Below are positions 1 to 53,423 of a DNA stretch of 53,423 nt, one piece after another (position 1 is the stretch's first letter; each line of letters begins with the position of its first letter). Position numbers and translations under genes: made by a program. Source of the stretch: Candidatus Spyradocola merdavium (lineage in GTDB: Bacteria > Bacillota > Clostridia > Christensenellales > UBA1750); assembly GCA_018711265.1 (NCBI GenBank), contig DVIM01000165.1, positions 1 through 53,423 on the forward strand, in the 5' to 3' direction. The notes under the pieces were generated by a model, which saw nothing but the letters and a program-made list of their open reading frames with translations, was not told where the DNA came from and did not search any database.

Positions 1-80
1 ATAAGCTGACCTACCAGGAAGGTACAGACAATGGTGATAAGGGCGTATAAATAGGGCAATAAAATGCGTTTATTTTTCAT
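1..80 (-). CDS. Partial CDS (5' end) of an AT-rich putative membrane/secreted protein, runs off the window
   Basis: GGAG RBS then ATG at 80; open frame MKNKRILLPYLYALITIVCTFLVGQL (basic N-terminus plus hydrophobic stretch); not in the ORF track. Confidence 0.55.
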   Translation of the reverse strand, partial: MKNKRILLPYLYALITIVCTFLVGQL

Positions 81-142
81 ATCCGTCTCCTGAATACCAG
101 ATTTACTTTATACTATCAGATTATTCTGAAAAGAGCAAGAAA

Positions 143-188
143 AAGCACCGCAATCCTGATACACATTGTATCAAAATTGCAGTGCTTC
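143..188. terminator. Long imperfect hairpin abutting the tRNA-Ala 3' end
   Basis: AAGCAC-CGCAAT-CC-TGATAC-acatt-GTATCA-AA-ATTGC-A-GTGCTT; T-run follows on the minus strand. Confidence 0.6.
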
Positions 189-190
189 TT

Positions 191-266
191 TGGTGGAGCA
201 TAGGGGATTCGAACCCCTGACCTCAACATTGCGAACGTTGCGCGCTACCAACTGTGCTAATGCCCC
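191..266 (-). tRNA. tRNA-Ala(CGC)
   Basis: Reverse complement GGGGCATTAGCACAGTTGGTAGCGCG-CAACG TTCGCAA TGTTG-AGGTCAGGGGTTCGAATCCCCTATGCTCCACCA: 76 nt, G3:U70 pair, encoded CCA. Confidence 0.97.
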
Positions 267-310
267 ATATTCGCTTTTTCCATCGCCATCCATTCCGGAT
301 GACGCATATT

Positions 311-339
311 ACTATACCACGGATGGCGGGAATTTGCAA
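311..339 (-). promoter_or_regulatory. Sigma-A promoter of tRNA-Ala
   Basis: TTGCAA-17 nt-TATAGT with an extended TG on the minus strand. Confidence 0.7.
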
Positions 340-620
340 GAACTTTTTGTGTAAATTTTCGGGAGAAGGCGGAGAGAAAATGAGGGCGGTTCTTCTTGAA
401 TTCTTAACCCAATGTGCGGCGCGCGCGGGACCATCCGCGCGCGCAGAGGATGCGCGGAGGAAAAGCGCCGCGGGGGAAGGCGAAGCGGAGGCAGGGGAGC
501 CCCCCGCCTCCGCTGGATTTTTTGCGGAATTGCAGAGGATTTGTGAAGGAAATCGTGTGAACATCCAGTGAAAATCCAATTGCTATAATCAAAGATTGTT
601 ATTACGTTAAGGAACTTATT

Positions 621-1100
621 AAATATGCCGCTTCCATCTACCGGTCCTTTACGGACTACGGCCTCTTTCAGGCCCCGAACTGGGTCGGGCTGCAGAACTA
701 CATCAACATCTTCACAGTGGACTTTTTGTTTAAGCGCTCGCTCCTGACGGCGCTGAAGTTCGTGGTCATGGCCGTGCCGCTGAAGCTGATCTTTGCGCTG
801 TTTGTCTCGATGATGCGCAACAAGGCCGTGCGCGGCCTGCCCGTCAGCGACGAGGTCTATGAGGCCATCGAGCCGAACCTGACCGAGGGCGAGCGCCTCG
901 GCATGGAGATGTACCAGGCCATCAACAACGACGTGGTCACCGGCACGCCCTACTGGGCCGACACGCCTTCGGCGTACACGAGCTGGGTTTCCGAGTTCAA
1001 CGCCACGGGTGAAGCGATCATCCTGGGCGAAATGTCCGAGGAGGAAGGCTGCACCTACGTCATGACCATCGGCCAGCAGGTGGCTTCCACCCTGCAGTGA
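621..1100 (+). pseudogene. Chimeric remnant: N-terminal part of a sugar ABC permease fused in frame to the C-terminus of a solute-binding protein
   Basis: Frame reads SFTDYGLFQAPNWVGLQNYINIF...VPLKLIFALFVSMMRNKAVRG (permease-like), then LPVSDEVYEAIEP...IILGEMSEEEG (binding-protein C-terminus-like); no start codon or RBS before the permease part. Confidence 0.7.
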
Positions 1101-1119
1101 TCCCCGCCCTCCGGCGGGA

Positions 1120-1155
1120 AAGGGGCGGCGCAAGCGTTGCGCTGCCCCTCTCTTT
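1120..1155 (+). terminator. Intrinsic terminator after the chimeric ORF
   Basis: AGGGGCGGCGCAA-gcg-TTGCGCTGCCCCT then CTCTTT. Confidence 0.6.
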
Positions 1156-1218
1156 GCAGGCGGCGGGCGTAAAAAAGGGACCGGCGGCGAGCCGATCCCC
1201 CGGGGCCGGGCGCTTCTT

Positions 1219-2196
1219 TCAGCGCAGGCCCATCTCCTTTTCCACGGCCTCCATCAGGCCCTTGATGTAGCCCACGGCGAACAGGTTGCCCTGCAGGCCG
1301 TAGCTGGGCATGGCGTCGTCCTCGCCGACCATGGTCGGGACGTGGTCCGGCCGCGCGATGCCGTCAAAGCCGACCTCGTAGTAGCAGCGCATGGCCTCGT
1401 ACATGTCGGTCTTGCCGTCGTCGTGGAAGGTCTCGTGGAAGTTCGTGCGGTCGCCCTGCACGTCGCGGAAATGGACGAAGTAGATCTTGCCCATCTTGCC
1501 GAAGTGGCGGATGGCCGCGGGGATGTCCTCGCCCATGGTGGCGAAGCAGCCCTGGCAGAAGGTCATGCCGTTCATGGGGCTGTCGTAGAGGGAGAAGACG
1601 CGGTCAAAGGCCGCCGCGCTGGTCAGAATCCGGCCGATGCCGCGCAGGGAGGGGACGGGCGGATCGTCCGGGTGCAGGGCCAGGCGCACGCCGAGCTCCT
1701 CGCAGAGCGGGACGATTTCGCGCAGGAAGGCCTCCAGCGTCTGCCACAGCCGCTCCTGCGGGACCTTGCCGGCCCAGGTATCCGCAACGCCCTCCATGTC
1801 GCGCTGGGCAAAGCCCGTGACGGTCGCGCCGCCGCGGGTGGGGATGTCCGTGCGCGTGCGGAACCAACCCAGAACCGGCATCCAGTTGTAGCAGATGGTG
1901 CGGATGTCCAGCTTGGCGCAGTTGCGCAGCAGGTCCTTGAAGACCTCCAGCTCCTCCTCGGCGCCGGGCAGGCCGAGCTTGACCTTGTCCAGGGGCGTCG
2001 GGCCCTCGATGATGGAAAGGGTCAGCCCCTGGTCCGCGTACGCCTTCTTCAGGAGCGAAAGGCTCTCCAGGCTCTGCGCGGGCAGGGAGGGGTCCAGCTG
2101 GGTGGGGCCGGAGATGACGTATTGCAGGCCCATCTCCTTTTCCAGGTCCACCTTTTGTTGGTCGTAACCGCCGAAGTAGGCAAGACCGAGCTTCAT
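1219..2196 (-). CDS. uxuA: Mannonate dehydratase
   Basis: CYNWMPVLGWFRT, ALHPDDPP, TFCQGCF, HFRDV and RPDHVPTM motifs; AAGGAGG RBS. Confidence 0.92.
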   Translation of the reverse strand: MKLGLAYFGGYDQQKVDLEKEMGLQYVISGPTQLDPSLPAQSLESLSLLKKAYADQGLTLSIIEGPTPLDKVKLGLPGAEEELEVFKDLLRNCAKLDIRTICYNWMPVLGWFRTRTDIPTRGGATVTGFAQRDMEGVADTWAGKVPQERLWQTLEAFLREIVPLCEELGVRLALHPDDPPVPSLRGIGRILTSAAAFDRVFSLYDSPMNGMTFCQGCFATMGEDIPAAIRHFGKMGKIYFVHFRDVQGDRTNFHETFHDDGKTDMYEAMRCYYEVGFDGIARPDHVPTMVGEDDAMPSYGLQGNLFAVGYIKGLMEAVEKEMGLR

Positions 2197-2295
2197 GGCG
2201 TTGGTTCCTCCTTTTGCGTTCTGTGGATTCGGTCAAAAAATTGTTGGAATTTTCTTTTGCATTTTCTGCATATGCAAAAAAATTTTACCTTATAA

Positions 2296-2324
2296 ATTAT
2301 AGCATATCTGCGAGGGAATGTCAC
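2296..2324 (-). promoter_or_regulatory. uxuA promoter; candidate operator TGCATATGCA at 2267-2276 downstream of it
   Basis: GTGACA-17 nt-TATAAT with extended TG. Confidence 0.6.
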
Positions 2325-2374
2325 TGGAAATTTTGTTGAATGCGCTCTTTTTTTCTCGGGGCGGGCGCAGGCGG

Positions 2375-2403
2375 TTGACAGCCTGCGGGCAGTGTGCTAA
2401 GAT
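2375..2403 (+). promoter_or_regulatory. Sigma-A promoter of the riboswitch-MATE unit
   Basis: TTGACA-17 nt-TAAGAT with extended TG. Confidence 0.75.
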
Positions 2404-2429
2404 ACACGGAGGAAATTGCATAGCAAATC

Positions 2430-2508
2430 GGGATTCTGCCGCCGGGTAGACCCGTGCGCCGCGATCCGCATCGGTAGGCCATGAAGATGCGGACCCGGCG
2501 CTTTTTTT
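2430..2508 (+). ncRNA. Probable guanidine-IV (mepA/GGAM-1) riboswitch
   Basis: P1 TCTGCC-GCCG-GGTAGA; long P2/terminator GCGCCG..TCCGCATC-GGTAGGCCATGAA-GATGCGGA..CGGCGC-TTTTTTT; lies between a promoter and a MATE gene. Confidence 0.8.
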
Positions 2509-2525
2509 GTCAAGGAGGAGAGGAC

Positions 2526-3860
2526 ATGCAGAAATTTCGGGAACTGCGCGGGGAATTCGTGCGCTACGCGTCCTTGAGCGCGCTGGGCACGCTGGGCACC
2601 TCGTGCTACATTTTGGCGGATACGTTCTTTGTCGCCAAGGGATTGGGGACCGCGGGGCTCGCCGCGCTGAACCTGGCCATCCCCGTCTACAACCTGATCT
2701 ACGGCGTGGGGCTGATGCTGGGCATGGGCGGCGCGACGAAGTTCGCCGTCAGCGCAAGCCAGGGCGAGCGGGAGGCGGGCAACCGCGCCTATGCCATGGC
2801 GCTGCTGCTGGCGGGGATCGCCGCGGTCGCCTTCGTCGCGGCGGGGCTGCTGTTCCCGGCGGAGATCGCGCGCCTGCTGGGCGCGGATGAAGAGGTCTTC
2901 GACATGACGCGGACGTATCTGCAGGTGCTGCTGCTGTTCGCGCCGGCGTTTCTGCTCAACGCGGTGCTGGTCAGCTTTGTGCGCAACGACGGGAATCCGC
3001 GCCTGGCCATGCTGGCCACGGTCGGGGCGAGCCTGTCCAATGTGGCGCTGGACTACCTCTTCATCTTCCCCTGCGGGATGGGGATCTTTGGGGCGGTGTT
3101 CGCCACAGGCCTTGCGCCGGTGATCGGCGTGTGCATCCTGCTGCCGCACATGCTGCGGCGGGAGCGCGGCTTCCGCCTGACGCGCAGGGGGCTGCATCCG
3201 CGCCTGGCCGGCCAGGAGGCGGCCCTGGGATTCCCCTCGCTGGTGACGCAGCTCTCCTCGGCGGTGGTGATGATCACCTTTAACTTCCTGATCCTCGACC
3301 TGGCGGGGAACGTGGGCGTCGCGGCCTACGGCGTGGTGGCGAACCTGGCCCTGATCGCGGTGGGCCTGTACACGGGCGTCGCGCAGGGCGCGCAGCCGCT
3401 GCTCAGCCGCGCCTGGGGCCAGCGCGACGGGGAGGGCCTCCAGCGCCTCACCCGCTGGTCGACCTGGAGCGTGCTCGCGCTCTCCCTTGTGACCCTGGCG
3501 GTGATTCTGGCCTTCCCCGGGCCCATCGCCGCGCTGTTCAACGGCGAGGGCGACGCGGTGCTGCAGGGCATCGCGGAGCAGGGCCTGCGGCTCTACTTCC
3601 TCTCCTCGCCCTTTGCGGCCTACAACCTGCTGCTGGCCACGCTCTTTCCCTCGGTGGAGCGCGCGCTGCCCGCGCACGCCCTCTCGCTCCTGCGGGGACT
3701 GGTGCTGCTGGTGCCCGCCGCCTTTGCGTTTGCGGCGCTGTGGGGGCTCGTGGGCGTGTGGCTGGCCGCGCCGGTCACCGAGGCCGTCACGGCCGCGGCC
3801 GGATACCTCGTCCTGCGGCGGGAAAGGGCGCGCGGATTTGGCGGGGAATTGCAGTCATAA
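2526..3860 (+). CDS. MATE family efflux transporter (MepA-like), 444 aa
   Basis: CYILADTFFVAKGLG, FVRNDGNP, GVAQGAQPL; about 12 TM segments; AAGGAGGAG RBS. Confidence 0.92.
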   Translation: MQKFRELRGEFVRYASLSALGTLGTSCYILADTFFVAKGLGTAGLAALNLAIPVYNLIYGVGLMLGMGGATKFAVSASQGEREAGNRAYAMALLLAGIAAVAFVAAGLLFPAEIARLLGADEEVFDMTRTYLQVLLLFAPAFLLNAVLVSFVRNDGNPRLAMLATVGASLSNVALDYLFIFPCGMGIFGAVFATGLAPVIGVCILLPHMLRRERGFRLTRRGLHPRLAGQEAALGFPSLVTQLSSAVVMITFNFLILDLAGNVGVAAYGVVANLALIAVGLYTGVAQGAQPLLSRAWGQRDGEGLQRLTRWSTWSVLALSLVTLAVILAFPGPIAALFNGEGDAVLQGIAEQGLRLYFLSSPFAAYNLLLATLFPSVERALPAHALSLLRGLVLLVPAAFAFAALWGLVGVWLAAPVTEAVTAAAGYLVLRRERARGFGGELQS

Positions 3861-3933
3861 ACGAGCGAAAAGAGAAAAAATGGAATCCGGACGAATTTCT
3901 TTCGAAAGATCGCCCGGATTCCTTTGATTTTTC

Positions 3934-3976
3934 TTGCAAAACGGAGGGAGAGCGGCTATACTGTTTGTAATGACAA
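3934..3976 (+). promoter_or_regulatory. Promoter plus GntR/HutC-type operator
   Basis: TTGCAA-17 nt-TATACT (3934-3962), then palindrome TTGT-AATG-ACAA (3965-3976) over the expected +1. Confidence 0.7.
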
Positions 3977-4001
3977 TCGGACATCCGAGGGAGGGAGAGA
4001 C

Positions 4002-5540
4002 ATGCGGACGGGGGAACGCTACATCCTGGCGCACGACCTGGGCACGAGCGGCAACAAGGCCACGCTCTACGACGAGGCGGGGAACCTGCGGTGCAGCGCG
4101 GTCTGCGGGTACGAAACGCGCTACCCGCGCGACCGCTTTGTGGAGCAGGACCCGGAGGATTGGTGGCGCGCGGTCTGCAAGAGCACGCGCGACCTGATGG
4201 AAAAGGCGGGGATCGGCCCGGAGGCCGTGCTCGGCGTCAGCTTCAGCGGCATGATGATGGGCTGCCTGCCCGTGGACGGGGCGGGCAAGGCCCTGCGGCC
4301 CATGATCCTCTGGGCGGACACGCGCGCCGACCGGCAGGAGCGGGAGATGATCGCGCGCGCGGGGATGGCGCGCGGTTACCGCATCACCGGGCACCGGCTC
4401 AGCGCCTCCTACTCGGCGGCAAAGCTGCTCTGGGTGCGGGACAACGAGCCGGAGGTCTACGAGAAGACCGGTAAGATGCTCAACGCCAAGGACTACATCG
4501 TCTTCCGGCTCACGGGGGAGTTCGCGACGGACTACAGCGACGCCTCGGGCACAAACCTGCTGGACATCGAAAAGAAGGTCTGGTCGGACGAGATGCTGCG
4601 CGCCCTGGACATCCCCGCGCGCCTGCTGCCGCCGCTGCACCGCTCCAGCGACGTCATCGGCGGCGTGACGGAGGAGGCCGCGCGGGCGACCGGTCTGCTC
4701 GCAGGCACGCCCGTGGTCCTGGGCGGGGGCGACGGCTCCTGCGCGTGCGTGGGCGCGGGCGTCGTGCGGCCCGGCCGCGCCTACAACGTCCTGGGCTCCT
4801 CGTCGTGGATCTCGCTCGCGGCGGAAAAGCCGCTGTTTGACGAGGAGATGCGCACCTTTACCTGGGTGCACCTGGACGAGAAGCTCTACACGCCCTGCGG
4901 AACCATGCAGGCCGCGGGCTATTCCTACAGCTGGTTCCGCGACGCGCTGGGCGGGGAGGAAAAGCGCCTGGCCGCCGAGCAGGGCGTAAGCGCCTACGAT
5001 CTGCTCAACCGCCTGGCGGAGGGCTCCGCGCCGGGGGCGCGGGGCGTGCTCTACCTGCCGTACCTGCTGGGCGAGCGCTCGCCCCGGTGGGACCACGACG
5101 CGCGCGGCGCGTTCCTGGGCCTCGGGGTGGGGACGACAAAGGGCGACCTCGTGCGCGCGGTGCTGGAGGGCGTGGGCTATAACCTAAAGATCATCCGCGA
5201 CATCCTGCGGCGCAGCGAGCCCATGGACAGCCTGACCGTCATCGGCGGCGGGGCCAAGGGCCGGACCTGGCTGCAGATCCTTGCGGACATCTGGGAGCAG
5301 GAGCTGACGCTGCCCCGCTACCGCGAGGAGGCCACGAGCATGGGCGCCGCCATCTGCGCCGGCGTGGGGCTGCGCCTGTACCCGGACTATTCCGTGGCCG
5401 AATCGCTCAACCCCGGGGAGGAGACCGTGCGGCCCAATCCCCAAAACGCCCCGGCCTACGAGCGCGCCTTCGCGCGGTTCGACGAGGCCTATGAGGCGCT
5501 GCGCCCGGTCTTTGCCCGCATGGCGGAGGACCGGGCATGA
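4002..5540 (+). CDS. FGGY carbohydrate kinase (xylulokinase-like), 512 aa
   Basis: HDLGTSGNKA, ILWADTRA, TDYSDASGT, YLPYLLGERSP, IGGGAKG motifs. Confidence 0.9.
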   Translation: MRTGERYILAHDLGTSGNKATLYDEAGNLRCSAVCGYETRYPRDRFVEQDPEDWWRAVCKSTRDLMEKAGIGPEAVLGVSFSGMMMGCLPVDGAGKALRPMILWADTRADRQEREMIARAGMARGYRITGHRLSASYSAAKLLWVRDNEPEVYEKTGKMLNAKDYIVFRLTGEFATDYSDASGTNLLDIEKKVWSDEMLRALDIPARLLPPLHRSSDVIGGVTEEAARATGLLAGTPVVLGGGDGSCACVGAGVVRPGRAYNVLGSSSWISLAAEKPLFDEEMRTFTWVHLDEKLYTPCGTMQAAGYSYSWFRDALGGEEKRLAAEQGVSAYDLLNRLAEGSAPGARGVLYLPYLLGERSPRWDHDARGAFLGLGVGTTKGDLVRAVLEGVGYNLKIIRDILRRSEPMDSLTVIGGGAKGRTWLQILADIWEQELTLPRYREEATSMGAAICAGVGLRLYPDYSVAESLNPGEETVRPNPQNAPAYERAFARFDEAYEALRPVFARMAEDRA

Positions 5541-5577
5541 CAAGTGGAAAATCATCTAGGGCGGAGGGACGGGAACG

Positions 5578-6324
5578 ATGCTGAACTATACGCTGCACAA
5601 GGACATACCGGTTCCGCTGTACTACCAACTCAAGCTGCAGATCCTGGCAGACATCAAGGAGGGGCGCCTGCACGTGGGCGACATGCTGCCGCCCGAGTGC
5701 GAGCTGTGCAAGGAGATGGGCATCAGCCGGCCCACGGTGCGCCAGGCCATGGGCGAACTGGTCGCCGAGGGCCATTTGACCCGCTGCAAGGGCAAGGGCA
5801 CGTTCGTCTCCGCGCCGTCGGTGCGGCCGGTGGACGCGCGCTTCTTCCAGGGCCTGCAGAGCTTCAATGAAGAGATGCTGCAAAAGGGCCTTGCGCCCTC
5901 CACGCGCGTGCTGGCGCTGGAGATGGTCTCCAACCGGGAGGACATCGCCGCCACCCTGCGCCTTGCGGAGGACAAGCGCCTCATCCACCTGAGCCGGCTG
6001 CGCAGCGCGGACGGCCAGCCGCTGGTGGTGGTGGACACCTGGCTGCCCTACGCGCGCTTCCGCGGGCTCATGGAGGAGGACTTTGAGGTCAAGAGCCTGT
6101 ATGCCCTGCTGGAGCAGAAGTACAACCTGCGCGTGGACCGCGCCACGCGGCAGTTCGAGGCGGCGGGCGTCGCCCCGGAGGACGCCGCGCTCCTGGGCAT
6201 GGATGCCGGGCGCGCCGTCTGCCGCGTCTATACCCTGGCCTATGCCAAGAACCAGCCCGTGGAGCACTCCATCGCGCGCTACCGCGGCGACCGCAATATC
6301 TTCACCGTCGAATTGTTCCGCTGA
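5578..6324 (+). CDS. GntR family (HutC/UTRA) transcriptional regulator
   Basis: PLYYQL..LPPECEL..ISRPTVRQA..GKGTFV wHTH plus UTRA-type C-terminus. Confidence 0.92.
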   Translation: MLNYTLHKDIPVPLYYQLKLQILADIKEGRLHVGDMLPPECELCKEMGISRPTVRQAMGELVAEGHLTRCKGKGTFVSAPSVRPVDARFFQGLQSFNEEMLQKGLAPSTRVLALEMVSNREDIAATLRLAEDKRLIHLSRLRSADGQPLVVVDTWLPYARFRGLMEEDFEVKSLYALLEQKYNLRVDRATRQFEAAGVAPEDAALLGMDAGRAVCRVYTLAYAKNQPVEHSIARYRGDRNIFTVELFR

Positions 6325-6350
6325 GGGCGGAAGAAAGGAAGGATTTCGCT

Positions 6351-7028
6351 ATGAATGCATCGCAGCTGGCCCAGTACTTTGACCACACGCTCCTGCGCGC
6401 GGACGCCACGCCCGCGGACTTTGCAGCCTTTTGCGCGGACTGCCGACGCTATGGGTTCGCCATGGCGGCCATCAATTCCGCGCCTGTGCGCCGGGTCAAG
6501 GAGCTCCTGCGCGGCTCGCCCGTGCACGTCGGCGCGGCCATCGGCTTCCCGCTCGGGCAGACGCGCATCGACGTCAAGCTCCTGGAGACGCGCCTGGCCA
6601 TCGAGGACGGCGCGGACGAGATCGACTACGTCGTGAACCTGACGGAGCTCAAGGCCGGAAACCTGGACTACGTGCAGCGGGAGATGGCCTCCATCGCCGC
6701 CCTCTGCCGGGAAAAGGGCGTTCTCTCCAAGGTCATCTTTGAGAACTGCTACCTCACCGACGCGGAGAAGCGCAGCCTCTGCGCCATCGCCCGCGAGGTC
6801 GGTCCGGACTTTGTCAAGACCTCCACGGGCTTTGGAACCGGCGGCGCCACGTTCGCGGACGTGGAGCTCATGGTGCGCGAGGTCGGCCCGGGCGTCCGCG
6901 TCAAGGCGGCCGGCGGCATCCGCACGCTGGAGGACGCCCTGCGCTACATCGAACTGGGCGTTTCCCGCATCGGCTCGACCGCGAGCGTGCGCATCGTCGA
7001 CGCCTTCCGCGAAAAGTACGGCGAATAA
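6351..7028 (+). CDS. deoC: Deoxyribose-phosphate aldolase
   Basis: DHTLL, IGFPLG, GADEIDYV, KVIFE, FVKTSTGF, VKAAGGIR, RIGST. Confidence 0.93.
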   Translation: MNASQLAQYFDHTLLRADATPADFAAFCADCRRYGFAMAAINSAPVRRVKELLRGSPVHVGAAIGFPLGQTRIDVKLLETRLAIEDGADEIDYVVNLTELKAGNLDYVQREMASIAALCREKGVLSKVIFENCYLTDAEKRSLCAIAREVGPDFVKTSTGFGTGGATFADVELMVREVGPGVRVKAAGGIRTLEDALRYIELGVSRIGSTASVRIVDAFREKYGE

Positions 7029-7044
7029 CCCCAAAAGCAAACGT

Positions 7045-7073
7045 CCCCCGCGCTTCCATGGGAAGCGCGGGGG
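7045..7073. terminator. Hairpin between the convergent deoC and DUF3825 genes
   Basis: CCCCCGCGCTTCC-atg-GGAAGCGCGGGGG. Confidence 0.7.
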
Positions 7074-7090
7074 CCTCTTGCCTCGTCCAA

Positions 7091-9601
7091 TCAGTCGGGG
7101 CGGTGCATCGTCACCTGGACCTTCTTGTTCTGCGCGTCCAGGGCGTGAATCCAAACCGTCAAAACGTCGCCGCTGGAGAGCGTCGTGCCCTCCAGGATCT
7201 GCGACTTGTGCAGCAGCACGTTGCCCTCGGCATAGCCGATGTCCACGAACGCGCCGTAGGGGACCAGGTCGCGGACCGTCGCATTGTAGCGCTGGCCGAC
7301 CGCCAGGTCGCGGAAGTTCTCCACCACCGTCGGGCGCTGCGTGAAGATGTTCGCCGGGTCCGCCCAAGCCCAGCTCGAGCGCGCGGCGCGCGGCGCGCGG
7401 GCCGGTTTTTCCGGCTTCGCCGCCTTCTCCGGGCGCTCCGGCTTCTCGGGCTTTGCCGGCTTTTCCGCGCGGGCGGGCGCGTCGGCCGCCTGCGCGGCGG
7501 GCTTGGCCTCCTCGCGCCGGGCGAGGATCGCCTCTGCCGGTTCGGCCAGCTCGCACTGATAGGAGCCGCCGCAGGTGTTGGGCGAGAGCACGCGCACCTG
7601 CGCGCGCAGGCCGTGGAACTCCTGCGCCTTGTGGCCGGAGAGCCGCTTGAGCGAGATCGTTCCCGTGATCTCGTCCGACTCGGCCTTCAGGGCCTTGGCC
7701 GCGGTCGTGCCGGTGAAGCGCATCTCCAGCGTCTTGCCGACCCAGGGATCGTTCGCCGCCTCTTCCACGCCCGGCGCGGGAGCGGCTTCCTGTGCGGCCT
7801 GCGAGGTCTGCGAGACCTGCGGAGCCTGGGAAGGCTGCGCGGGCGCTTCGGCGGGGGCTGCGGCAGGCGCTTCCGCGGGCGCTGCGGCGGGAGATTCGGC
7901 GTCCGGCTCGGCAAAGGAGAGCTGGTAGGTGTTGCCCAGCTGGTTGCGGCCCTCGACGCGCACGGCGATGGGCTTGCCGAGCAGCTCCTCCAGGGTGCGT
8001 GCGCCCAGGCGGCGGCGCGAGATGGTCCCCAGCGCGCCCGTGCTGACGATGCGGCCGCGGATGCCCTGGTTGGCCGTGCGCCCGCTGGGGATGAAGGTGT
8101 AGGTCTGGCCGATGGTCGGCTCCGCCTGCTCCGGCGCGGCCTGCGGCTTTGCCGGCTCCGCGGGCGCCTCGGCGGGCGCCGCGGGCGCTGCGAGCGCTGC
8201 GGGCGCTTCTGGCGTTTGCGCGGCGGGGGCTTCCGGCGCGGCCTCCTCGGCGGCGCGCTCCTCACCCTCGTCCTCGCCGTCCTCGTCCTCCTCGTCCAGG
8301 AGCAGGTCGTCGGGGTTGATGGAGCTGGGGTTCAGCCAGCTGTTGTCCGGCTTGCACAGGATGCGCGCGTTGTTGTACGCCCAGGGGAGGAGAAGTATCG
8401 TCTCCGGAACGTAGAACCCGTCGCGCCGGGACAGGACCAGGGCGAAGTCCGGGGGAGAGAAGTAGTCCGCCGAAAGGTAGATCGGCATCAGGAACTGGAT
8501 CTGTCCCTCGTAGCGGACGCGCTTGCCGCCCACGTACTCCACGCCCGCGGGCCGGTACTGGGGGATGACGTACTTGTAGTTGCGCTGGGCCATCATGCAG
8601 GAAATCTTGATGGCGTTGTTGAGCATCTGCGCCAGGGACCAGGGCGGAATGGGCTTGCCGGTCTGGCTGACGGTGTACTTCTTGGGGAAGCGGTTGCGGC
8701 GGATGCCGTCGTCGATGATGTGTTCGAGCTTGCTCTCGGTAAAGTCGATGGTGATGGAGGGGTCGTAGACGATCTCGGAGACCGAGCGGTAGAACGAGGC
8801 CATGCCCGGGCCGGGGTCGATGTCGCGCTGGGCGAAGCCGTAGTGCTTGACCAGCTCAATCTTGCTGTCGACAAAGCGCGGGTTGTTGCAGGTGAAGATG
8901 CCGTCCTCGCGCAGGGCGTGCACCTCGCCGGTGAGGTACAGGTCCTGGGCGTACTTGGTCAGCAGCCCCGTGTTGAAATAGCAGTACTTCCTGTCCTGCG
9001 AGAAGACGATTTTTCCATAGTTGTCGCTGTTTTTGTCGTTGTATTCCAGCATCAGCTTGGAAAAGGTGTGCCGAAGGTAGGACTCGAGGATCTGGTACCG
9101 CGTGCAGCGGCGGATGAGCGCGGGATTTTCCTCGCTGCGGGGAAAGCCCCACTGCTCGCCGGGAAGGAGAACCTCGTGGATGCCGCAGATGAAATCGTTC
9201 GCCTCGCGGAAGTTCTTGAAGTTGAGGTAGCCGATGTGGTAGGCCGAAAGGATGCCGTACACCGTGGGCCGCGCGCCCACGTAGACCGCGGACCACTTCT
9301 GCCCCGGATGCTGGCAGACATAGGCCAAGATCTCCTGGCCCTTGGTGTCCGTCAGGCCGATGCTGACCGCCTTGGCGACGATCTCGCGCGTGGACTGCGG
9401 CGCCGCCTTGGAAACGGCGATGCCGCCCTGCTTGTCGCAGGTGTAGTACTCGATGCAGCCCCGATCCAACTCCTGTTGCACAAAATGGTGGACGTGCTGC
9501 TTGTCCTGGGCGGTTACATCACGACCCAGAAGATCGCTGAGCTTGCCGTAAAAAATGCCCTCGTTGATGTAACCGAACCCGAACAGTCCGGTTTTTGCCA
9601 T
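7091..9601 (-). CDS. DUF3825-domain protein with two divergent OB-like repeats and a C-terminal S1 RNA-binding domain, 836 aa
   Basis: YCYFNTGLLT, RNYKYVIPQY, QFLMPIYL, PDFALVL, WAYNNARILCKPDNSWL (DUF3825-like); C-terminal VGQRYNATVRDLVPYGAFVDIG..LLHKSQI (S1); Pro/Ala/Glu linkers. Confidence 0.8.
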   Translation of the reverse strand: MAKTGLFGFGYINEGIFYGKLSDLLGRDVTAQDKQHVHHFVQQELDRGCIEYYTCDKQGGIAVSKAAPQSTREIVAKAVSIGLTDTKGQEILAYVCQHPGQKWSAVYVGARPTVYGILSAYHIGYLNFKNFREANDFICGIHEVLLPGEQWGFPRSEENPALIRRCTRYQILESYLRHTFSKLMLEYNDKNSDNYGKIVFSQDRKYCYFNTGLLTKYAQDLYLTGEVHALREDGIFTCNNPRFVDSKIELVKHYGFAQRDIDPGPGMASFYRSVSEIVYDPSITIDFTESKLEHIIDDGIRRNRFPKKYTVSQTGKPIPPWSLAQMLNNAIKISCMMAQRNYKYVIPQYRPAGVEYVGGKRVRYEGQIQFLMPIYLSADYFSPPDFALVLSRRDGFYVPETILLLPWAYNNARILCKPDNSWLNPSSINPDDLLLDEEDEDGEDEGEERAAEEAAPEAPAAQTPEAPAALAAPAAPAEAPAEPAKPQAAPEQAEPTIGQTYTFIPSGRTANQGIRGRIVSTGALGTISRRRLGARTLEELLGKPIAVRVEGRNQLGNTYQLSFAEPDAESPAAAPAEAPAAAPAEAPAQPSQAPQVSQTSQAAQEAAPAPGVEEAANDPWVGKTLEMRFTGTTAAKALKAESDEITGTISLKRLSGHKAQEFHGLRAQVRVLSPNTCGGSYQCELAEPAEAILARREEAKPAAQAADAPARAEKPAKPEKPERPEKAAKPEKPARAPRAARSSWAWADPANIFTQRPTVVENFRDLAVGQRYNATVRDLVPYGAFVDIGYAEGNVLLHKSQILEGTTLSSGDVLTVWIHALDAQNKKVQVTMHRPD

Positions 9602-9721
9602 ACATTCACTCCCTTGTAAAAAAGTTTCAAAAGGCGGATCGCCGGGCGCGCCAAAAGCGCGCGCCCGCCCATCAGCGCACGCAATACAAAAGTATGGTGT
9701 GCAGCGATCCTCTTTTCATCC

Positions 9722-9750
9722 ATTATATAGGAAAACCGCGGTCAAGTCAA
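9722..9750 (-). promoter_or_regulatory. Sigma-A promoter of the DUF3825-S1 gene
   Basis: TTGACT-17 nt-TATAAT on the minus strand. Confidence 0.7.
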
Positions 9751-9830
9751 ACAAACCCTTGACAAATCGCGGGCGCGGCCCCTTTTCCCGGAAAAGACCG
9801 CGGAAAGGGCGGCTGCGCGGCCGGAAAGGC

Positions 9831-9859
9831 TTGACAATTCGGCCGCCCTGCCGCATAAT
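9831..9859 (+). promoter_or_regulatory. Sigma-A promoter of the dap operon
   Basis: TTGACA-17 nt-CATAAT. Confidence 0.75.
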
Positions 9860-9867
9860 GAAACCAT

Positions 9868-10056
9868 GACCTTGCAGAGGTTGCGGAAGCCCGCGTACCC
9901 TGCCGCAGCGGATGGCGCATCCACAGAAAGCGGAAGGGGAAGGAGGCTCCCGCCGAAAGCGGCCGGCCCGCGCCGGGCGGACCGCTTGGGCGCGCAGAGC
10001 ACGTCTGTGCGACTGTCACCGGCCGAAGAGAGGGCCGGTGGGGCGCTGGCACAGGG
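9868..10056 (+). ncRNA. Lysine riboswitch (L-box); expression-platform terminator near 10101-10125
   Basis: AGAGGTTGCG...AAGGGGAAGG...CGCCGAA...TGGG...ACTGTC...GGGGCGCT in the expected order upstream of dapA; GGCGCTC-gaaa-GAGCGTC-TTTTTT follows; boundaries approximate. Confidence 0.9.
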
Positions 10057-10216
10057 CAAGAACCGTTTCTTCCGCCATTCCGCGTGGAGGCTCTTGCCGC
10101 GGCGCTCGAAAGAGCGTCTTTTTTTGTATCATTTGCCCTCCCTCCCTCGTATGGATGAAGGGAGGAAAAGCAGCGCAAGCTGAGACGTGGGAAAGAAGAA
10201 AGGGGAGCAAACGACA

Positions 10217-11104
10217 ATGAAGGAAAAGCGCGTGGTCTTTACCGGCAGCGCAACGGCCATGGTGACGCCCTTTACCGGCGACGGCCTGAACCTAAAGACT
10301 TTGGACCAACTGGTGGACTATCAGCTCGCCGGGGGCACGGACGCGCTCGTCGTCTGCGGCACGACGGGCGAACCCTCCACCATGGACATCTCGGAGGAGG
10401 CCGTGGTCATCAGCCGGACCGTCGAGCGCGTGGGCGGGCGCGTGCCCGTCATCGCGGGCGCGGGCAGCAACGACACCGCCTTTGCCGTGCAGTCCGTCAG
10501 GCAGGCCAAGAACCTGGGGGCGGACGCGCTGCTGCTGGTCACGCCCTATTACAACAAGACCTCGCAGCAGGGCCTGATCCGGCACTTTTTGACCATCGCG
10601 GACGCGACGGACCTGCCCATCCTCCTCTACAACGTGCCCAGCCGCACGGGGCTGAACCTTCTGCCCGCAACGCTCAAGGAGCTGGCCAAGCACGAGAACA
10701 TCGTCGGCGTCAAGGAGGCCTCGGGCAACATCGAGCAGATCGCGGAGATCGCCTGCACCTGCCCGGAGCTCGCGCTCTACTCCGGAAACGACGACCAGGT
10801 CCTGCCCCTGCTCGCCCTGGGCGGAAAGGGCGTGATCTCGGTGGTGGCCAACCTCCTTCCGGGCAAGACGCACGACATGGTGCGCCTGTGGATGGAGGGC
10901 GACATCGAGGGCAGCCGCGCGCTGCAGTTTGAACTGTTCCCGCTCATCAAGGCGTTGTTCAGCGAGGTCAACCCCATCCCGGTCAAGACCGCGCTGTGCG
11001 ACATGGGCTTTGACTGCGGGCCCCTGCGCCTGCCCCTGATCGAGATGCAGGAGGCCACCCATGCCCGCCTGCGCGAGGAGATGCACCGGATGGGCCTGCT
11101 CTAG
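10217..11104 (+). CDS. dapA: 4-hydroxy-tetrahydrodipicolinate synthase
   Basis: CGTTGE, VTPYYNK, LYNVPSRTG, GVKEASG, NPIPVK. Confidence 0.95.
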   Translation: MKEKRVVFTGSATAMVTPFTGDGLNLKTLDQLVDYQLAGGTDALVVCGTTGEPSTMDISEEAVVISRTVERVGGRVPVIAGAGSNDTAFAVQSVRQAKNLGADALLLVTPYYNKTSQQGLIRHFLTIADATDLPILLYNVPSRTGLNLLPATLKELAKHENIVGVKEASGNIEQIAEIACTCPELALYSGNDDQVLPLLALGGKGVISVVANLLPGKTHDMVRLWMEGDIEGSRALQFELFPLIKALFSEVNPIPVKTALCDMGFDCGPLRLPLIEMQEATHARLREEMHRMGLL

Positions 11105-11132
11105 GAGCTTTTTACGAAAAGGAGGTTTGACC

Positions 11133-12329
11133 ATGGTTTCGATTCTCATCAACGGCGCATGCGGCAAGATGGGCCGCGCGCTGGCCGAGGCCGCCGCGGC
11201 GCAGGGCGTTTCCGTCGTCGCGGGGGTGGACCGCTACGCGGCCGGCGCCACCGCCTATTATCCCCTGTACGAGAACATCAACGACTGCAAGCTCGCGGCG
11301 GACGTGGTCGTGGACTTCTCCCGGCCGGACGCGCTGCGCGACCTGATCCCCTACTGCACGCAGCGGGGCATGGGCCTCGTGCTGGCCACGACCGGCTACT
11401 CCGCCGAGGAGCTGGAGGCCATCGAGCGCGCCTCGCAGGTGATCCCGGTCTTTAAGACCGCGAACATGTCGCTGGGCATCAACGTGATGCTGGACCTTGT
11501 GCAAAAGGCGGCCAAGGCCCTGCCGGAGTTCGACATCGAGATCGTGGAAAAGCACCACAACGCCAAGGTGGACGCGCCCTCCGGCACGGCGCTGCTCATC
11601 GCCGACGCGATGAAGGAGGCCTGCCTTGCGGACAAGACCTACGTCTTCGGCCGGCACACCAAGACCCAGCGCCGCCAGCGCGAGGAGATCGGCATCCACG
11701 CCGTGCGCGGCGGCACGGTCACGGGCGAGCACGAGGTCTACTTCTTCGGCAACGACGAGACGATCGAGATCAAGCACGCCGCGGCCTCGCGCCGGATCTT
11801 CGCCCTGGGCGCGCTGCAGGCGGCGGCCTTCCTGCAGGGCAAAAAGCCCGGCCTCTACGACATGCGGGACGTGCTGCTGGAGAAGTCCGGCGTGACGAAC
11901 CTCTACACGGACGATGGCCAGACGCTGCTGACGCTGCGCGGCCTCGGCTTTGGCCGGGAGACGGCCCGCGTCTTCTCCAGCCTTGCCGCATCGGAGGTCA
12001 ACGTGGACATGATCTCCCAGGCCGCGCCCGCCGGGGGCAAGGTGGACCTCTCCTTCACCATCGCGCGCGCGGACCTGCCGCGCGCCAAGGAGGTGCTCGG
12101 CGCCCTGGGCCTCGCCCCGGAAGAGGACGGCCAGGTCTGCAAGATCGTGATCGAGGGCGTGGGCATGGAGCACCAGCCCGGCGTCGCGGCAGGCGTGTTC
12201 GAGGCGCTGGAGGGCGCGGGCATCTCGCCCCGGCTCATCTCCACGTCGGAGACGAAGATCGGCGTGGCCGTGTCCTGCGCGGACGCCGACCGCGCCGCCC
12301 AGGTCCTGCGCGAGAAGTACGCGCTCTAA
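11133..12329 (+). CDS. dapB: 4-hydroxy-tetrahydrodipicolinate reductase fused to two C-terminal ACT domains, 398 aa
   Basis: NGACGKMG, VDFSRP, ATTG, EKHHNAKVDAPSGTA; then an aspartokinase-beta-like tail (NVDMISQ, GVGMEHQPGVAA, ISTSETKI). Confidence 0.92.
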   Translation: MVSILINGACGKMGRALAEAAAAQGVSVVAGVDRYAAGATAYYPLYENINDCKLAADVVVDFSRPDALRDLIPYCTQRGMGLVLATTGYSAEELEAIERASQVIPVFKTANMSLGINVMLDLVQKAAKALPEFDIEIVEKHHNAKVDAPSGTALLIADAMKEACLADKTYVFGRHTKTQRRQREEIGIHAVRGGTVTGEHEVYFFGNDETIEIKHAAASRRIFALGALQAAAFLQGKKPGLYDMRDVLLEKSGVTNLYTDDGQTLLTLRGLGFGRETARVFSSLAASEVNVDMISQAAPAGGKVDLSFTIARADLPRAKEVLGALGLAPEEDGQVCKIVIEGVGMEHQPGVAAGVFEALEGAGISPRLISTSETKIGVAVSCADADRAAQVLREKYAL

Positions 12330-12347
12330 GACCTGCAAAAGCGCAGG

Positions 12348-12395
12348 AAACCCGCAGCGGCCGGAGGGATTTTCCCTTCGGCCGCTGCGGGTTTT
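12348..12395. terminator. Bidirectional intrinsic terminator
   Basis: AAACCCGCAGCGGCCGGAGGGA-ttt-TCCCTTCGGCCGCTGCGGGTTTT. Confidence 0.85.
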
Positions 12396-12413
12396 GGGAT
12401 TCGGCGCGTTGCT

Positions 12414-13286
12414 TTAGCGGAAGAGGCCCGTCAGCCAGGACCAGAAGCCCTGGAACGCGCTCTCGATGCGCGACCAGAGGCCGCTCGCCTGCTCGGAGAG
12501 GTTCTGCAGGCGCTGGAAGTTGTTCACCAGGCCCTGCAGCTGGCCCGCGAGCTGCTCCGGGTCCAGATCGAGCTGCGCGATGCGCACGCCGAGGTTTGTG
12601 ATCTGGTCGATCTGCTCGTCCGTGAGGTCCACGCCGAGCTGGCGCGCGCCCTCGACCACGTACGGGCGCAGGGTGTCAAAGTCCGTCAGGTTGTAGTCCG
12701 CGATGGCCTGCTTGACCATGGCGATGAGCTCCACCGCCTGGTCGGAGCCGATGATGTCGGCAAGGTCGCCGGTCAGGACCATCTCGCTGCCGGCGGCGGC
12801 CTTGGCCGCTGCGCTCAGCTCCGTGCCCGCCGCGCTCTCGTAGGCCTTGAGGATGCCCGCCAGCGCCGCCGTGCCCGAAACCGAGACCGGCGCGGCCACG
12901 ACAATGGTCGCGTCCTGCACGCCGGCGGTGGACAGGGCCGAGGCGTACATCTGCGGCGTGACCCAGTCGATGTTGTAGACCGTCACCGCGATGCCCGCGC
13001 CCTCCTGCGCGAGCGTCACCCGCGCCGAGGAGAGCGAGCGCGAGCCGATCTTCTCGGCCGGGACGATGTCCCCGAGCAGCGAGACCTCGTCCTCGTGCGT
13101 CACGGGGATGAGCGTATCCGTCGCCGGGTCCGCCTCCAGCAGGTCCAGAACCAGGGTGTATTGCTCGCTCGTCAGGTCCTCGCCGTAGCAGGTGATGCTG
13201 GCGGAATCCGCTTGCACCGCCTGCGGCAGCAGGAGCGCGAGCAGGAGCAGCAGCGCCGCGACGCGGCGCCTCATGCGCACGTTCAT
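12414..13286 (-). CDS. DUF1002 (YpuA-like) secreted protein, 290 aa
   Basis: Signal peptide; YGEDLT, VTHEDE, SLSSA, MYASALSTAG, VSGTAALAGILKAYE; GGAGG RBS. Confidence 0.85.
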   Translation of the reverse strand: MNVRMRRRVAALLLLLALLLPQAVQADSASITCYGEDLTSEQYTLVLDLLEADPATDTLIPVTHEDEVSLLGDIVPAEKIGSRSLSSARVTLAQEGAGIAVTVYNIDWVTPQMYASALSTAGVQDATIVVAAPVSVSGTAALAGILKAYESAAGTELSAAAKAAAGSEMVLTGDLADIIGSDQAVELIAMVKQAIADYNLTDFDTLRPYVVEGARQLGVDLTDEQIDQITNLGVRIAQLDLDPEQLAGQLQGLVNNFQRLQNLSEQASGLWSRIESAFQGFWSWLTGLFR

Positions 13287-13412
13287 GTCCGTTCCTCCTC
13301 CTATGTGGATCCATATGGAAACATTTATGCGCTTTCTCACGTTTATATGACGCGGCAGTGTGCCGTTGCGTTGCAGGCAGATAGAAAAAGAGAGAAATCG
13401 AGGCGAGAGAAA

Positions 13413-13991
13413 ATGCAACCGACGAGAGAACAGGCTTGGGAATGGCTGAAGGAATACACCAAGAGCGAGGCGCTGCGCCGCCACGCCCTGACGGTGGAGG
13501 GCTGCATGCGCCACTTTGCGGCGCTTGCGGGCGAGGACGCGGAGCTCTGGGGCGTCGTGGGCCTTCTGCACGACCTGGACTATGAACAGTATCCCGACGA
13601 GCACTGCACGAAGGTGCAGGAGATCCTGCGGGAAAAGGACGTCGATCCCGCGATCATCCGCGCGGTGGCCAGCCACGGCTTTGGCATTTGCAGCGACATC
13701 GAGCCCGAGAGCAGGATGGAGAAGACGCTCTACGCCATCGACGAGCTGACCGGCCTCATCACGGCCGCGGCCATCATGCGCCCGAGCAAGAGCGTGATGG
13801 ACCTGGAGCTCAAGTCCGTCAAGAAGAAGTACAAGACGCCGTCCTTTGCCGCGGGGGTCAACCGCGCGGTCATCGAGCAGGGCGCGCAGCGGCTGGGCAC
13901 CACGGTGGACGAGCTCATCACCCAGTGCATCCTGGGCATGCGCGAATGCGCGCCCGCCATCGGCCTTGCGGGGGACGCGCCCGAGGCATGA
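13413..13991 (+). CDS. HD-domain metal-dependent hydrolase, 192 aa
   Basis: RHALTVE, GLLHDLDYE, IDELTG, SVKKKYK..FAAGVNR. Confidence 0.88.
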   Translation: MQPTREQAWEWLKEYTKSEALRRHALTVEGCMRHFAALAGEDAELWGVVGLLHDLDYEQYPDEHCTKVQEILREKDVDPAIIRAVASHGFGICSDIEPESRMEKTLYAIDELTGLITAAAIMRPSKSVMDLELKSVKKKYKTPSFAAGVNRAVIEQGAQRLGTTVDELITQCILGMRECAPAIGLAGDAPEA

Positions 13992-14872
13992 CCAGCGACC
14001 GGCTGCTCGGCATCCTCACCATCCTGCTGCGGCAGGGCCGCGCGACCGCGCCGGAGCTCGCCGCGCGCTTTGAGGTCTCGCGCCGCACGATCAACCGGGA
14101 CATCGACCGGCTCTGCCAGGCGGGAATCCCGGTGGAGTCCCGCGCGGGGTACGGCGGCGGCTTCTCCATCCGCGAGGGCTACCGCCTGCCGGAAAACCTG
14201 CTCACGGCGGAGGAGATGGAGGCGATCTTTGCCGGCGTGCAGGGGCTGGACAGCGTGGCGCAGGCCGCGCACGCCCCGTCGCTGCGGGACAAGCTCGCGC
14301 CGCCGGAGGAGGACTGGATCTCCATCGACCTGGGCGCCTGCGGGGACGAGGCGCTGGCGCAGCGCTTTGCGCAGATCCGCGCGGCGATCCGGGAGCGGCG
14401 CGTGCTCGAGATCCGCTACCTCTATGCAAACGGGGACAGCGTCCGGCGCGTGGAGCCGCATCGCCTGGTCTACCGGTGGGGCGGCTGGTACCTTGCGGCG
14501 TTTTGCCGGCTGCGCGGGGACTGGCGGCTCTTCCGGCTGGGCCGCATCCGCGCCCTGGAGGGGGCGCAGGAGCGCTTTGCGCGCCGGCCCGTGCCGGAGG
14601 CCATGCTCCTGCCGGACCCAAACGCGCCCCTGTACCCGCTCGCGGGGCGCCTGAACCCCCAGTGCCGCCACTACGCCCTGGAGGAGGGCGCGCAGGTCGA
14701 GGAGGGGCCGGACGGCTGGCTGCGCGTCCGCCTGGACTTTGCAAACCCCGAGGCGCGCCTGCGCTGGGCGCTGCGCTTCGGCGACGACCTCGAGGTGACG
14801 GAACCCGAATCGCTCCGGCAGGAGATCGCGCGCCGCGCGGAAACTCTTCTGCGCCGCACAAAGGGAACATGA
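13988..14872 (+). CDS. YafY-family HTH-WYL transcriptional regulator, 294 aa
   Basis: ELAARFEVSRRTINRDIDRL HTH; RRVEPHRL..GGWYLAAFC..RLFRLGRI WYL domain; ATGA overlap with the HD gene. Confidence 0.92.
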   Translation: MTSDRLLGILTILLRQGRATAPELAARFEVSRRTINRDIDRLCQAGIPVESRAGYGGGFSIREGYRLPENLLTAEEMEAIFAGVQGLDSVAQAAHAPSLRDKLAPPEEDWISIDLGACGDEALAQRFAQIRAAIRERRVLEIRYLYANGDSVRRVEPHRLVYRWGGWYLAAFCRLRGDWRLFRLGRIRALEGAQERFARRPVPEAMLLPDPNAPLYPLAGRLNPQCRHYALEEGAQVEEGPDGWLRVRLDFANPEARLRWALRFGDDLEVTEPESLRQEIARRAETLLRRTKGT

Positions 14873-14895
14873 CATTACGCTGTCATGTTCCCTTT
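14860..14895. promoter_or_regulatory. Perfect 15-bp inverted repeat, candidate WYL-regulator site, followed by extended -10 TGCTATACT
   Basis: AAAGGGAACATGACA-ttacgc-TGTCATGTTCCCTTT. Confidence 0.7.
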
Positions 14896-14926
14896 GCTAT
14901 ACTTGCGGCGGAAGGAGGGGAAGACC

Positions 14927-15184
14927 ATGGAATCCCGATGCGGAATCCTTTGCAGCGCGTGTACCTACCGGGAGAAGACGGGCTGCACGGGCTGCCGGAA
15001 CCAGCAGCCGTTCTGGGGCGCGTGCCCGGTCCGGGGCTGCTGCGAGGCGCGCGGCCACGACCACTGCGGCGTTTGCGGAGACTTCGTCTGCAAGCTGCTG
15101 CACAGCTTCGCCTACGACGCGGAGCACGGCGACGGCGCCGGGGCGCGCCTGGAGACCTGCCGCAGGTGGGCAAAGGGCGACTGA
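14927..15184 (+). CDS. DUF3795-like Cys-rich small protein, 85 aa
   Basis: SRCGILCSAC..CTGC..CPVRGCC..HCGVCGDFVC; AAGGAGG RBS. Confidence 0.8.
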   Translation: MESRCGILCSACTYREKTGCTGCRNQQPFWGACPVRGCCEARGHDHCGVCGDFVCKLLHSFAYDAEHGDGAGARLETCRRWAKGD

Positions 15185-15186
15185 CG

Positions 15187-15228
15187 CAGAGCGGGAGCGG
15201 AAGGCAAACACCTTCCGCTCCCGCTCTG
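15187..15228. terminator. Hairpin between convergent genes
   Basis: CAGAGCGGGAGCGGAAGG-caaaca-CCTTCCGCTCCCGCTCTG. Confidence 0.75.
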
Positions 15229-15240
15229 TATGGGACGGGG

Positions 15241-17031
15241 TCAGGAGACCTGTTTGTCCAGGATGCGGTCGACGACGAGCTGGCGGAACTTGGGCGACAG
15301 GCTGGCGAAGTAGGCGCTGAAGCCCGTCACGCGCACCACCAGGTCGGGGTAGAGCGAGGGGTCCTCGTGCGCGGCGCGCACGCGCTCGGCGTCGATGACG
15401 TTGAGGTTGATGAGCGTGCCGCCCTGCGCGAAGTGGTCCTCGATCAGGGCCATGACCAGCTCGATTCCCTCCTCCTCCGTGGTCACGGAGGGCTCGAGCT
15501 CGATCTGCATGGGCGCGGTGTTGCCGTAGCCCGGCTGCACGGAGGCGATGGCCGCGCTCATGGCAGTGGCGGCGCCGTCCTTGCGGAAGCCGGGGTTGGG
15601 GTTTGCGCCGTGGGAGATGGGCTCCCCGGCGCGGCGGCCGTTGGGGGTGGCGCCGAGCGTCGCGCCCATGGTCAGCGTGTTCGCCCAGGAGAACAGGCCG
15701 GGAACCATCTGGAAGCCGTGCACGGGCGTGCGCTGCGCCTTGACCTCCCGCGTGAAGATCTGGGAAAGGCGCACGGCCAGGTCGTCCGCGTCGCTGCCGC
15801 CCTTGCCGTAGCGGTCCACGTTCTGCAGGAAGAGGCGCGCGCGCTCGCCCTCCGGCCCCTCCCAGTTGGTGTCCAGGTAGTGCAGGAGCTGGGCGTAGGT
15901 GAAGCGGTGCTCGCGCAGGACGCGCTGGCGGATGGCGGCCAGGCTGTCCGCCGCAACGGCCAGGGCCGAGCCGTCGATGCACCACAGATAGTGTTCCACG
16001 CCGCCGCCCGAGGCGTCCAGGCCCTTTTCGATGGTCCCGTGGCACATCAGGTCCAGCGGGAGCTCGGGCACGTTGCGGATCTGGTTGTCGTAGTGGAAGT
16101 CAAAGCCCTTGGCCAGCGTCTGGATCGCGATGCGCAGGTGCGCGGTGTACAGGTCGAGGATCTGGTCGATGCTCGGCTCGCCGTATTTCTCCACGGCCTC
16201 GCGCAATGCGATGTCCAGCACAACGGAGAAGTTGATCTTGACGCAGTCCATCATGGAGTATTCGCGCCCGGGGATGGCCAGCCAGTGGCAGCCGGAATTC
16301 GTGCGCATGCGCGCGTCCTCGATGGACACGCCCTCGTTGCGGACCAGGCCGCGCACGAGCGTCTCCATGCCCACAAAGCGCGGGTTCCCGTTCTTGTCCG
16401 CGAACTGGTACTCCACGGACTTGCGCAGCAGGTTGCGGTCTAGGCCCTTGCCCACGCAGACGCCCACGTTGGAGGGGAGCTTGAGCCGGTGCACGGCCTC
16501 GAGCACCAGGTAGGAGACGGGGTTGGTGGCGTCGCTGCCGTCGCGGTTGTAGCCGCCCAGGTGCACATAGGCGGTGTCCCGCAGCAGCAGGCACGCGATG
16601 AGGAAGACGGCGCGCTCGTCGTCCAGGGTTCCGGCGGCCGTCTCCCGCGCGTAGTAGGGGTAGAGCAGCGCGTCCAGCCGGCCCAGGGAGCCGCTGCCGT
16701 TGTAGGAGCGGCAGGCCATCTGGTACCAGAGGAGGAACTGGCACGCCTCCTCAAACGTCTCGGGCTTCGCGTGCGCGATCTTGCGGTTGAGCGCGCACAG
16801 GTGGCGCAGGTGCGCGGCGATCTCCGGGTCCGGAACGCCCGCCGCCAGCTGCGCCGCGATGCCGGAATAGGTGTCGATGCCGCGGGTGAAGGCGGCCGCC
16901 TTCCCGTTGCAGAACATGCCCTGGTGGTCGGTGATGTTCATGACGTCCTTGGCCACATAGCCCGCCTCGTACCACTGGCGCGCGGCGTGATAGTCATAGA
17001 GCGGGTCCTCCGCGGGAAGGAGCGCGACGTA
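15241..17031 (-). pseudogene. N-terminally truncated glycyl radical enzyme (PFL superfamily) fused to a solute-binding-protein-like fragment
   Basis: C-terminal YPDLVVRVTGFSAYF Gly loop, GATPNGRRAG, KPETFEEACQ, Cys loop NSGCHW; only about 530 aa are GRE-like; the 5' part QWYEAGYVAKDV..FCNGKAA looks like a binding protein; no RBS, and a terminator sits immediately upstream. Confidence 0.75.
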
Positions 17032-17054
17032 TTAATGCGAAATTTTTGGGGAAC

Positions 17055-17091
17055 AAAAAGGAGAACAGGACGAAATTCGATCCTGTTCTCC
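17055..17091 (-). terminator. Intrinsic terminator of the epimerase-lipoprotein unit
   Basis: Minus strand GGAGAACAGGA-tcgaatttcg-TCCTGTTCTCC-TTTTT. Confidence 0.8.
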
Positions 17092-17109
17092 GCATAGGGG
17101 GCGCTTTTT

Positions 17110-17577
17110 TTATTCGGCCGTCAGGTAGTAGGCGGCCCACTGCGAGGCGATGCCGTTGCCGCCGATGACGTAGAGCTCGAGCAGCTGCGCGCCGGCGGGG
17201 ACTTCCACCTCCACGGACTCGCCCTGCACGGTCGTGGTCTGGCCGCCGTCAAAGCGGTAGCAGACGCTCGTGATGCCGCTGGAGTGCGTGCCGGAGAGGG
17301 TCAGCGTCGCGCCCGCGGGCACGGTGTTGAGGACGGCGTATTCGGGGATGGCATTCTCGTCCGGCTCCGCGGTGGCCTCCGCGGTGGGCGCGGCGGAAGC
17401 CTCCGCCGTCTCCTCGGGCTCGACCGTGGCCTCCAGGGCCTCACCGTTCAGCGAGACCACGACCGTCGGGCGGTCGATCTGCGACTCGTCCAGCGCGGGG
17501 GCGGCCGCAACGCAGCCCGTGAGCAGCAGCGCACCCGCAAGCGCGAGCGCAAGAATGGCAGCGAGTTTCTTCATCAT
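17110..17577 (-). CDS. Hypothetical lipoprotein with a Glu/Ala/Pro linker and a small beta-rich domain
   Basis: MMKKLAAILALALAGALLLTGC lipobox; AAGGAG RBS. Confidence 0.8.
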   Translation of the reverse strand: MMKKLAAILALALAGALLLTGCVAAAPALDESQIDRPTVVVSLNGEALEATVEPEETAEASAAPTAEATAEPDENAIPEYAVLNTVPAGATLTLSGTHSSGITSVCYRFDGGQTTTVQGESVEVEVPAGAQLLELYVIGGNGIASQWAAYYLTAE

Positions 17578-17601
17578 GATCGGGGATTCTCCTTCGTTTT
17601 C

Positions 17602-18696
17602 CTAGATATTTAAGGGGATGAGCCCTTCCACGCGCTCGATGCCAAGGCCCGGCGCGTCGGGTACGGTGATCTTGCTGTCGGCAAAGACCGCGCCGCCCAC
17701 CACCGGGTTTTCGCGGCAGAGCGCGGGGCCGTCCAGGTCGATGCGGGTGATGACGCCGCGGGCCAGGGCCGCGTGCGCCGCGGCGGTGACGGCGATGTTG
17801 CCCTCGAGCATGCAGCCCATCATGCACTCCGCGCCAAAGGTCTTGGCGATGGAGGCGATGGTCATGGCGTTGTAGAGGCCGCCGGTCTTCATCAGCTTGA
17901 TGTTGACAAGGTCCGCCGCGTGCGTCTGCAGGATGTGGACGGCGTCCGCAGCGGAGAAGACGCTCTCGTCCGCCAGGATCGGCGTGTGCACGCGCTCGGT
18001 CACGTAGCGCAGGCCGTCCACGTCGTGCGCTTTGACCGGCTGCTCGACGAGCTCGGCGTTCAGCCCCGCGTCCTCCAGCCGGCCGATAATGCGCACCGCC
18101 TGGCGGGGCGTCCAGCCCTGGTTGGCGTCCACGCGCAGCACGGTGTCCGCGGGCACGGCCGAGCGGATCGCCGAAAGGCGCGCAAGGTCCAGCTCCACGT
18201 CGGTTCCGACCTTGACCTTGAGGATGCGGAAGCCGCGGCTGCAGGCGGCCAGGGAGTCGGCGACCATGGTGTCCACGTCGTTTACGCTGATGGTGATGTC
18301 CGTCTCCAGGCTCTCTCGCGCGCCGCCGAGCAGCTTGTAGAGCGGGATGCCCCACTTCTTGCCGATCAGGTCGTAGACCGCCATCTCCACCGCGGCCTTG
18401 GCCGAGGTGTTGTGGACCATCGCGCCCTCGATGGCGTCGTGCATCTCGTCCGCGTTCGTCACCTCGCGGCCGAGGATCTTGGGCGCGAGGAAGTCGCGGA
18501 TGGCGCCCGCGATGGAGGGAATCGTGTCGCCCGTGATGACGGCCGTGGGCGGCGCCTCGCCAAAGCCGAGGGCGCCCTCGTCCGTCTCCAGCGTCACGAC
18601 GACGTTTTCCATGTTTTCCACCGTGCGCAGCGCGGTCTTAAAGGGCGTGAGAAGCGGTATCTTCATCGTGTACAGATGGACAGCGGTTATCTTCAT
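17602..18696 (-). CDS. L-Ala-D/L-Glu dipeptide epimerase (enolase superfamily, YkfB-like)
   Basis: PFKTALR, LKVKVG, VDANQGW, EQP, ADES, NIKLMKTGG, DLD. Confidence 0.9.
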   Translation of the reverse strand: MKITAVHLYTMKIPLLTPFKTALRTVENMENVVVTLETDEGALGFGEAPPTAVITGDTIPSIAGAIRDFLAPKILGREVTNADEMHDAIEGAMVHNTSAKAAVEMAVYDLIGKKWGIPLYKLLGGARESLETDITISVNDVDTMVADSLAACSRGFRILKVKVGTDVELDLARLSAIRSAVPADTVLRVDANQGWTPRQAVRIIGRLEDAGLNAELVEQPVKAHDVDGLRYVTERVHTPILADESVFSAADAVHILQTHAADLVNIKLMKTGGLYNAMTIASIAKTFGAECMMGCMLEGNIAVTAAAHAALARGVITRIDLDGPALCRENPVVGGAVFADSKITVPDAPGLGIERVEGLIPLNI

Positions 18697-18792
18697 CTTT
18701 CCCCTGCTCCTTTGCCGTGGTCTTCAAACTGCAATCCATTATACGACAAAACGCCGGCCGAAACAAGACGGCCGGCGCGCTTCGCCAAAAGT

Positions 18793-19272
18793 TCACGCGG
18801 GATTTTGCAGGAGAAAGGCCCAATTGAGCGCGAAAGCAAAGAGCCCCCAGAGCAGGTGCGGCAGGAGGAGCGCAAAACTCGCCCGGTGCGCGCGCCACAG
18901 CCCGCGCAGCGCAGATATAAGCGCGAGCAGCAGCAGCGCGAGAACCGCCGCCGCAGCGCCTATGGCGTGCAGGCGGAAGAAGACGCCCGTCCAGACCACG
19001 TTCAGCGCGCCCGCGGCCGCGAGCGCGGCGACCGTCCCCGCGCCCGGCCAGATGCCCCCGCGCAGGAGCGGATAGAGCGCCGCCGCCGCGCACAGGTAGA
19101 CGAGGGACCACGCCGCGGAATAGGCCCACGGCGGCGGGTTGAAGGCCGGCTTTTGCAGGGAGAGATACCAGGCGCTGTCCGCCTCCACGAGCAGGGCCGC
19201 CGGGACGGCCGCCGCCGCCACCGGCAGCGCGCACAGCAGGAGCGAGCGCCAAACGGACCGCGCTGGGCGCAT
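18793..19272 (-). CDS. TspO/MBR family tryptophan-rich sensory protein
   Basis: WYLSLQKPAFNPPPW, LNVVWTGVFF, LLLPHLLWGLFAFALN. Confidence 0.85.
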   Translation of the reverse strand: MRPARSVWRSLLLCALPVAAAAVPAALLVEADSAWYLSLQKPAFNPPPWAYSAAWSLVYLCAAAALYPLLRGGIWPGAGTVAALAAAGALNVVWTGVFFRLHAIGAAAAVLALLLLALISALRGLWRAHRASFALLLPHLLWGLFAFALNWAFLLQNPA

Positions 19273-19318
19273 AAACCATCACCTCTTCGCCCCCTATCCT
19301 GCGCAGAGCGGCGCAGGT

Positions 19319-19972
19319 TTATCCGAAGAGCGGGGAGGAAAACAGCTCTGCCGCGAGCGCTGGCAGGTCCGAAAAGCGCTCGAGCACGGCGTCCGGGCGC
19401 TCCGCACGACCAAATCCGTAGGCCGCGTGGACGAAGGGAATGCCGGCCAGGCGCGCGGCGCGCTCGTCGCCGTCCGTGTCGCCGAGGTAGAAGGCGCGCG
19501 GATTCCCGGCCTCCGCCAGCACCCTGCGGATGTTGCCGGCCTTGTCCAGGCCCGTGTCCCCGGGGCAGGCGTGCCCGCGGAAGCAGCGCGCCATGTCGTG
19601 CACCTCGAGGAAGATCTCGATGTAGCCGCTGTCGCAGTTGCTGACGATGAACAGGTCGTATGGGGTGCAGAGCGCCTCCAGCGCGGGGCGCAGGCCGTCG
19701 AAGAGCCGGCCGCCGCCGTGGGCGCGCAGGTAGGCGTATTCGCTCTGCGTGCACTCGGCCATGAGGGTTAGCGCCTCCGGCAAGGGCAGCGCCGGCAGCA
19801 TCAATGCCGCGATCTGCTCCGTGGTCTTGCCCATGTAGGCGCGCATGGCGTCCTCCGTCAGGTGGGCGCGCGCCTCCGGGCGCCGGTCCAGCACCTCGTT
19901 CCACGAGCGCACGACGGCAGAGACCGTGTCCCACAGCGTTCCATCCAGGTCAAAGACAATGGCGTCCTTCAT
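19319..19972 (-). CDS. HAD family hydrolase (phosphoglycolate phosphatase-like)
   Basis: FDLDGTLWD, IVSNC, YLGDTDGD, AAYGFG. Confidence 0.9.
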   Translation of the reverse strand: MKDAIVFDLDGTLWDTVSAVVRSWNEVLDRRPEARAHLTEDAMRAYMGKTTEQIAALMLPALPLPEALTLMAECTQSEYAYLRAHGGGRLFDGLRPALEALCTPYDLFIVSNCDSGYIEIFLEVHDMARCFRGHACPGDTGLDKAGNIRRVLAEAGNPRAFYLGDTDGDERAARLAGIPFVHAAYGFGRAERPDAVLERFSDLPALAAELFSSPLFG

Positions 19973-20033
19973 ACAGGTCCTCCCGAAAAAGGTTTTTCTC
20001 CATTCTAGCGCAGGGATGTTAAATCCGTTCGCG

Positions 20034-20153
20034 CTACTTCCGGCGCAGGAGCAGGAGCGTCACGGCCACGACCACGGCGACCAGGGCGAACGCCAGCCCG
20101 GCAAGGCCCGGCGCGAAGAACTCCCAGGGAAACACGATGACGTCCAGGAACAT
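20034..20153 (-). CDS. 39-aa single-pass membrane peptide (below the ORF-track cut-off)
   Basis: AAGGAGG RBS; MFLDVIVFPWEFFAPGLAGLAFALVAVVVAVTLLLLRRK*; GC-rich third codon positions like its neighbours. Confidence 0.75.
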   Translation of the reverse strand: MFLDVIVFPWEFFAPGLAGLAFALVAVVVAVTLLLLRRK

Positions 20154-20170
20154 GGGACAGCGCCTCCTTT

Positions 20171-20953
20171 TTACTGCTTGCGGCGGGCGAGCACGACGAG
20201 CAGCGCGGCGCTGCCCAGGGCGACGACCGCCACCGCGCCGATGGCGAGGTACAGGCGGGTCCGGCCCGCCGCGGTCAGGGGCCCGACGGCGTCCGTCGCG
20301 GCCGGGGACTTCGCCGCCGCGGCGGCCTGCGGCGCGGTCGCGGGCAGGCTGGCGTTTTCCGGGTCCGCGCAGCAGATCCAGCCCTCGCGCCCGTAGAGGT
20401 AGGGGATGTAGACCCAGGTCTGCCCCTGCGCGTCCACATAGACCGCGTCATAGGGAAGAAAGTCGGCCTGCGTCAGGTCCTCTGGCGAGAGCTTGCCGTA
20501 GAGCTCGCCGGAGCCCGGGTACTCCCATAGGTAGACGGTGCCCTGCGGCACAAAGTCCGCAAGCTCGTCCGCATAGGGCGTGATCGCCTCCGCATGGTCC
20601 GTAAAGAAGTCGTCCCTGTCGTAGACCTTTTGCAGCGCGTCCAGGCGCACCCAGCAGCTCTCCTCGCCCTCCTCGTAGACGCCCCAGGCGGCGCCACCCG
20701 CATCTTCGTAGACGAAGGAGATGCGCAGTTCCCAACCCTCGGGAAAGGTGCACAGCGCGCGCCCATCCTCCGGGCTGACCACGCCTTCGACCCCGCCCGG
20801 GGAGAGGTAACGGTCGTTGACATAGGTGCACTCGTCCGCGTGCGCGGCGTAGAAGCCGTCCTGCGGCTCCCAGATGACGTCCGCGCGCGCCGGAAGGGGA
20901 AGGAGCGCCAGGACCAGAAGCGCGAGGATCGCGGCAATGTGTCGAATTTTCAT
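20171..20953 (-). CDS. Surface protein with a signal peptide and C-terminal TM anchor, 260 aa (possibly two SH3-like modules)
   Basis: GGAGG RBS; MKIRHIAAILALLVLALLPLPARA|DVIWEP; repeated YxDxxGxxW...(G/C)W pattern; ends YLAIGAVAVVALGSAALLVVLARRKQ. Confidence 0.8.
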   Translation of the reverse strand: MKIRHIAAILALLVLALLPLPARADVIWEPQDGFYAAHADECTYVNDRYLSPGGVEGVVSPEDGRALCTFPEGWELRISFVYEDAGGAAWGVYEEGEESCWVRLDALQKVYDRDDFFTDHAEAITPYADELADFVPQGTVYLWEYPGSGELYGKLSPEDLTQADFLPYDAVYVDAQGQTWVYIPYLYGREGWICCADPENASLPATAPQAAAAAKSPAATDAVGPLTAAGRTRLYLAIGAVAVVALGSAALLVVLARRKQ

Positions 20954-20970
20954 CGGGAATTTCGCCTCCG

Positions 20971-21312
20971 TCAAGAGAGTGCGGACAGCAGCGCGCGCAG
21001 CGCCGCGCCCGTCAGGTAGGAAAAGGCGTTCGCGCCCAGGGAAAAGAGCAGGGGACGGCGCAGGCCCTCGGCCAGGCGCGCGTAGATCGCGCCCTCGACG
21101 AGCACGGCGGCGGCCTCCAGCGCAAGGTGCACGGGCCAGAAGGGGAAGAGGTTCCCCACGAGCGCGACCGGCGGGTTCGTCAGCAGGTTGACCAGCAGGA
21201 CCAGGCACGCGTTGCGCCGCCCGCGCACGCGGCAGAGCCGGGCGAACGCGCCCTCCAGGAGCAGCGTCAGCGCCAGGGACAGGAGCAGGCGGCGCGGCAG
21301 GTCAGCGAGCAC
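20971..21312 (-). CDS. Small 4-TM membrane protein, 113 aa
   Basis: GTG start overlapping the upstream gene; LTLLLE..VNLLTNP..LEAAAVLVE..GANAFS. Confidence 0.7.
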   Translation of the reverse strand: MLADLPRRLLLSLALTLLLEGAFARLCRVRGRRNACLVLLVNLLTNPPVALVGNLFPFWPVHLALEAAAVLVEGAIYARLAEGLRRPLLFSLGANAFSYLTGAALRALLSALS

Positions 21313-22378
21313 GGATCTGCACCCACTTGCGCAGGGGCAGCAGGCGCGACGGCGCGCGCTCCGGCGCGGGAAGGCTGGGCAGCAGCAGCGCCGCGGAAAC
21401 GGCGCACAGCGCGGCCGCGGTCCAGAGGCCCGCCGCGGGCGCAAGATTCAGCCCCACCGGCAGGAACCCTAGGAACAGCGCAAACGTCGTCAGCCCAAAG
21501 GCCAGGCCCTTGGCCCCCGGCAGAAGGCGCGCCAGGGCGCTGAGCGTCATGGGCATGGTCATGTTGAAGAGGAAGAGCGCCGCCGTGCCCGCGAGCGGGT
21601 TCTCCCCCAGCAGGAAGAGCGCGCCCGCGGCGAGCAGCGACGCGGGCCCGGCCCGGCGCGCGCCGAAGCGGTCCGCCGCAAAGCCGCCCGCGCACTTGCC
21701 CAGCACCACCGCAAGCACCGCGGCAAAGGACCAGCCGTCCGCCGCCTGCCAGGGCATCTGCACCGCCAGGCCGACATAGGAGCGCAGCACGACTACCAGA
21801 ACCAAACCCGCGACCGCGAGCGGCGCGGCCGGCCTGCGCCGCGGGCCGAACACGCCCCGCAGGCACAGCGCCGCGTTCCCCGAGCGGCGCAGGCGGCCGT
21901 AGAGGCGCGCGACAAAGAGGATCGCGCCCGCGCACAGCGCGAGCAGCAGGACCGCGCAGATCCCGGGGAACACTCCCGCGAGCGCCGACCCGGCGAACAG
22001 GCCCAGCGCCCCCGGGGAGACGAAGATCCCCAGCGCCGAGGCTTTCCGGCCGCTGTCGCCGAGCACGTCCACGCCGCCGCCCACGTGGAAGAGCGCGTTG
22101 CCCACCCCGGCGACGACCGCCAGCGCCAGGGGCGCGGCCGGCAGGGCGAACGCCGCGGCGACCAGGCCGCAGCCCAGCGCCGCAAGGCCCGCGTTCTTGT
22201 CCAGGCGGTCCGCGAGGATGCCCAGGGGCATTTGCAGCGCAAAGGCGCAGTAGTTATAGAGGAGAAATCCCTCCGGTCCGCCGGCGCGGCCGCTGCCCAG
22301 GAGCAGCAGCGCGCAGGCAAAATCCACAAAGAAGTGCGCCGCACTGTAGGCGATCAGGCGCGCGGAACGACCCTTCAA
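21302..22378 (-). CDS. MFS-like polytopic membrane protein
   Basis: HFFVDFAC, LYNYCAFALQMPLGILADR, GNALFHVGGG, GGFAADRFG, LFNMTMPMT; TTG start. Confidence 0.75.
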   Translation of the reverse strand: MKGRSARLIAYSAAHFFVDFACALLLLGSGRAGGPEGFLLYNYCAFALQMPLGILADRLDKNAGLAALGCGLVAAAFALPAAPLALAVVAGVGNALFHVGGGVDVLGDSGRKASALGIFVSPGALGLFAGSALAGVFPGICAVLLLALCAGAILFVARLYGRLRRSGNAALCLRGVFGPRRRPAAPLAVAGLVLVVVLRSYVGLAVQMPWQAADGWSFAAVLAVVLGKCAGGFAADRFGARRAGPASLLAAGALFLLGENPLAGTAALFLFNMTMPMTLSALARLLPGAKGLAFGLTTFALFLGFLPVGLNLAPAAGLWTAAALCAVSAALLLPSLPAPERAPSRLLPLRKWVQIRAR

Positions 22379-22472
22379 GCGAAATTCCCCCTCTCGCTGT
22401 CATCCAACGCCCATTGGACGTGTAAAAGATTGGAAAAGTTTCGCATCGCGGTGGGTTTTCCAGGCACGGGGC

Positions 22473-22503
22473 TTGACATTCGACCCACCTTTAGGTGTAA
22501 ACT
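22473..22503 (+). promoter_or_regulatory. Promoter with a 19-bp spacer (MerR-type geometry)
   Basis: TTGACA-ttcgacccacctttaggtg-TAAACT. Confidence 0.55.
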
Positions 22504-22534
22504 ATTCTTAACAAAACACAAGGGGGTTGCACAG

Positions 22535-23656
22535 ATGGGTTCTCTCGGACAAGACATCAAAAAGCTCGGCTTCGGCCTGATGCGCCTGCCCATGATCGGC
22601 GAGGACGTCGACATCGAGCAGACCAAGAAGATGGTCGACCTCTTCCTCTCCAAGGGCTTCACCTACTTTGACACGGCGTACGGCTACCTCGGCGGCAAGA
22701 GCGAAATGGCCATCAAGACCGCGCTGGTGGACCGCTACCCCAGGGAGTCCTACCAGCTGGCGACAAAGCTGCCCGCCTGGGCCGGCGCCAAGACCGCGGA
22801 GGAGGCCCAGGGCATGCTGGCCACCTCCCTTGCGCGCACGGGCGCGGGGTATTTCGACTTCTACCTCCTGCACAACCTGGGTGACAACCGCACCGAGGCC
22901 TTCGACCGCTTCGGCATCTGGGACTTCCTGCGCCGCAAGCGCGACGAGGGCGTCATCAAGCACCTGGGCTTCTCCTTCCACGACAAGGCGGACGTGCTGG
23001 ACGACCTGCTGACCCGCAACCCGGACATGGAGTTCGTGCAGCTGCAGATCAACTACGCGGACTGGGAGTCCGCCTCCATCCAGTCCCGCGCCTGCTACGA
23101 GGTCGCGCGCAAGCACGGCAAGCCCGTCATCATCATGGAGCCCGTCAAGGGCGGGTCCCTGGCGGCGCTCCCCGCGGACATCGCCAAGATCTTTACCGAC
23201 GCCGATCCCAAGGCCTCCCTGTCCTCCTGGGCCATCCGCTTTGCGGCCTCGCTCGACGGCCTCGTCACGGTCCTGAGCGGCATGTCCACCCTGGCGCAGA
23301 TGGAGGACAACCTCTCCTTCATGGAGAACTTCCAGCCCCTGACCGGCGCCGAGCGCGCCGTCGTCGACAAGGTCCGCGCCGCGCTGGACAAGGTCCCGCA
23401 GATTCCCTGCACGGCCTGCTCCTACTGCACCAAGGGATGTCCGCAGTCGATCAACATCCCCGGCATCTTCAAGGCCATGAACAACCAGCTGATCTACGGC
23501 AACCGCGCCGGGGCCGTGGGCAACTACAGCTTCGCCACGCGCACGGGCGGCAAGGCCAGCGACTGCATCGCCTGCGGCCAGTGCGAGGCCGCCTGCCCGC
23601 AGCACATCGAGATCATCGAGGAGCTCAAGAAGGCTGTGGAGATGTTCGAGGGCTGA
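22535..23656 (+). CDS. Aldo/keto reductase with a C-terminal 4Fe-4S dicluster, 373 aa
   Basis: LGFGLMRLP, YFDTAYGY, LGFSFHD, MEPVKGG; CTACSYC..CP and CIACGQCEAACP. Confidence 0.92.
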   Translation: MGSLGQDIKKLGFGLMRLPMIGEDVDIEQTKKMVDLFLSKGFTYFDTAYGYLGGKSEMAIKTALVDRYPRESYQLATKLPAWAGAKTAEEAQGMLATSLARTGAGYFDFYLLHNLGDNRTEAFDRFGIWDFLRRKRDEGVIKHLGFSFHDKADVLDDLLTRNPDMEFVQLQINYADWESASIQSRACYEVARKHGKPVIIMEPVKGGSLAALPADIAKIFTDADPKASLSSWAIRFAASLDGLVTVLSGMSTLAQMEDNLSFMENFQPLTGAERAVVDKVRAALDKVPQIPCTACSYCTKGCPQSINIPGIFKAMNNQLIYGNRAGAVGNYSFATRTGGKASDCIACGQCEAACPQHIEIIEELKKAVEMFEG

Positions 23657-23659
23657 GGC

Positions 23660-24208
23660 ATGGCGGAGATGCGGCGATGCGCCTGGGCGCGCGGAGAAGA
23701 GATGCAGCGCTACCACGACGAGGAGTGGGGGCGGCCCTGCCACGACGACGGCCGGCTCTTTGAGATGCTTCTGCTGGAGGGGTTCCAGGCGGGGCTCTCC
23801 TGGGCCATCGTGCTCCGGAAGCGCGAGGCCTTCCGCGCGGCGCTGGACGGCTTTGATCCCGCAAAGGTCGCCGCCTACGGCGAGGCGGACATCCAGCGCC
23901 TCCTTGCAAACCCCGCGATCATCCGCAGCGAGCGGAAGCTGCGCGCCGCGGCGGACAACGCCCGCGCCTTCCTGCGCATCCAGGAGGAGTTCGGCAGCTT
24001 TGACGCCTACCTCTGGGGCTTTGCGCCGGGCGCGCCCTTCCGCCGCGCGCCGGGTGCGCCCGTGCCGGCGCAGACGCCCCTCTCCCAGGAGATCTCCCGG
24101 GACCTGCGGCGCCGCGGCATGAAGTTCGTGGGCCCGGTGATCGTCTACTCCTTTTTGCAGAGCGTGGGCGTGGTCAACGACCACGACGCGGACTGCGCCT
24201 TTGCCTAA
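23660..24208 (+). CDS. tag: DNA-3-methyladenine glycosylase I
   Basis: RCAW, YHDEEWG, LEGFQAGLSW, KFVGPVIVYSFLQSVGVVNDH..C. Confidence 0.93.
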   Translation: MAEMRRCAWARGEEMQRYHDEEWGRPCHDDGRLFEMLLLEGFQAGLSWAIVLRKREAFRAALDGFDPAKVAAYGEADIQRLLANPAIIRSERKLRAAADNARAFLRIQEEFGSFDAYLWGFAPGAPFRRAPGAPVPAQTPLSQEISRDLRRRGMKFVGPVIVYSFLQSVGVVNDHDADCAFA

Positions 24209-24219
24209 AGCGGCAACCG

Positions 24220-24251
24220 AAAAAAACGACCCCCGCAGGGGTCGTTTTTTT
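24220..24251. terminator. Bidirectional intrinsic terminator
   Basis: AAAAAAACGACCCC-cgca-GGGGTCGTTTTTTT. Confidence 0.9.
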
Positions 24252-24269
24252 GTGTGTAAGGCGTTGGTC

Positions 24270-25094
24270 TCAGCCCTTGAGGCCGCCGGCCATGACGCCG
24301 TCGACGATGTAGCGCTGGCCGAAGACGTAGACCGCGATCAGGGGCGCGGCCACGATCAGCAGGCCCGCCGCCGTCAGCGTCCAGTCGTTGGAGTACTGGC
24401 CCGTAAAGACGAACAGGCCGCGGGTGATGTTGTAGTTCGTCTCGCTCGTCAGGTAGATCGTGGAGGAGACGATGTCGTTCCACACGCCGATCATCGAGAG
24501 CATGCCCATGGAAACCATGGCCGGCTGCGCCAGCGGGATGATGCACGTCAGGACGTAGCGCAGGTAGCCGCAGCCGTCGATGGAGGCCGCCTCGTCCAGC
24601 TCGCGGGGGATGGACTTAAAGTAGCCCGTGAAGAAGAACACGGAGGTCGCGTTTACGCCCGTCATGACCAGCATGTAGCCGAGCTTCGTGTCGTAAAGCC
24701 CCATGTTCAGCACCATCTGGAACGTCGGGATCAGGCCCGAGGGCAGGAACAGACCGCAGAGGAAGAGAACGTACAGAAAGCCCGAGGCGGGGATGTACTT
24801 TCTCGAGATGGGGAAGGCGATCAGCAGCGAGAGGATCAGCGAGGCGATCGTGCACACCGCCGTGTAGAGCACGGAGTTGCCGATGTAGGCGCCGAAGTTC
24901 GCCTTGTTCCAGGCGGTGATGTAGTTGTCAAAGGCCCAGGTCGTCGTCAGCGACGTCGGGTGCAGCATGTAGTCCTGCGAGGTCTTCAGCGACGTGTTCG
25001 CCACAAAGAACAGCGGGAACAGGTAGATGAAGAGGAAGACGATCATCAGCACATAGCAGAACACGCGAAAGGGGATGTTTTTGATCTTGCCCAT
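24270..25094 (-). CDS. Carbohydrate ABC transporter permease (MalG-type)
   Basis: SIPRELDEAASIDG EAA loop; about 6 TM segments. Confidence 0.92.
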   Translation of the reverse strand: MGKIKNIPFRVFCYVLMIVFLFIYLFPLFFVANTSLKTSQDYMLHPTSLTTTWAFDNYITAWNKANFGAYIGNSVLYTAVCTIASLILSLLIAFPISRKYIPASGFLYVLFLCGLFLPSGLIPTFQMVLNMGLYDTKLGYMLVMTGVNATSVFFFTGYFKSIPRELDEAASIDGCGYLRYVLTCIIPLAQPAMVSMGMLSMIGVWNDIVSSTIYLTSETNYNITRGLFVFTGQYSNDWTLTAAGLLIVAAPLIAVYVFGQRYIVDGVMAGGLKG

Positions 25095-26080
25095 TACTGA
25101 TCCGCCTCCATTTTCTTCATGATGGCCTGGGAGATGACCGTGACAATCAGCACGCCCACGAACAGCACCATGGACTCCGCCGCGGCGTAGCCCTGGCGCA
25201 TGCCGGCGACCGTGCCGCCGCTGGCCGTCGCGCCGCCGCCGCCAAAGGCCGTGGCAAAGACCATCATGCCGAGCGTCGAGGTGTTGAACTGGCCGCGGGT
25301 GATGGTCATGATGAGCTCAAACGACTGCAGCGAGCCGATGATGGCCAGCAGCGTGTTGACCGTGACCGAGGACCAGATCAGGGGCAGCGTGATCTTCCAG
25401 AAGACCTGCCACTCGCTGGCGCCGTCGATGTAGGCCGCCTCGTACAGGTCCGCGGAGATGTTCTGCAGCGCCGCCAGGAAGATGACCATGGAGTAGCCCA
25501 TGTTCTGCCAGATCTGCGCCGCGATGACCGCGGGGAAGGCGTAACTGTAGCTCGAAAGGATCGCCGGCGGGTTCTCGATTCCCAGCACGTTCTGCATGAA
25601 CAGATAGATCGGGCCCGTGGGCGTGGAGAAGACCAGCTTCCAGATCGTGGAGACCACCGCCGCGCCCAGGATCACGGGCATGAAGTACACGGCCCTTGCG
25701 AAGTTGCGGCCCTTGAGGAACTTGCCGTTGAGGATGACGGCCATCAGCAGCGCCAGCGCGTTCTGGATGAGGGTGACGGACAGCGCGTAGATCGCCGTGC
25801 GCCCCAGCGACGCCTTGAGGTCGCGGATGTTTTGCAGGATGAAGAATTCCCGGTAGTTGTCCCAGCCGATCCACTGCCAGGCCGAGCCCGGAATGCCCGA
25901 GATGTCCGTAAAGGAAAGCACCGCCGTCATCGTCGAGGGGAAGAGGCGGAAGATCGTGTAGTGCAGGATGCCCGGCAGCATGCACAGAAACACCACCCAT
26001 ACGGGAAACGCGCGGATGTGTTTGTGCAGCCGCTTGGGGCTGTTGACGGGGGAAGCGTTGCGTATCGCCTTGCCCTCCAA
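25094..26080 (-). CDS. Carbohydrate ABC transporter permease (MalF-type)
   Basis: SFTD..WIGWDNY, LYEAAYIDGA, ITLPL; TTG start after AAGGAGG. Confidence 0.9.
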   Translation of the reverse strand: MEGKAIRNASPVNSPKRLHKHIRAFPVWVVFLCMLPGILHYTIFRLFPSTMTAVLSFTDISGIPGSAWQWIGWDNYREFFILQNIRDLKASLGRTAIYALSVTLIQNALALLMAVILNGKFLKGRNFARAVYFMPVILGAAVVSTIWKLVFSTPTGPIYLFMQNVLGIENPPAILSSYSYAFPAVIAAQIWQNMGYSMVIFLAALQNISADLYEAAYIDGASEWQVFWKITLPLIWSSVTVNTLLAIIGSLQSFELIMTITRGQFNTSTLGMMVFATAFGGGGATASGGTVAGMRQGYAAAESMVLFVGVLIVTVISQAIMKKMEADQ

Positions 26081-26096
26081 AGCAATCCCTCCTTGC

Positions 26097-26130
26097 AAAA
26101 AAGGGGCGACGGTTGCGGCGCGTCGCCCCT
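26097..26130 (-). terminator. Intra-operon stem-loop after the binding-protein gene
   Basis: Minus strand AGGGGCGACG-cgccgcaac-CGTCGCCCCT-TTTTT. Confidence 0.65.
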
Positions 26131-26144
26131 GCGGTTCATTGCGG

Positions 26145-27560
26145 TCAGTTGTTCAGGCTCTCCAGCGCGGCGCGCGCGGTCTCAAAGTCCTCGTCCGCCT
26201 TCTGCGCCAGCTCTGCGCCCGTCAGCGGGCCGCCCAGCGTCTGCAGGTACAGGAAGGAGAACTGGCCGTTGCCGTACTCGCCGACGCCCTTGGGCGCGTA
26301 GATGTACATCTCCGCGTTCAGGCACGGGGACTGCAGGCCCTCGTTCAGGGAGTTGAGGAACTCGTTGTCCAGCGTGATGTCGTTCTGCGTCGGGGAGAAG
26401 CCCGCCACGGCGTTCAGGAACGCGGTGTAGACTTCCTTGTCCGAGATGTAGGTCAGGAACGCCAGGGCGCCTTCCTGGTTGGGCGCGTTGGTCGGAACGG
26501 CGAAGGACAGGTCGTACTTGATGCCGTACTGCGGGTCCAGGCCGTCCTCGCGGGGCTCAATGCCCGGCAGCGGGAAGTAGCCGAACTCGATGTCCGGGTT
26601 GGCGCGCAGGATGTCCGGCGCGGACCAGGAACCGTCTGCGTACATGGCCATGTTGCCCGCGGCAAAGCGGCCCGGCGCATCCGAGTAGGCGATGCCGGTG
26701 ACGCCCGGCTCCAGGTAGGTGGCGAACTGCTCCATGCAGTCGTAGACCAGCATGACCTCGGGGTCGGTGTGCTTCATCTCGCCCGTGAGCAGCTTCTGGC
26801 CGATTTCCTCCGCGCCGTCGCCGTAGTTGGCGGACAGGATCGCGTTGGAGTACATGTTCAGCGGCCACTGGTCCGCCGCGCCCGCGGAGAGCACGGTGTA
26901 GCGCCCGTCGGCCTTGACGGCCTCGCAGACCGCGATGAACTCATCCCAGGTCTTGGGGATCTCCAGGCCCAGCTCGGAGAAGATCGCCTTGTTGTAGAAC
27001 AGGCCCGTGTAGGCGACGGTGCCCATGTTCAGGGAGTAGAGGCGGTCCTTGTAGGAATTGCCCATCAGGATGTCCAGGTTGTAGTTGTCGATGAAGGGCT
27101 GGTCCGTCAGGTCCAGCAGCAGGCCCTCGTCGATGTACTGCTGCCAAGCGGGCTTGTCGATGGAGTCGGCGTTCCAGTCCTCCTGGGGCTTGGAGAAGGT
27201 CTGGAAGGAGACGATGTCCACGTTCGCCGCGGAGATGCGGGTCTGGATGACCTGGTCGATCTCGGCGGAGGGGACTTCGCTGATGGTCAGGTAGTGGTCC
27301 GGATTGGCCTCGTGGAAGGCTGCGGAAATGTCCTTGAGGTACTGCACCGTGGCCGCGTTGGACCAGGTCAGCACATCGACGCTCGTGCCCTCGGCCGGGG
27401 TCTCGGCGCCCTCGTCCGCCGCGGGCGCTTCCTCGCCGCCGTCCGCGGCCGGAGCCGGGTCTTCCGCCGGCGCGCCGCCCGTCACCCCGCCCGAGCACGC
27501 GGTCAGCGCCGCGATCATGAGCAGGGCCAGGAGCAGGCAAAGCAGCTTGCGCAATTTCAT
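26145..27560 (-). CDS. Sugar ABC transporter solute-binding lipoprotein, 471 aa
   Basis: LTAC lipobox; LLDLTD, LFYNKAIF..GLEIPKTWDEF, FAAGNMAM. Confidence 0.92.
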   Translation of the reverse strand: MKLRKLLCLLLALLMIAALTACSGGVTGGAPAEDPAPAADGGEEAPAADEGAETPAEGTSVDVLTWSNAATVQYLKDISAAFHEANPDHYLTISEVPSAEIDQVIQTRISAANVDIVSFQTFSKPQEDWNADSIDKPAWQQYIDEGLLLDLTDQPFIDNYNLDILMGNSYKDRLYSLNMGTVAYTGLFYNKAIFSELGLEIPKTWDEFIAVCEAVKADGRYTVLSAGAADQWPLNMYSNAILSANYGDGAEEIGQKLLTGEMKHTDPEVMLVYDCMEQFATYLEPGVTGIAYSDAPGRFAAGNMAMYADGSWSAPDILRANPDIEFGYFPLPGIEPREDGLDPQYGIKYDLSFAVPTNAPNQEGALAFLTYISDKEVYTAFLNAVAGFSPTQNDITLDNEFLNSLNEGLQSPCLNAEMYIYAPKGVGEYGNGQFSFLYLQTLGGPLTGAELAQKADEDFETARAALESLNN

Positions 27561-27832
27561 GATGTTCTCCTCCTTTGTTAAGGTTTCGATCTCATAGTTA
27601 AATATATCGTACAAAAATGATCAACACAATTTTAAATTCCTTCACAGGCACGCGCGGAATGATTTTCACAGTTTTTCGTTGGTTTTTCAGAGAATTTGCA
27701 CAAAACCCCGTGTTCGGGCCCGGGGCGCTGGGGAGGAATCCGGAAGATTCCGGGGTTTTGGTCCGCTTGCAAAGTGCGCGCGGATCGGCTAGAATGGAGG
27801 AGACTTTTGTCAAGCAAAAGGAGGGAGGTCCC

Positions 27833-28057
27833 GTGGACTTTTTATTAAACTATGTCACCTTCGCGCTGGCGGCCGTGCTCTTTGTCGGCGTGGCGGTTGT
27901 CCTGATCGCGCGCTGGTTCGCGCTGCCCGTCCTGGTCAAGATCAGCCTGTGCACGGTGCTGCTGGCGCTGGTGCTCTACTTTGCGTTTGTGATCTACGTC
28001 GTGCTGCTGGCCGGCTCCGCCGTGCCGCCGCACGCGCCGCAGCCCATACCGGCATAA
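27833..28057 (+). CDS. Small 2-TM membrane protein, 74 aa
   Basis: GGAGG RBS plus GTG; two hydrophobic helices; own terminator. Confidence 0.65.
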   Translation: MDFLLNYVTFALAAVLFVGVAVVLIARWFALPVLVKISLCTVLLALVLYFAFVIYVVLLAGSAVPPHAPQPIPA

Positions 28058-28093
28058 AAAAAAAGCGCCCCCGCCGGGGCGCTTTTTTATGCC
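28051..28093. terminator. Bidirectional intrinsic terminator
   Basis: GGCATAAAAAAAAAGCGCCC-ccgccg-GGGCGCTTTTTTATGCC. Confidence 0.85.
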
Positions 28094-28095
28094 AA

Positions 28096-29010
28096 TCACT
28101 CGAGGTCGTACAGATAGAGCAGCAGGTCCTCGTCGTACATGTTGTAGATGTCCACATAGACCGCGTCCACCTTGGCCGGCAGGTCGCTCGCCTCGCCCGC
28201 CGCGCGGCGCAGGGCGGCCTCCACCCCGGCGTAGCCGTAGGCGTACGCGCTGCGCACCACCGTAAAGCGCACCAGCCCGTCGCGCAGGCCCAGGGCGATG
28301 CCGTCGTCAAAGTCCGCGCCGACGATCGGCGTCTGCAGGCCGAGGGCGCGCACCGCGCGCAGCGCGCCGCGTGTCGCCGCCTGCGTCCGGCACACGATGC
28401 CGTCGATGCGCGAATCCCGCGCGAGCAGTTCCAGGCAGTAGGCAAAGGCCGCTTCCTCGCTGTCCACGGTCAGGCGCTCGGCGACGAGGCTTCCCTGGTT
28501 GCCGAGCTCGCCGCGCAGCGCGACCTCCCAGTCGTCCTGGGCGTAGGACTCGGCGCTGGTCAGCAGCAGAAAGCGCCGCTGCAGGCCGATCTTCTTGGCG
28601 ATGAGCTGGCCCGTGCGCCTGCCGATGGTCGTCTCCTCGCCCGCGATGCCGCCCGATGCGCCCTCGATCTCGCAGCCCAGGGCCACGAGCGGGACCTCGC
28701 TGCGCAGGGCGGCCTCCCCCTGCGCGCCATCCAGCGCCACGGCCGCAAGATCCGCCTCGCCTGCGGCGGGCAGCTGGCCGGCAAGGTCCGATTCCGCGTC
28801 CAGGAGCCGCACCTCGATCTCCCAGCCCGCGTCCTGCGCCGCAAGGCGCGCGCCAGAGAGCAGGTTCTCCCAGTAGAAGCCCTCGTCGTCCTGCGCGAGG
28901 AGCACGAGGCGCTGCGCGCCCGCCCCGGCGGCGCAGCCGGGCAGTGAGAGCAGCAGGAGGAGCGCCAGGGTCAGGCCGAGCGCCGGACGGGCAAGGCGAT
29001 GCGCACGCAT
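28096..29010 (-). CDS. RbsB/LacI-type sugar-binding lipoprotein, probable sensor partner of the kinase
   Basis: LPGC lipobox; FYWENLLSGARLAA, IDGIVC, IVGADFD, YAYGYAGV; GGAGG RBS. Confidence 0.78.
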   Translation of the reverse strand: MRAHRLARPALGLTLALLLLLSLPGCAAGAGAQRLVLLAQDDEGFYWENLLSGARLAAQDAGWEIEVRLLDAESDLAGQLPAAGEADLAAVALDGAQGEAALRSEVPLVALGCEIEGASGGIAGEETTIGRRTGQLIAKKIGLQRRFLLLTSAESYAQDDWEVALRGELGNQGSLVAERLTVDSEEAAFAYCLELLARDSRIDGIVCRTQAATRGALRAVRALGLQTPIVGADFDDGIALGLRDGLVRFTVVRSAYAYGYAGVEAALRRAAGEASDLPAKVDAVYVDIYNMYDEDLLLYLYDLE

Positions 29011-30686
29011 GTGTATTCCTCCGTTTCGCTGTCGATGGTGATGCCCCATTCCGCCCCGCAGAGCAGGCGGATGCGGCGGTTGACGCTCTTGAGGGCAAGG
29101 CCGCTGATCTCGTCCGGGTGCGGGGGCTGGCTCTCGCGCAGGGCCTGCTGCACGCTGCGGAGCTTGTCGGGCAGGATGCCCATGCCGTCGTCCCGCACGG
29201 TCATGACGAGGGATTCCCCCTCCAGGAAGACGCGCACCTCGATGGTGCAGCCCGTGTTGTCGCCGATGCCGTGCTTGATCGCGTTCTCCACGAGGGGCTG
29301 CAGGATCAGCCGGGGGCAGAGCAGGTCCTCGGCCGCGCGCTCGACGTGGATGCGGCTGGAAAAGCGCTGGCCGTAGCGCGTGCGCTGGATGAGCAGGTAG
29401 CTTTCGACGTGCTCGACCTCGCGGCGCACGGCGTGGAAGTTGCCGCCGCGGTTGATGGAAAGGCGCAGGAGCTTGGCCAGCGCGCCGACCATCTGCACCG
29501 CGTCCGCGCCGCGCTGCGTCTCGATCAGCCAGGTGATGGAGTCCAGCGCGTTGTAGAGGAAGTGCGGGTTGATCTGCTCCTCCAGGGCGGCGATCTCCAT
29601 TTGGCGCAGCTGGTCCTGGTTGTCCTTCGTCTCCCGCATCAGGCGCTCGATCTGGTCGATCATGGCGTTGTAGGCGTTGGAGAGCTGGGCGAACTCCTTG
29701 CAGCCCGCAAGGCGCAGCCGCGGCCCGGGAAAGCCCGCGCCCGCGCCGGCCATGGTGCGCTCCATCGCGCGGAAGGGCCGCGCCACATACGCCGACAGGG
29801 CAAAGGCCATCGTCAGCGCGAGCAGGAGCGAAAGCCCCAGCACCAGCAGGCCCCGGCGCTGCATGTCCTGCCGGCTGGCCGCCAGCTGCGACTCCGCCAT
29901 CCGGCAGGTGAGGACGTACTGCCCGCCCTCCAGGGGCTGGGAGATCTCGATCTGCCGCTCATCCGCCGAGCGCGCGCCCACGCCCGCGTACACGGCCGAG
30001 ACCGCGCGCAGGTTCTGCGCCTTGGCGTGCGGGGAGTAGACCGTTTGGCCCGCGGAATCCGCGAGGGTGAAGGTCCCCGCCTCCCCGCCGGAGAACGCGT
30101 CGCAGATGTCCGCCAGGGCCGAAAGGCGCAGGTTCACCGCGAGGATGCCCTGCTCATACCCGCCCGGCACGCGGTAGACGCAGGGGCCCGCCAGCGTCAC
30201 GACCCAGGTGTAGCGCCCGCGGTAGCAGTGCTCCAGGCGCGCGCCGCTGAAGGCGCAGCCCTCGCCCGCGAGCGCCGCCTGAAACCAGGCCTCCTCCTGC
30301 GGGTTTTGGCTGGAGAGGAAGCCCTCGCTCTGGTCCGAGGCCGCGACCGCGGTGCCCGTGCGCTTGTAGAGGAGGATGGAGCTCAGGTCCTCCTCCACGT
30401 CCAGCAGGGGCTCGACCGCGGCGGAGAAGCCGCCCGGGGCAAAGTCCTCCCGCAGCAGGACCGAATCCTGCACATAGTCCCACAGGTCCTGTGCGCCGAG
30501 CAGCACCTCGTCCAGGCGGTCCTTGGCGCGGGCCAGGTTCTGGTTGATGAGCCTAAGGTCCAGCTGGGAGAAGACCTCGCCCGTCATGTTGCCGTAGACG
30601 GCGTTGAACAGCAGCATCGTGCACAGCGTCACGGCGACCATCATCACAAGCAGCATCGTCCTAAGGCTGATCCTGCGCACGCGCAT
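28971..30686 (-). CDS. YesM-like sensor histidine kinase
   Basis: 2 TM plus extracellular domain; QINPHFLYNALDSI, LILQPLVENAIKHG, VRDDGMGI. Confidence 0.92.
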   Translation of the reverse strand: MRVRRISLRTMLLVMMVAVTLCTMLLFNAVYGNMTGEVFSQLDLRLINQNLARAKDRLDEVLLGAQDLWDYVQDSVLLREDFAPGGFSAAVEPLLDVEEDLSSILLYKRTGTAVAASDQSEGFLSSQNPQEEAWFQAALAGEGCAFSGARLEHCYRGRYTWVVTLAGPCVYRVPGGYEQGILAVNLRLSALADICDAFSGGEAGTFTLADSAGQTVYSPHAKAQNLRAVSAVYAGVGARSADERQIEISQPLEGGQYVLTCRMAESQLAASRQDMQRRGLLVLGLSLLLALTMAFALSAYVARPFRAMERTMAGAGAGFPGPRLRLAGCKEFAQLSNAYNAMIDQIERLMRETKDNQDQLRQMEIAALEEQINPHFLYNALDSITWLIETQRGADAVQMVGALAKLLRLSINRGGNFHAVRREVEHVESYLLIQRTRYGQRFSSRIHVERAAEDLLCPRLILQPLVENAIKHGIGDNTGCTIEVRVFLEGESLVMTVRDDGMGILPDKLRSVQQALRESQPPHPDEISGLALKSVNRRIRLLCGAEWGITIDSETEEYTCVRIALPVRRSA

Positions 30687-32268
30687 CCGCCCCCTGCCGG
30701 TAGTTCTTGGGCGTCACCCCACAGCGCTGCTTGAAGCAGTAGCTGAAGTAGCCCGGGTCCTCAAACCCTGTCTCCAGGGCGATCTCGTAGATCTTCTTTT
30801 CGGAGTCGCGCAGCAGCGCCTTTGCGCGCTCGATGCGCTTATCCAGCACGTATTGCAGGAACGAGGTGCCCATCTCCCGCTTGAAGACGAGGGAGAGCTG
30901 CGTCTGGGAGATGCGGAAGGCCTCGCACACGTCCGAGATGGAGAGCGAGGGCTCCGCGTAGTGCGCGTCGATGTAGCCGGCGATGCGCTGGGCAAAGGCG
31001 CGGTTGTCCACGCGGCCGCGCTCGGCGATGCGGCGCGCGGTCTCCTGCGCGGCGCTGCACAGGGCGCGCAGGGCGGAGGCGGTCTCCAGGGGCAGAACCA
31101 GGCGGTGCGCCTCGAGCACGGGCAGGATCTCCTCGGCGGAGATGCCCGCGCGCAACGCTGTGGTCAAAATCGCCGTGTGCACCATGGAGGACAGGGCCAG
31201 CAGCAGCGCGGGACTCGCGCGGCGGGCGAGGTCCTCGCGCATCCGGGCGAAGTAGGCCTCGATGCGCGCCTCGTCCCCCGCGCGCAGGAGCTGGGCGACC
31301 TCGCCCGGCAGGCCCGCGGCCAGCATCCCCTCGGCGCTGGGCGCCTCCTCCTCCGCCAGGAGAAAGAGCCCGTCTGCCGCGGCGGCCTTGTCCTCCAGGA
31401 GCAGGAGCGCGCGCTGGTAGAGCGCGGGCAGGTCGGCCGGGGACTGCGCCGGCTCGGTCAGCACCGCCTTGGCCGAGAGCTTGAGGTACATGCGCACCAT
31501 GTCCATGATCTCCGAGAGCAGGGAGACGGCCTGCTCCTGCCCGCAGCGCAGCAGCAGAACGAACCGCCCCCTGTGGCAGACGCAGGAGCCCGCGGCAAGC
31601 TCGCCCAGCCGCTCCTGCGCGATCTCCTGCAGGGAAAAGCGCAAAAGGTCCATGCGCCCGGCAAAGTCCCGGCGCAGCACCTGCTCGTTTTTCGGCGTGC
31701 GCCCGAGGGCGACCAGCGCCAGGTGCGCGGGGAAGGCGGCCTCGTCCTCCGCCGCGTCGCGCAGCAGGCCGAGGGATTCGTTCGTGTTCTCAAAGAGCAT
31801 CTCCAGCAGGCGCAGGCGGCCGATCTGCACGCGGTCCTGCCGCTGCTGCTCCAGGAACGCGGCCTCGTCCAGGCGGCGGGCAAAGGCCTCGTCCAGCGAG
31901 GCGCGGATGCGGGCGAGCGCCTCGCGCACGCCCGTCAGCGACAGGGGCTTGAGCAGGTAGTCCATGACGCGGAACTGCATCGCCCGCTGCGCATAGGCAA
32001 AGTCGTCGTGCCCGCTGACGACGACAAAGCGCATCGCCGGGTACATCTGCTGCAGGCGCTCGATCAGTTCCAGCCCGTCCATGTAGGGCATGCAGATATC
32101 CGTCATCACCACGTCCGGCACGAGGTCCCTGGCCATCTCCAGCGCCTCCAGCGCGCCGGCCGCGCACCCGCAGAGCGAAAACCCGCAGGCCTCCCAGTCC
32201 ACGGTCCGCGCGATGCTCTCGCGCACGTCCACCTCGTCGTCCACCAACAGGATCTTGTATTGCGCCAC
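30661..32268 (-). CDS. YesN-like response regulator (receiver plus AraC HTH), 535 aa
   Basis: LLVDDE, TDICMPYMDG, YLLKP; C-terminal GFEDPGYFSYCFKQRCGVTPKNYR. Confidence 0.92.
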   Translation of the reverse strand: MAQYKILLVDDEVDVRESIARTVDWEACGFSLCGCAAGALEALEMARDLVPDVVMTDICMPYMDGLELIERLQQMYPAMRFVVVSGHDDFAYAQRAMQFRVMDYLLKPLSLTGVREALARIRASLDEAFARRLDEAAFLEQQRQDRVQIGRLRLLEMLFENTNESLGLLRDAAEDEAAFPAHLALVALGRTPKNEQVLRRDFAGRMDLLRFSLQEIAQERLGELAAGSCVCHRGRFVLLLRCGQEQAVSLLSEIMDMVRMYLKLSAKAVLTEPAQSPADLPALYQRALLLLEDKAAAADGLFLLAEEEAPSAEGMLAAGLPGEVAQLLRAGDEARIEAYFARMREDLARRASPALLLALSSMVHTAILTTALRAGISAEEILPVLEAHRLVLPLETASALRALCSAAQETARRIAERGRVDNRAFAQRIAGYIDAHYAEPSLSISDVCEAFRISQTQLSLVFKREMGTSFLQYVLDKRIERAKALLRDSEKKIYEIALETGFEDPGYFSYCFKQRCGVTPKNYRQGADARAQDQP

Positions 32269-32310
32269 GGGGCGCACCTCCTTTGCGTCTTTGCGTCGGG
32301 CGCGGCCCGC

Positions 32311-32895
32311 TCAGAGATAGCGCTCGATGCAGGAAGCGACCTGGCGCGCGCAGGCCCGGTACCCCTCTTCCGTCAGGTGCAGGCCGTCCGCGCACTTGTA
32401 GAGGCCGGGCGCCTTCAGGCAGAGGGCGTAGAGGTCGTTGACCGGCACGTTTTCCTCGCGCATGACCTCCAGCGCCGCGGCGTTGTACGCCTCCACCCAC
32501 TCGTTCTGGTAGCGCAGGGCCGCGCCCGTGCCGGTGTTGTCCTGCGCGCCCCCGGCGCGGGGCACGGGCAGGGTCGTGGCGAAGATCACCTGCGCCCCGC
32601 ACGAGCGGCAAAGGCCCAGGATGCGGCGGAGGAAGTGCTGGTACTCCGGGATGGGGTGGATGGGCTCGCGCATGGGGGATTCGATGTTCATGTCCCAGTA
32701 GCCGTTGTTCCAGTGGACCACGTCCACCGGCCCATGCGCGCGCAGGAGCTGGTTCGCCTGCCAGAGCGTATAGGCGGCAAAGCGGCCGTTGTCCTCCGGG
32801 TCGTAGAGCACCTCCGCGCGGCCGGCCAGCAGGCCGCGCACCATGTCGTCGTAGCCCATGCGGATGGAATCGCCGAGAAGCAGCGCCTTTTTCAT
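32311..32895 (-). CDS. SGNH/GDSL hydrolase, 194 aa
   Basis: LLGDSIRMGY, WNNGYWD, DGLH. Confidence 0.88.
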   Translation of the reverse strand: MKKALLLGDSIRMGYDDMVRGLLAGRAEVLYDPEDNGRFAAYTLWQANQLLRAHGPVDVVHWNNGYWDMNIESPMREPIHPIPEYQHFLRRILGLCRSCGAQVIFATTLPVPRAGGAQDNTGTGAALRYQNEWVEAYNAAALEVMREENVPVNDLYALCLKAPGLYKCADGLHLTEEGYRACARQVASCIERYL

Positions 32896-33096
32896 GGTTT
32901 TCGTCTCCTTTTTTCTCGCCCGATCGGGGGGAATCTCTTTTTCAGTGTACAACGCGGAGGCGGCGGGGTCAAGCGCCGGGCGTCCGCGCTTTTTTTCGCG
33001 CGGGGGGAAAGAGGGGCATTCCGTTTTTGCACCGTTCGTGCTATACTGAGGGCGTCCCACGTTTTGAACTTCGCATCCGGAGAAAGGAGGATTGCG

Positions 33097-34608
33097 ATGC
33101 CATTTTCCTTTGCACAGGCCACGCCCGAGAGCGTCGGCATTCCCTCCGACGCGATCCTGCGCTACGCGGACGCGCTGGAGGACCTCGCGCTGAGCCTGCA
33201 CTCGCTCACCGTCATCCGCCGCGGCGCGGTCGTCTTCGACGGGCAGTACAGCCCCATGACCAGCGGCCAGCCGCACAGGCTCTACTCCTGCTCCAAGTCC
33301 TTCGTCTCCCTGGCCGTGGGCATCCTCTGCGGCGAAGGGCGGCTGCGCCTCTCCGACCGCGTGGCGGACTTCTTCCCCGAGTACGACAAGGCGAAGATGC
33401 ACCCCTTCCTGCGGGAGACCACGGTGGAGGACCTGCTGCGCATGACCGACTGCCACGACGAGACCACCTACAACATGGACAAGGCCGAGCCGGACATGGA
33501 CTGGGTCCGCACCTATTTTGAGACGCCGCCCACCCACCGCGCGGGCACGGTCTTCCAGTACAACACGGCCTGCACGGTCATGCTCTCGGTGATCGTCGAG
33601 CGGATCACGGGCGCCTCGTTCCTGGAGACGCTCCGGCCCCGCGTGTTCGAGCCCATGGGCATGACAAAGGACATCCAGTGCGTGCGCACGCCCTGCGGCC
33701 ACGCCTGGGGCGGCAGCGGCGTGCTGGCCAGCGCGCAGGATTTGGCCAAGATGGCCTACCTCTGCATGCGCGGGGGCGAGATCGACGGGCGGCAGCTCCT
33801 GCCGAGGGAGTACGTGCGCCGCGCTACCTCCCGCCAGGTGGACAACGCCCTCTTCAGCGACGACGCGGAGCACCGCGCGGGCTATGGCTACCAGATCTGG
33901 CGCATCCGGCACAACGGCTTTGCGTTCCTGGGCATGGGCAGCCAGCAGGCCTTCTGCTTCCCGGACGAGGACCTGCTCGTCGTGCTCACGGGCGACACGC
34001 AGGACGTGCCCGCCGCCGCGCAAAACGAGCTGACGCTGCTCTTTTCCACGGTCTTCCCCGCGCTCTCCAAGGACCCCCTGCCCGAGAACCCGGAGGCGCT
34101 GCGCCGCCTCGCCGCGCGGCGCGAGAGCCTGACGCTCTACGCGGAGACCGGCGGCGGCTACTCGCCCTATGGCCAGCGGATGAGCGGGCGCACCTTCCGC
34201 TTCCCCGAAAACGCCCTGGGCTGGAAGTGGGCGCGCTTCGACTTCGACGGGGACGAGGGGTCCCTTTCCTACGAGAACGCCACGGGCCCCCACCGCGTCG
34301 CCTTCGCCTACGGCCGCAACGTCGGGCAGGCGTTTGACGAAACTTCCTATTATGCCATGGACATCGGGCACCCGGCCTACCGGCCCCTGCACGCCTTTGC
34401 CAGCGCCGGGTGGAAGGACCCGCACACGCTCCTGCTCCGGCTGTGCATCGCGGACGTCTGCTTCGGCACGCTCCGGCTCTGCTTCGTCTTCGACGGGCAG
34501 GAGCTGACCGTCGCCGGCCGCAAGAACGCGGAGTGGTTCTTCCGCGAGTACCAGGGCTTCGCCACCGGCCAGGCGGACCCCGCCACGGGCCGGGCGGACC
34601 CCGCCTAG
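33097..34608 (+). CDS. Serine hydrolase of the beta-lactamase/AmpC-like fold, 503 aa
   Basis: LYSCSKSF (SxxK), FQYN, GYGYQIW; AAGGAGG RBS. Confidence 0.88.
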   Translation: MPFSFAQATPESVGIPSDAILRYADALEDLALSLHSLTVIRRGAVVFDGQYSPMTSGQPHRLYSCSKSFVSLAVGILCGEGRLRLSDRVADFFPEYDKAKMHPFLRETTVEDLLRMTDCHDETTYNMDKAEPDMDWVRTYFETPPTHRAGTVFQYNTACTVMLSVIVERITGASFLETLRPRVFEPMGMTKDIQCVRTPCGHAWGGSGVLASAQDLAKMAYLCMRGGEIDGRQLLPREYVRRATSRQVDNALFSDDAEHRAGYGYQIWRIRHNGFAFLGMGSQQAFCFPDEDLLVVLTGDTQDVPAAAQNELTLLFSTVFPALSKDPLPENPEALRRLAARRESLTLYAETGGGYSPYGQRMSGRTFRFPENALGWKWARFDFDGDEGSLSYENATGPHRVAFAYGRNVGQAFDETSYYAMDIGHPAYRPLHAFASAGWKDPHTLLLRLCIADVCFGTLRLCFVFDGQELTVAGRKNAEWFFREYQGFATGQADPATGRADPA

Positions 34609-35558
34609 AGGGGGAAGTCCGCGAGGCGGTCGACGTTCTCCTGCGCGTACTCGATCTCCTTGGAGAGCAGGCGCAGCGCCTCCTGCGGGCTTTGGAAGGC
34701 CCCGCGCGCCAGCAGCGCGCGCGCCGCGCAGACGAACAGGACGAGCAGGCGCGCCTTGCCCAGCGCGTCGCCGTCGTAGGCGCACTTGAGGAACCAGCGG
34801 AAGAGCAGGTAGACCGCCGCGTGCTCCAGAACCCAGTCCGGGCAGGGCACGGCGTCCCCGCGCGCGGCGAGGCGGCGCGTCCAGTCCGCGTCGATGGGCG
34901 CAAGGCTCGCAAGGAGGGGGAGGAGCTCCGCCTCGCCGGGCAGGCGCTCCGCCTCAGGCGGGCAGTCCTCCGGGGCAAACCCGTCCAGCTCGTCCTGCAG
35001 GGCCCGCGCCGCGGCCAGAACTCGCCGCAGCCGGGCGTCCAGGGGGAGCGCGCGGTCCTGCAGGACCGCGCACAGCGAGCGCCGCGCCGAGACGAGGCGG
35101 GAGAGCAGCGCCTCCTCACAGGGAGGATCCTCCGCAGGCGCATCGTCCTCGGAGACGAGAAAGGTCAGGGGCGCGGAGTCCTGCAAGAGCAGGCGGCACG
35201 CCTCCTCGCAGCACAGGCCCACGCCCGTCTCCCGCCAGGCGCCGAACCACTCGGTAAAGCGCGGGTGCTCCCGGCAGATCTCGCACAGGGCCTCGGGACC
35301 CAGCGCCCGCTGCACGGCGCAGAGGTTGTCCGCGTCCAGCAGCGCGCAGCGGCCGCGGCCGTCCAGCGCAAAGTGCGCGCCGTCCGCGTCCGTTACAAGG
35401 CCCCGGCGCAGGCGCTCGCCGAGCGGGCCCGGGACCTGGGCGTAGCGGCGGCGGGACGCAGGGTCCACGTCGATCTCCCAGCCGATGCAGCAGTTGTCCG
35501 CGCAGGCCCCGGCCGTGCAGCGAAAGTCGTCGAAAAACCGCGGTTTGCAAACCCTCAT
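34605..35558 (-). CDS. FliB family protein (flagellin lysine N-methylase-like, Cys-rich), 317 aa
   Basis: FRCTAGACADNCCIGWEIDVD, CALLDADNLC, LCEICREHPR, LCCEEA, SKEIEY. Confidence 0.82.
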   Translation of the reverse strand: MRVCKPRFFDDFRCTAGACADNCCIGWEIDVDPASRRRYAQVPGPLGERLRRGLVTDADGAHFALDGRGRCALLDADNLCAVQRALGPEALCEICREHPRFTEWFGAWRETGVGLCCEEACRLLLQDSAPLTFLVSEDDAPAEDPPCEEALLSRLVSARRSLCAVLQDRALPLDARLRRVLAAARALQDELDGFAPEDCPPEAERLPGEAELLPLLASLAPIDADWTRRLAARGDAVPCPDWVLEHAAVYLLFRWFLKCAYDGDALGKARLLVLFVCAARALLARGAFQSPQEALRLLSKEIEYAQENVDRLADFPL

Positions 35559-35669
35559 GTTCCCAAATCCCCTTTGCAGATTCCCTTTGCTATAAATTGT
35601 ACCCCCTTCCCGCGCGGCGCGCAAGCGCGCAGGGGGAAGGGCGTGAAAAAGAAAAAGGAGGCCGTTTTC

Positions 35670-36581
35670 ATGATTCGCCAATCCGCTTTCACCGGCAGCG
35701 CGCCGCTCCTCAAGGGCGGCCTGCATTGTCACACCACGCGCTCCGACGGCAAGGGCACGCCGGAGGAGGTCATCCGCCTGCACAAGCAGAACGGCTATGA
35801 CTTCCTCGCCCTGACCGACCACCGCGTCTACAACTACGAGAACTTCGCGCCGGATGCGGACATCGTGATCGTGCCCGGCATGGAGATGGACCGCAACATC
35901 GAGGGCTTCCCGGGCGTGCACTGCTTCCACACGGTGTGCCTGGGAACCAAGGACTCCACCTATGCGCAGGAGCAGACCTTTCCCACCGGGCGCGTGAGCG
36001 GCCAGGAGGAGTTCCAGAAGGTGCTCGACGACCTGCACGCCGCCGGGCAGATGACGATCTACTGCCATCCGGAGTGGAGCAACACGCCGGCGCGGGAGTT
36101 CGACCAGCTGCGCGGCAACTTCGCCATGGAGATCTGGAACACGGGCTGCGCGCTGGAGAACGGCCTGGACACCAACGCCGCCTACTGGGACGAGCTGCTC
36201 ATGCAGGGCAAGAAGATCTACGGCGTCGCCACGGACGACGGGCACCACATGTACCACCACTGCAAGGGCTGGGTGCGCGTGAATGCGGAGCGGAACGCCG
36301 GGGCAATCCTCGCGGCCCTGGGCGCGGGCGCGTTCTATTCCTCCTGCGGGCCGGAGATCCATGACTTCTACGTGGAGGACGGCGTCGCGGTCGTGACCTG
36401 CTCGCCCTGCGCGGAGATCGTCTTCCGCTGCGGCCAGTACCCCTGCCCGCGCATCTCCTCGCGCGAAGGGGACCTCACGCGCCACGAGTTCGCCCTTCCC
36501 GAGTACCTGGACTACATCCGCGCCGTCGTGCGCGACAAGGAAGGACGCCGGGCCTGGACCAACCCCATCTTCCTGCGCTGA
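35670..36581 (+). CDS. PHP-domain metallohydrolase (CehA/McbA-like), 303 aa
   Basis: KGGLHCHTTRSDG, LTDH, CHP, TDDGH, AWTNPI. Confidence 0.85.
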   Translation: MIRQSAFTGSAPLLKGGLHCHTTRSDGKGTPEEVIRLHKQNGYDFLALTDHRVYNYENFAPDADIVIVPGMEMDRNIEGFPGVHCFHTVCLGTKDSTYAQEQTFPTGRVSGQEEFQKVLDDLHAAGQMTIYCHPEWSNTPAREFDQLRGNFAMEIWNTGCALENGLDTNAAYWDELLMQGKKIYGVATDDGHHMYHHCKGWVRVNAERNAGAILAALGAGAFYSSCGPEIHDFYVEDGVAVVTCSPCAEIVFRCGQYPCPRISSREGDLTRHEFALPEYLDYIRAVVRDKEGRRAWTNPIFLR

Positions 36582-36624
36582 GGGCGAACCCCGGAAAAAA
36601 ATCCCGCGCGCCCGAAAAAATGCC

Positions 36625-36652
36625 TTGACAAAATTCCGCCGCCGTGTATAAT
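36625..36652 (+). promoter_or_regulatory. Sigma-A promoter of tRNA-Leu
   Basis: TTGACA-16 nt-TATAAT. Confidence 0.8.
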
Positions 36653-36667
36653 AGATTCTGTTCCTAC

Positions 36668-36750
36668 GCGAGGGTGGCGGAACTGGCAGACGCGCACGTT
36701 TGAGGGGCGTGTGGGCAACCATACGGGTTCAAGTCCCGTCCTTCGCACCA
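36668..36750 (+). tRNA. tRNA-Leu(GAG)
   Basis: GCGAGGGTGGCGGAACTGGCAGACGCG-CACGT TTGAGGG GCGTG-variable arm-ACGGGTTCAAGTCCCGT CCTTCGCACCA. Confidence 0.97.
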
Positions 36751-36755
36751 ATGGA

Positions 36756-36798
36756 AAAGAAGCTGTACAGCAAAAAACGCTGTACAGCTTCTTTTTTT
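36756..36798. terminator. Bidirectional terminator after tRNA-Leu
   Basis: AAAAGAAGCTGTACAGC-aaaaaac-GCTGTACAGCTTCTTTTTT. Confidence 0.88.
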
Positions 36799-36843
36799 GC
36801 AATTCCCGGCGCTTGGAGCACCTTCCAAGCGCCGGGGAGAAAC

Positions 36844-37545
36844 TCAGCGCGCGCCCGCCGGCCGCCTGCGCTGCTCCCCGCGCTGGGCGCACCGCTGCAG
36901 CAGGTACCCGGCGAGGACCCACAGCGCCAGGATGCAGAACAGCTCGCCCAGGACCTGCAGGGCGGACGCCTCGTAATCGAGGAAGGCGAACTCCGTCCGC
37001 AGGAAAAGATAGGAAGGAATTCCCTGGCGCAGGACGCAGAACAGGCCCGCGCCCGCAAGGAGCGCCGCGCCCAGGCGCAGGCCGTTCCGCCCCCACGCGG
37101 GCAGCGGCCGGCCGCGGCGCAGCGCCTTGCGCCCGAGAGACAGGAACGCGCCCCAGTGCGCCCCCAGGTGCAGGCCGACGAGCAGGAGGCTCCAATAGCC
37201 GCAGGCCAGGTGGAGCAGCCGCGCCGCGGACGTGGGCAGCGGCAGGTCGAGGAACGGCAGCGCGCTGCGGGACATGGCGATCCCGCTGACCATCTGCGCC
37301 AGCATGCTCACCAGCACCAGGGCGTCCAGCACCGTGGAGAGGATGCGCGGGGCGGAGTACCGCCCCTTGCCCAGGGCGCGGAACCAGGAGAGGTTCAGCA
37401 GGTGGTGCAGGACGAACAGGGCGAAAAAGCCGATCCCCAGCCACTCGTGGACCGCCTGGTCCGTGAGCACATAGGCCATCAGCAGCAGGAGGGCGGCCGT
37501 CATCAGCAGGTCGACGGCGTGCCGCAGGGCGGGTTTATGCTTCAT
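36844..37545 (-). CDS. DUF4405-like membrane protein with intramembrane His residues, 233 aa
   Basis: VHEWLG, LHHLLN, SGIAMS, LHLACGYW, GLHLGAHW. Confidence 0.8.
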   Translation of the reverse strand: MKHKPALRHAVDLLMTAALLLLMAYVLTDQAVHEWLGIGFFALFVLHHLLNLSWFRALGKGRYSAPRILSTVLDALVLVSMLAQMVSGIAMSRSALPFLDLPLPTSAARLLHLACGYWSLLLVGLHLGAHWGAFLSLGRKALRRGRPLPAWGRNGLRLGAALLAGAGLFCVLRQGIPSYLFLRTEFAFLDYEASALQVLGELFCILALWVLAGYLLQRCAQRGEQRRRPAGAR

Positions 37546-38053
37546 CGCGGCATCCCCCTTCCAGGCGGTCCGGCGCAAGACCGATCTGCGCTAGCCAGCG
37601 GTCGATCGCGGGCCCCGCGGCGGAAACCTCGTCCCCGCGCAGGGAGAGCAGCGGGAGCACCTCGCACCCGGCGCACAGGCGCGCAAGGTCCGCGGCGATG
37701 CGCCCCGCGCCGCCCCCGCCGTGCGTGCAGAAGGGCGCGATGCGCAGGCCCTGCGGCAGGGCTTGGCGCAGGAAGGACTGCAGGGGCGGCGCCATCGTGC
37801 CGCACCAATTCGGCGTGCCCAGAAAGAGCGCCTCGCAGCCGGACAGGTCCAGGGACAGCGGGCGCAGCGCCGGGCAGATGCCCTGGCGGATTTCCCGGCC
37901 GGCCTGGCGGACGGTCTGGGCGTAGTCGGCGGGGTAGGGGGAGACGGGTTCCAGCTCCACAAGGTCCGCCCCCGCCCGCTCGGCGAGCAGGCGCGCGGCC
38001 CGCCGCGTGTTGCCGGACCAGGAGTAGAAGAGGACAAGGCGCGTCTTGTTCAC
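37535..38053 (-). CDS. Flavodoxin, 172 aa
   Basis: FYSWSGNTRRAA, LGTPNWCG, PFCTHGGGG; GTG after AAGGAGG. Confidence 0.88.
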   Translation of the reverse strand: MNKTRLVLFYSWSGNTRRAARLLAERAGADLVELEPVSPYPADYAQTVRQAGREIRQGICPALRPLSLDLSGCEALFLGTPNWCGTMAPPLQSFLRQALPQGLRIAPFCTHGGGGAGRIAADLARLCAGCEVLPLLSLRGDEVSAAGPAIDRWLAQIGLAPDRLEGGCRDEA

Positions 38054-38172
38054 GGAATAAACCCTCCTTTTCTCCCCATTGTAGGGCACGCGGCGGAAAA
38101 AGTCCAATGCCCATTTCCAATGCGTTTCCATATCCCGGACGAATCCGGGCGGGCGCAGCGACGGGACGCGGA

Positions 38173-39411
38173 TCAGGCGCGCGTCTTGCAGGACGAGCAC
38201 TTGCCGGAGCAGGCCCAGAGCGCGTCCGCCACCGGCGCCCAGTTTTCCGCCGCGCGCTCGCACTTTCCGGCGAGCGCGTCGACATCCTCCGGGCTCTCCA
38301 GGTCCGTGGAGTGCGCGCCGGTGGCGTGCACCATGGATTGCAGCGCGCGCGGGTTGTCCAGGAGCGGACAGGGGCGCAAGGGGTTGTCGTTGAGAGGCTG
38401 GCCCGCGTGGTAGGCGCGGAACAGCGGCGACTGCAGCGCCTCGAGAATCGTCTTGTCCCGGATGTTGGAGTCCGAGTAGTGGATGAAGGCGCAGGGCTCG
38501 ATGTCGCCGTTGGCGTTGATGTGCAGGTAGCGCCGTCCGCCCGCGACGCAGCCGCCCGCGTACTCGCCGTCGTTCCAGAAGTCCATGGTGAAGATGGGCT
38601 TTGCGGCGCGGAACGCGCGCACCTGCTCGTACAGGAAGCGGCGCTGCTCGGGCGTGACCATCAGGTCCGGCACCGCGTCGCTGCCCACGGGCATGTAGGT
38701 GAAGAACCAGCAGAACTTCGCGCCCCAGGCGATCATCTGGTCAAAGTACGCCTCGCTGCCGATGACCTCCACGTTTTGACGGGTGTAGCAGCAGGAGATG
38801 CCAAAGGGCAGCTTCCGCTCGCGCAGCAGAGCCATGGCGCGCTCCACGCGGCGGAACGTGCCCGCGCCGCGGCGGGAATCCGTCGCCTCCTCAAAGCCCT
38901 CGACGGAGATGGCGGGGAGGAAGTTCTTGACGCGCAGCATCTCGTCGGCAAAGGCCTCGTCGATGAGGGTGCCGTTGGTGAAGGCGGAAAACTCGCAGTC
39001 CGGGTGCGCCTGGCAGAGGCGCAGGATGTCCGCCTTGCGCACGAGCGGCTCGCCGCCGGAGAAGAGGTAGAAGTGGATGCCCAGCTCCCTGCCCTGGCGG
39101 AGGATGTCCTCCAGCTCCGCATAGCTGAGATTGAGCCGATTGCCGTACTCCGCCGCCCAGCAGCCTGTGCAGTGTAGGTTGCAGGCGGAGGTGGGGTCGA
39201 TGAGCATCGTCCAGGGGATGTTGCAGTTGTACTTGCGGCGCAGCTCGTCGTTCCGCTCGCTCTGCAGGAACGAGCCGTTCAGGGCGAAGTTCTCAAAGAG
39301 CGCGCGCCGCACGCCGGCGCCGATGCCGTCCCAGAGGCGCAGGACGAAGCGGTTCCAGTTGTTGTCCGGGTCCGCCAGGCCTTCTTTGATGCCCCGGATC
39401 ACCCCGTCCAT
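38173..39411 (-). CDS. Radical SAM enzyme with a SPASM/Twitch-like C-terminus; native N-terminus appears damaged
   Basis: DPTSACNLHCTGCWAAEY (CxxxCxxC), FSGGEP, FTNGT, GCVAGGRRYLHINANGDIEPC; start codon uncertain. Confidence 0.88.
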   Translation of the reverse strand: MDGVIRGIKEGLADPDNNWNRFVLRLWDGIGAGVRRALFENFALNGSFLQSERNDELRRKYNCNIPWTMLIDPTSACNLHCTGCWAAEYGNRLNLSYAELEDILRQGRELGIHFYLFSGGEPLVRKADILRLCQAHPDCEFSAFTNGTLIDEAFADEMLRVKNFLPAISVEGFEEATDSRRGAGTFRRVERAMALLRERKLPFGISCCYTRQNVEVIGSEAYFDQMIAWGAKFCWFFTYMPVGSDAVPDLMVTPEQRRFLYEQVRAFRAAKPIFTMDFWNDGEYAGGCVAGGRRYLHINANGDIEPCAFIHYSDSNIRDKTILEALQSPLFRAYHAGQPLNDNPLRPCPLLDNPRALQSMVHATGAHSTDLESPEDVDALAGKCERAAENWAPVADALWACSGKCSSCKTRA

Positions 39412-39487
39412 GTCGCTCCCCGCGGGTCCTTGTCCACGTAGTCGGATACGGTCCGCAGGCCCGCGGCCCCGCGCGTGCCATGCAGCC

Positions 39488-39546
39488 ATCCTAGGGCGAG
39501 GCCGTTTCCGGTTTGTTTGCATTCTGTTTGGGAAGTGTGAATCCGC
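39488..39546 (-). promoter_or_regulatory. Phased-repeat promoter 1 (radical SAM gene)
   Basis: Minus strand TTCAC-6-CAAAC-6-CAAAC-6-GAAAC-10-TAGGAT. Confidence 0.7.
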
Positions 39547-39558
39547 GGGAGCTGTGCA

Positions 39559-39612
39559 TTCATTCCCCGCAAACCCTTTGGCAATCCAATCGAAACAAAC
39601 CCCGTCTATACT
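39559..39612 (+). promoter_or_regulatory. Phased-repeat promoter 2 (secreted-protein gene)
   Basis: TTCAT-6-CAAAC-6-GCAAT-6-GAAAC-10-TATACT. Confidence 0.7.
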
Positions 39613-39687
39613 TGCAGGCGTCGTCGGGAGCGGCAGGGCCTGTGCAGCGCCCGCGGCCCGAAATCTGCGAATGCAAGGAGGAAAAAC

Positions 39688-40164
39688 ATGAAGAACCCCT
39701 GGAGGACCGCCATCTGCGCGCTGCTCCTATGCGGAGCCTTTGCCCTGGGCGGCCTCCCCGCGCAGGCCGCCGGGGCCGCACCGGCCATGGAGGCCGCACC
39801 GGCCTCGGGGGCCGCTGCGGTCCCTGCGGAAATCACCTGGCCTGCGCACTACCGGATGTACCGCCGCGGCCTGGACGGCGCGCAGCGGGCCGCGCCCCGG
39901 CTGCGGGAGCGGGCCCAGTGCGTGGGCGAGCAGGAGGTCGCCGGCCGGACCGGCCTGGTCTATACCTGCGCGCGCAGCTTCCTGGGCTTCACCTGGACGC
40001 GCACGATGATCGTCGACGAGCAGACGGGCCTGTGCCTGGCCTGGCGCGCGCAGAGCGCAATCGGCGACTACAGCCTCTCCGACGGCGCGGGCGACTTCCT
40101 CTGCACGGACTTTGTGACGCAGGACGTCGCGCTGCCCTTGTCCCTGGAGGGACAGACCGCGTAG
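39688..40164 (+). CDS. Hypothetical secreted protein, 158 aa
   Basis: AAGGAGG RBS; signal peptide ending AQA; beta-rich GEQEVAGRTG..MIVDEQTGLCL (LolA-like pattern, tentative). Confidence 0.7.
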   Translation: MKNPWRTAICALLLCGAFALGGLPAQAAGAAPAMEAAPASGAAAVPAEITWPAHYRMYRRGLDGAQRAAPRLRERAQCVGEQEVAGRTGLVYTCARSFLGFTWTRTMIVDEQTGLCLAWRAQSAIGDYSLSDGAGDFLCTDFVTQDVALPLSLEGQTA

Positions 40165-40175
40165 GGCGCGGCGGA

Positions 40176-40229
40176 TTCACAATTCGCAAACAAAACCGCA
40201 GGGATTCGCAAACCCTCGCGGCGCAGAAT
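40176..40229 (+). promoter_or_regulatory. Phased-repeat promoter 3 (79-aa gene)
   Basis: TTCAC-6-CAAAC-6-gcagg-6-CAAAC-10-CAGAAT. Confidence 0.7.
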
Positions 40230-40264
40230 TCCAGAAGACCGAGAACGGAAAGGAGCAAACCAAA

Positions 40265-40504
40265 ATGTCTTTTGAAACCTGGAAGCGCACGAACGAGAAG
40301 ATCGAAAAGAAGGTCGTGGACGGATACAAGAAGATCGAGGACACCGTGGTCGGCGGGTTTGAAAAGGTGAGCGACGGCTTTGTGGAGCGCCTCTTTGCCC
40401 GCGAGGGCGAGAGCGTCGGGCAGGCCAAGGAGCGCCTGGCCAGGCAGGCGGCCGCCCAGCGCGGCGCAGATCCCGTGGGGAAGAAACCGGGGGACGCGCT
40501 TTAA
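40265..40504 (+). CDS. Small protein with 11-residue amphipathic repeats, 79 aa
   Basis: AAGGAG RBS; KIEKKVVDGYK/KIEDTVVGGFE/KVSDGFVERLF. Confidence 0.8.
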   Translation: MSFETWKRTNEKIEKKVVDGYKKIEDTVVGGFEKVSDGFVERLFAREGESVGQAKERLARQAAAQRGADPVGKKPGDAL

Positions 40505-40554
40505 CAAAACAGAAACAAATCTCCAACATACCGCAAACGAAGCGCCGGTATACT
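40501..40554 (+). promoter_or_regulatory. Phased-repeat promoter 4 (two-component operon, autoregulatory position)
   Basis: TTAAC-6-GAAAC-6-CCAAC-6-CAAAC-10-TATACT. Confidence 0.7.
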
Positions 40555-40583
40555 GGCCGTGCATCGCAGGGGGAGGAGAGAGC

Positions 40584-41255
40584 ATGATTCACATTCTGGT
40601 CGTGGACGACGATCCGGAGCTGAACCGGGCGGTCTGCACATATCTGAACGACTCCGGCTTTACGGCGACCGGCTGCCTCGGGGGCAACGACGCCTGCCAG
40701 GAGATGTACAATAAGCACTACGACCTGATCATCTCAGACATCATGATGCCGGGCGTGGACGGGTTCGAATTTGCGCGCGCGGTGCGGCGGGTGAACGGGC
40801 ACATCCCGATCCTGTTCATGTCCGCGCGCGACGACATGCCCGCCAAGCGCCGCGGCTTTCAGCTGGGCATTGACGACTACATGGTCAAGCCCATCGAGCT
40901 GGACGAGCTGCTCATGCGCGTGCGCGCGCTGCTGCGCCGGGCCAACATCGAGGCCACGCACAAGCTGACCCACGGCAACCTGGTCCTGGACGCGGACGCC
41001 GTCTCCGCCGTGGTGGACGGCCGGGAGGTGCCCGTGACCATGCGGGAGTTCAACATCCTGTTCAAGCTCCTCTCCTATCCGAACAAGACCTTCACCCGGG
41101 CCCAGCTGATGGACGAGTTCTGGGGCATGGAGAGCGAGAGCACGCTGCGGGCGGTGGACGTCTACATCACCAAGCTGCGCGACAAGTTCTCCGGGTGCAC
41201 GGGCTTTTCGATCGCGACGGTCCGCGGCCTGGGCTACAAGGCGGTGCTCAAATGA
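40584..41255 (+). CDS. OmpR-family response regulator (HssR-like), 223 aa
   Basis: LVVDDD, SDIMMPGVDG, DDYMVKP, LLSYPNKTFTRAQL, VDVYITKLR, TVRGLGYK. Confidence 0.93.
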   Translation: MIHILVVDDDPELNRAVCTYLNDSGFTATGCLGGNDACQEMYNKHYDLIISDIMMPGVDGFEFARAVRRVNGHIPILFMSARDDMPAKRRGFQLGIDDYMVKPIELDELLMRVRALLRRANIEATHKLTHGNLVLDADAVSAVVDGREVPVTMREFNILFKLLSYPNKTFTRAQLMDEFWGMESESTLRAVDVYITKLRDKFSGCTGFSIATVRGLGYKAVLK

Positions 41256-42322
41256 GTCCGCTGCCCAAGTACTTTGACGGCATCCGCCTGCCACGGTACG
41301 TGTTCTTCCTCTCGCTGGGGTGCCTGATGCTCTTCAGCGGCGTGCACGTGGGGCTGATCCTGCTGCTCTACCGGCTGGGGTGCAGCGACATCGTGCTGGT
41401 GCACCTGGTGCTGCTGTACTGGGTGCTCGTGACTGTGGGCCTTACGAAGTACATCCAGTGGTATACGCGCAGGTTCTACGAGAAGCCCATCCGCCGCATC
41501 GCCGAGGCCGCGGGCAAGGTCGCGGGCGGGGACTTTTCCGTCTACCTTCCGCCCGTGCACACGCCGGACCACCTGGACTGCCTGGACGCCCTGACGGAGG
41601 ACTTCAACCGCATGGTCGAGGCGCTCGGCTCCATCGAGACGCTCAAGACCGAGTTCTTCTCCAACGTCTCCCACGAGATCAAGACGCCCATCGCGGTGAT
41701 CCTGAACACCGCGGAGCTCCTGCGCGGGGCGGACCTTGGCGCGCCGGAGAGCCAGGAACACGTCGAAACGATCCTCCGCGCCTCCAAGCGCCTGTCCACG
41801 CTGATCACGGACATCCTCAAGCTCAACAAGCTGGAAAAGCAGACCATCTCCCCCCAGCCCGAGGCGTACGACCTGTGCGCGCAGCTTTGCGAGTGCGCGT
41901 TGCAGTTCGAGGACCTGTGGGAGAAGAAGGGCGTCGAGTTCGAGGCGGATTTGGAGGACGAGCGGCCGGTGCGCCTGGACGCGGGGCTGATGGAGCTGGT
42001 GTGGACAAACCTGCTCTCCAACGCGTTCAAGTTCACGCCGCCGGGCGGAACCGTGACCCTCGCCGAGCGCAGGACGGAGGAAGGCGTCGTCGTGCGCGTT
42101 TCGGACACGGGCTGCGGCATGGACGCGGAAACCGCCGCGCGCGTGTTTGAGAAGTTCTACCAGGGCGACACCTCCCACGCCACCGAGGGCAACGGCCTGG
42201 GGCTCGCGCTGGTCAAGCGCGCGCTGGAGATGATGGACTGCACCGTCGCCGTGCAGAGCGCGCCGGGCGAGGGCACGACCTTTGCGGTGACCATTCCGGC
42301 AGAAGAAAGGGAAATGACATGA
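41252..42322 (+). CDS. HAMP sensor histidine kinase with two closely spaced TMs (intramembrane-sensing type), 356 aa
   Basis: NVSHEIKTP, NLLSNAFKF, DTGCGM, FYQGD..GNGLGLA; very short loop between the TMs. Confidence 0.92.
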   Translation: MSPLPKYFDGIRLPRYVFFLSLGCLMLFSGVHVGLILLLYRLGCSDIVLVHLVLLYWVLVTVGLTKYIQWYTRRFYEKPIRRIAEAAGKVAGGDFSVYLPPVHTPDHLDCLDALTEDFNRMVEALGSIETLKTEFFSNVSHEIKTPIAVILNTAELLRGADLGAPESQEHVETILRASKRLSTLITDILKLNKLEKQTISPQPEAYDLCAQLCECALQFEDLWEKKGVEFEADLEDERPVRLDAGLMELVWTNLLSNAFKFTPPGGTVTLAERRTEEGVVVRVSDTGCGMDAETAARVFEKFYQGDTSHATEGNGLGLALVKRALEMMDCTVAVQSAPGEGTTFAVTIPAEEREMT

Positions 42323-42843
42323 TGCAAACGGGAAAAACGCCCTTTGTTTCCTTCGACTATAAAGAGGCCGCGGTGGAGCGCGAGCGCCTGTCGCAGGCCC
42401 TGGACGGCTATGCCTGCTTGGGCTGGGAGCTGGACCGGCAGGAGGGCGCGGGCGGGCAGATCCGCCTCTTCCTGCGGCGGGACCGGCACATCCTCAACAA
42501 GGCGGAGCTGACGCGGCTGGAGCGGCAGTTCGAGGCCTGTCTGGACGCAATCCGCGCGCTGGAGGCCTCGGTCGCCCAGCGGGCGGCGATGGCCGCGCTG
42601 GCCGTGGGGCTCGCGGGCACGGTCTTTCTTGCGGGCGCGACGTTTGCGGTCACGGCGGCGACGCCGGCCGTCTGGCTCTGCGCGGTGCTCGCCGTCCCCG
42701 GGTTCCTCGGCTGGGGCGGCGCGTATCCGGTGTACCGGCGCGTGCGCACGCTGCGCGCGCGGCAGGTGGAGCCGCTGATCGAGGGCAAGCGCGACGAGAT
42801 CGAGGCGGTCTGCAAAAAGGGCGTCCGGATGCGGAGCGAGTGA
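42319..42843 (+). CDS. Hypothetical 2-TM membrane protein, coupled to the kinase gene
   Basis: ATGA overlap; DGYACLGW, RDRHILNKAELTRLER, two TM helices. Confidence 0.8.
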   Translation: MMQTGKTPFVSFDYKEAAVERERLSQALDGYACLGWELDRQEGAGGQIRLFLRRDRHILNKAELTRLERQFEACLDAIRALEASVAQRAAMAALAVGLAGTVFLAGATFAVTAATPAVWLCAVLAVPGFLGWGGAYPVYRRVRTLRARQVEPLIEGKRDEIEAVCKKGVRMRSE

Positions 42844-42859
42844 AGGGCGGCCCGCGGGC

Positions 42860-42894
42860 AAGGAGAGGGGGAGAGAATCCCCCTCTCCTTTTTT
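42860..42894 (+). terminator. Intrinsic terminator
   Basis: AAGGAGAGGGGGA-gagaa-TCCCCTCTCCTT-TTTT. Confidence 0.8.
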
Positions 42895-43005
42895 GCGCCC
42901 GGCCTATTGCTTTTGCGCGCGCTCTAAACTATACTGAATACATATGCCGTTTGCCGGCCCTCTTTTTTTCCGGACCGGCGGCGAGGGAAGGGAAAGGCGA
43001 CGGAA

Positions 43006-44382
43006 ATGGAAGACCAACAAAAAATTGACCTGTTTGAAAAGCTGCCGGTGCCGCGGGCGGTGATGAAGCTGGCCGTGCCCACCATCCTCAGCTCCCTGGT
43101 CATGGTGCTCTACAACCTGGCGGACACCTACTTTGTCGGGATGCTCAACGACCCCATCCAGAACGCCGGCGTGGCGCTGGCCGCGCCGGTGCTGCTGGCC
43201 TTCAACGCGATCAACAACCTGTTCGGCGTGGGCTCTTCGAGCATGATGAGCCGGGCCCTGGGCCGCAGGGACTACGAGACGGTCTACAAGAGCTCGGCCT
43301 TCGGGTTCTACAGCTCCATCCTGTGCGGGCTGCTGTTTTCGCTGCTGTGCACGGTGTTTGCCGGGCCCCTGCTCGGGCTGCTCGGCGCGGACGAGACCAC
43401 CTACGACGCGACGATGGGCTACATGTTCTGGACGGTGAACCTGGGCGCGATGCCGGCGATCCTGAACGTGGTCATGGCCTACCTCGTGCGCGCGGAGGGC
43501 GCCTCCCTCCACGCGAGCCTGGGCACGATGAGCGGCTGTCTGCTCAACATCGCGCTGGACCCCATCTTCATCCTGCCCTGGGGCTTTGACATGGGCGCGG
43601 CGGGCGCGGGCCTGGCGACGTTCCTGTCCAACTGCGTGGCCTGCCTGTACTTCTTCGTGCTGCTCTACGTCAAGCGCGGGCGCACCTACGTCAGCATCCA
43701 CCCCAAGATGTACCGCTGGAAGAAGGAGATCGTCCTGGGGGTCTTCGGGGTGGGCGTCCCCGCCTCGATCCAGAACCTGCTCAACGTCACCGGCATGACG
43801 GTGCTCAACAACTTCACCGCGGCCTACGGCGCCAACGCGGTCGCGGCCATGGGCATCGCGCAGAAGATCAACCAGGTGCCCATGCAGATCTCCATGGGCG
43901 TGTCCCAGGGCATCATGCCGCTCATCAGCTACAACTACGCCAGCCGCAACGTGTCCCGCATGAAGGGGACGCTGCTCTTTACGGTCAAGATCGCGCTGTC
44001 CTTCATGGTGGTGGTGGCGCTGGGCTACTTCTTCTTCGCGGGTCCGCTGACGGAGATGTTCATGTCCAACCCGGACGTCGTCGCCTATGGCGCGGCGTTC
44101 CTGCGCGGGTTCTGCCTGGGCCTGCCCTTCCTGTGCATGGACTTCATCGCCGTGGGCGTGTTCCAGGCCACGGGCCTGGGGCGCAACGCGCTGATCTTCG
44201 CGATCCTGCGCAAGATCGTGCTGGAGATCCCCGCGCTGTTCGTGCTGAACTGGCTCTTCCCGCTCTATGGACTGGCGTACGCGCAGTTTACGGCGGAGAT
44301 CCTCCTGGCCGTGGCCGCGGTGCTGGTGCTGCGCCGCCTGTTCCGCGACCTGGAGAGAGGGCACGCCCCGGCGGGCGCGTGA
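43006..44382 (+). CDS. MATE family efflux transporter
   Basis: LAVPTI..YNLADTYFVG, RAEG, NIALDPIFI, QGIMPLISYNY. Confidence 0.92.
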   Translation: MEDQQKIDLFEKLPVPRAVMKLAVPTILSSLVMVLYNLADTYFVGMLNDPIQNAGVALAAPVLLAFNAINNLFGVGSSSMMSRALGRRDYETVYKSSAFGFYSSILCGLLFSLLCTVFAGPLLGLLGADETTYDATMGYMFWTVNLGAMPAILNVVMAYLVRAEGASLHASLGTMSGCLLNIALDPIFILPWGFDMGAAGAGLATFLSNCVACLYFFVLLYVKRGRTYVSIHPKMYRWKKEIVLGVFGVGVPASIQNLLNVTGMTVLNNFTAAYGANAVAAMGIAQKINQVPMQISMGVSQGIMPLISYNYASRNVSRMKGTLLFTVKIALSFMVVVALGYFFFAGPLTEMFMSNPDVVAYGAAFLRGFCLGLPFLCMDFIAVGVFQATGLGRNALIFAILRKIVLEIPALFVLNWLFPLYGLAYAQFTAEILLAVAAVLVLRRLFRDLERGHAPAGA

Positions 44383-44531
44383 CCGGACGCTGCTGTTTCG
44401 GAGAATCGCTTCGGCGGTTCTCCTTTTTTGTCCCCGGGGCGGCGCGGCCGTTTTCCCCCGTAGGCAAGCCGGGGCGCCTATGGTATAATGGGGGCGAAAC
44501 GGCAAGCACAAAAATTTGGGAGGACAGAGCG

Positions 44532-45137
44532 ATGGTGCGCAACGTGGTCTTTGACATGGGAAAGGTTCTGCTGGACTTCAATGTCGAGCGCTATCTCCTG
44601 CGCGTGGAGCGGGAGGAGGACCGGCCGCTCGTGCGGCAGGCGCTGTTTGCGAGCGTGGAATGGGTCATGACGGACTATGGGACGATGGACGACGAGGGAC
44701 TGCTCGCCGCGGCGTGCCGCAGGCTCCCGCAGCACCTGCACCCCGCGGCGGAGGAGATCGTGCGCACCTGGTATCGGGACATGCCCGCCTACCCGGGCAT
44801 GGGCGAGGTGATCCGCCGCCTCAAGGACGAGGGTTACCGCCTCTACCTCCTCTCCAACGTGTGCGGGCACTACGACGTCATGCGCCGGAACATCCCGCAT
44901 ATCGAGCGGTTTGACGGCGAGTTCATTTCCTCGGACTGGCATCTGCTCAAGCCCGACCCGGAGATCTTCCGCACGTTCTGCCTGCACTTCGGGCTCAACC
45001 CCGCGCAGTGCTTCTTCATCGACGACCAGCCGGCCAACGTCTTCGGCGCGCTGCGCGCGGGGATGCGCGGCATGGTCTACCACGGGGACCCGGGCGCCAT
45101 CCTCCCGGCGCTGCGCGCGGCGCAGGGCGAGGCGTGA
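44532..45137 (+). CDS. HAD family phosphatase (YihX-like), 201 aa
   Basis: VFDMGKVL, LLSN, KPDPEIF, FIDD. Confidence 0.88.
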   Translation: MVRNVVFDMGKVLLDFNVERYLLRVEREEDRPLVRQALFASVEWVMTDYGTMDDEGLLAAACRRLPQHLHPAAEEIVRTWYRDMPAYPGMGEVIRRLKDEGYRLYLLSNVCGHYDVMRRNIPHIERFDGEFISSDWHLLKPDPEIFRTFCLHFGLNPAQCFFIDDQPANVFGALRAGMRGMVYHGDPGAILPALRAAQGEA

Positions 45138-45937
45138 GCCTCGGGGCGCGCATCGGCGCGGGCCGCACGGCGGAGGTCTTTGCCCTGCCGGGGGAGCGGG
45201 TGTGTAAGCTCTTCTACCCCGGCGTTCCGGCGGAGGCGGTCGAGGCGGAGCTGCGGGGCGCGCGCTGCGCAGACGCGCACGGCCTGGCCGCGCCGCGCTG
45301 CCATGGGCGGATGCGCGCCCTGGGCCGCGAGGGAATCGTCTTTGACCGCGTGCGCGGCCAGAGCCTGCTCGAGCGGATGCTGCGCGGCGGGGACGCGCGC
45401 CGGGCGGCGCGGGACCTTGCGGACCTGCAGCGCGGCATCCTCGCCGCGCGCGCCCGGCCGCAGGACGGCCTGCCCGATGCGCGTGCGCGCCTGGCCGGGC
45501 AGATCGCCCGCGCGCCTCTGGAGGAGGGGCTGCGCTGGGAGGCGCTCGCGCGCGCCCGGTCGCTTCCCGCGGGGGAGGCCCTCTGCCACGGGGATTTGCA
45601 CCCGGACAACGCCGTCTGCCAAGGCGAGCGATTGCTGGCGCTGGACTGGGCGAACCTGGCCCGGGGGGACGCGCGGCTGGACATGGCGCGCACGCTCTTC
45701 CTGCTGGAGGACGCGCCGCTGCCATCCGCCGCGCCCGCGGGGCTGGAGGCGCTCCGCCGGGCGGCGGGGGAGGAATACCTCGCGGCCATGGGCGCCTCCC
45801 GCGGGGCGCTGCGCGCGTTCCTCGCCGCGGTCCTGGCCGCGCGCGCCGGCGAAGCGCCGGAGGAGGCCGCGGCCCTTGCGCCCAGGATCGCCGCGCTGCT
45901 GCAAGACGAAACCGCATTTTCATCGGAAAGAAAATAG
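45134..45937 (+). CDS. APH/choline-kinase-like phosphotransferase, 267 aa
   Basis: IGAGRTAEVF, LCHGDLHPDN, LDW; GTGA overlap with the HAD gene. Confidence 0.85.
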   Translation: MSLGARIGAGRTAEVFALPGERVCKLFYPGVPAEAVEAELRGARCADAHGLAAPRCHGRMRALGREGIVFDRVRGQSLLERMLRGGDARRAARDLADLQRGILAARARPQDGLPDARARLAGQIARAPLEEGLRWEALARARSLPAGEALCHGDLHPDNAVCQGERLLALDWANLARGDARLDMARTLFLLEDAPLPSAAPAGLEALRRAAGEEYLAAMGASRGALRAFLAAVLAARAGEAPEEAAALAPRIAALLQDETAFSSERK

Positions 45938-45949
45938 GAGGAACCCAAG

Positions 45950-47380
45950 ATGAGCGAATTCCAATTTGACATCGCAAAGGGGCCCTTTGCCCCGAACCTG
46001 GACAGCCTGCGCACGTTTTGCTGCCCGGAGTGGTATCGGGACGCCAAGTTCGGCATCTGGTCGCACTGGGGGCCGCAGTCCGTGCCCATGTACGGCGACT
46101 GGTACGCCCGCCACATGTATAAGGAGGGCAGCGAGCAGTACCGCTACCACTGGCGCACCTACGGCCATCCCTCCAAGTTCGGCTACAAGGACCTGGTCCC
46201 GCTCTGGAAGGCGGAGAACTTCGACCCCGAGGGGCTGATGCGGCTCTACGTCGAGGCCGGGGCGCGCTACTTCGTGGGCCAGGCCATGCACCACGACAAC
46301 TTCGACAACTTTGCCAGCAAGCACAACCCCTGGAACTCGGTCAACGTCGGCCCGAAGAAGGACATCTGCCTGCTCTGGAAGCGCGCGGCGGAGAAGTTCG
46401 GCCTGCCGTTTGGCGTATCGGAGCACCTGGGCGCCTCCTACACGTGGATGTCCCTCTCCCACGGCGCGGACAAGACCGGCCCCTACGCGGGCGTGCCCTA
46501 CGACGGCGCGGACCCGAAGAACGCCTCCCTCTACCGCGACAACGACAGCGAGCTGCTCGAGCACGGCTGGTATACGCGCAACGAGAAGTACCACCAGGAT
46601 TGGTACCGCCGCATCCGGGACGTGGTGGACACGCTGCAGCCGGAGCTGCTCTACACCGACGGCCCGCTGCCCTTCGGGACCTATGGCGAGCACCTGGTGG
46701 CGCACCTGTACAACGCCAGCGCCGCGCGCCACGGCGGCGCGAGCCAGGCCGTCTACACGCAGAAGGGCACGGACCCCGCGATCTACAAGGTCGGCGTCCT
46801 GGACATCGAGCGCGGCATCTCCGCCGAGATCGCCGAGGACCCCTGGCAGGACGACACCTCCATCGGCGACTGGTTCTACAACGTGCGCGACGTCTACAAG
46901 ACCGCGGAGGACATCGTCGACACCCTCGTGGACGTGGTCGCCAAGAACGGCAACCTGCTGGTCAACGTCACCCAGCGGCCGGACGGCACCATCGACGACG
47001 AGTGCCTCTACGCCCTGAAGAAGATCGGTGCCTGGATGCGCGACAACGGCGAGGGCATCTACGCCACGCGCCCCTATGTCAAGATGGGCGAGGGCGAGTC
47101 CAAGCTCGCCGCCGGCGCCTTCCAGGAGGGCGCGGCCGCCTGGACGGGCGAGGACTACCGCTTCACCCGCAGCAAGGACGGCAGCACGGTCTTCGCCTTC
47201 CGCATGCGCGAGGGCCGGACGCGCATCGTCTCCCTGGGCCGGGTGTACGAGCGGCCCGTGCGCCAGGTCTCGGTCTACGGCCAGCCGGTCCCCTTTGTGC
47301 AGAAGGACGGCTGCCTGGACGTCTCCGCGCCGGAGAACCGCCACCCCGGCATGCCCCAGTGCATCCGCGTGGACTTCTGA
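45950..47380 (+). CDS. Alpha-L-fucosidase family protein (GH29), no signal peptide
   Basis: WYRDAKFGIWSHWG, AGARYFV..HHDNF, WNSVNVGPKKD, DVVAKNGNLLVN. Confidence 0.9.
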   Translation: MSEFQFDIAKGPFAPNLDSLRTFCCPEWYRDAKFGIWSHWGPQSVPMYGDWYARHMYKEGSEQYRYHWRTYGHPSKFGYKDLVPLWKAENFDPEGLMRLYVEAGARYFVGQAMHHDNFDNFASKHNPWNSVNVGPKKDICLLWKRAAEKFGLPFGVSEHLGASYTWMSLSHGADKTGPYAGVPYDGADPKNASLYRDNDSELLEHGWYTRNEKYHQDWYRRIRDVVDTLQPELLYTDGPLPFGTYGEHLVAHLYNASAARHGGASQAVYTQKGTDPAIYKVGVLDIERGISAEIAEDPWQDDTSIGDWFYNVRDVYKTAEDIVDTLVDVVAKNGNLLVNVTQRPDGTIDDECLYALKKIGAWMRDNGEGIYATRPYVKMGEGESKLAAGAFQEGAAAWTGEDYRFTRSKDGSTVFAFRMREGRTRIVSLGRVYERPVRQVSVYGQPVPFVQKDGCLDVSAPENRHPGMPQCIRVDF

Positions 47381-47416
47381 CCCGCAAAGGGAGAAAAATC
47401 GGGAGGCGATGTTTCC

Positions 47417-48343
47417 ATGACGCCCAAGCAGCGCATGATCACCGCGCTGGAGCGCGGCATTCCCGACCGCGTGCCCACGTTTGAGCTCGAGTTTCAGCTC
47501 GCGCCGGAGCTCATCGGCAAGGACTTCTGCGTGGACCGCGACTTCGAGGGCCTGACCGGCAAGGCCCTGGACGACAAGGTCCTCGAAAACGCCAAGGTCC
47601 TGGTGGAGGCCTATACGTTGCTCGAGCACGACGCCATCTGCATCCAGCTCAAGCCCGAGCTCGTCGCCCGCACGGTGGAGGCCATCCACCGCATCGCGGG
47701 GGATACCTTCCTGCTGATGGCCCACGGGGACGGCACCTTCGCCATCCCGGACGGGGACGGGATGTACGAGCTCTCCTACCGCATGGTGGACGAGCCGGAG
47801 TCCGTCAAGGCGCAGGCCGCGCGCATGTGCGACGAGGCCATCGCGCGAAACGACTGGCTGCTGCGCGAGGGGCTCGACGGCTTCATCCTGTGCAGCGACT
47901 ACTGCTTCAACCAGGGGCCCTTCCTCTCGCCCCAGATGTTTGCGGAGTTCATTCAGCCCTATCTTGCGCGCATCATCGCCGCCATCCGCGAAGGGGGCGG
48001 CTACGCCATCAAGCACACGGACGGCAACATCATGCCCATCCTCGACCAGCTCGTCGCGGCAAACCCGCACGCGCTGCACTCCCTGGATCCTATGGCGGGC
48101 GTGGACATCCGCAAGGTCAAGGAGCTCGTCGGGGACAAGGTCGCCCTCTGCGGCAACGTGCACTGCGCCGCCATGCAGACCGGCACCGAGCAGGACGTCA
48201 TCGACTCGGCCACCTACTGCATGACCTGGGGCAAGCCCGGCGGCGGCTACGTCTTTGCCACCTCGAACATCCCCTTCCGCGGCCTGCCGCTGGAGCGGTA
48301 TGAGCTGGCCCTGTCCGTCTGGCGCAGGATGCGCGACTACTGA
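47417..48343 (+). CDS. Uroporphyrinogen decarboxylase / MtaA-CmuA superfamily protein
   Basis: MTPKQR..PDRVP, SDY..GPFLSP.MFAEFIQPY, KHTDGN, LCGNV, GGGYVFATSN. Confidence 0.85.
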   Translation: MTPKQRMITALERGIPDRVPTFELEFQLAPELIGKDFCVDRDFEGLTGKALDDKVLENAKVLVEAYTLLEHDAICIQLKPELVARTVEAIHRIAGDTFLLMAHGDGTFAIPDGDGMYELSYRMVDEPESVKAQAARMCDEAIARNDWLLREGLDGFILCSDYCFNQGPFLSPQMFAEFIQPYLARIIAAIREGGGYAIKHTDGNIMPILDQLVAANPHALHSLDPMAGVDIRKVKELVGDKVALCGNVHCAAMQTGTEQDVIDSATYCMTWGKPGGGYVFATSNIPFRGLPLERYELALSVWRRMRDY

Positions 48344-48382
48344 GAGCAAAAAACAAAAACACGAGAAAGCGAGGGAACGCCC

Positions 48383-49498
48383 ATGTCCATCTTCTTCCTG
48401 GTCCTCGACGGCTGCGCGCCGGAATACTTCACCGCGGAGACGGCGCCGCGCCTGCACCGCCTGGCCGGGGCGCACGGCTTCGTCAAGCGCGTGCAGTGCG
48501 CCATGCCCTCGGTGACCAATGTCAACCACGCCTGCCTGCTGTCCGGAAAGTGGCCGGAGGAGACGGGCATCGCCGGAAACTACGTCTACGACCCCAAGAC
48601 AGGGCGCGAGGGCTTTCTCGAGGAGCGCGGCTACATGCGCGCGCCCACCCTGCTGCAGTGGGCCCGGCGCGCGGGCGGGAAGACCGCCCTGCTCACGGTG
48701 AAGGGCAAGATCCTCGGCGTGTACGGCGAAGGCGCGGACATCGGCCTGAGCGCGGAAAAGCCCGACCCCGCCCTGCTCGAGCGGCTGGGCCTTACGCCGC
48801 CGCCGGACATCCGCAGCGTGGACAGCACGCGCTGGATTCTGGAGGCGGCATACCGGTGCATGGAGGCCGAAAGGCCGGACTTCCTGTATTGCACGACAAA
48901 CGACTGCATCTTCCACCACTTTGCGCCGGGGGCGGCGGAGGCGCGCGAGCAGATCGCCGCGGTCGACGAGTGGGTGTCCCGCCTCCACGACGAGAACCCC
49001 GGTCTGTCCATCTACATCACGGCCGACCACGGCATGAACCAGAAGACGCGCCTGATCAACTTTCAGGCCGTCGCCGAGCGCGCGGGCTTTGCGCTCTACT
49101 GCCTGCCCCCGCTGAAGGACCGCTACATCGAAAACCACGTCTACCAGGAGGGCGGCACGCTCTATGTGTTCCTGAAGGATGCGGCCCGCGCCGCCGAATT
49201 CGTCGACTTCGCCCGCAGCCAGCCGGAGGTGGAACAGGTGCTGACCGCCGCGCAGGCGGCCGCGGCCTATCACCTGCCCGAAGCGGCGATCGGGGACTAC
49301 GTGCTCCTGGCGGCCCCGGGCTGCGCGTTCGCGGAGCTTCCGGGCGAGCGGCTGCACACCGAGGCGTCGCGCACGCATGGCTCGCTGTACGAGCGGGAGA
49401 TCCCGCTGCTGGCCATTCACCCGGCCGCAGGCGCGGAGGCCTACCGCTTCTCGAAGGACGTTGCGGCAATCCTCATGGAGGAACGCACGGATTCCTAG
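48383..49498 (+). CDS. Alkaline phosphatase superfamily protein (phosphonoacetate hydrolase/NPP-like)
   Basis: VLDGC, MPSVTNVNHA (Thr nucleophile), D..FH, ITADHGMN, HGS. Confidence 0.82.
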   Translation: MSIFFLVLDGCAPEYFTAETAPRLHRLAGAHGFVKRVQCAMPSVTNVNHACLLSGKWPEETGIAGNYVYDPKTGREGFLEERGYMRAPTLLQWARRAGGKTALLTVKGKILGVYGEGADIGLSAEKPDPALLERLGLTPPPDIRSVDSTRWILEAAYRCMEAERPDFLYCTTNDCIFHHFAPGAAEAREQIAAVDEWVSRLHDENPGLSIYITADHGMNQKTRLINFQAVAERAGFALYCLPPLKDRYIENHVYQEGGTLYVFLKDAARAAEFVDFARSQPEVEQVLTAAQAAAAYHLPEAAIGDYVLLAAPGCAFAELPGERLHTEASRTHGSLYEREIPLLAIHPAAGAEAYRFSKDVAAILMEERTDS

Positions 49499-49531
49499 GC
49501 AAAAAGCGCGCGGCGGGCGGCGGATTCCCCG

Positions 49532-49560
49532 TTGACCATTCTCCCGCGCGGCGCTATACT
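49532..49560 (+). promoter_or_regulatory. Sigma-A promoter
   Basis: TTGACC-17 nt-TATACT. Confidence 0.7.
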
Positions 49561-49596
49561 GTAAGCAGTTACATTTCACGTGGGGAGGCACGGAAC

Positions 49597-50754
49597 ATGG
49601 AAAAAGTTCGTCTGGGCATCATCGGCGCGGGCAACATGGGCTCGGGCCACATCGGCAACTACAAGAAGGGGCTTCTGCCCGAGATCGAGATCACGGCCGT
49701 GGCCGACCGCCGTCAGGAGCGGCGCGACTGGGCCAAGGCCGAGCTGGGCGATGCGGTCGCCATCTTCTCGGAGGGCAGCGACCTGATCGCCAGCGGCCTT
49801 GTGGACGCCATCCTCATCGCGGTGCCGCACTACCAGCACCCGACGCTCGCCATCGAGGGCTTCCAGCACAACCTGCACGTGCTCTGCGAAAAGCCCGCGG
49901 GCGTCTACACCAAGCAGGTGCGCGAGATGAACGCCGAGGCCGACAAGCACCCGGATTTGGTCTTTGGCATGATGTTCAACCAGCGCACAAACTGCGTCTA
50001 CCGCAAGATCAAGGAGATGATCGACGGCGGGGAGCTGGGCCAGCTCAAGCGCGTCAACTGGATCATCACCGATTGGTACCGCACGCAGTACTACTATGAC
50101 TCCGGCGCCTGGCGCGCCACCTGGGACGGCGAGGGCGGCGGCGTGCTGCTCAACCAGTGCCCGCACCAGCTCGACCTTGTGCAGTGGCTCTGCGGCATGC
50201 CCTGCCGCGTGCGCGCCTTCCTGCACGAGGGCAAGTGGCACGACATCGAGGTCGAGGACGACGTCACCGCCTACCTGGAGTACCCGAACGGCGCAACCGG
50301 CGTCTTCATCACCTCCACCGGCGACGCCCCCGGCACCAACCGCCTGGAGATCAGCGGCGACATGGGCAAGATCGTCTGCGAGAACGACGAAATCTGCTTC
50401 TACAAGAACGAGGTCTCGGACATTGAGTTCTGCAAGACCGCGACCGAGGGCTTTGCCAAGCCCGAGTACCAGTGCATCGAGGTCGACACCGACGGCCGCA
50501 ACCTGCAGCACGTGGAGGTCGTCAACCGCTTCGCCGGCGCGATCCTGCGCGGGGAGGCCCTGGTCGCCAACGGCCGCGAGGGAATCAACGGCCTGACCCT
50601 CTCCAACGCGATGCACCTGTCCTCCTGGCTGGACAAGACCGTGGACATTCCCTTTGACGAGGACCTCTACCTCAGCGAGCTCAACAAGCGCCGCGCCACC
50701 TCCCGCGCAAAGGAGGACAAGGGAATCACCCTCAACACCGAGGGCTCCTACTAA
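49597..50754 (+). CDS. Gfo/Idh/MocA family NAD(P) oxidoreductase, 385 aa
   Basis: GIIGAGNMG, AVPHYQH, LCEKPAG, GGGVLLNQCPHQLD. Confidence 0.92.
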   Translation: MEKVRLGIIGAGNMGSGHIGNYKKGLLPEIEITAVADRRQERRDWAKAELGDAVAIFSEGSDLIASGLVDAILIAVPHYQHPTLAIEGFQHNLHVLCEKPAGVYTKQVREMNAEADKHPDLVFGMMFNQRTNCVYRKIKEMIDGGELGQLKRVNWIITDWYRTQYYYDSGAWRATWDGEGGGVLLNQCPHQLDLVQWLCGMPCRVRAFLHEGKWHDIEVEDDVTAYLEYPNGATGVFITSTGDAPGTNRLEISGDMGKIVCENDEICFYKNEVSDIEFCKTATEGFAKPEYQCIEVDTDGRNLQHVEVVNRFAGAILRGEALVANGREGINGLTLSNAMHLSSWLDKTVDIPFDEDLYLSELNKRRATSRAKEDKGITLNTEGSY

Positions 50755-50838
50755 ACCACAGAGAACCGACCGCCGGTCGGGAATGACGAAAGGGGGACTT
50801 CGGTTCCCCTTTTGCCATCGAGAGGGAGGGAAGACGAG

Positions 50839-52575
50839 ATGAACACGGCGTTCCCCACGGTCGAGCACGAGGCGGACCTGTGCGTCGTGGGCGGGGGCCT
50901 TGCGGGCCTTTGCGCGGCGGTGAGCGCGGCGCGGCACGGCGCGCGCGTGCTGCTGATGCAGGACCGGCCCATGCTCGGCGGCAACGCCTCGAGCGAGATC
51001 CGCATGTGGGTCTGCGGCGCGCACGGCGACAACAACCGGGAGACGGGCCTGCTCGAGGAGATCAGCATGGACAACATGGCCCGCAACCCGGACAAGAACT
51101 ACTCCATCTGGGACGGCATCCTCTACGAAAAGGCGCGCTACCAGCCGGGAATCGAGCTGCTGCTCAACTGCACCTGCCTGGACGCGGAGATGGCGGGCAG
51201 CTCCATCGCCGCCGTCACCGGCTGGCAGATGACCACGCAGACCTTCCACCACGTGCGCGCGCGGCTGTTCGCGGACTGCTCGGGCGACAGTGTGCTCGCG
51301 CCGCTGACGGGCGCAGCGTTCCGCGTGGGGCGCGAGGCGCGGGACGAGTTCGGCGAGGACATCGCGCCCGAGCGGGCCGACGCCAAGACCATGGGCATGA
51401 GCGTGCTCATCCAGGCGCGGCAGGAGGACCATCCCTCGACCTTCACCCCGCCGGCTTGGGCCCATCGCTACAGCCGGGAGGACCTGCTGCCCTACCGCCT
51501 GCCCAATATGGAGGACGAGACGGAGAACTTCTGGTATATCGAGCTGGGCGGCGAGGGCGACGCCATCCGCGACGCGGAGGCGGTGCGCGACGAGCTGCTG
51601 CGCGTGGCCTACGGCGTCTGGGATTACGTCAAGAACGCGCCCGAGAACCGCGAAAAGAACGCCAACTGGCGCCTGGACTTCCTCGGCATCCTGCCGGGCA
51701 AGCGCGAGAGCCGCCGCTACGTCGGCGACCACATCCTCACCCAGAACGAGGTGCGCGCCGGCGGCGCCTTTGCGGACATCGTGGCCTACGGCGGCTGGAC
51801 CATGGACGACCACGACCCCGCGGGCTTTGCCTCCAAGGGCGCGCCCAACATCTTCCATCCCGCGCCCTCGCCGTTCGGGATTCCGTACCGGTGCCTGTAC
51901 TCCCGCAACGTGGAGAACCTCTTCTTCGCCGGGCGGAACATCTCCGTCACGCACACGGCGATGAGCGCCTCGCGCGTCATGGCGACCTGCGCGCTGCTGG
52001 GCCAGGCGGTGGGCACGGCCGCGGCCGTGGCCATCCAGCGCGGAACCACGCCCCGCGGCGTGTACGCGGAGCACATCCGCCAGCTGCAGGACCTCTTGCA
52101 GGAGGACGACTGCTACCTGCCCGGCCTGCCCCGGCGGGTGAGCCGGCTCGGCAGCCTGGCCGCGGACTGGGAGGTCCTGCGCAACGGCTGGGACCGGCCC
52201 ATCGGCGGGGCGGACAACGGCGCGCACGCGGCCCTGGGCCAGGCCGTGACCTTCACCTTTGCCGGGCCCACGCGCGTGCGGGAGCTGCGCGCGGTCTTTG
52301 ACAGCGACCTGAACCGCGCCGCCTATCCGCACGAGCTCGGGCGGAACATGATCTGCAATCGCCGCCTGGGCCTGCCGGACGCCTTCGTGCCGCCGTCCAT
52401 GGTGCGCGCCTTCCGCGTGGAGGACGAGAGCGGCCGCGTGCTCCTGCAGGAGGAGAACAACTGGCAGCGCCTGTACCGCGCAGAGCTGGACGCGGTGGTG
52501 CGGGAGCTGCGCTTTGTGCCCACGGCGACCTGGGGCGCGCCGGACGCGCACCTGTTCGCGCTGGAAGTGCGCTAG
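50839..52575 (+). CDS. FAD-dependent oxidoreductase, 578 aa
   Basis: VVGGGLAG, LGGNASSE, DCSGD, KRESRR, IPYRCL, AGRNIS, RVMATC. Confidence 0.9.
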   Translation: MNTAFPTVEHEADLCVVGGGLAGLCAAVSAARHGARVLLMQDRPMLGGNASSEIRMWVCGAHGDNNRETGLLEEISMDNMARNPDKNYSIWDGILYEKARYQPGIELLLNCTCLDAEMAGSSIAAVTGWQMTTQTFHHVRARLFADCSGDSVLAPLTGAAFRVGREARDEFGEDIAPERADAKTMGMSVLIQARQEDHPSTFTPPAWAHRYSREDLLPYRLPNMEDETENFWYIELGGEGDAIRDAEAVRDELLRVAYGVWDYVKNAPENREKNANWRLDFLGILPGKRESRRYVGDHILTQNEVRAGGAFADIVAYGGWTMDDHDPAGFASKGAPNIFHPAPSPFGIPYRCLYSRNVENLFFAGRNISVTHTAMSASRVMATCALLGQAVGTAAAVAIQRGTTPRGVYAEHIRQLQDLLQEDDCYLPGLPRRVSRLGSLAADWEVLRNGWDRPIGGADNGAHAALGQAVTFTFAGPTRVRELRAVFDSDLNRAAYPHELGRNMICNRRLGLPDAFVPPSMVRAFRVEDESGRVLLQEENNWQRLYRAELDAVVRELRFVPTATWGAPDAHLFALEVR

Positions 52576-52591
52576 GCGCGTTTCCCCCCAA

Positions 52592-52645
52592 AAAATTGAC
52601 CCAGGATAAGAGATCTCATTCAATTTCTTATCCTGGGTCAATTTT
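52592..52645. repeat. Perfect 20-bp inverted repeat at the GC-to-AT transition
   Basis: AAAATTGACCCAGGATAAGA-14 nt-TCTTATCCTGGGTCAATTTT. Confidence 0.85.
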
Positions 52646-52948
52646 ATTCTGTTACTTTTGTGAAAAAATAAAAAGAAAAAATATACTTAGCAAGGAAAAG
52701 CGAGCACATATGTGCAATAAAATGGAAACACATTCAAAAAGGCGAAAAATACAGGAAAAACAAATGGATTTCCCGAGAGGTTTCCGTTTGTGTTCCGCAT
52801 AGAAAAACAAATGAAATTAGAATTTCGGTTTATTTATTGCGTATATATGTATGAGTTGAAAATATTTCAGAAATGTGTCATACTAATTTTCGTAAATTTC
52901 CTGCCGCGCGGCCACCCGCGCGGACAACCAAAGAGAGGTGCAAAGTCC

Positions 52949-53423
52949 ATGAAACAACAACCCATGGCGCGCAAGCTCCTGGCCCTGTGCCTGAGCCTGC
53001 TGCTGGTCCTCGCGTTCGTCCCGACGGCGTGGGCGGAGGGCGAAAAGGCACAAGTCGGCGAAAAAAAATATGCAACCGTGCAGGACGCAATCAATGCGAT
53101 TCAGAGCGGTTCGGAAACCGGTACCACGATCCAGCTGATTGCCAATTCGACCACCGCAGTGACTATCGATGCCAGTGTCTCCGTCACGATTGACCTGGCG
53201 GGCTTCTCCATGACGGCTGAGGAGGACGTCATCAGCAATCGCGGCACGTTGGTCATCAATGATAGCAAGGGAACTGGCAGCGTAACAACTAATGCAGCTG
53301 GCAAGGGTGCTTTGGTCAACTATCCCGGAGCGACCGCGACCATTAGTAGCGGTACTTTCACGGCTACTGGATGGTATACGCTCAAAAACCTCGGCACCAT
53401 GACCATCAATTCCGGCGCGACCA
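52949..53423 (+). CDS. Partial CDS: secreted cell-surface protein with beta-helix-like repeats, runs off the window
   Basis: GAGGT RBS; MKQQPMARKLLALCLSLLLVLAFVPTAWA|EGEKAQVGEKKYATVQDAINA..VTIDLAGF..GTLVINDS..ISSGTF; open to the end; absent from the ORF track because it has no stop. Confidence 0.85.
   Translation, partial: MKQQPMARKLLALCLSLLLVLAFVPTAWAEGEKAQVGEKKYATVQDAINAIQSGSETGTTIQLIANSTTAVTIDASVSVTIDLAGFSMTAEEDVISNRGTLVINDSKGTGSVTTNAAGKGALVNYPGATATISSGTFTATGWYTLKNLGTMTINSGAT

Follow-up and report, generated by a model that had tools for sequence, protein, structure and literature searches.

A conserved layout of four helically phased repeats marks candidate promoters of an uncharacterised two-component system and its small membrane and envelope proteins in gut Clostridia

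The window analysed here, a 53,423-nucleotide stretch of contig DVIM01000165.1 from Candidatus Spyradocola merdavium, carries a compact two-component operon on its forward strand. The first gene (40584..41255, +) encodes a 223-aa response regulator bearing the receiver and C-terminal winged-helix domains of the OmpR/PhoB family (Pfam Response_reg PF00072, 8.5e-27; Trans_reg_C PF00486, 1.3e-18). No NCBIfam equivalog reaches its cut-off for this protein, and assignment as PhoB itself is rejected (NF053854, 167.9 against a cut-off of 270; TIGR02154, 152.6 against 296.2). Its best NCBIfam and PDB matches are PhoB, MtrA, DrrD and PrrA, so that the resemblance to HssR suggested in the original prediction finds no specific support, and the regulator appears to be a generic OmpR/PhoB member. 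The start of the kinase gene (41252..42322, +) overlaps the regulator stop codon (ATGA). Its 356-aa product comprises two hydrophobic helices at approximately residues 16-39 and 47-66, followed by HAMP, HisKA and HATPase, the only domains that Pfam detects past the helices. By hydropathy, the hydrophobic stretch runs from about residue 16 to 66 with its sole break at about residues 40-46; the resulting loop of fewer than 10 residues agrees with the earlier description of a kinase almost devoid of an extracellular loop, and the protein has the organization of an intramembrane-sensing kinase. A second ATGA overlap joins the kinase to the gene of a 174-aa protein (42319..42843, +) with a predicted cytoplasmic N-terminal domain, a hydrophobic hairpin at residues 93-135 and a C-terminal helix. 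This protein has no Pfam or NCBIfam family, and its Atlas clusters are all annotated as hypothetical. A terminator-like hairpin with a T run (42867..42884, +) closes the operon.

Two small genes lie ahead of the operon on the same strand. The nearer (40265..40504, +) encodes a protein of 79 aa in which an 11-residue unit of the form (G/x)YKKIEDxVVx is repeated three times in tandem and which has a charged tail. Its autocorrelation at period 11 is 0.43 compared to approximately 0.17, and its hydrophobic moment peaks at 95-98 degrees; the protein is likely to be amphipathic and to reside at the membrane surface. It has no Pfam family, and its 128 relatives are all unnamed. The farther gene (39688..40164, +) had been described as encoding a secreted beta-protein. 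A candidate promoter site does precede it, as discussed below, but alignment indicates that the 158-aa product has suffered internal deletions: relative to a family of lipoproteins of about 205-250 aa with a probable LolA/RseB-like fold, it is missing approximately 45 and 24 residues and bears Gly in place of the lipobox Cys. The family profile finds 283 representatives, and Pfam MucB_RseB gives weak matches in 2 of 52 members. An unclosed beta-barrel with a helical plug characterises the LolA/LprG/RseB-N superfamily. The model of a full-length relative (P0127; pLDDT 87.6) matches RseB with a Z score of 10.9 (rmsd 5.0, 161 residues aligned), a fold of which the window copy lacks some 70 residues, as well as MucB (10.2), a LolA-like protein (9.8) and LprG (7.6), with a Foldseek E value of 1.5e-5.

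On the opposite strand, a 412-aa radical SAM enzyme (38173..39411, -; Pfam Radical_SAM 2.4e-19) presents a CxxxCxxC motif at C77, C81 and C84, each invariant in 13 sequences. The SPASM domain scores 25.1 bits against a Pfam cut-off of 21.5, placing the enzyme in the SPASM/twitch subclass, and the modelled fold appears closest to SPASM peptide and protein maturases, led by SuiB (Z 20.1), SkfB (20.0) and anSME (19.2), with PqqE also among the top matches. The GDGT-MAS comparison structure (7tom_A) ranks twelfth (Z 12.8, rmsd 4.1, 241 aligned), behind six SPASM maturases with Z scores of 18-20. Tes is itself described as a SPASM enzyme (PMC13459092), the catalytic architecture of GDGT-MAS serves as the reference for Mss/Tes (PMC13274423), and assignment as Mss calls for E <= 1e-50 and at least 30% identity to a confirmed Mss (PMC13159169). 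Membrane lipid remodelling, the purpose tentatively proposed for the regulon, is a conjectural role for this gene set. Downstream of the enzyme lie a flavodoxin gene (37535..38053, -; Pfam Flavodoxin_4 3.5e-13), which may be co-transcribed with it, and a gene overlapping the flavodoxin gene end that encodes a DUF4405/cytochrome-b-like membrane protein (36844..37548, -; Pfam DUF4405 4.2e-13, with hydropathy). Membership of the flavodoxin in the regulon is uncertain because a promoter-like site (38106-38078) occupies the 119-nt gap, and that of the DUF4405 protein is likewise uncertain.

Common to four neighbouring promoters at this locus is a row of four boxes at 11-bp spacing, followed after N10 by a -10 element, that reads TT(C/A)A(C/T)-N6-(C/G)AAAC-N6-variable box 3-N6-(C/G)AAAC-N10-[TAGGAT / TATACT / CAGAAT / TATACT]. 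The candidate operator-promoter of the radical SAM gene (39488..39544, -) comprises the boxes TTCAC, CAAAC, CAAAC and GAAAC with TAGGAT at 39488-39493, the start codon lying 76 nt beyond. Back to back with it stands the candidate site of the secreted-protein gene (39556..39612, +), with TTCAT, CAAAC, GCAAT and GAAAC and a -10 element TATACT at 39607-39612. The third candidate (40173..40229, +) serves the 79-aa gene, with TTCAC, CAAAC, GCAGG and CAAAC, CAGAAT at 40224-40229 and a start codon 35 nt beyond, and the fourth (40498..40554, +) serves the regulator-kinase-174-aa operon, with TTAAC, GAAAC, CCAAC and CAAAC, TATACT at 40549-40554 and a start codon 29 nt beyond. All four are present with the identical layout originally reported, and the longer string said to be shared by two of them is GCGGATTCACA, found at the radical SAM and 79-aa sites. 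A position-specific conservation profile renders box 1 as TTAAY-like and boxes 2-4 as CAAACA-like; the third box, formerly taken to be variable, is a degenerate copy of the CAAAC repeat. No sigma-70 consensus promoter (at least 4/6 per hexamer) occurs at any of the four sites, in accord with the stated lack of a consensus -35. Direct repeats at helical-turn spacing instead abut the -10 element where the -35 would lie, which is the geometry of class II (PhoB-type) promoters.

The layout is very unlikely to arise by chance at this locus. The strict pattern TTMAY-N6-SAAAC-N17-SAAAC matches four times in the window and never in 100 dinucleotide shuffles, and its only four matches in the whole genome (2,526,828 bp, 66% G+C) all fall here. 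Each half of the pattern is likewise enriched at the locus, which holds 4 of 13 genome matches to boxes 1-2 and 4 of 18 to boxes 2-4. In a genome scan using a matrix derived from 96 sites found in other genomes, no other position in the genome outscores the four window sites: the regulator site leads with 61.8 bits, followed by the radical SAM site (38.2) and the 79-aa site (35.7), whereas the secreted-protein site is the weakest at 19.2 bits compared to 20.5 for the best reversed-sequence control. The same scan yields a possible weak fifth site upstream of a CmpB-like membrane protein gene on contig C19, and the earlier statement that four promoters define the regulon holds as to the best matches in the genome, but the regulon may extend beyond four promoters. 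Across 400 other genomes of the order, a hand count gives 29 matches to the strict pattern in 27 genomes against 39 in 36 genomes for the reversed control; being no commoner than its control, the pattern by itself is not diagnostic outside the present lineage, and the weight of the argument is carried by matrix tests on independently chosen loci.

For these tests, 80 comparison loci were fetched solely through the 174-aa membrane protein, blind to the motif. Regulator and kinase are both present in 71 of them; a kinase orthologue lies near the 174-aa protein in 74, and regulator orthologues, 65-90% identical, occur in 72, a degree of identity that fits a conserved DNA specificity. A 57-nt matrix built from eight sites finds 142 matches scoring 8 bits or more, distributed over 71 of the 80 loci with nine having none, and no match in reversed sequences; the matrices derive from the four sites first reported and are not fully independent, whereas the loci and reversed controls are. 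The operon strand carries 116 of the 117 sites of at least 15 bits. A matrix restricted to the boxes retrieves 139 sites compared to 5 control positions, and at 124 of these 139 a TAnnnT begins exactly 10 nt past box 4, every other offset accounting for at most 23. In five whole genomes with the system, a strict 54-nt pattern gives 16 matches against none in the control, and 15 of the 16 fall in contigs or regions with a copy of the cassette. The scan of genome and orthologous loci that had been proposed alongside the original prediction thus comes out in its favour, and the co-occurrence, strand bias and 10-nt register together suggest that the boxes are the operator of the regulator-kinase pair. 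Judged by sequence, the cassette of regulator, kinase and membrane protein is accompanied by the same layout in dozens of further Clostridia from the gut.

Relatives also show which genes lie behind the sites. One genome (G014) has an orthologous site before an operon of membrane-protein, regulator, kinase and 174-aa genes, a second (G007) has sites before radical SAM, membrane-protein, regulator plus kinase, and repeat-protein genes, and a third (G015) has one with the identical CAGAAT ahead of two genes, for a 4-TM protein and a repeat protein. Among the 117 sites, relatives of the 79-aa repeat protein follow 20, a membrane protein of about 300 aa 18, and the regulator and 174-aa-like proteins 13 each; the remaining outputs include 2-TM and 4-TM proteins and, occasionally, a LolA-like lipoprotein, a cardiolipin-synthase-like gene or a radical SAM enzyme. 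Pfam contains no model for any of the core families. The predicted output set is centred on the membrane and envelope, much as had been proposed. The radical SAM gene, put forward as one of the outputs, does bear a site but is only an occasional member, found near the cassette in 5 of the 80 loci. Were the enzyme a RiPP maturase paired with its precursor, a short precursor gene would be expected beside it in most occurrences. In three of these five (L057, L105 and L107), start-coordinate offsets place a repeat-protein gene about 290-360 nt ahead of the enzyme start, and no repeat-protein gene adjoins the radical SAM homologues at 10 loci outside the cassette. The regulator operon carries the top-scoring site of the present genome, consistent with the autoregulation originally proposed. 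Autoregulation is not universal among the loci: of the 72 that hold the regulator, 43 show a site scoring 15 bits or more in the 2.5 kb upstream of it, and 29 have no such site, 8 of which are cut by a contig end.

Taken as a whole, the four sites are best explained as operator-promoters of the adjacent OmpR/PhoB-type regulator, controlling an envelope or membrane stress regulon, an explanation to which we assign a probability of roughly 0.75. From the sites, their uniqueness in the genome and their conserved geometry beside the cassette, we infer that the regulator binds them and activates rather than represses, that there is a sensor complex and what kind of signal it perceives. The four direct repeats would probably accommodate two dimers of phosphorylated regulator on one face of the helix, and these would bring in RNA polymerase, substituting for a -35 contact, in the class II manner of PhoB, with transcription expected to start about 7 nt past each -10 element. 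The regulator would be phosphorylated by the co-transcribed kinase, whose two membrane helices and minimal outer loop imply that the signal must be read within the membrane or at its surface. The 174-aa hairpin protein, whose translation is coupled to that of the kinase, probably shares in sensing as an accessory sensor subunit, and the multi-spanning protein of about 300 aa that heads the operon in most other genomes probably takes part as well. The system would thereby switch on its own expression and that of a few, mostly neighbouring genes encoding membrane and envelope proteins, a set that leads us to read it as an envelope or membrane stress response of gut Clostridia, its stimulus being suggested purely by gene content.

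OmpR-family regulators can also repress from positions that cover the -35, and the repeats sit precisely where a -35 would be; the adjacent regulator could conceivably bind the boxes to block polymerase, the response being one of de-repression. This is improbable, as the four promoters all lack a usable -35 and should be weak without an activator, and the strict 10-nt register (124 of 139 sites) bespeaks a requirement for polymerase contact that simple occlusion would not impose. It is similarly doubtful that another factor, whether some other regulator of OmpR type or an alternative sigma factor, reads the repeats with the neighbouring system merely one of its targets. The genome does contain many further kinase-like genes (22 candidates scored in G000), and G015, which is 93% complete, keeps a good site while its kinase and 174-aa protein were not found; yet the motif accompanies the cassette at 71 of the 80 loci, which were chosen independently and span many families, and the strict matches in whole genomes cluster around cassette copies. 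A sigma factor, moreover, needs 16-18 nt of spacing, whereas the distances to the -10 element are 10 nt from the end of box 4 and 21 nt from the end of box 3. Recent local duplication of one promoter segment without regulatory meaning, suggested by the 11-nt string that reaches upstream of box 1 at two sites, is already contradicted by the comparative data, since each of the four sites has its own spacers but keeps the box positions and -10 distance and since the same architecture, with its position-specific conservation profile, precedes orthologous genes in distant families, and it retains hardly any probability.

The favoured reading as operator-promoters of the adjacent regulator makes this, on present comparisons, what appears to be a real and conserved two-component regulon, as yet uncharacterised, whose products are small membrane and envelope proteins. 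The literature searched gave no description of it, in keeping with the original suggestion of an undescribed system; the interpretation as a whole stands in its conserved, regulator-linked boxes and membrane outputs, but not in the likeness to HssR. The closest parallel in promoter architecture is offered by the Pho regulon, in which an OmpR-family activator binds 11-bp direct repeats (the pho boxes of E. coli and the four-repeat core of B. subtilis PhoP), four repeats accommodating two dimers, with the operator about 10 nt from the -10 element in place of the -35 and the regulator-kinase operon autoregulated. The present system is alike in its 11-bp repeats, four-repeat layout, -10 abutment and predicted autoregulated operon, but differs in the repeat sequence, in a kinase without PAS or periplasmic input and in a regulon without phosphate genes. 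In SaePQRS of Staphylococcus aureus, the kinase senses within the membrane and has a minimal outer loop, its partner is an OmpR-type regulator that binds direct repeats, and genes for an accessory membrane protein and a lipoprotein share the autoregulated operon. The likeness, by description, extends to kinase type, regulator type and accessory genes in the operon, whereas the outputs of SaePQRS are secreted virulence factors and those here are small membrane proteins, with accessory proteins of 174 and about 300 aa that have no detectable family. The LiaFSR-LiaIH and phage-shock-type modules of Bacillota likewise pair a kinase of the intramembrane-sensing type with an accessory membrane protein, and have a strongly autoregulated, mostly local regulon of small membrane proteins and a membrane-surface helical protein. 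The kinase type, the accessory membrane protein and the mostly local membrane-protein regulon, probably with a membrane-surface helical protein, are shared, but LiaFSR itself is ruled out, as LiaR is NarL-type rather than OmpR-type and no PspA/LiaH or LiaF family match is found. A Bce-type module is similarly ruled out by Pfam, which detects no BceAB-like ABC transporter among the nine genes scanned at the locus. HssRS-HrtAB resembles the present system in that an OmpR-type regulator works through direct repeats placed ahead of a neighbouring target, and differs from it in that the kinase here is almost without an outer loop; Pfam detects no HrtAB-type ABC transporter among the nine genes at 36844-44382. 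A further clostridial case is RR_1586 of Clostridioides difficile, a regulator of the OmpR family that shares its operon with hypothetical-protein and lipoprotein genes. Its regulon was predicted by comparative genomics on the basis of 11-bp direct repeats; its published consensus is TTAAG-type with two repeats rather than the four seen here, and its operon content and predicted targets, namely transporters and sporulation genes, also differ (PMC6222199).

The four predicted operator-promoters of the window, situated before the radical SAM, secreted-protein, 79-aa protein and regulator genes, belong to a well-defined and widely conserved two-component regulon, the parts of which are uncharacterized. 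The region examined contains nine genes, three on the minus strand and six on the plus strand. The minus-strand group comprises a radical SAM/SPASM gene (38173-39411, recognized by domain search), a flavodoxin gene (37535-38053; Pfam) and a gene for a DUF4405 cytochrome-b-like membrane protein (36844-37548; Pfam), and its boundary is formed by a tRNA-Leu(GAG) gene (36668-36750, plus strand) with a perfect TTGACA-16-TATAAT promoter (36625-36652) directly 5' of it. On the plus strand lie the genes for a 158-aa secreted protein (39688-40164), the 79-aa protein (40265-40504), an OmpR/PhoB-type regulator (40584-41255; Pfam), a histidine kinase (41252-42322; Pfam) and a 174-aa membrane protein (42319-42843), followed by a terminator-like hairpin (42867-42884) and a MatE transporter gene (43006-44382). 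The regulator, kinase and 174-aa genes are joined by ATGA overlaps. As judged by hydropathy and Pfam, the kinase begins with a hydrophobic stretch (residues ~16-66) interrupted by fewer than 10 polar residues, after which come HAMP, HisKA and HATPase domains. The 158-aa, 79-aa and 174-aa proteins matched no family in Pfam or NCBIfam. Atlas look-ups returned only 'hypothetical' or generic names. The MatE efflux gene also adjoins the regulator-kinase-174-aa cassette at loci L072, L081, L117 and L121; in the window, a matrix scan found no site upstream of it.

The layout put forward in the original prediction, four boxes phased at 11 bp and followed by a -10-like hexamer, is present at all four sites, two of which share the longer string GCGGATTCACA, and none bears a sigma-70-like -35 element, as was also claimed. 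One element requires revision, since the consensus of 96 sites identifies the supposedly variable box as a third copy of the repeat shared by boxes 2 and 4. The distance from the end of box 4 to the hexamer is always 10 nt at the four sites. The pattern TTMAY-N6-SAAAC-N17-SAAAC matches the window four times and 100 shuffles not at all, and its four matches in the whole genome (2,526,828 bp, 66% G+C) all fall at this locus. Contigs from two runs of unrecorded type (X3 and X4) carry an 18-nt deletion at 39792, within the secreted protein's Ala/Pro-rich leader, and a 1-nt deletion at 40170, just upstream of box 1 in the site of the 79-aa gene; these represent strain variation at the locus.

Conservation was assessed at loci picked independently of the motif, using a three-protein alignment of the 174-aa protein (A1). 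It recovered 142 relatives in a set of contigs limited to one genome per species, and the best 80 loci were kept. These 80 derive from Christensenellales-like metagenome-assembled genomes (66-71% identity), Lachnospiraceae and Oscillospiraceae, with cultured carriers in Hungatella, Enterocloster, Robinsoniella, Faecalicatena, Murimonas, Sedimentibacter, Caproiciproducens and an Enterococcus; Hungatella hathewayi, Enterocloster bolteae, Robinsoniella peoriensis and Faecalicatena contorta are among the species represented. Of these best 80 of 142 loci, 74 encode a kinase orthologue no more than 8 kb from the 174-aa homologue. Over the same distance, the regulator (65-90% identical, median 73%) is encoded in 72 and both in 71, together with a ~300-aa membrane protein in 46, a repeat protein (a relative of the 79-aa protein, with tandem 11-residue repeats) in 36, the radical SAM enzyme in five and a relative of the secreted protein in two. 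Conservation does not extend to the flavodoxin and DUF4405 genes, which were found near the cassette in one and none of the 80, respectively.

The motif accompanies the cassette in these loci. A 57-nt matrix built from the four window sites and four sites of three other genomes of the family (G014, G007 and G015) gave 142 matches scoring 8 bits or more, spread over 71 of the best 80 loci, and none on the same loci reversed, and 116 of the 117 sites of at least 15 bits lie on the operon strand. When boxes alone were scored, without information from the -10 element, 139 sites were recovered against five control positions, and TAnnnT falls exactly 10 nt past box 4 in 124 of the 139, every other offset accounting for at most 23 sites. 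The 96-site consensus reads ATTAAyAwTTCn, CAAACAAwwCn, CAAACAAwnCn and CAAACAAw, followed by TAnnnT after some six positions that are unconserved apart from a weak preference for G. Among the 72 of these 80 loci with a regulator, 43 have a site on the same strand within 2.5 kb upstream of it, and eight of the other 29 are cut by contig ends. A strict 54-nt pattern has 16 matches and no control match in five whole genomes with the system, and 15 of the matches share a region or contig with a copy of the cassette. An expanded regulon is seen in an Oscillospiraceae genome (L069; G405, contigs C84 and C303), with nine strict-pattern sites, including ones before a cardiolipin-synthase-like gene, a LolA-like lipoprotein gene and several genes for 2-TM proteins; the membrane-protein and regulator cassette is present twice, the additional copy being on a different contig. 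Conversely, a matrix derived from the 96 foreign sites placed the four window sites at ranks 1-4 in their own genome, with scores of 61.8, 38.2, 35.7 and 19.2 bits against 20.5 bits for the best reversed control, such that the secreted-protein site (19.2 bits) is marginal on its own.

Closer to the window, kinase orthologues occur in only two other members of the family (20 genomes including the window's own). G014 has a site closely resembling that of the regulator; behind it come genes for a multi-spanning protein of 311 aa and for the regulator, kinase and 174-aa protein. In G007, which belongs to another genus, one site precedes radical SAM, membrane-protein, regulator and kinase genes, and a second precedes two repeat proteins and a 174-aa homologue. 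The third genome, G015 (L049; contig C162, 6699-7456), has a good site whose hexamer, CAGAAT, is that of the window's 79-aa site and which precedes genes for a 4-TM protein and a repeat protein of 85 aa. Neither kinase nor 174-aa protein was found in this assembly (93% complete), an exception to the co-occurrence; either the site is an orphan operator or an assembly gap hides the cassette. In 400 genomes of the order, the strict pattern gave 29 matches in 27 genomes versus 39 reversed-control matches in 36 (counted by hand), and is thus at chance level overall and not diagnostic at a distance. Only the matches on contig C124 of G014 and in G015 proved orthologous, the other match of G014 (contig C18) not being confirmed as such.

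The first open reading frame behind each of the 117 sites in the best 80 of 142 loci was classed against reference proteins, using a caller that is crude, especially at high G+C. It encodes a repeat protein at 20 sites, the ~300-aa membrane protein at 18, the regulator at 13, a 174-aa-like protein at 13 and a relative of the secreted protein at one; no frame was called at one site, and 51 fell to other proteins, including 2-TM proteins of 96-121 aa and 4-TM proteins of ~122 aa. Single-linkage clustering by BLAST united 13 174-aa-like, nine short 2-TM and eight 4-TM proteins in a cluster of 30, through weak links (six between the 174-aa-like and short 2-TM proteins, 37 between the latter and the 4-TM proteins) to which the composition of membrane segments may contribute. 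Further genes behind sites encode four NAD-epimerase-like proteins, two CmpB-like membrane proteins, one cardiolipin-synthase-like protein and one short-chain dehydrogenase. None of the core families is recognized by Pfam. The fifth-best matrix match in the window's genome (contig C19, about 15117-15173, minus strand; 17.5 bits) lies just 5' of a CmpB-like (PF06541-type) membrane protein gene, a family also found behind strong sites in L064 and L076. Its box 1, box 4 and -10 element are good and its boxes 2 and 3 degenerate, making the gene a possible fifth regulon member.

Among the outputs in the window, the 79-aa protein has 128 unnamed relatives with two to four tandem 11-residue repeats, and its period-11 autocorrelation of 0.43 (versus ~0.17) and hydrophobic moment, maximal at 95-98 degrees per residue, fit an amphipathic helix on the membrane surface. 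The 158-aa protein belongs, in shortened form, to a family of LolA-like lipoproteins of roughly 205-250 aa, the profile of which found 283 representatives. Its full-length relatives are 222-232 aa long and have a lipobox; the window copy has lost about 45 and 24 residues in frame and has Gly at the position of the lipobox Cys. The model of a full-length relative (pLDDT 87.6) has its top fold matches entirely within the LolA/RseB-N/LprG group (RseB, Z 10.9; Foldseek E 1.5e-5). Near-identical metagenome relatives range from 157 to 232 aa, a spread suggesting that the gene is decaying or variable in Candidatus Spyradocola merdavium.

The model of the radical SAM enzyme (pLDDT 76.8) is closest in fold to SPASM maturases (SuiB, Z 20.1; SkfB, 20.0; anSME, 19.2), with GDGT-MAS, the comparison bearing on an Mss/Tes-type role, only at rank 12 (Z 12.8), and a sequence search of PDB chains (E <= 0.001) returned five sequences, namely anSME and BlsE in two forms each and SuiB. 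Homologues 61-71% identical are present in nine of 19 family genomes, along with a paralogue in the window's own genome (C34:11607-12770, minus strand; L011/L052; 71% identical) that has a MatE gene nearby. The motif was not found in the 1.5-kb flanks of the family homologues, nor the full motif in those of this paralogue. The enzyme is therefore widespread, and its placement under the regulator is confined to some lineages. In three of the five cassette loci with the enzyme (L057, L105 and L107), a repeat-protein match begins ~290-360 nt ahead of its start, a layout reminiscent of a precursor and its maturase. When a RiPP role was examined, no repeat-protein gene was found beside the radical SAM homologues at 10 loci outside the cassette.

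At class II promoters of the PhoB/PhoP type, dimers of OmpR-family regulators occupy direct repeats that are spaced by one helical turn and lie immediately 5' of the -10 element, and substitute for the -35. The geometry of the present sites is alike, and their four repeats imply that two regulator dimers would bind in place of the -35. The adjacent regulator is most likely the binder, given that the sites adjoin its gene and cluster around cassettes and that its sequence is highly conserved. As the kinase has no outer domain, it would have to perceive its signal inside the membrane or by way of partners. Obvious candidates for these would be the ~300-aa membrane protein and the 174-aa protein, whose translation is coupled to that of the kinase; a predicted complex of kinase residues 1-130 with the 174-aa protein reached a best score of 0.20 against a mark of 0.32, a value that speaks neither for nor against their pairing. 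In two chicken-gut metatranscriptome runs of one study, assembled contigs cover 39388-39736 and portions of four genes (radical SAM, regulator, kinase and 174-aa). Their depth is roughly 2-13 and DNA carry-over is possible; showing no starts or ends, they are unusable for start sites or induction.

The membrane- and envelope-centred outputs suggest an envelope or membrane stress response. A more specific proposal, to which we would give about one chance in five as a whole, is that the cassette is a previously unrecognized membrane-integrity circuit of anaerobic Bacillota, uniting one sensor with three kinds of output. The kinase, the 174-aa hairpin and the ~300-aa protein would sense lipid packing or bilayer damage. 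Hairpin proteins that, by their weak BLAST links, may share the membrane module of the accessory protein would either regulate the sensor by feedback or mend the bilayer, and the 11-residue-repeat proteins would form amphipathic helices on the damaged membrane, by analogy with eukaryotic 11-mer-repeat lipid-binding proteins, whose amphipathic helices lie on the membrane. The third output would be lineage-specific lipid handling by a LolA-like lipoprotein, cardiolipin synthase and, here, the SPASM radical SAM enzyme, the substrate of which would be either lipid tails (Mss/Tes-like) or the repeat protein itself.

Many two-component systems without a known role are found in gut Clostridia (Lachnospiraceae, Oscillospiraceae and Christensenellales-like lineages, as well as cultured Hungatella, Enterocloster and Robinsoniella). 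The present one combines an unusually clean, computer-predictable operator and a highly conserved regulator with a regulon almost wholly of protein families lacking a Pfam model. It is therefore a ready entry point to how anaerobes sense and repair membrane damage by bile acids, antimicrobial peptides, fatty acids or solvents, to the function of several widespread small membrane proteins and 11-residue-repeat proteins, and to the role of a widespread SPASM radical SAM enzyme.

As a regulatory principle, a class II promoter with OmpR-type direct repeats is ordinary. A literature search found no description of the cassette, in agreement with the original view of an undescribed system, and the features tested did not place it in the PhoB, Hss, Bce or Lia families. 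RR_1586 of C. difficile (PMC6222199) differs from the cassette in both motif and operon. In architecture the system works like PhoB/PhoP promoters. In logic it resembles SaePQRS or LiaFSR, where an intramembrane kinase is likewise combined with membrane proteins as accessories and with a regulon that is local and autoregulated.
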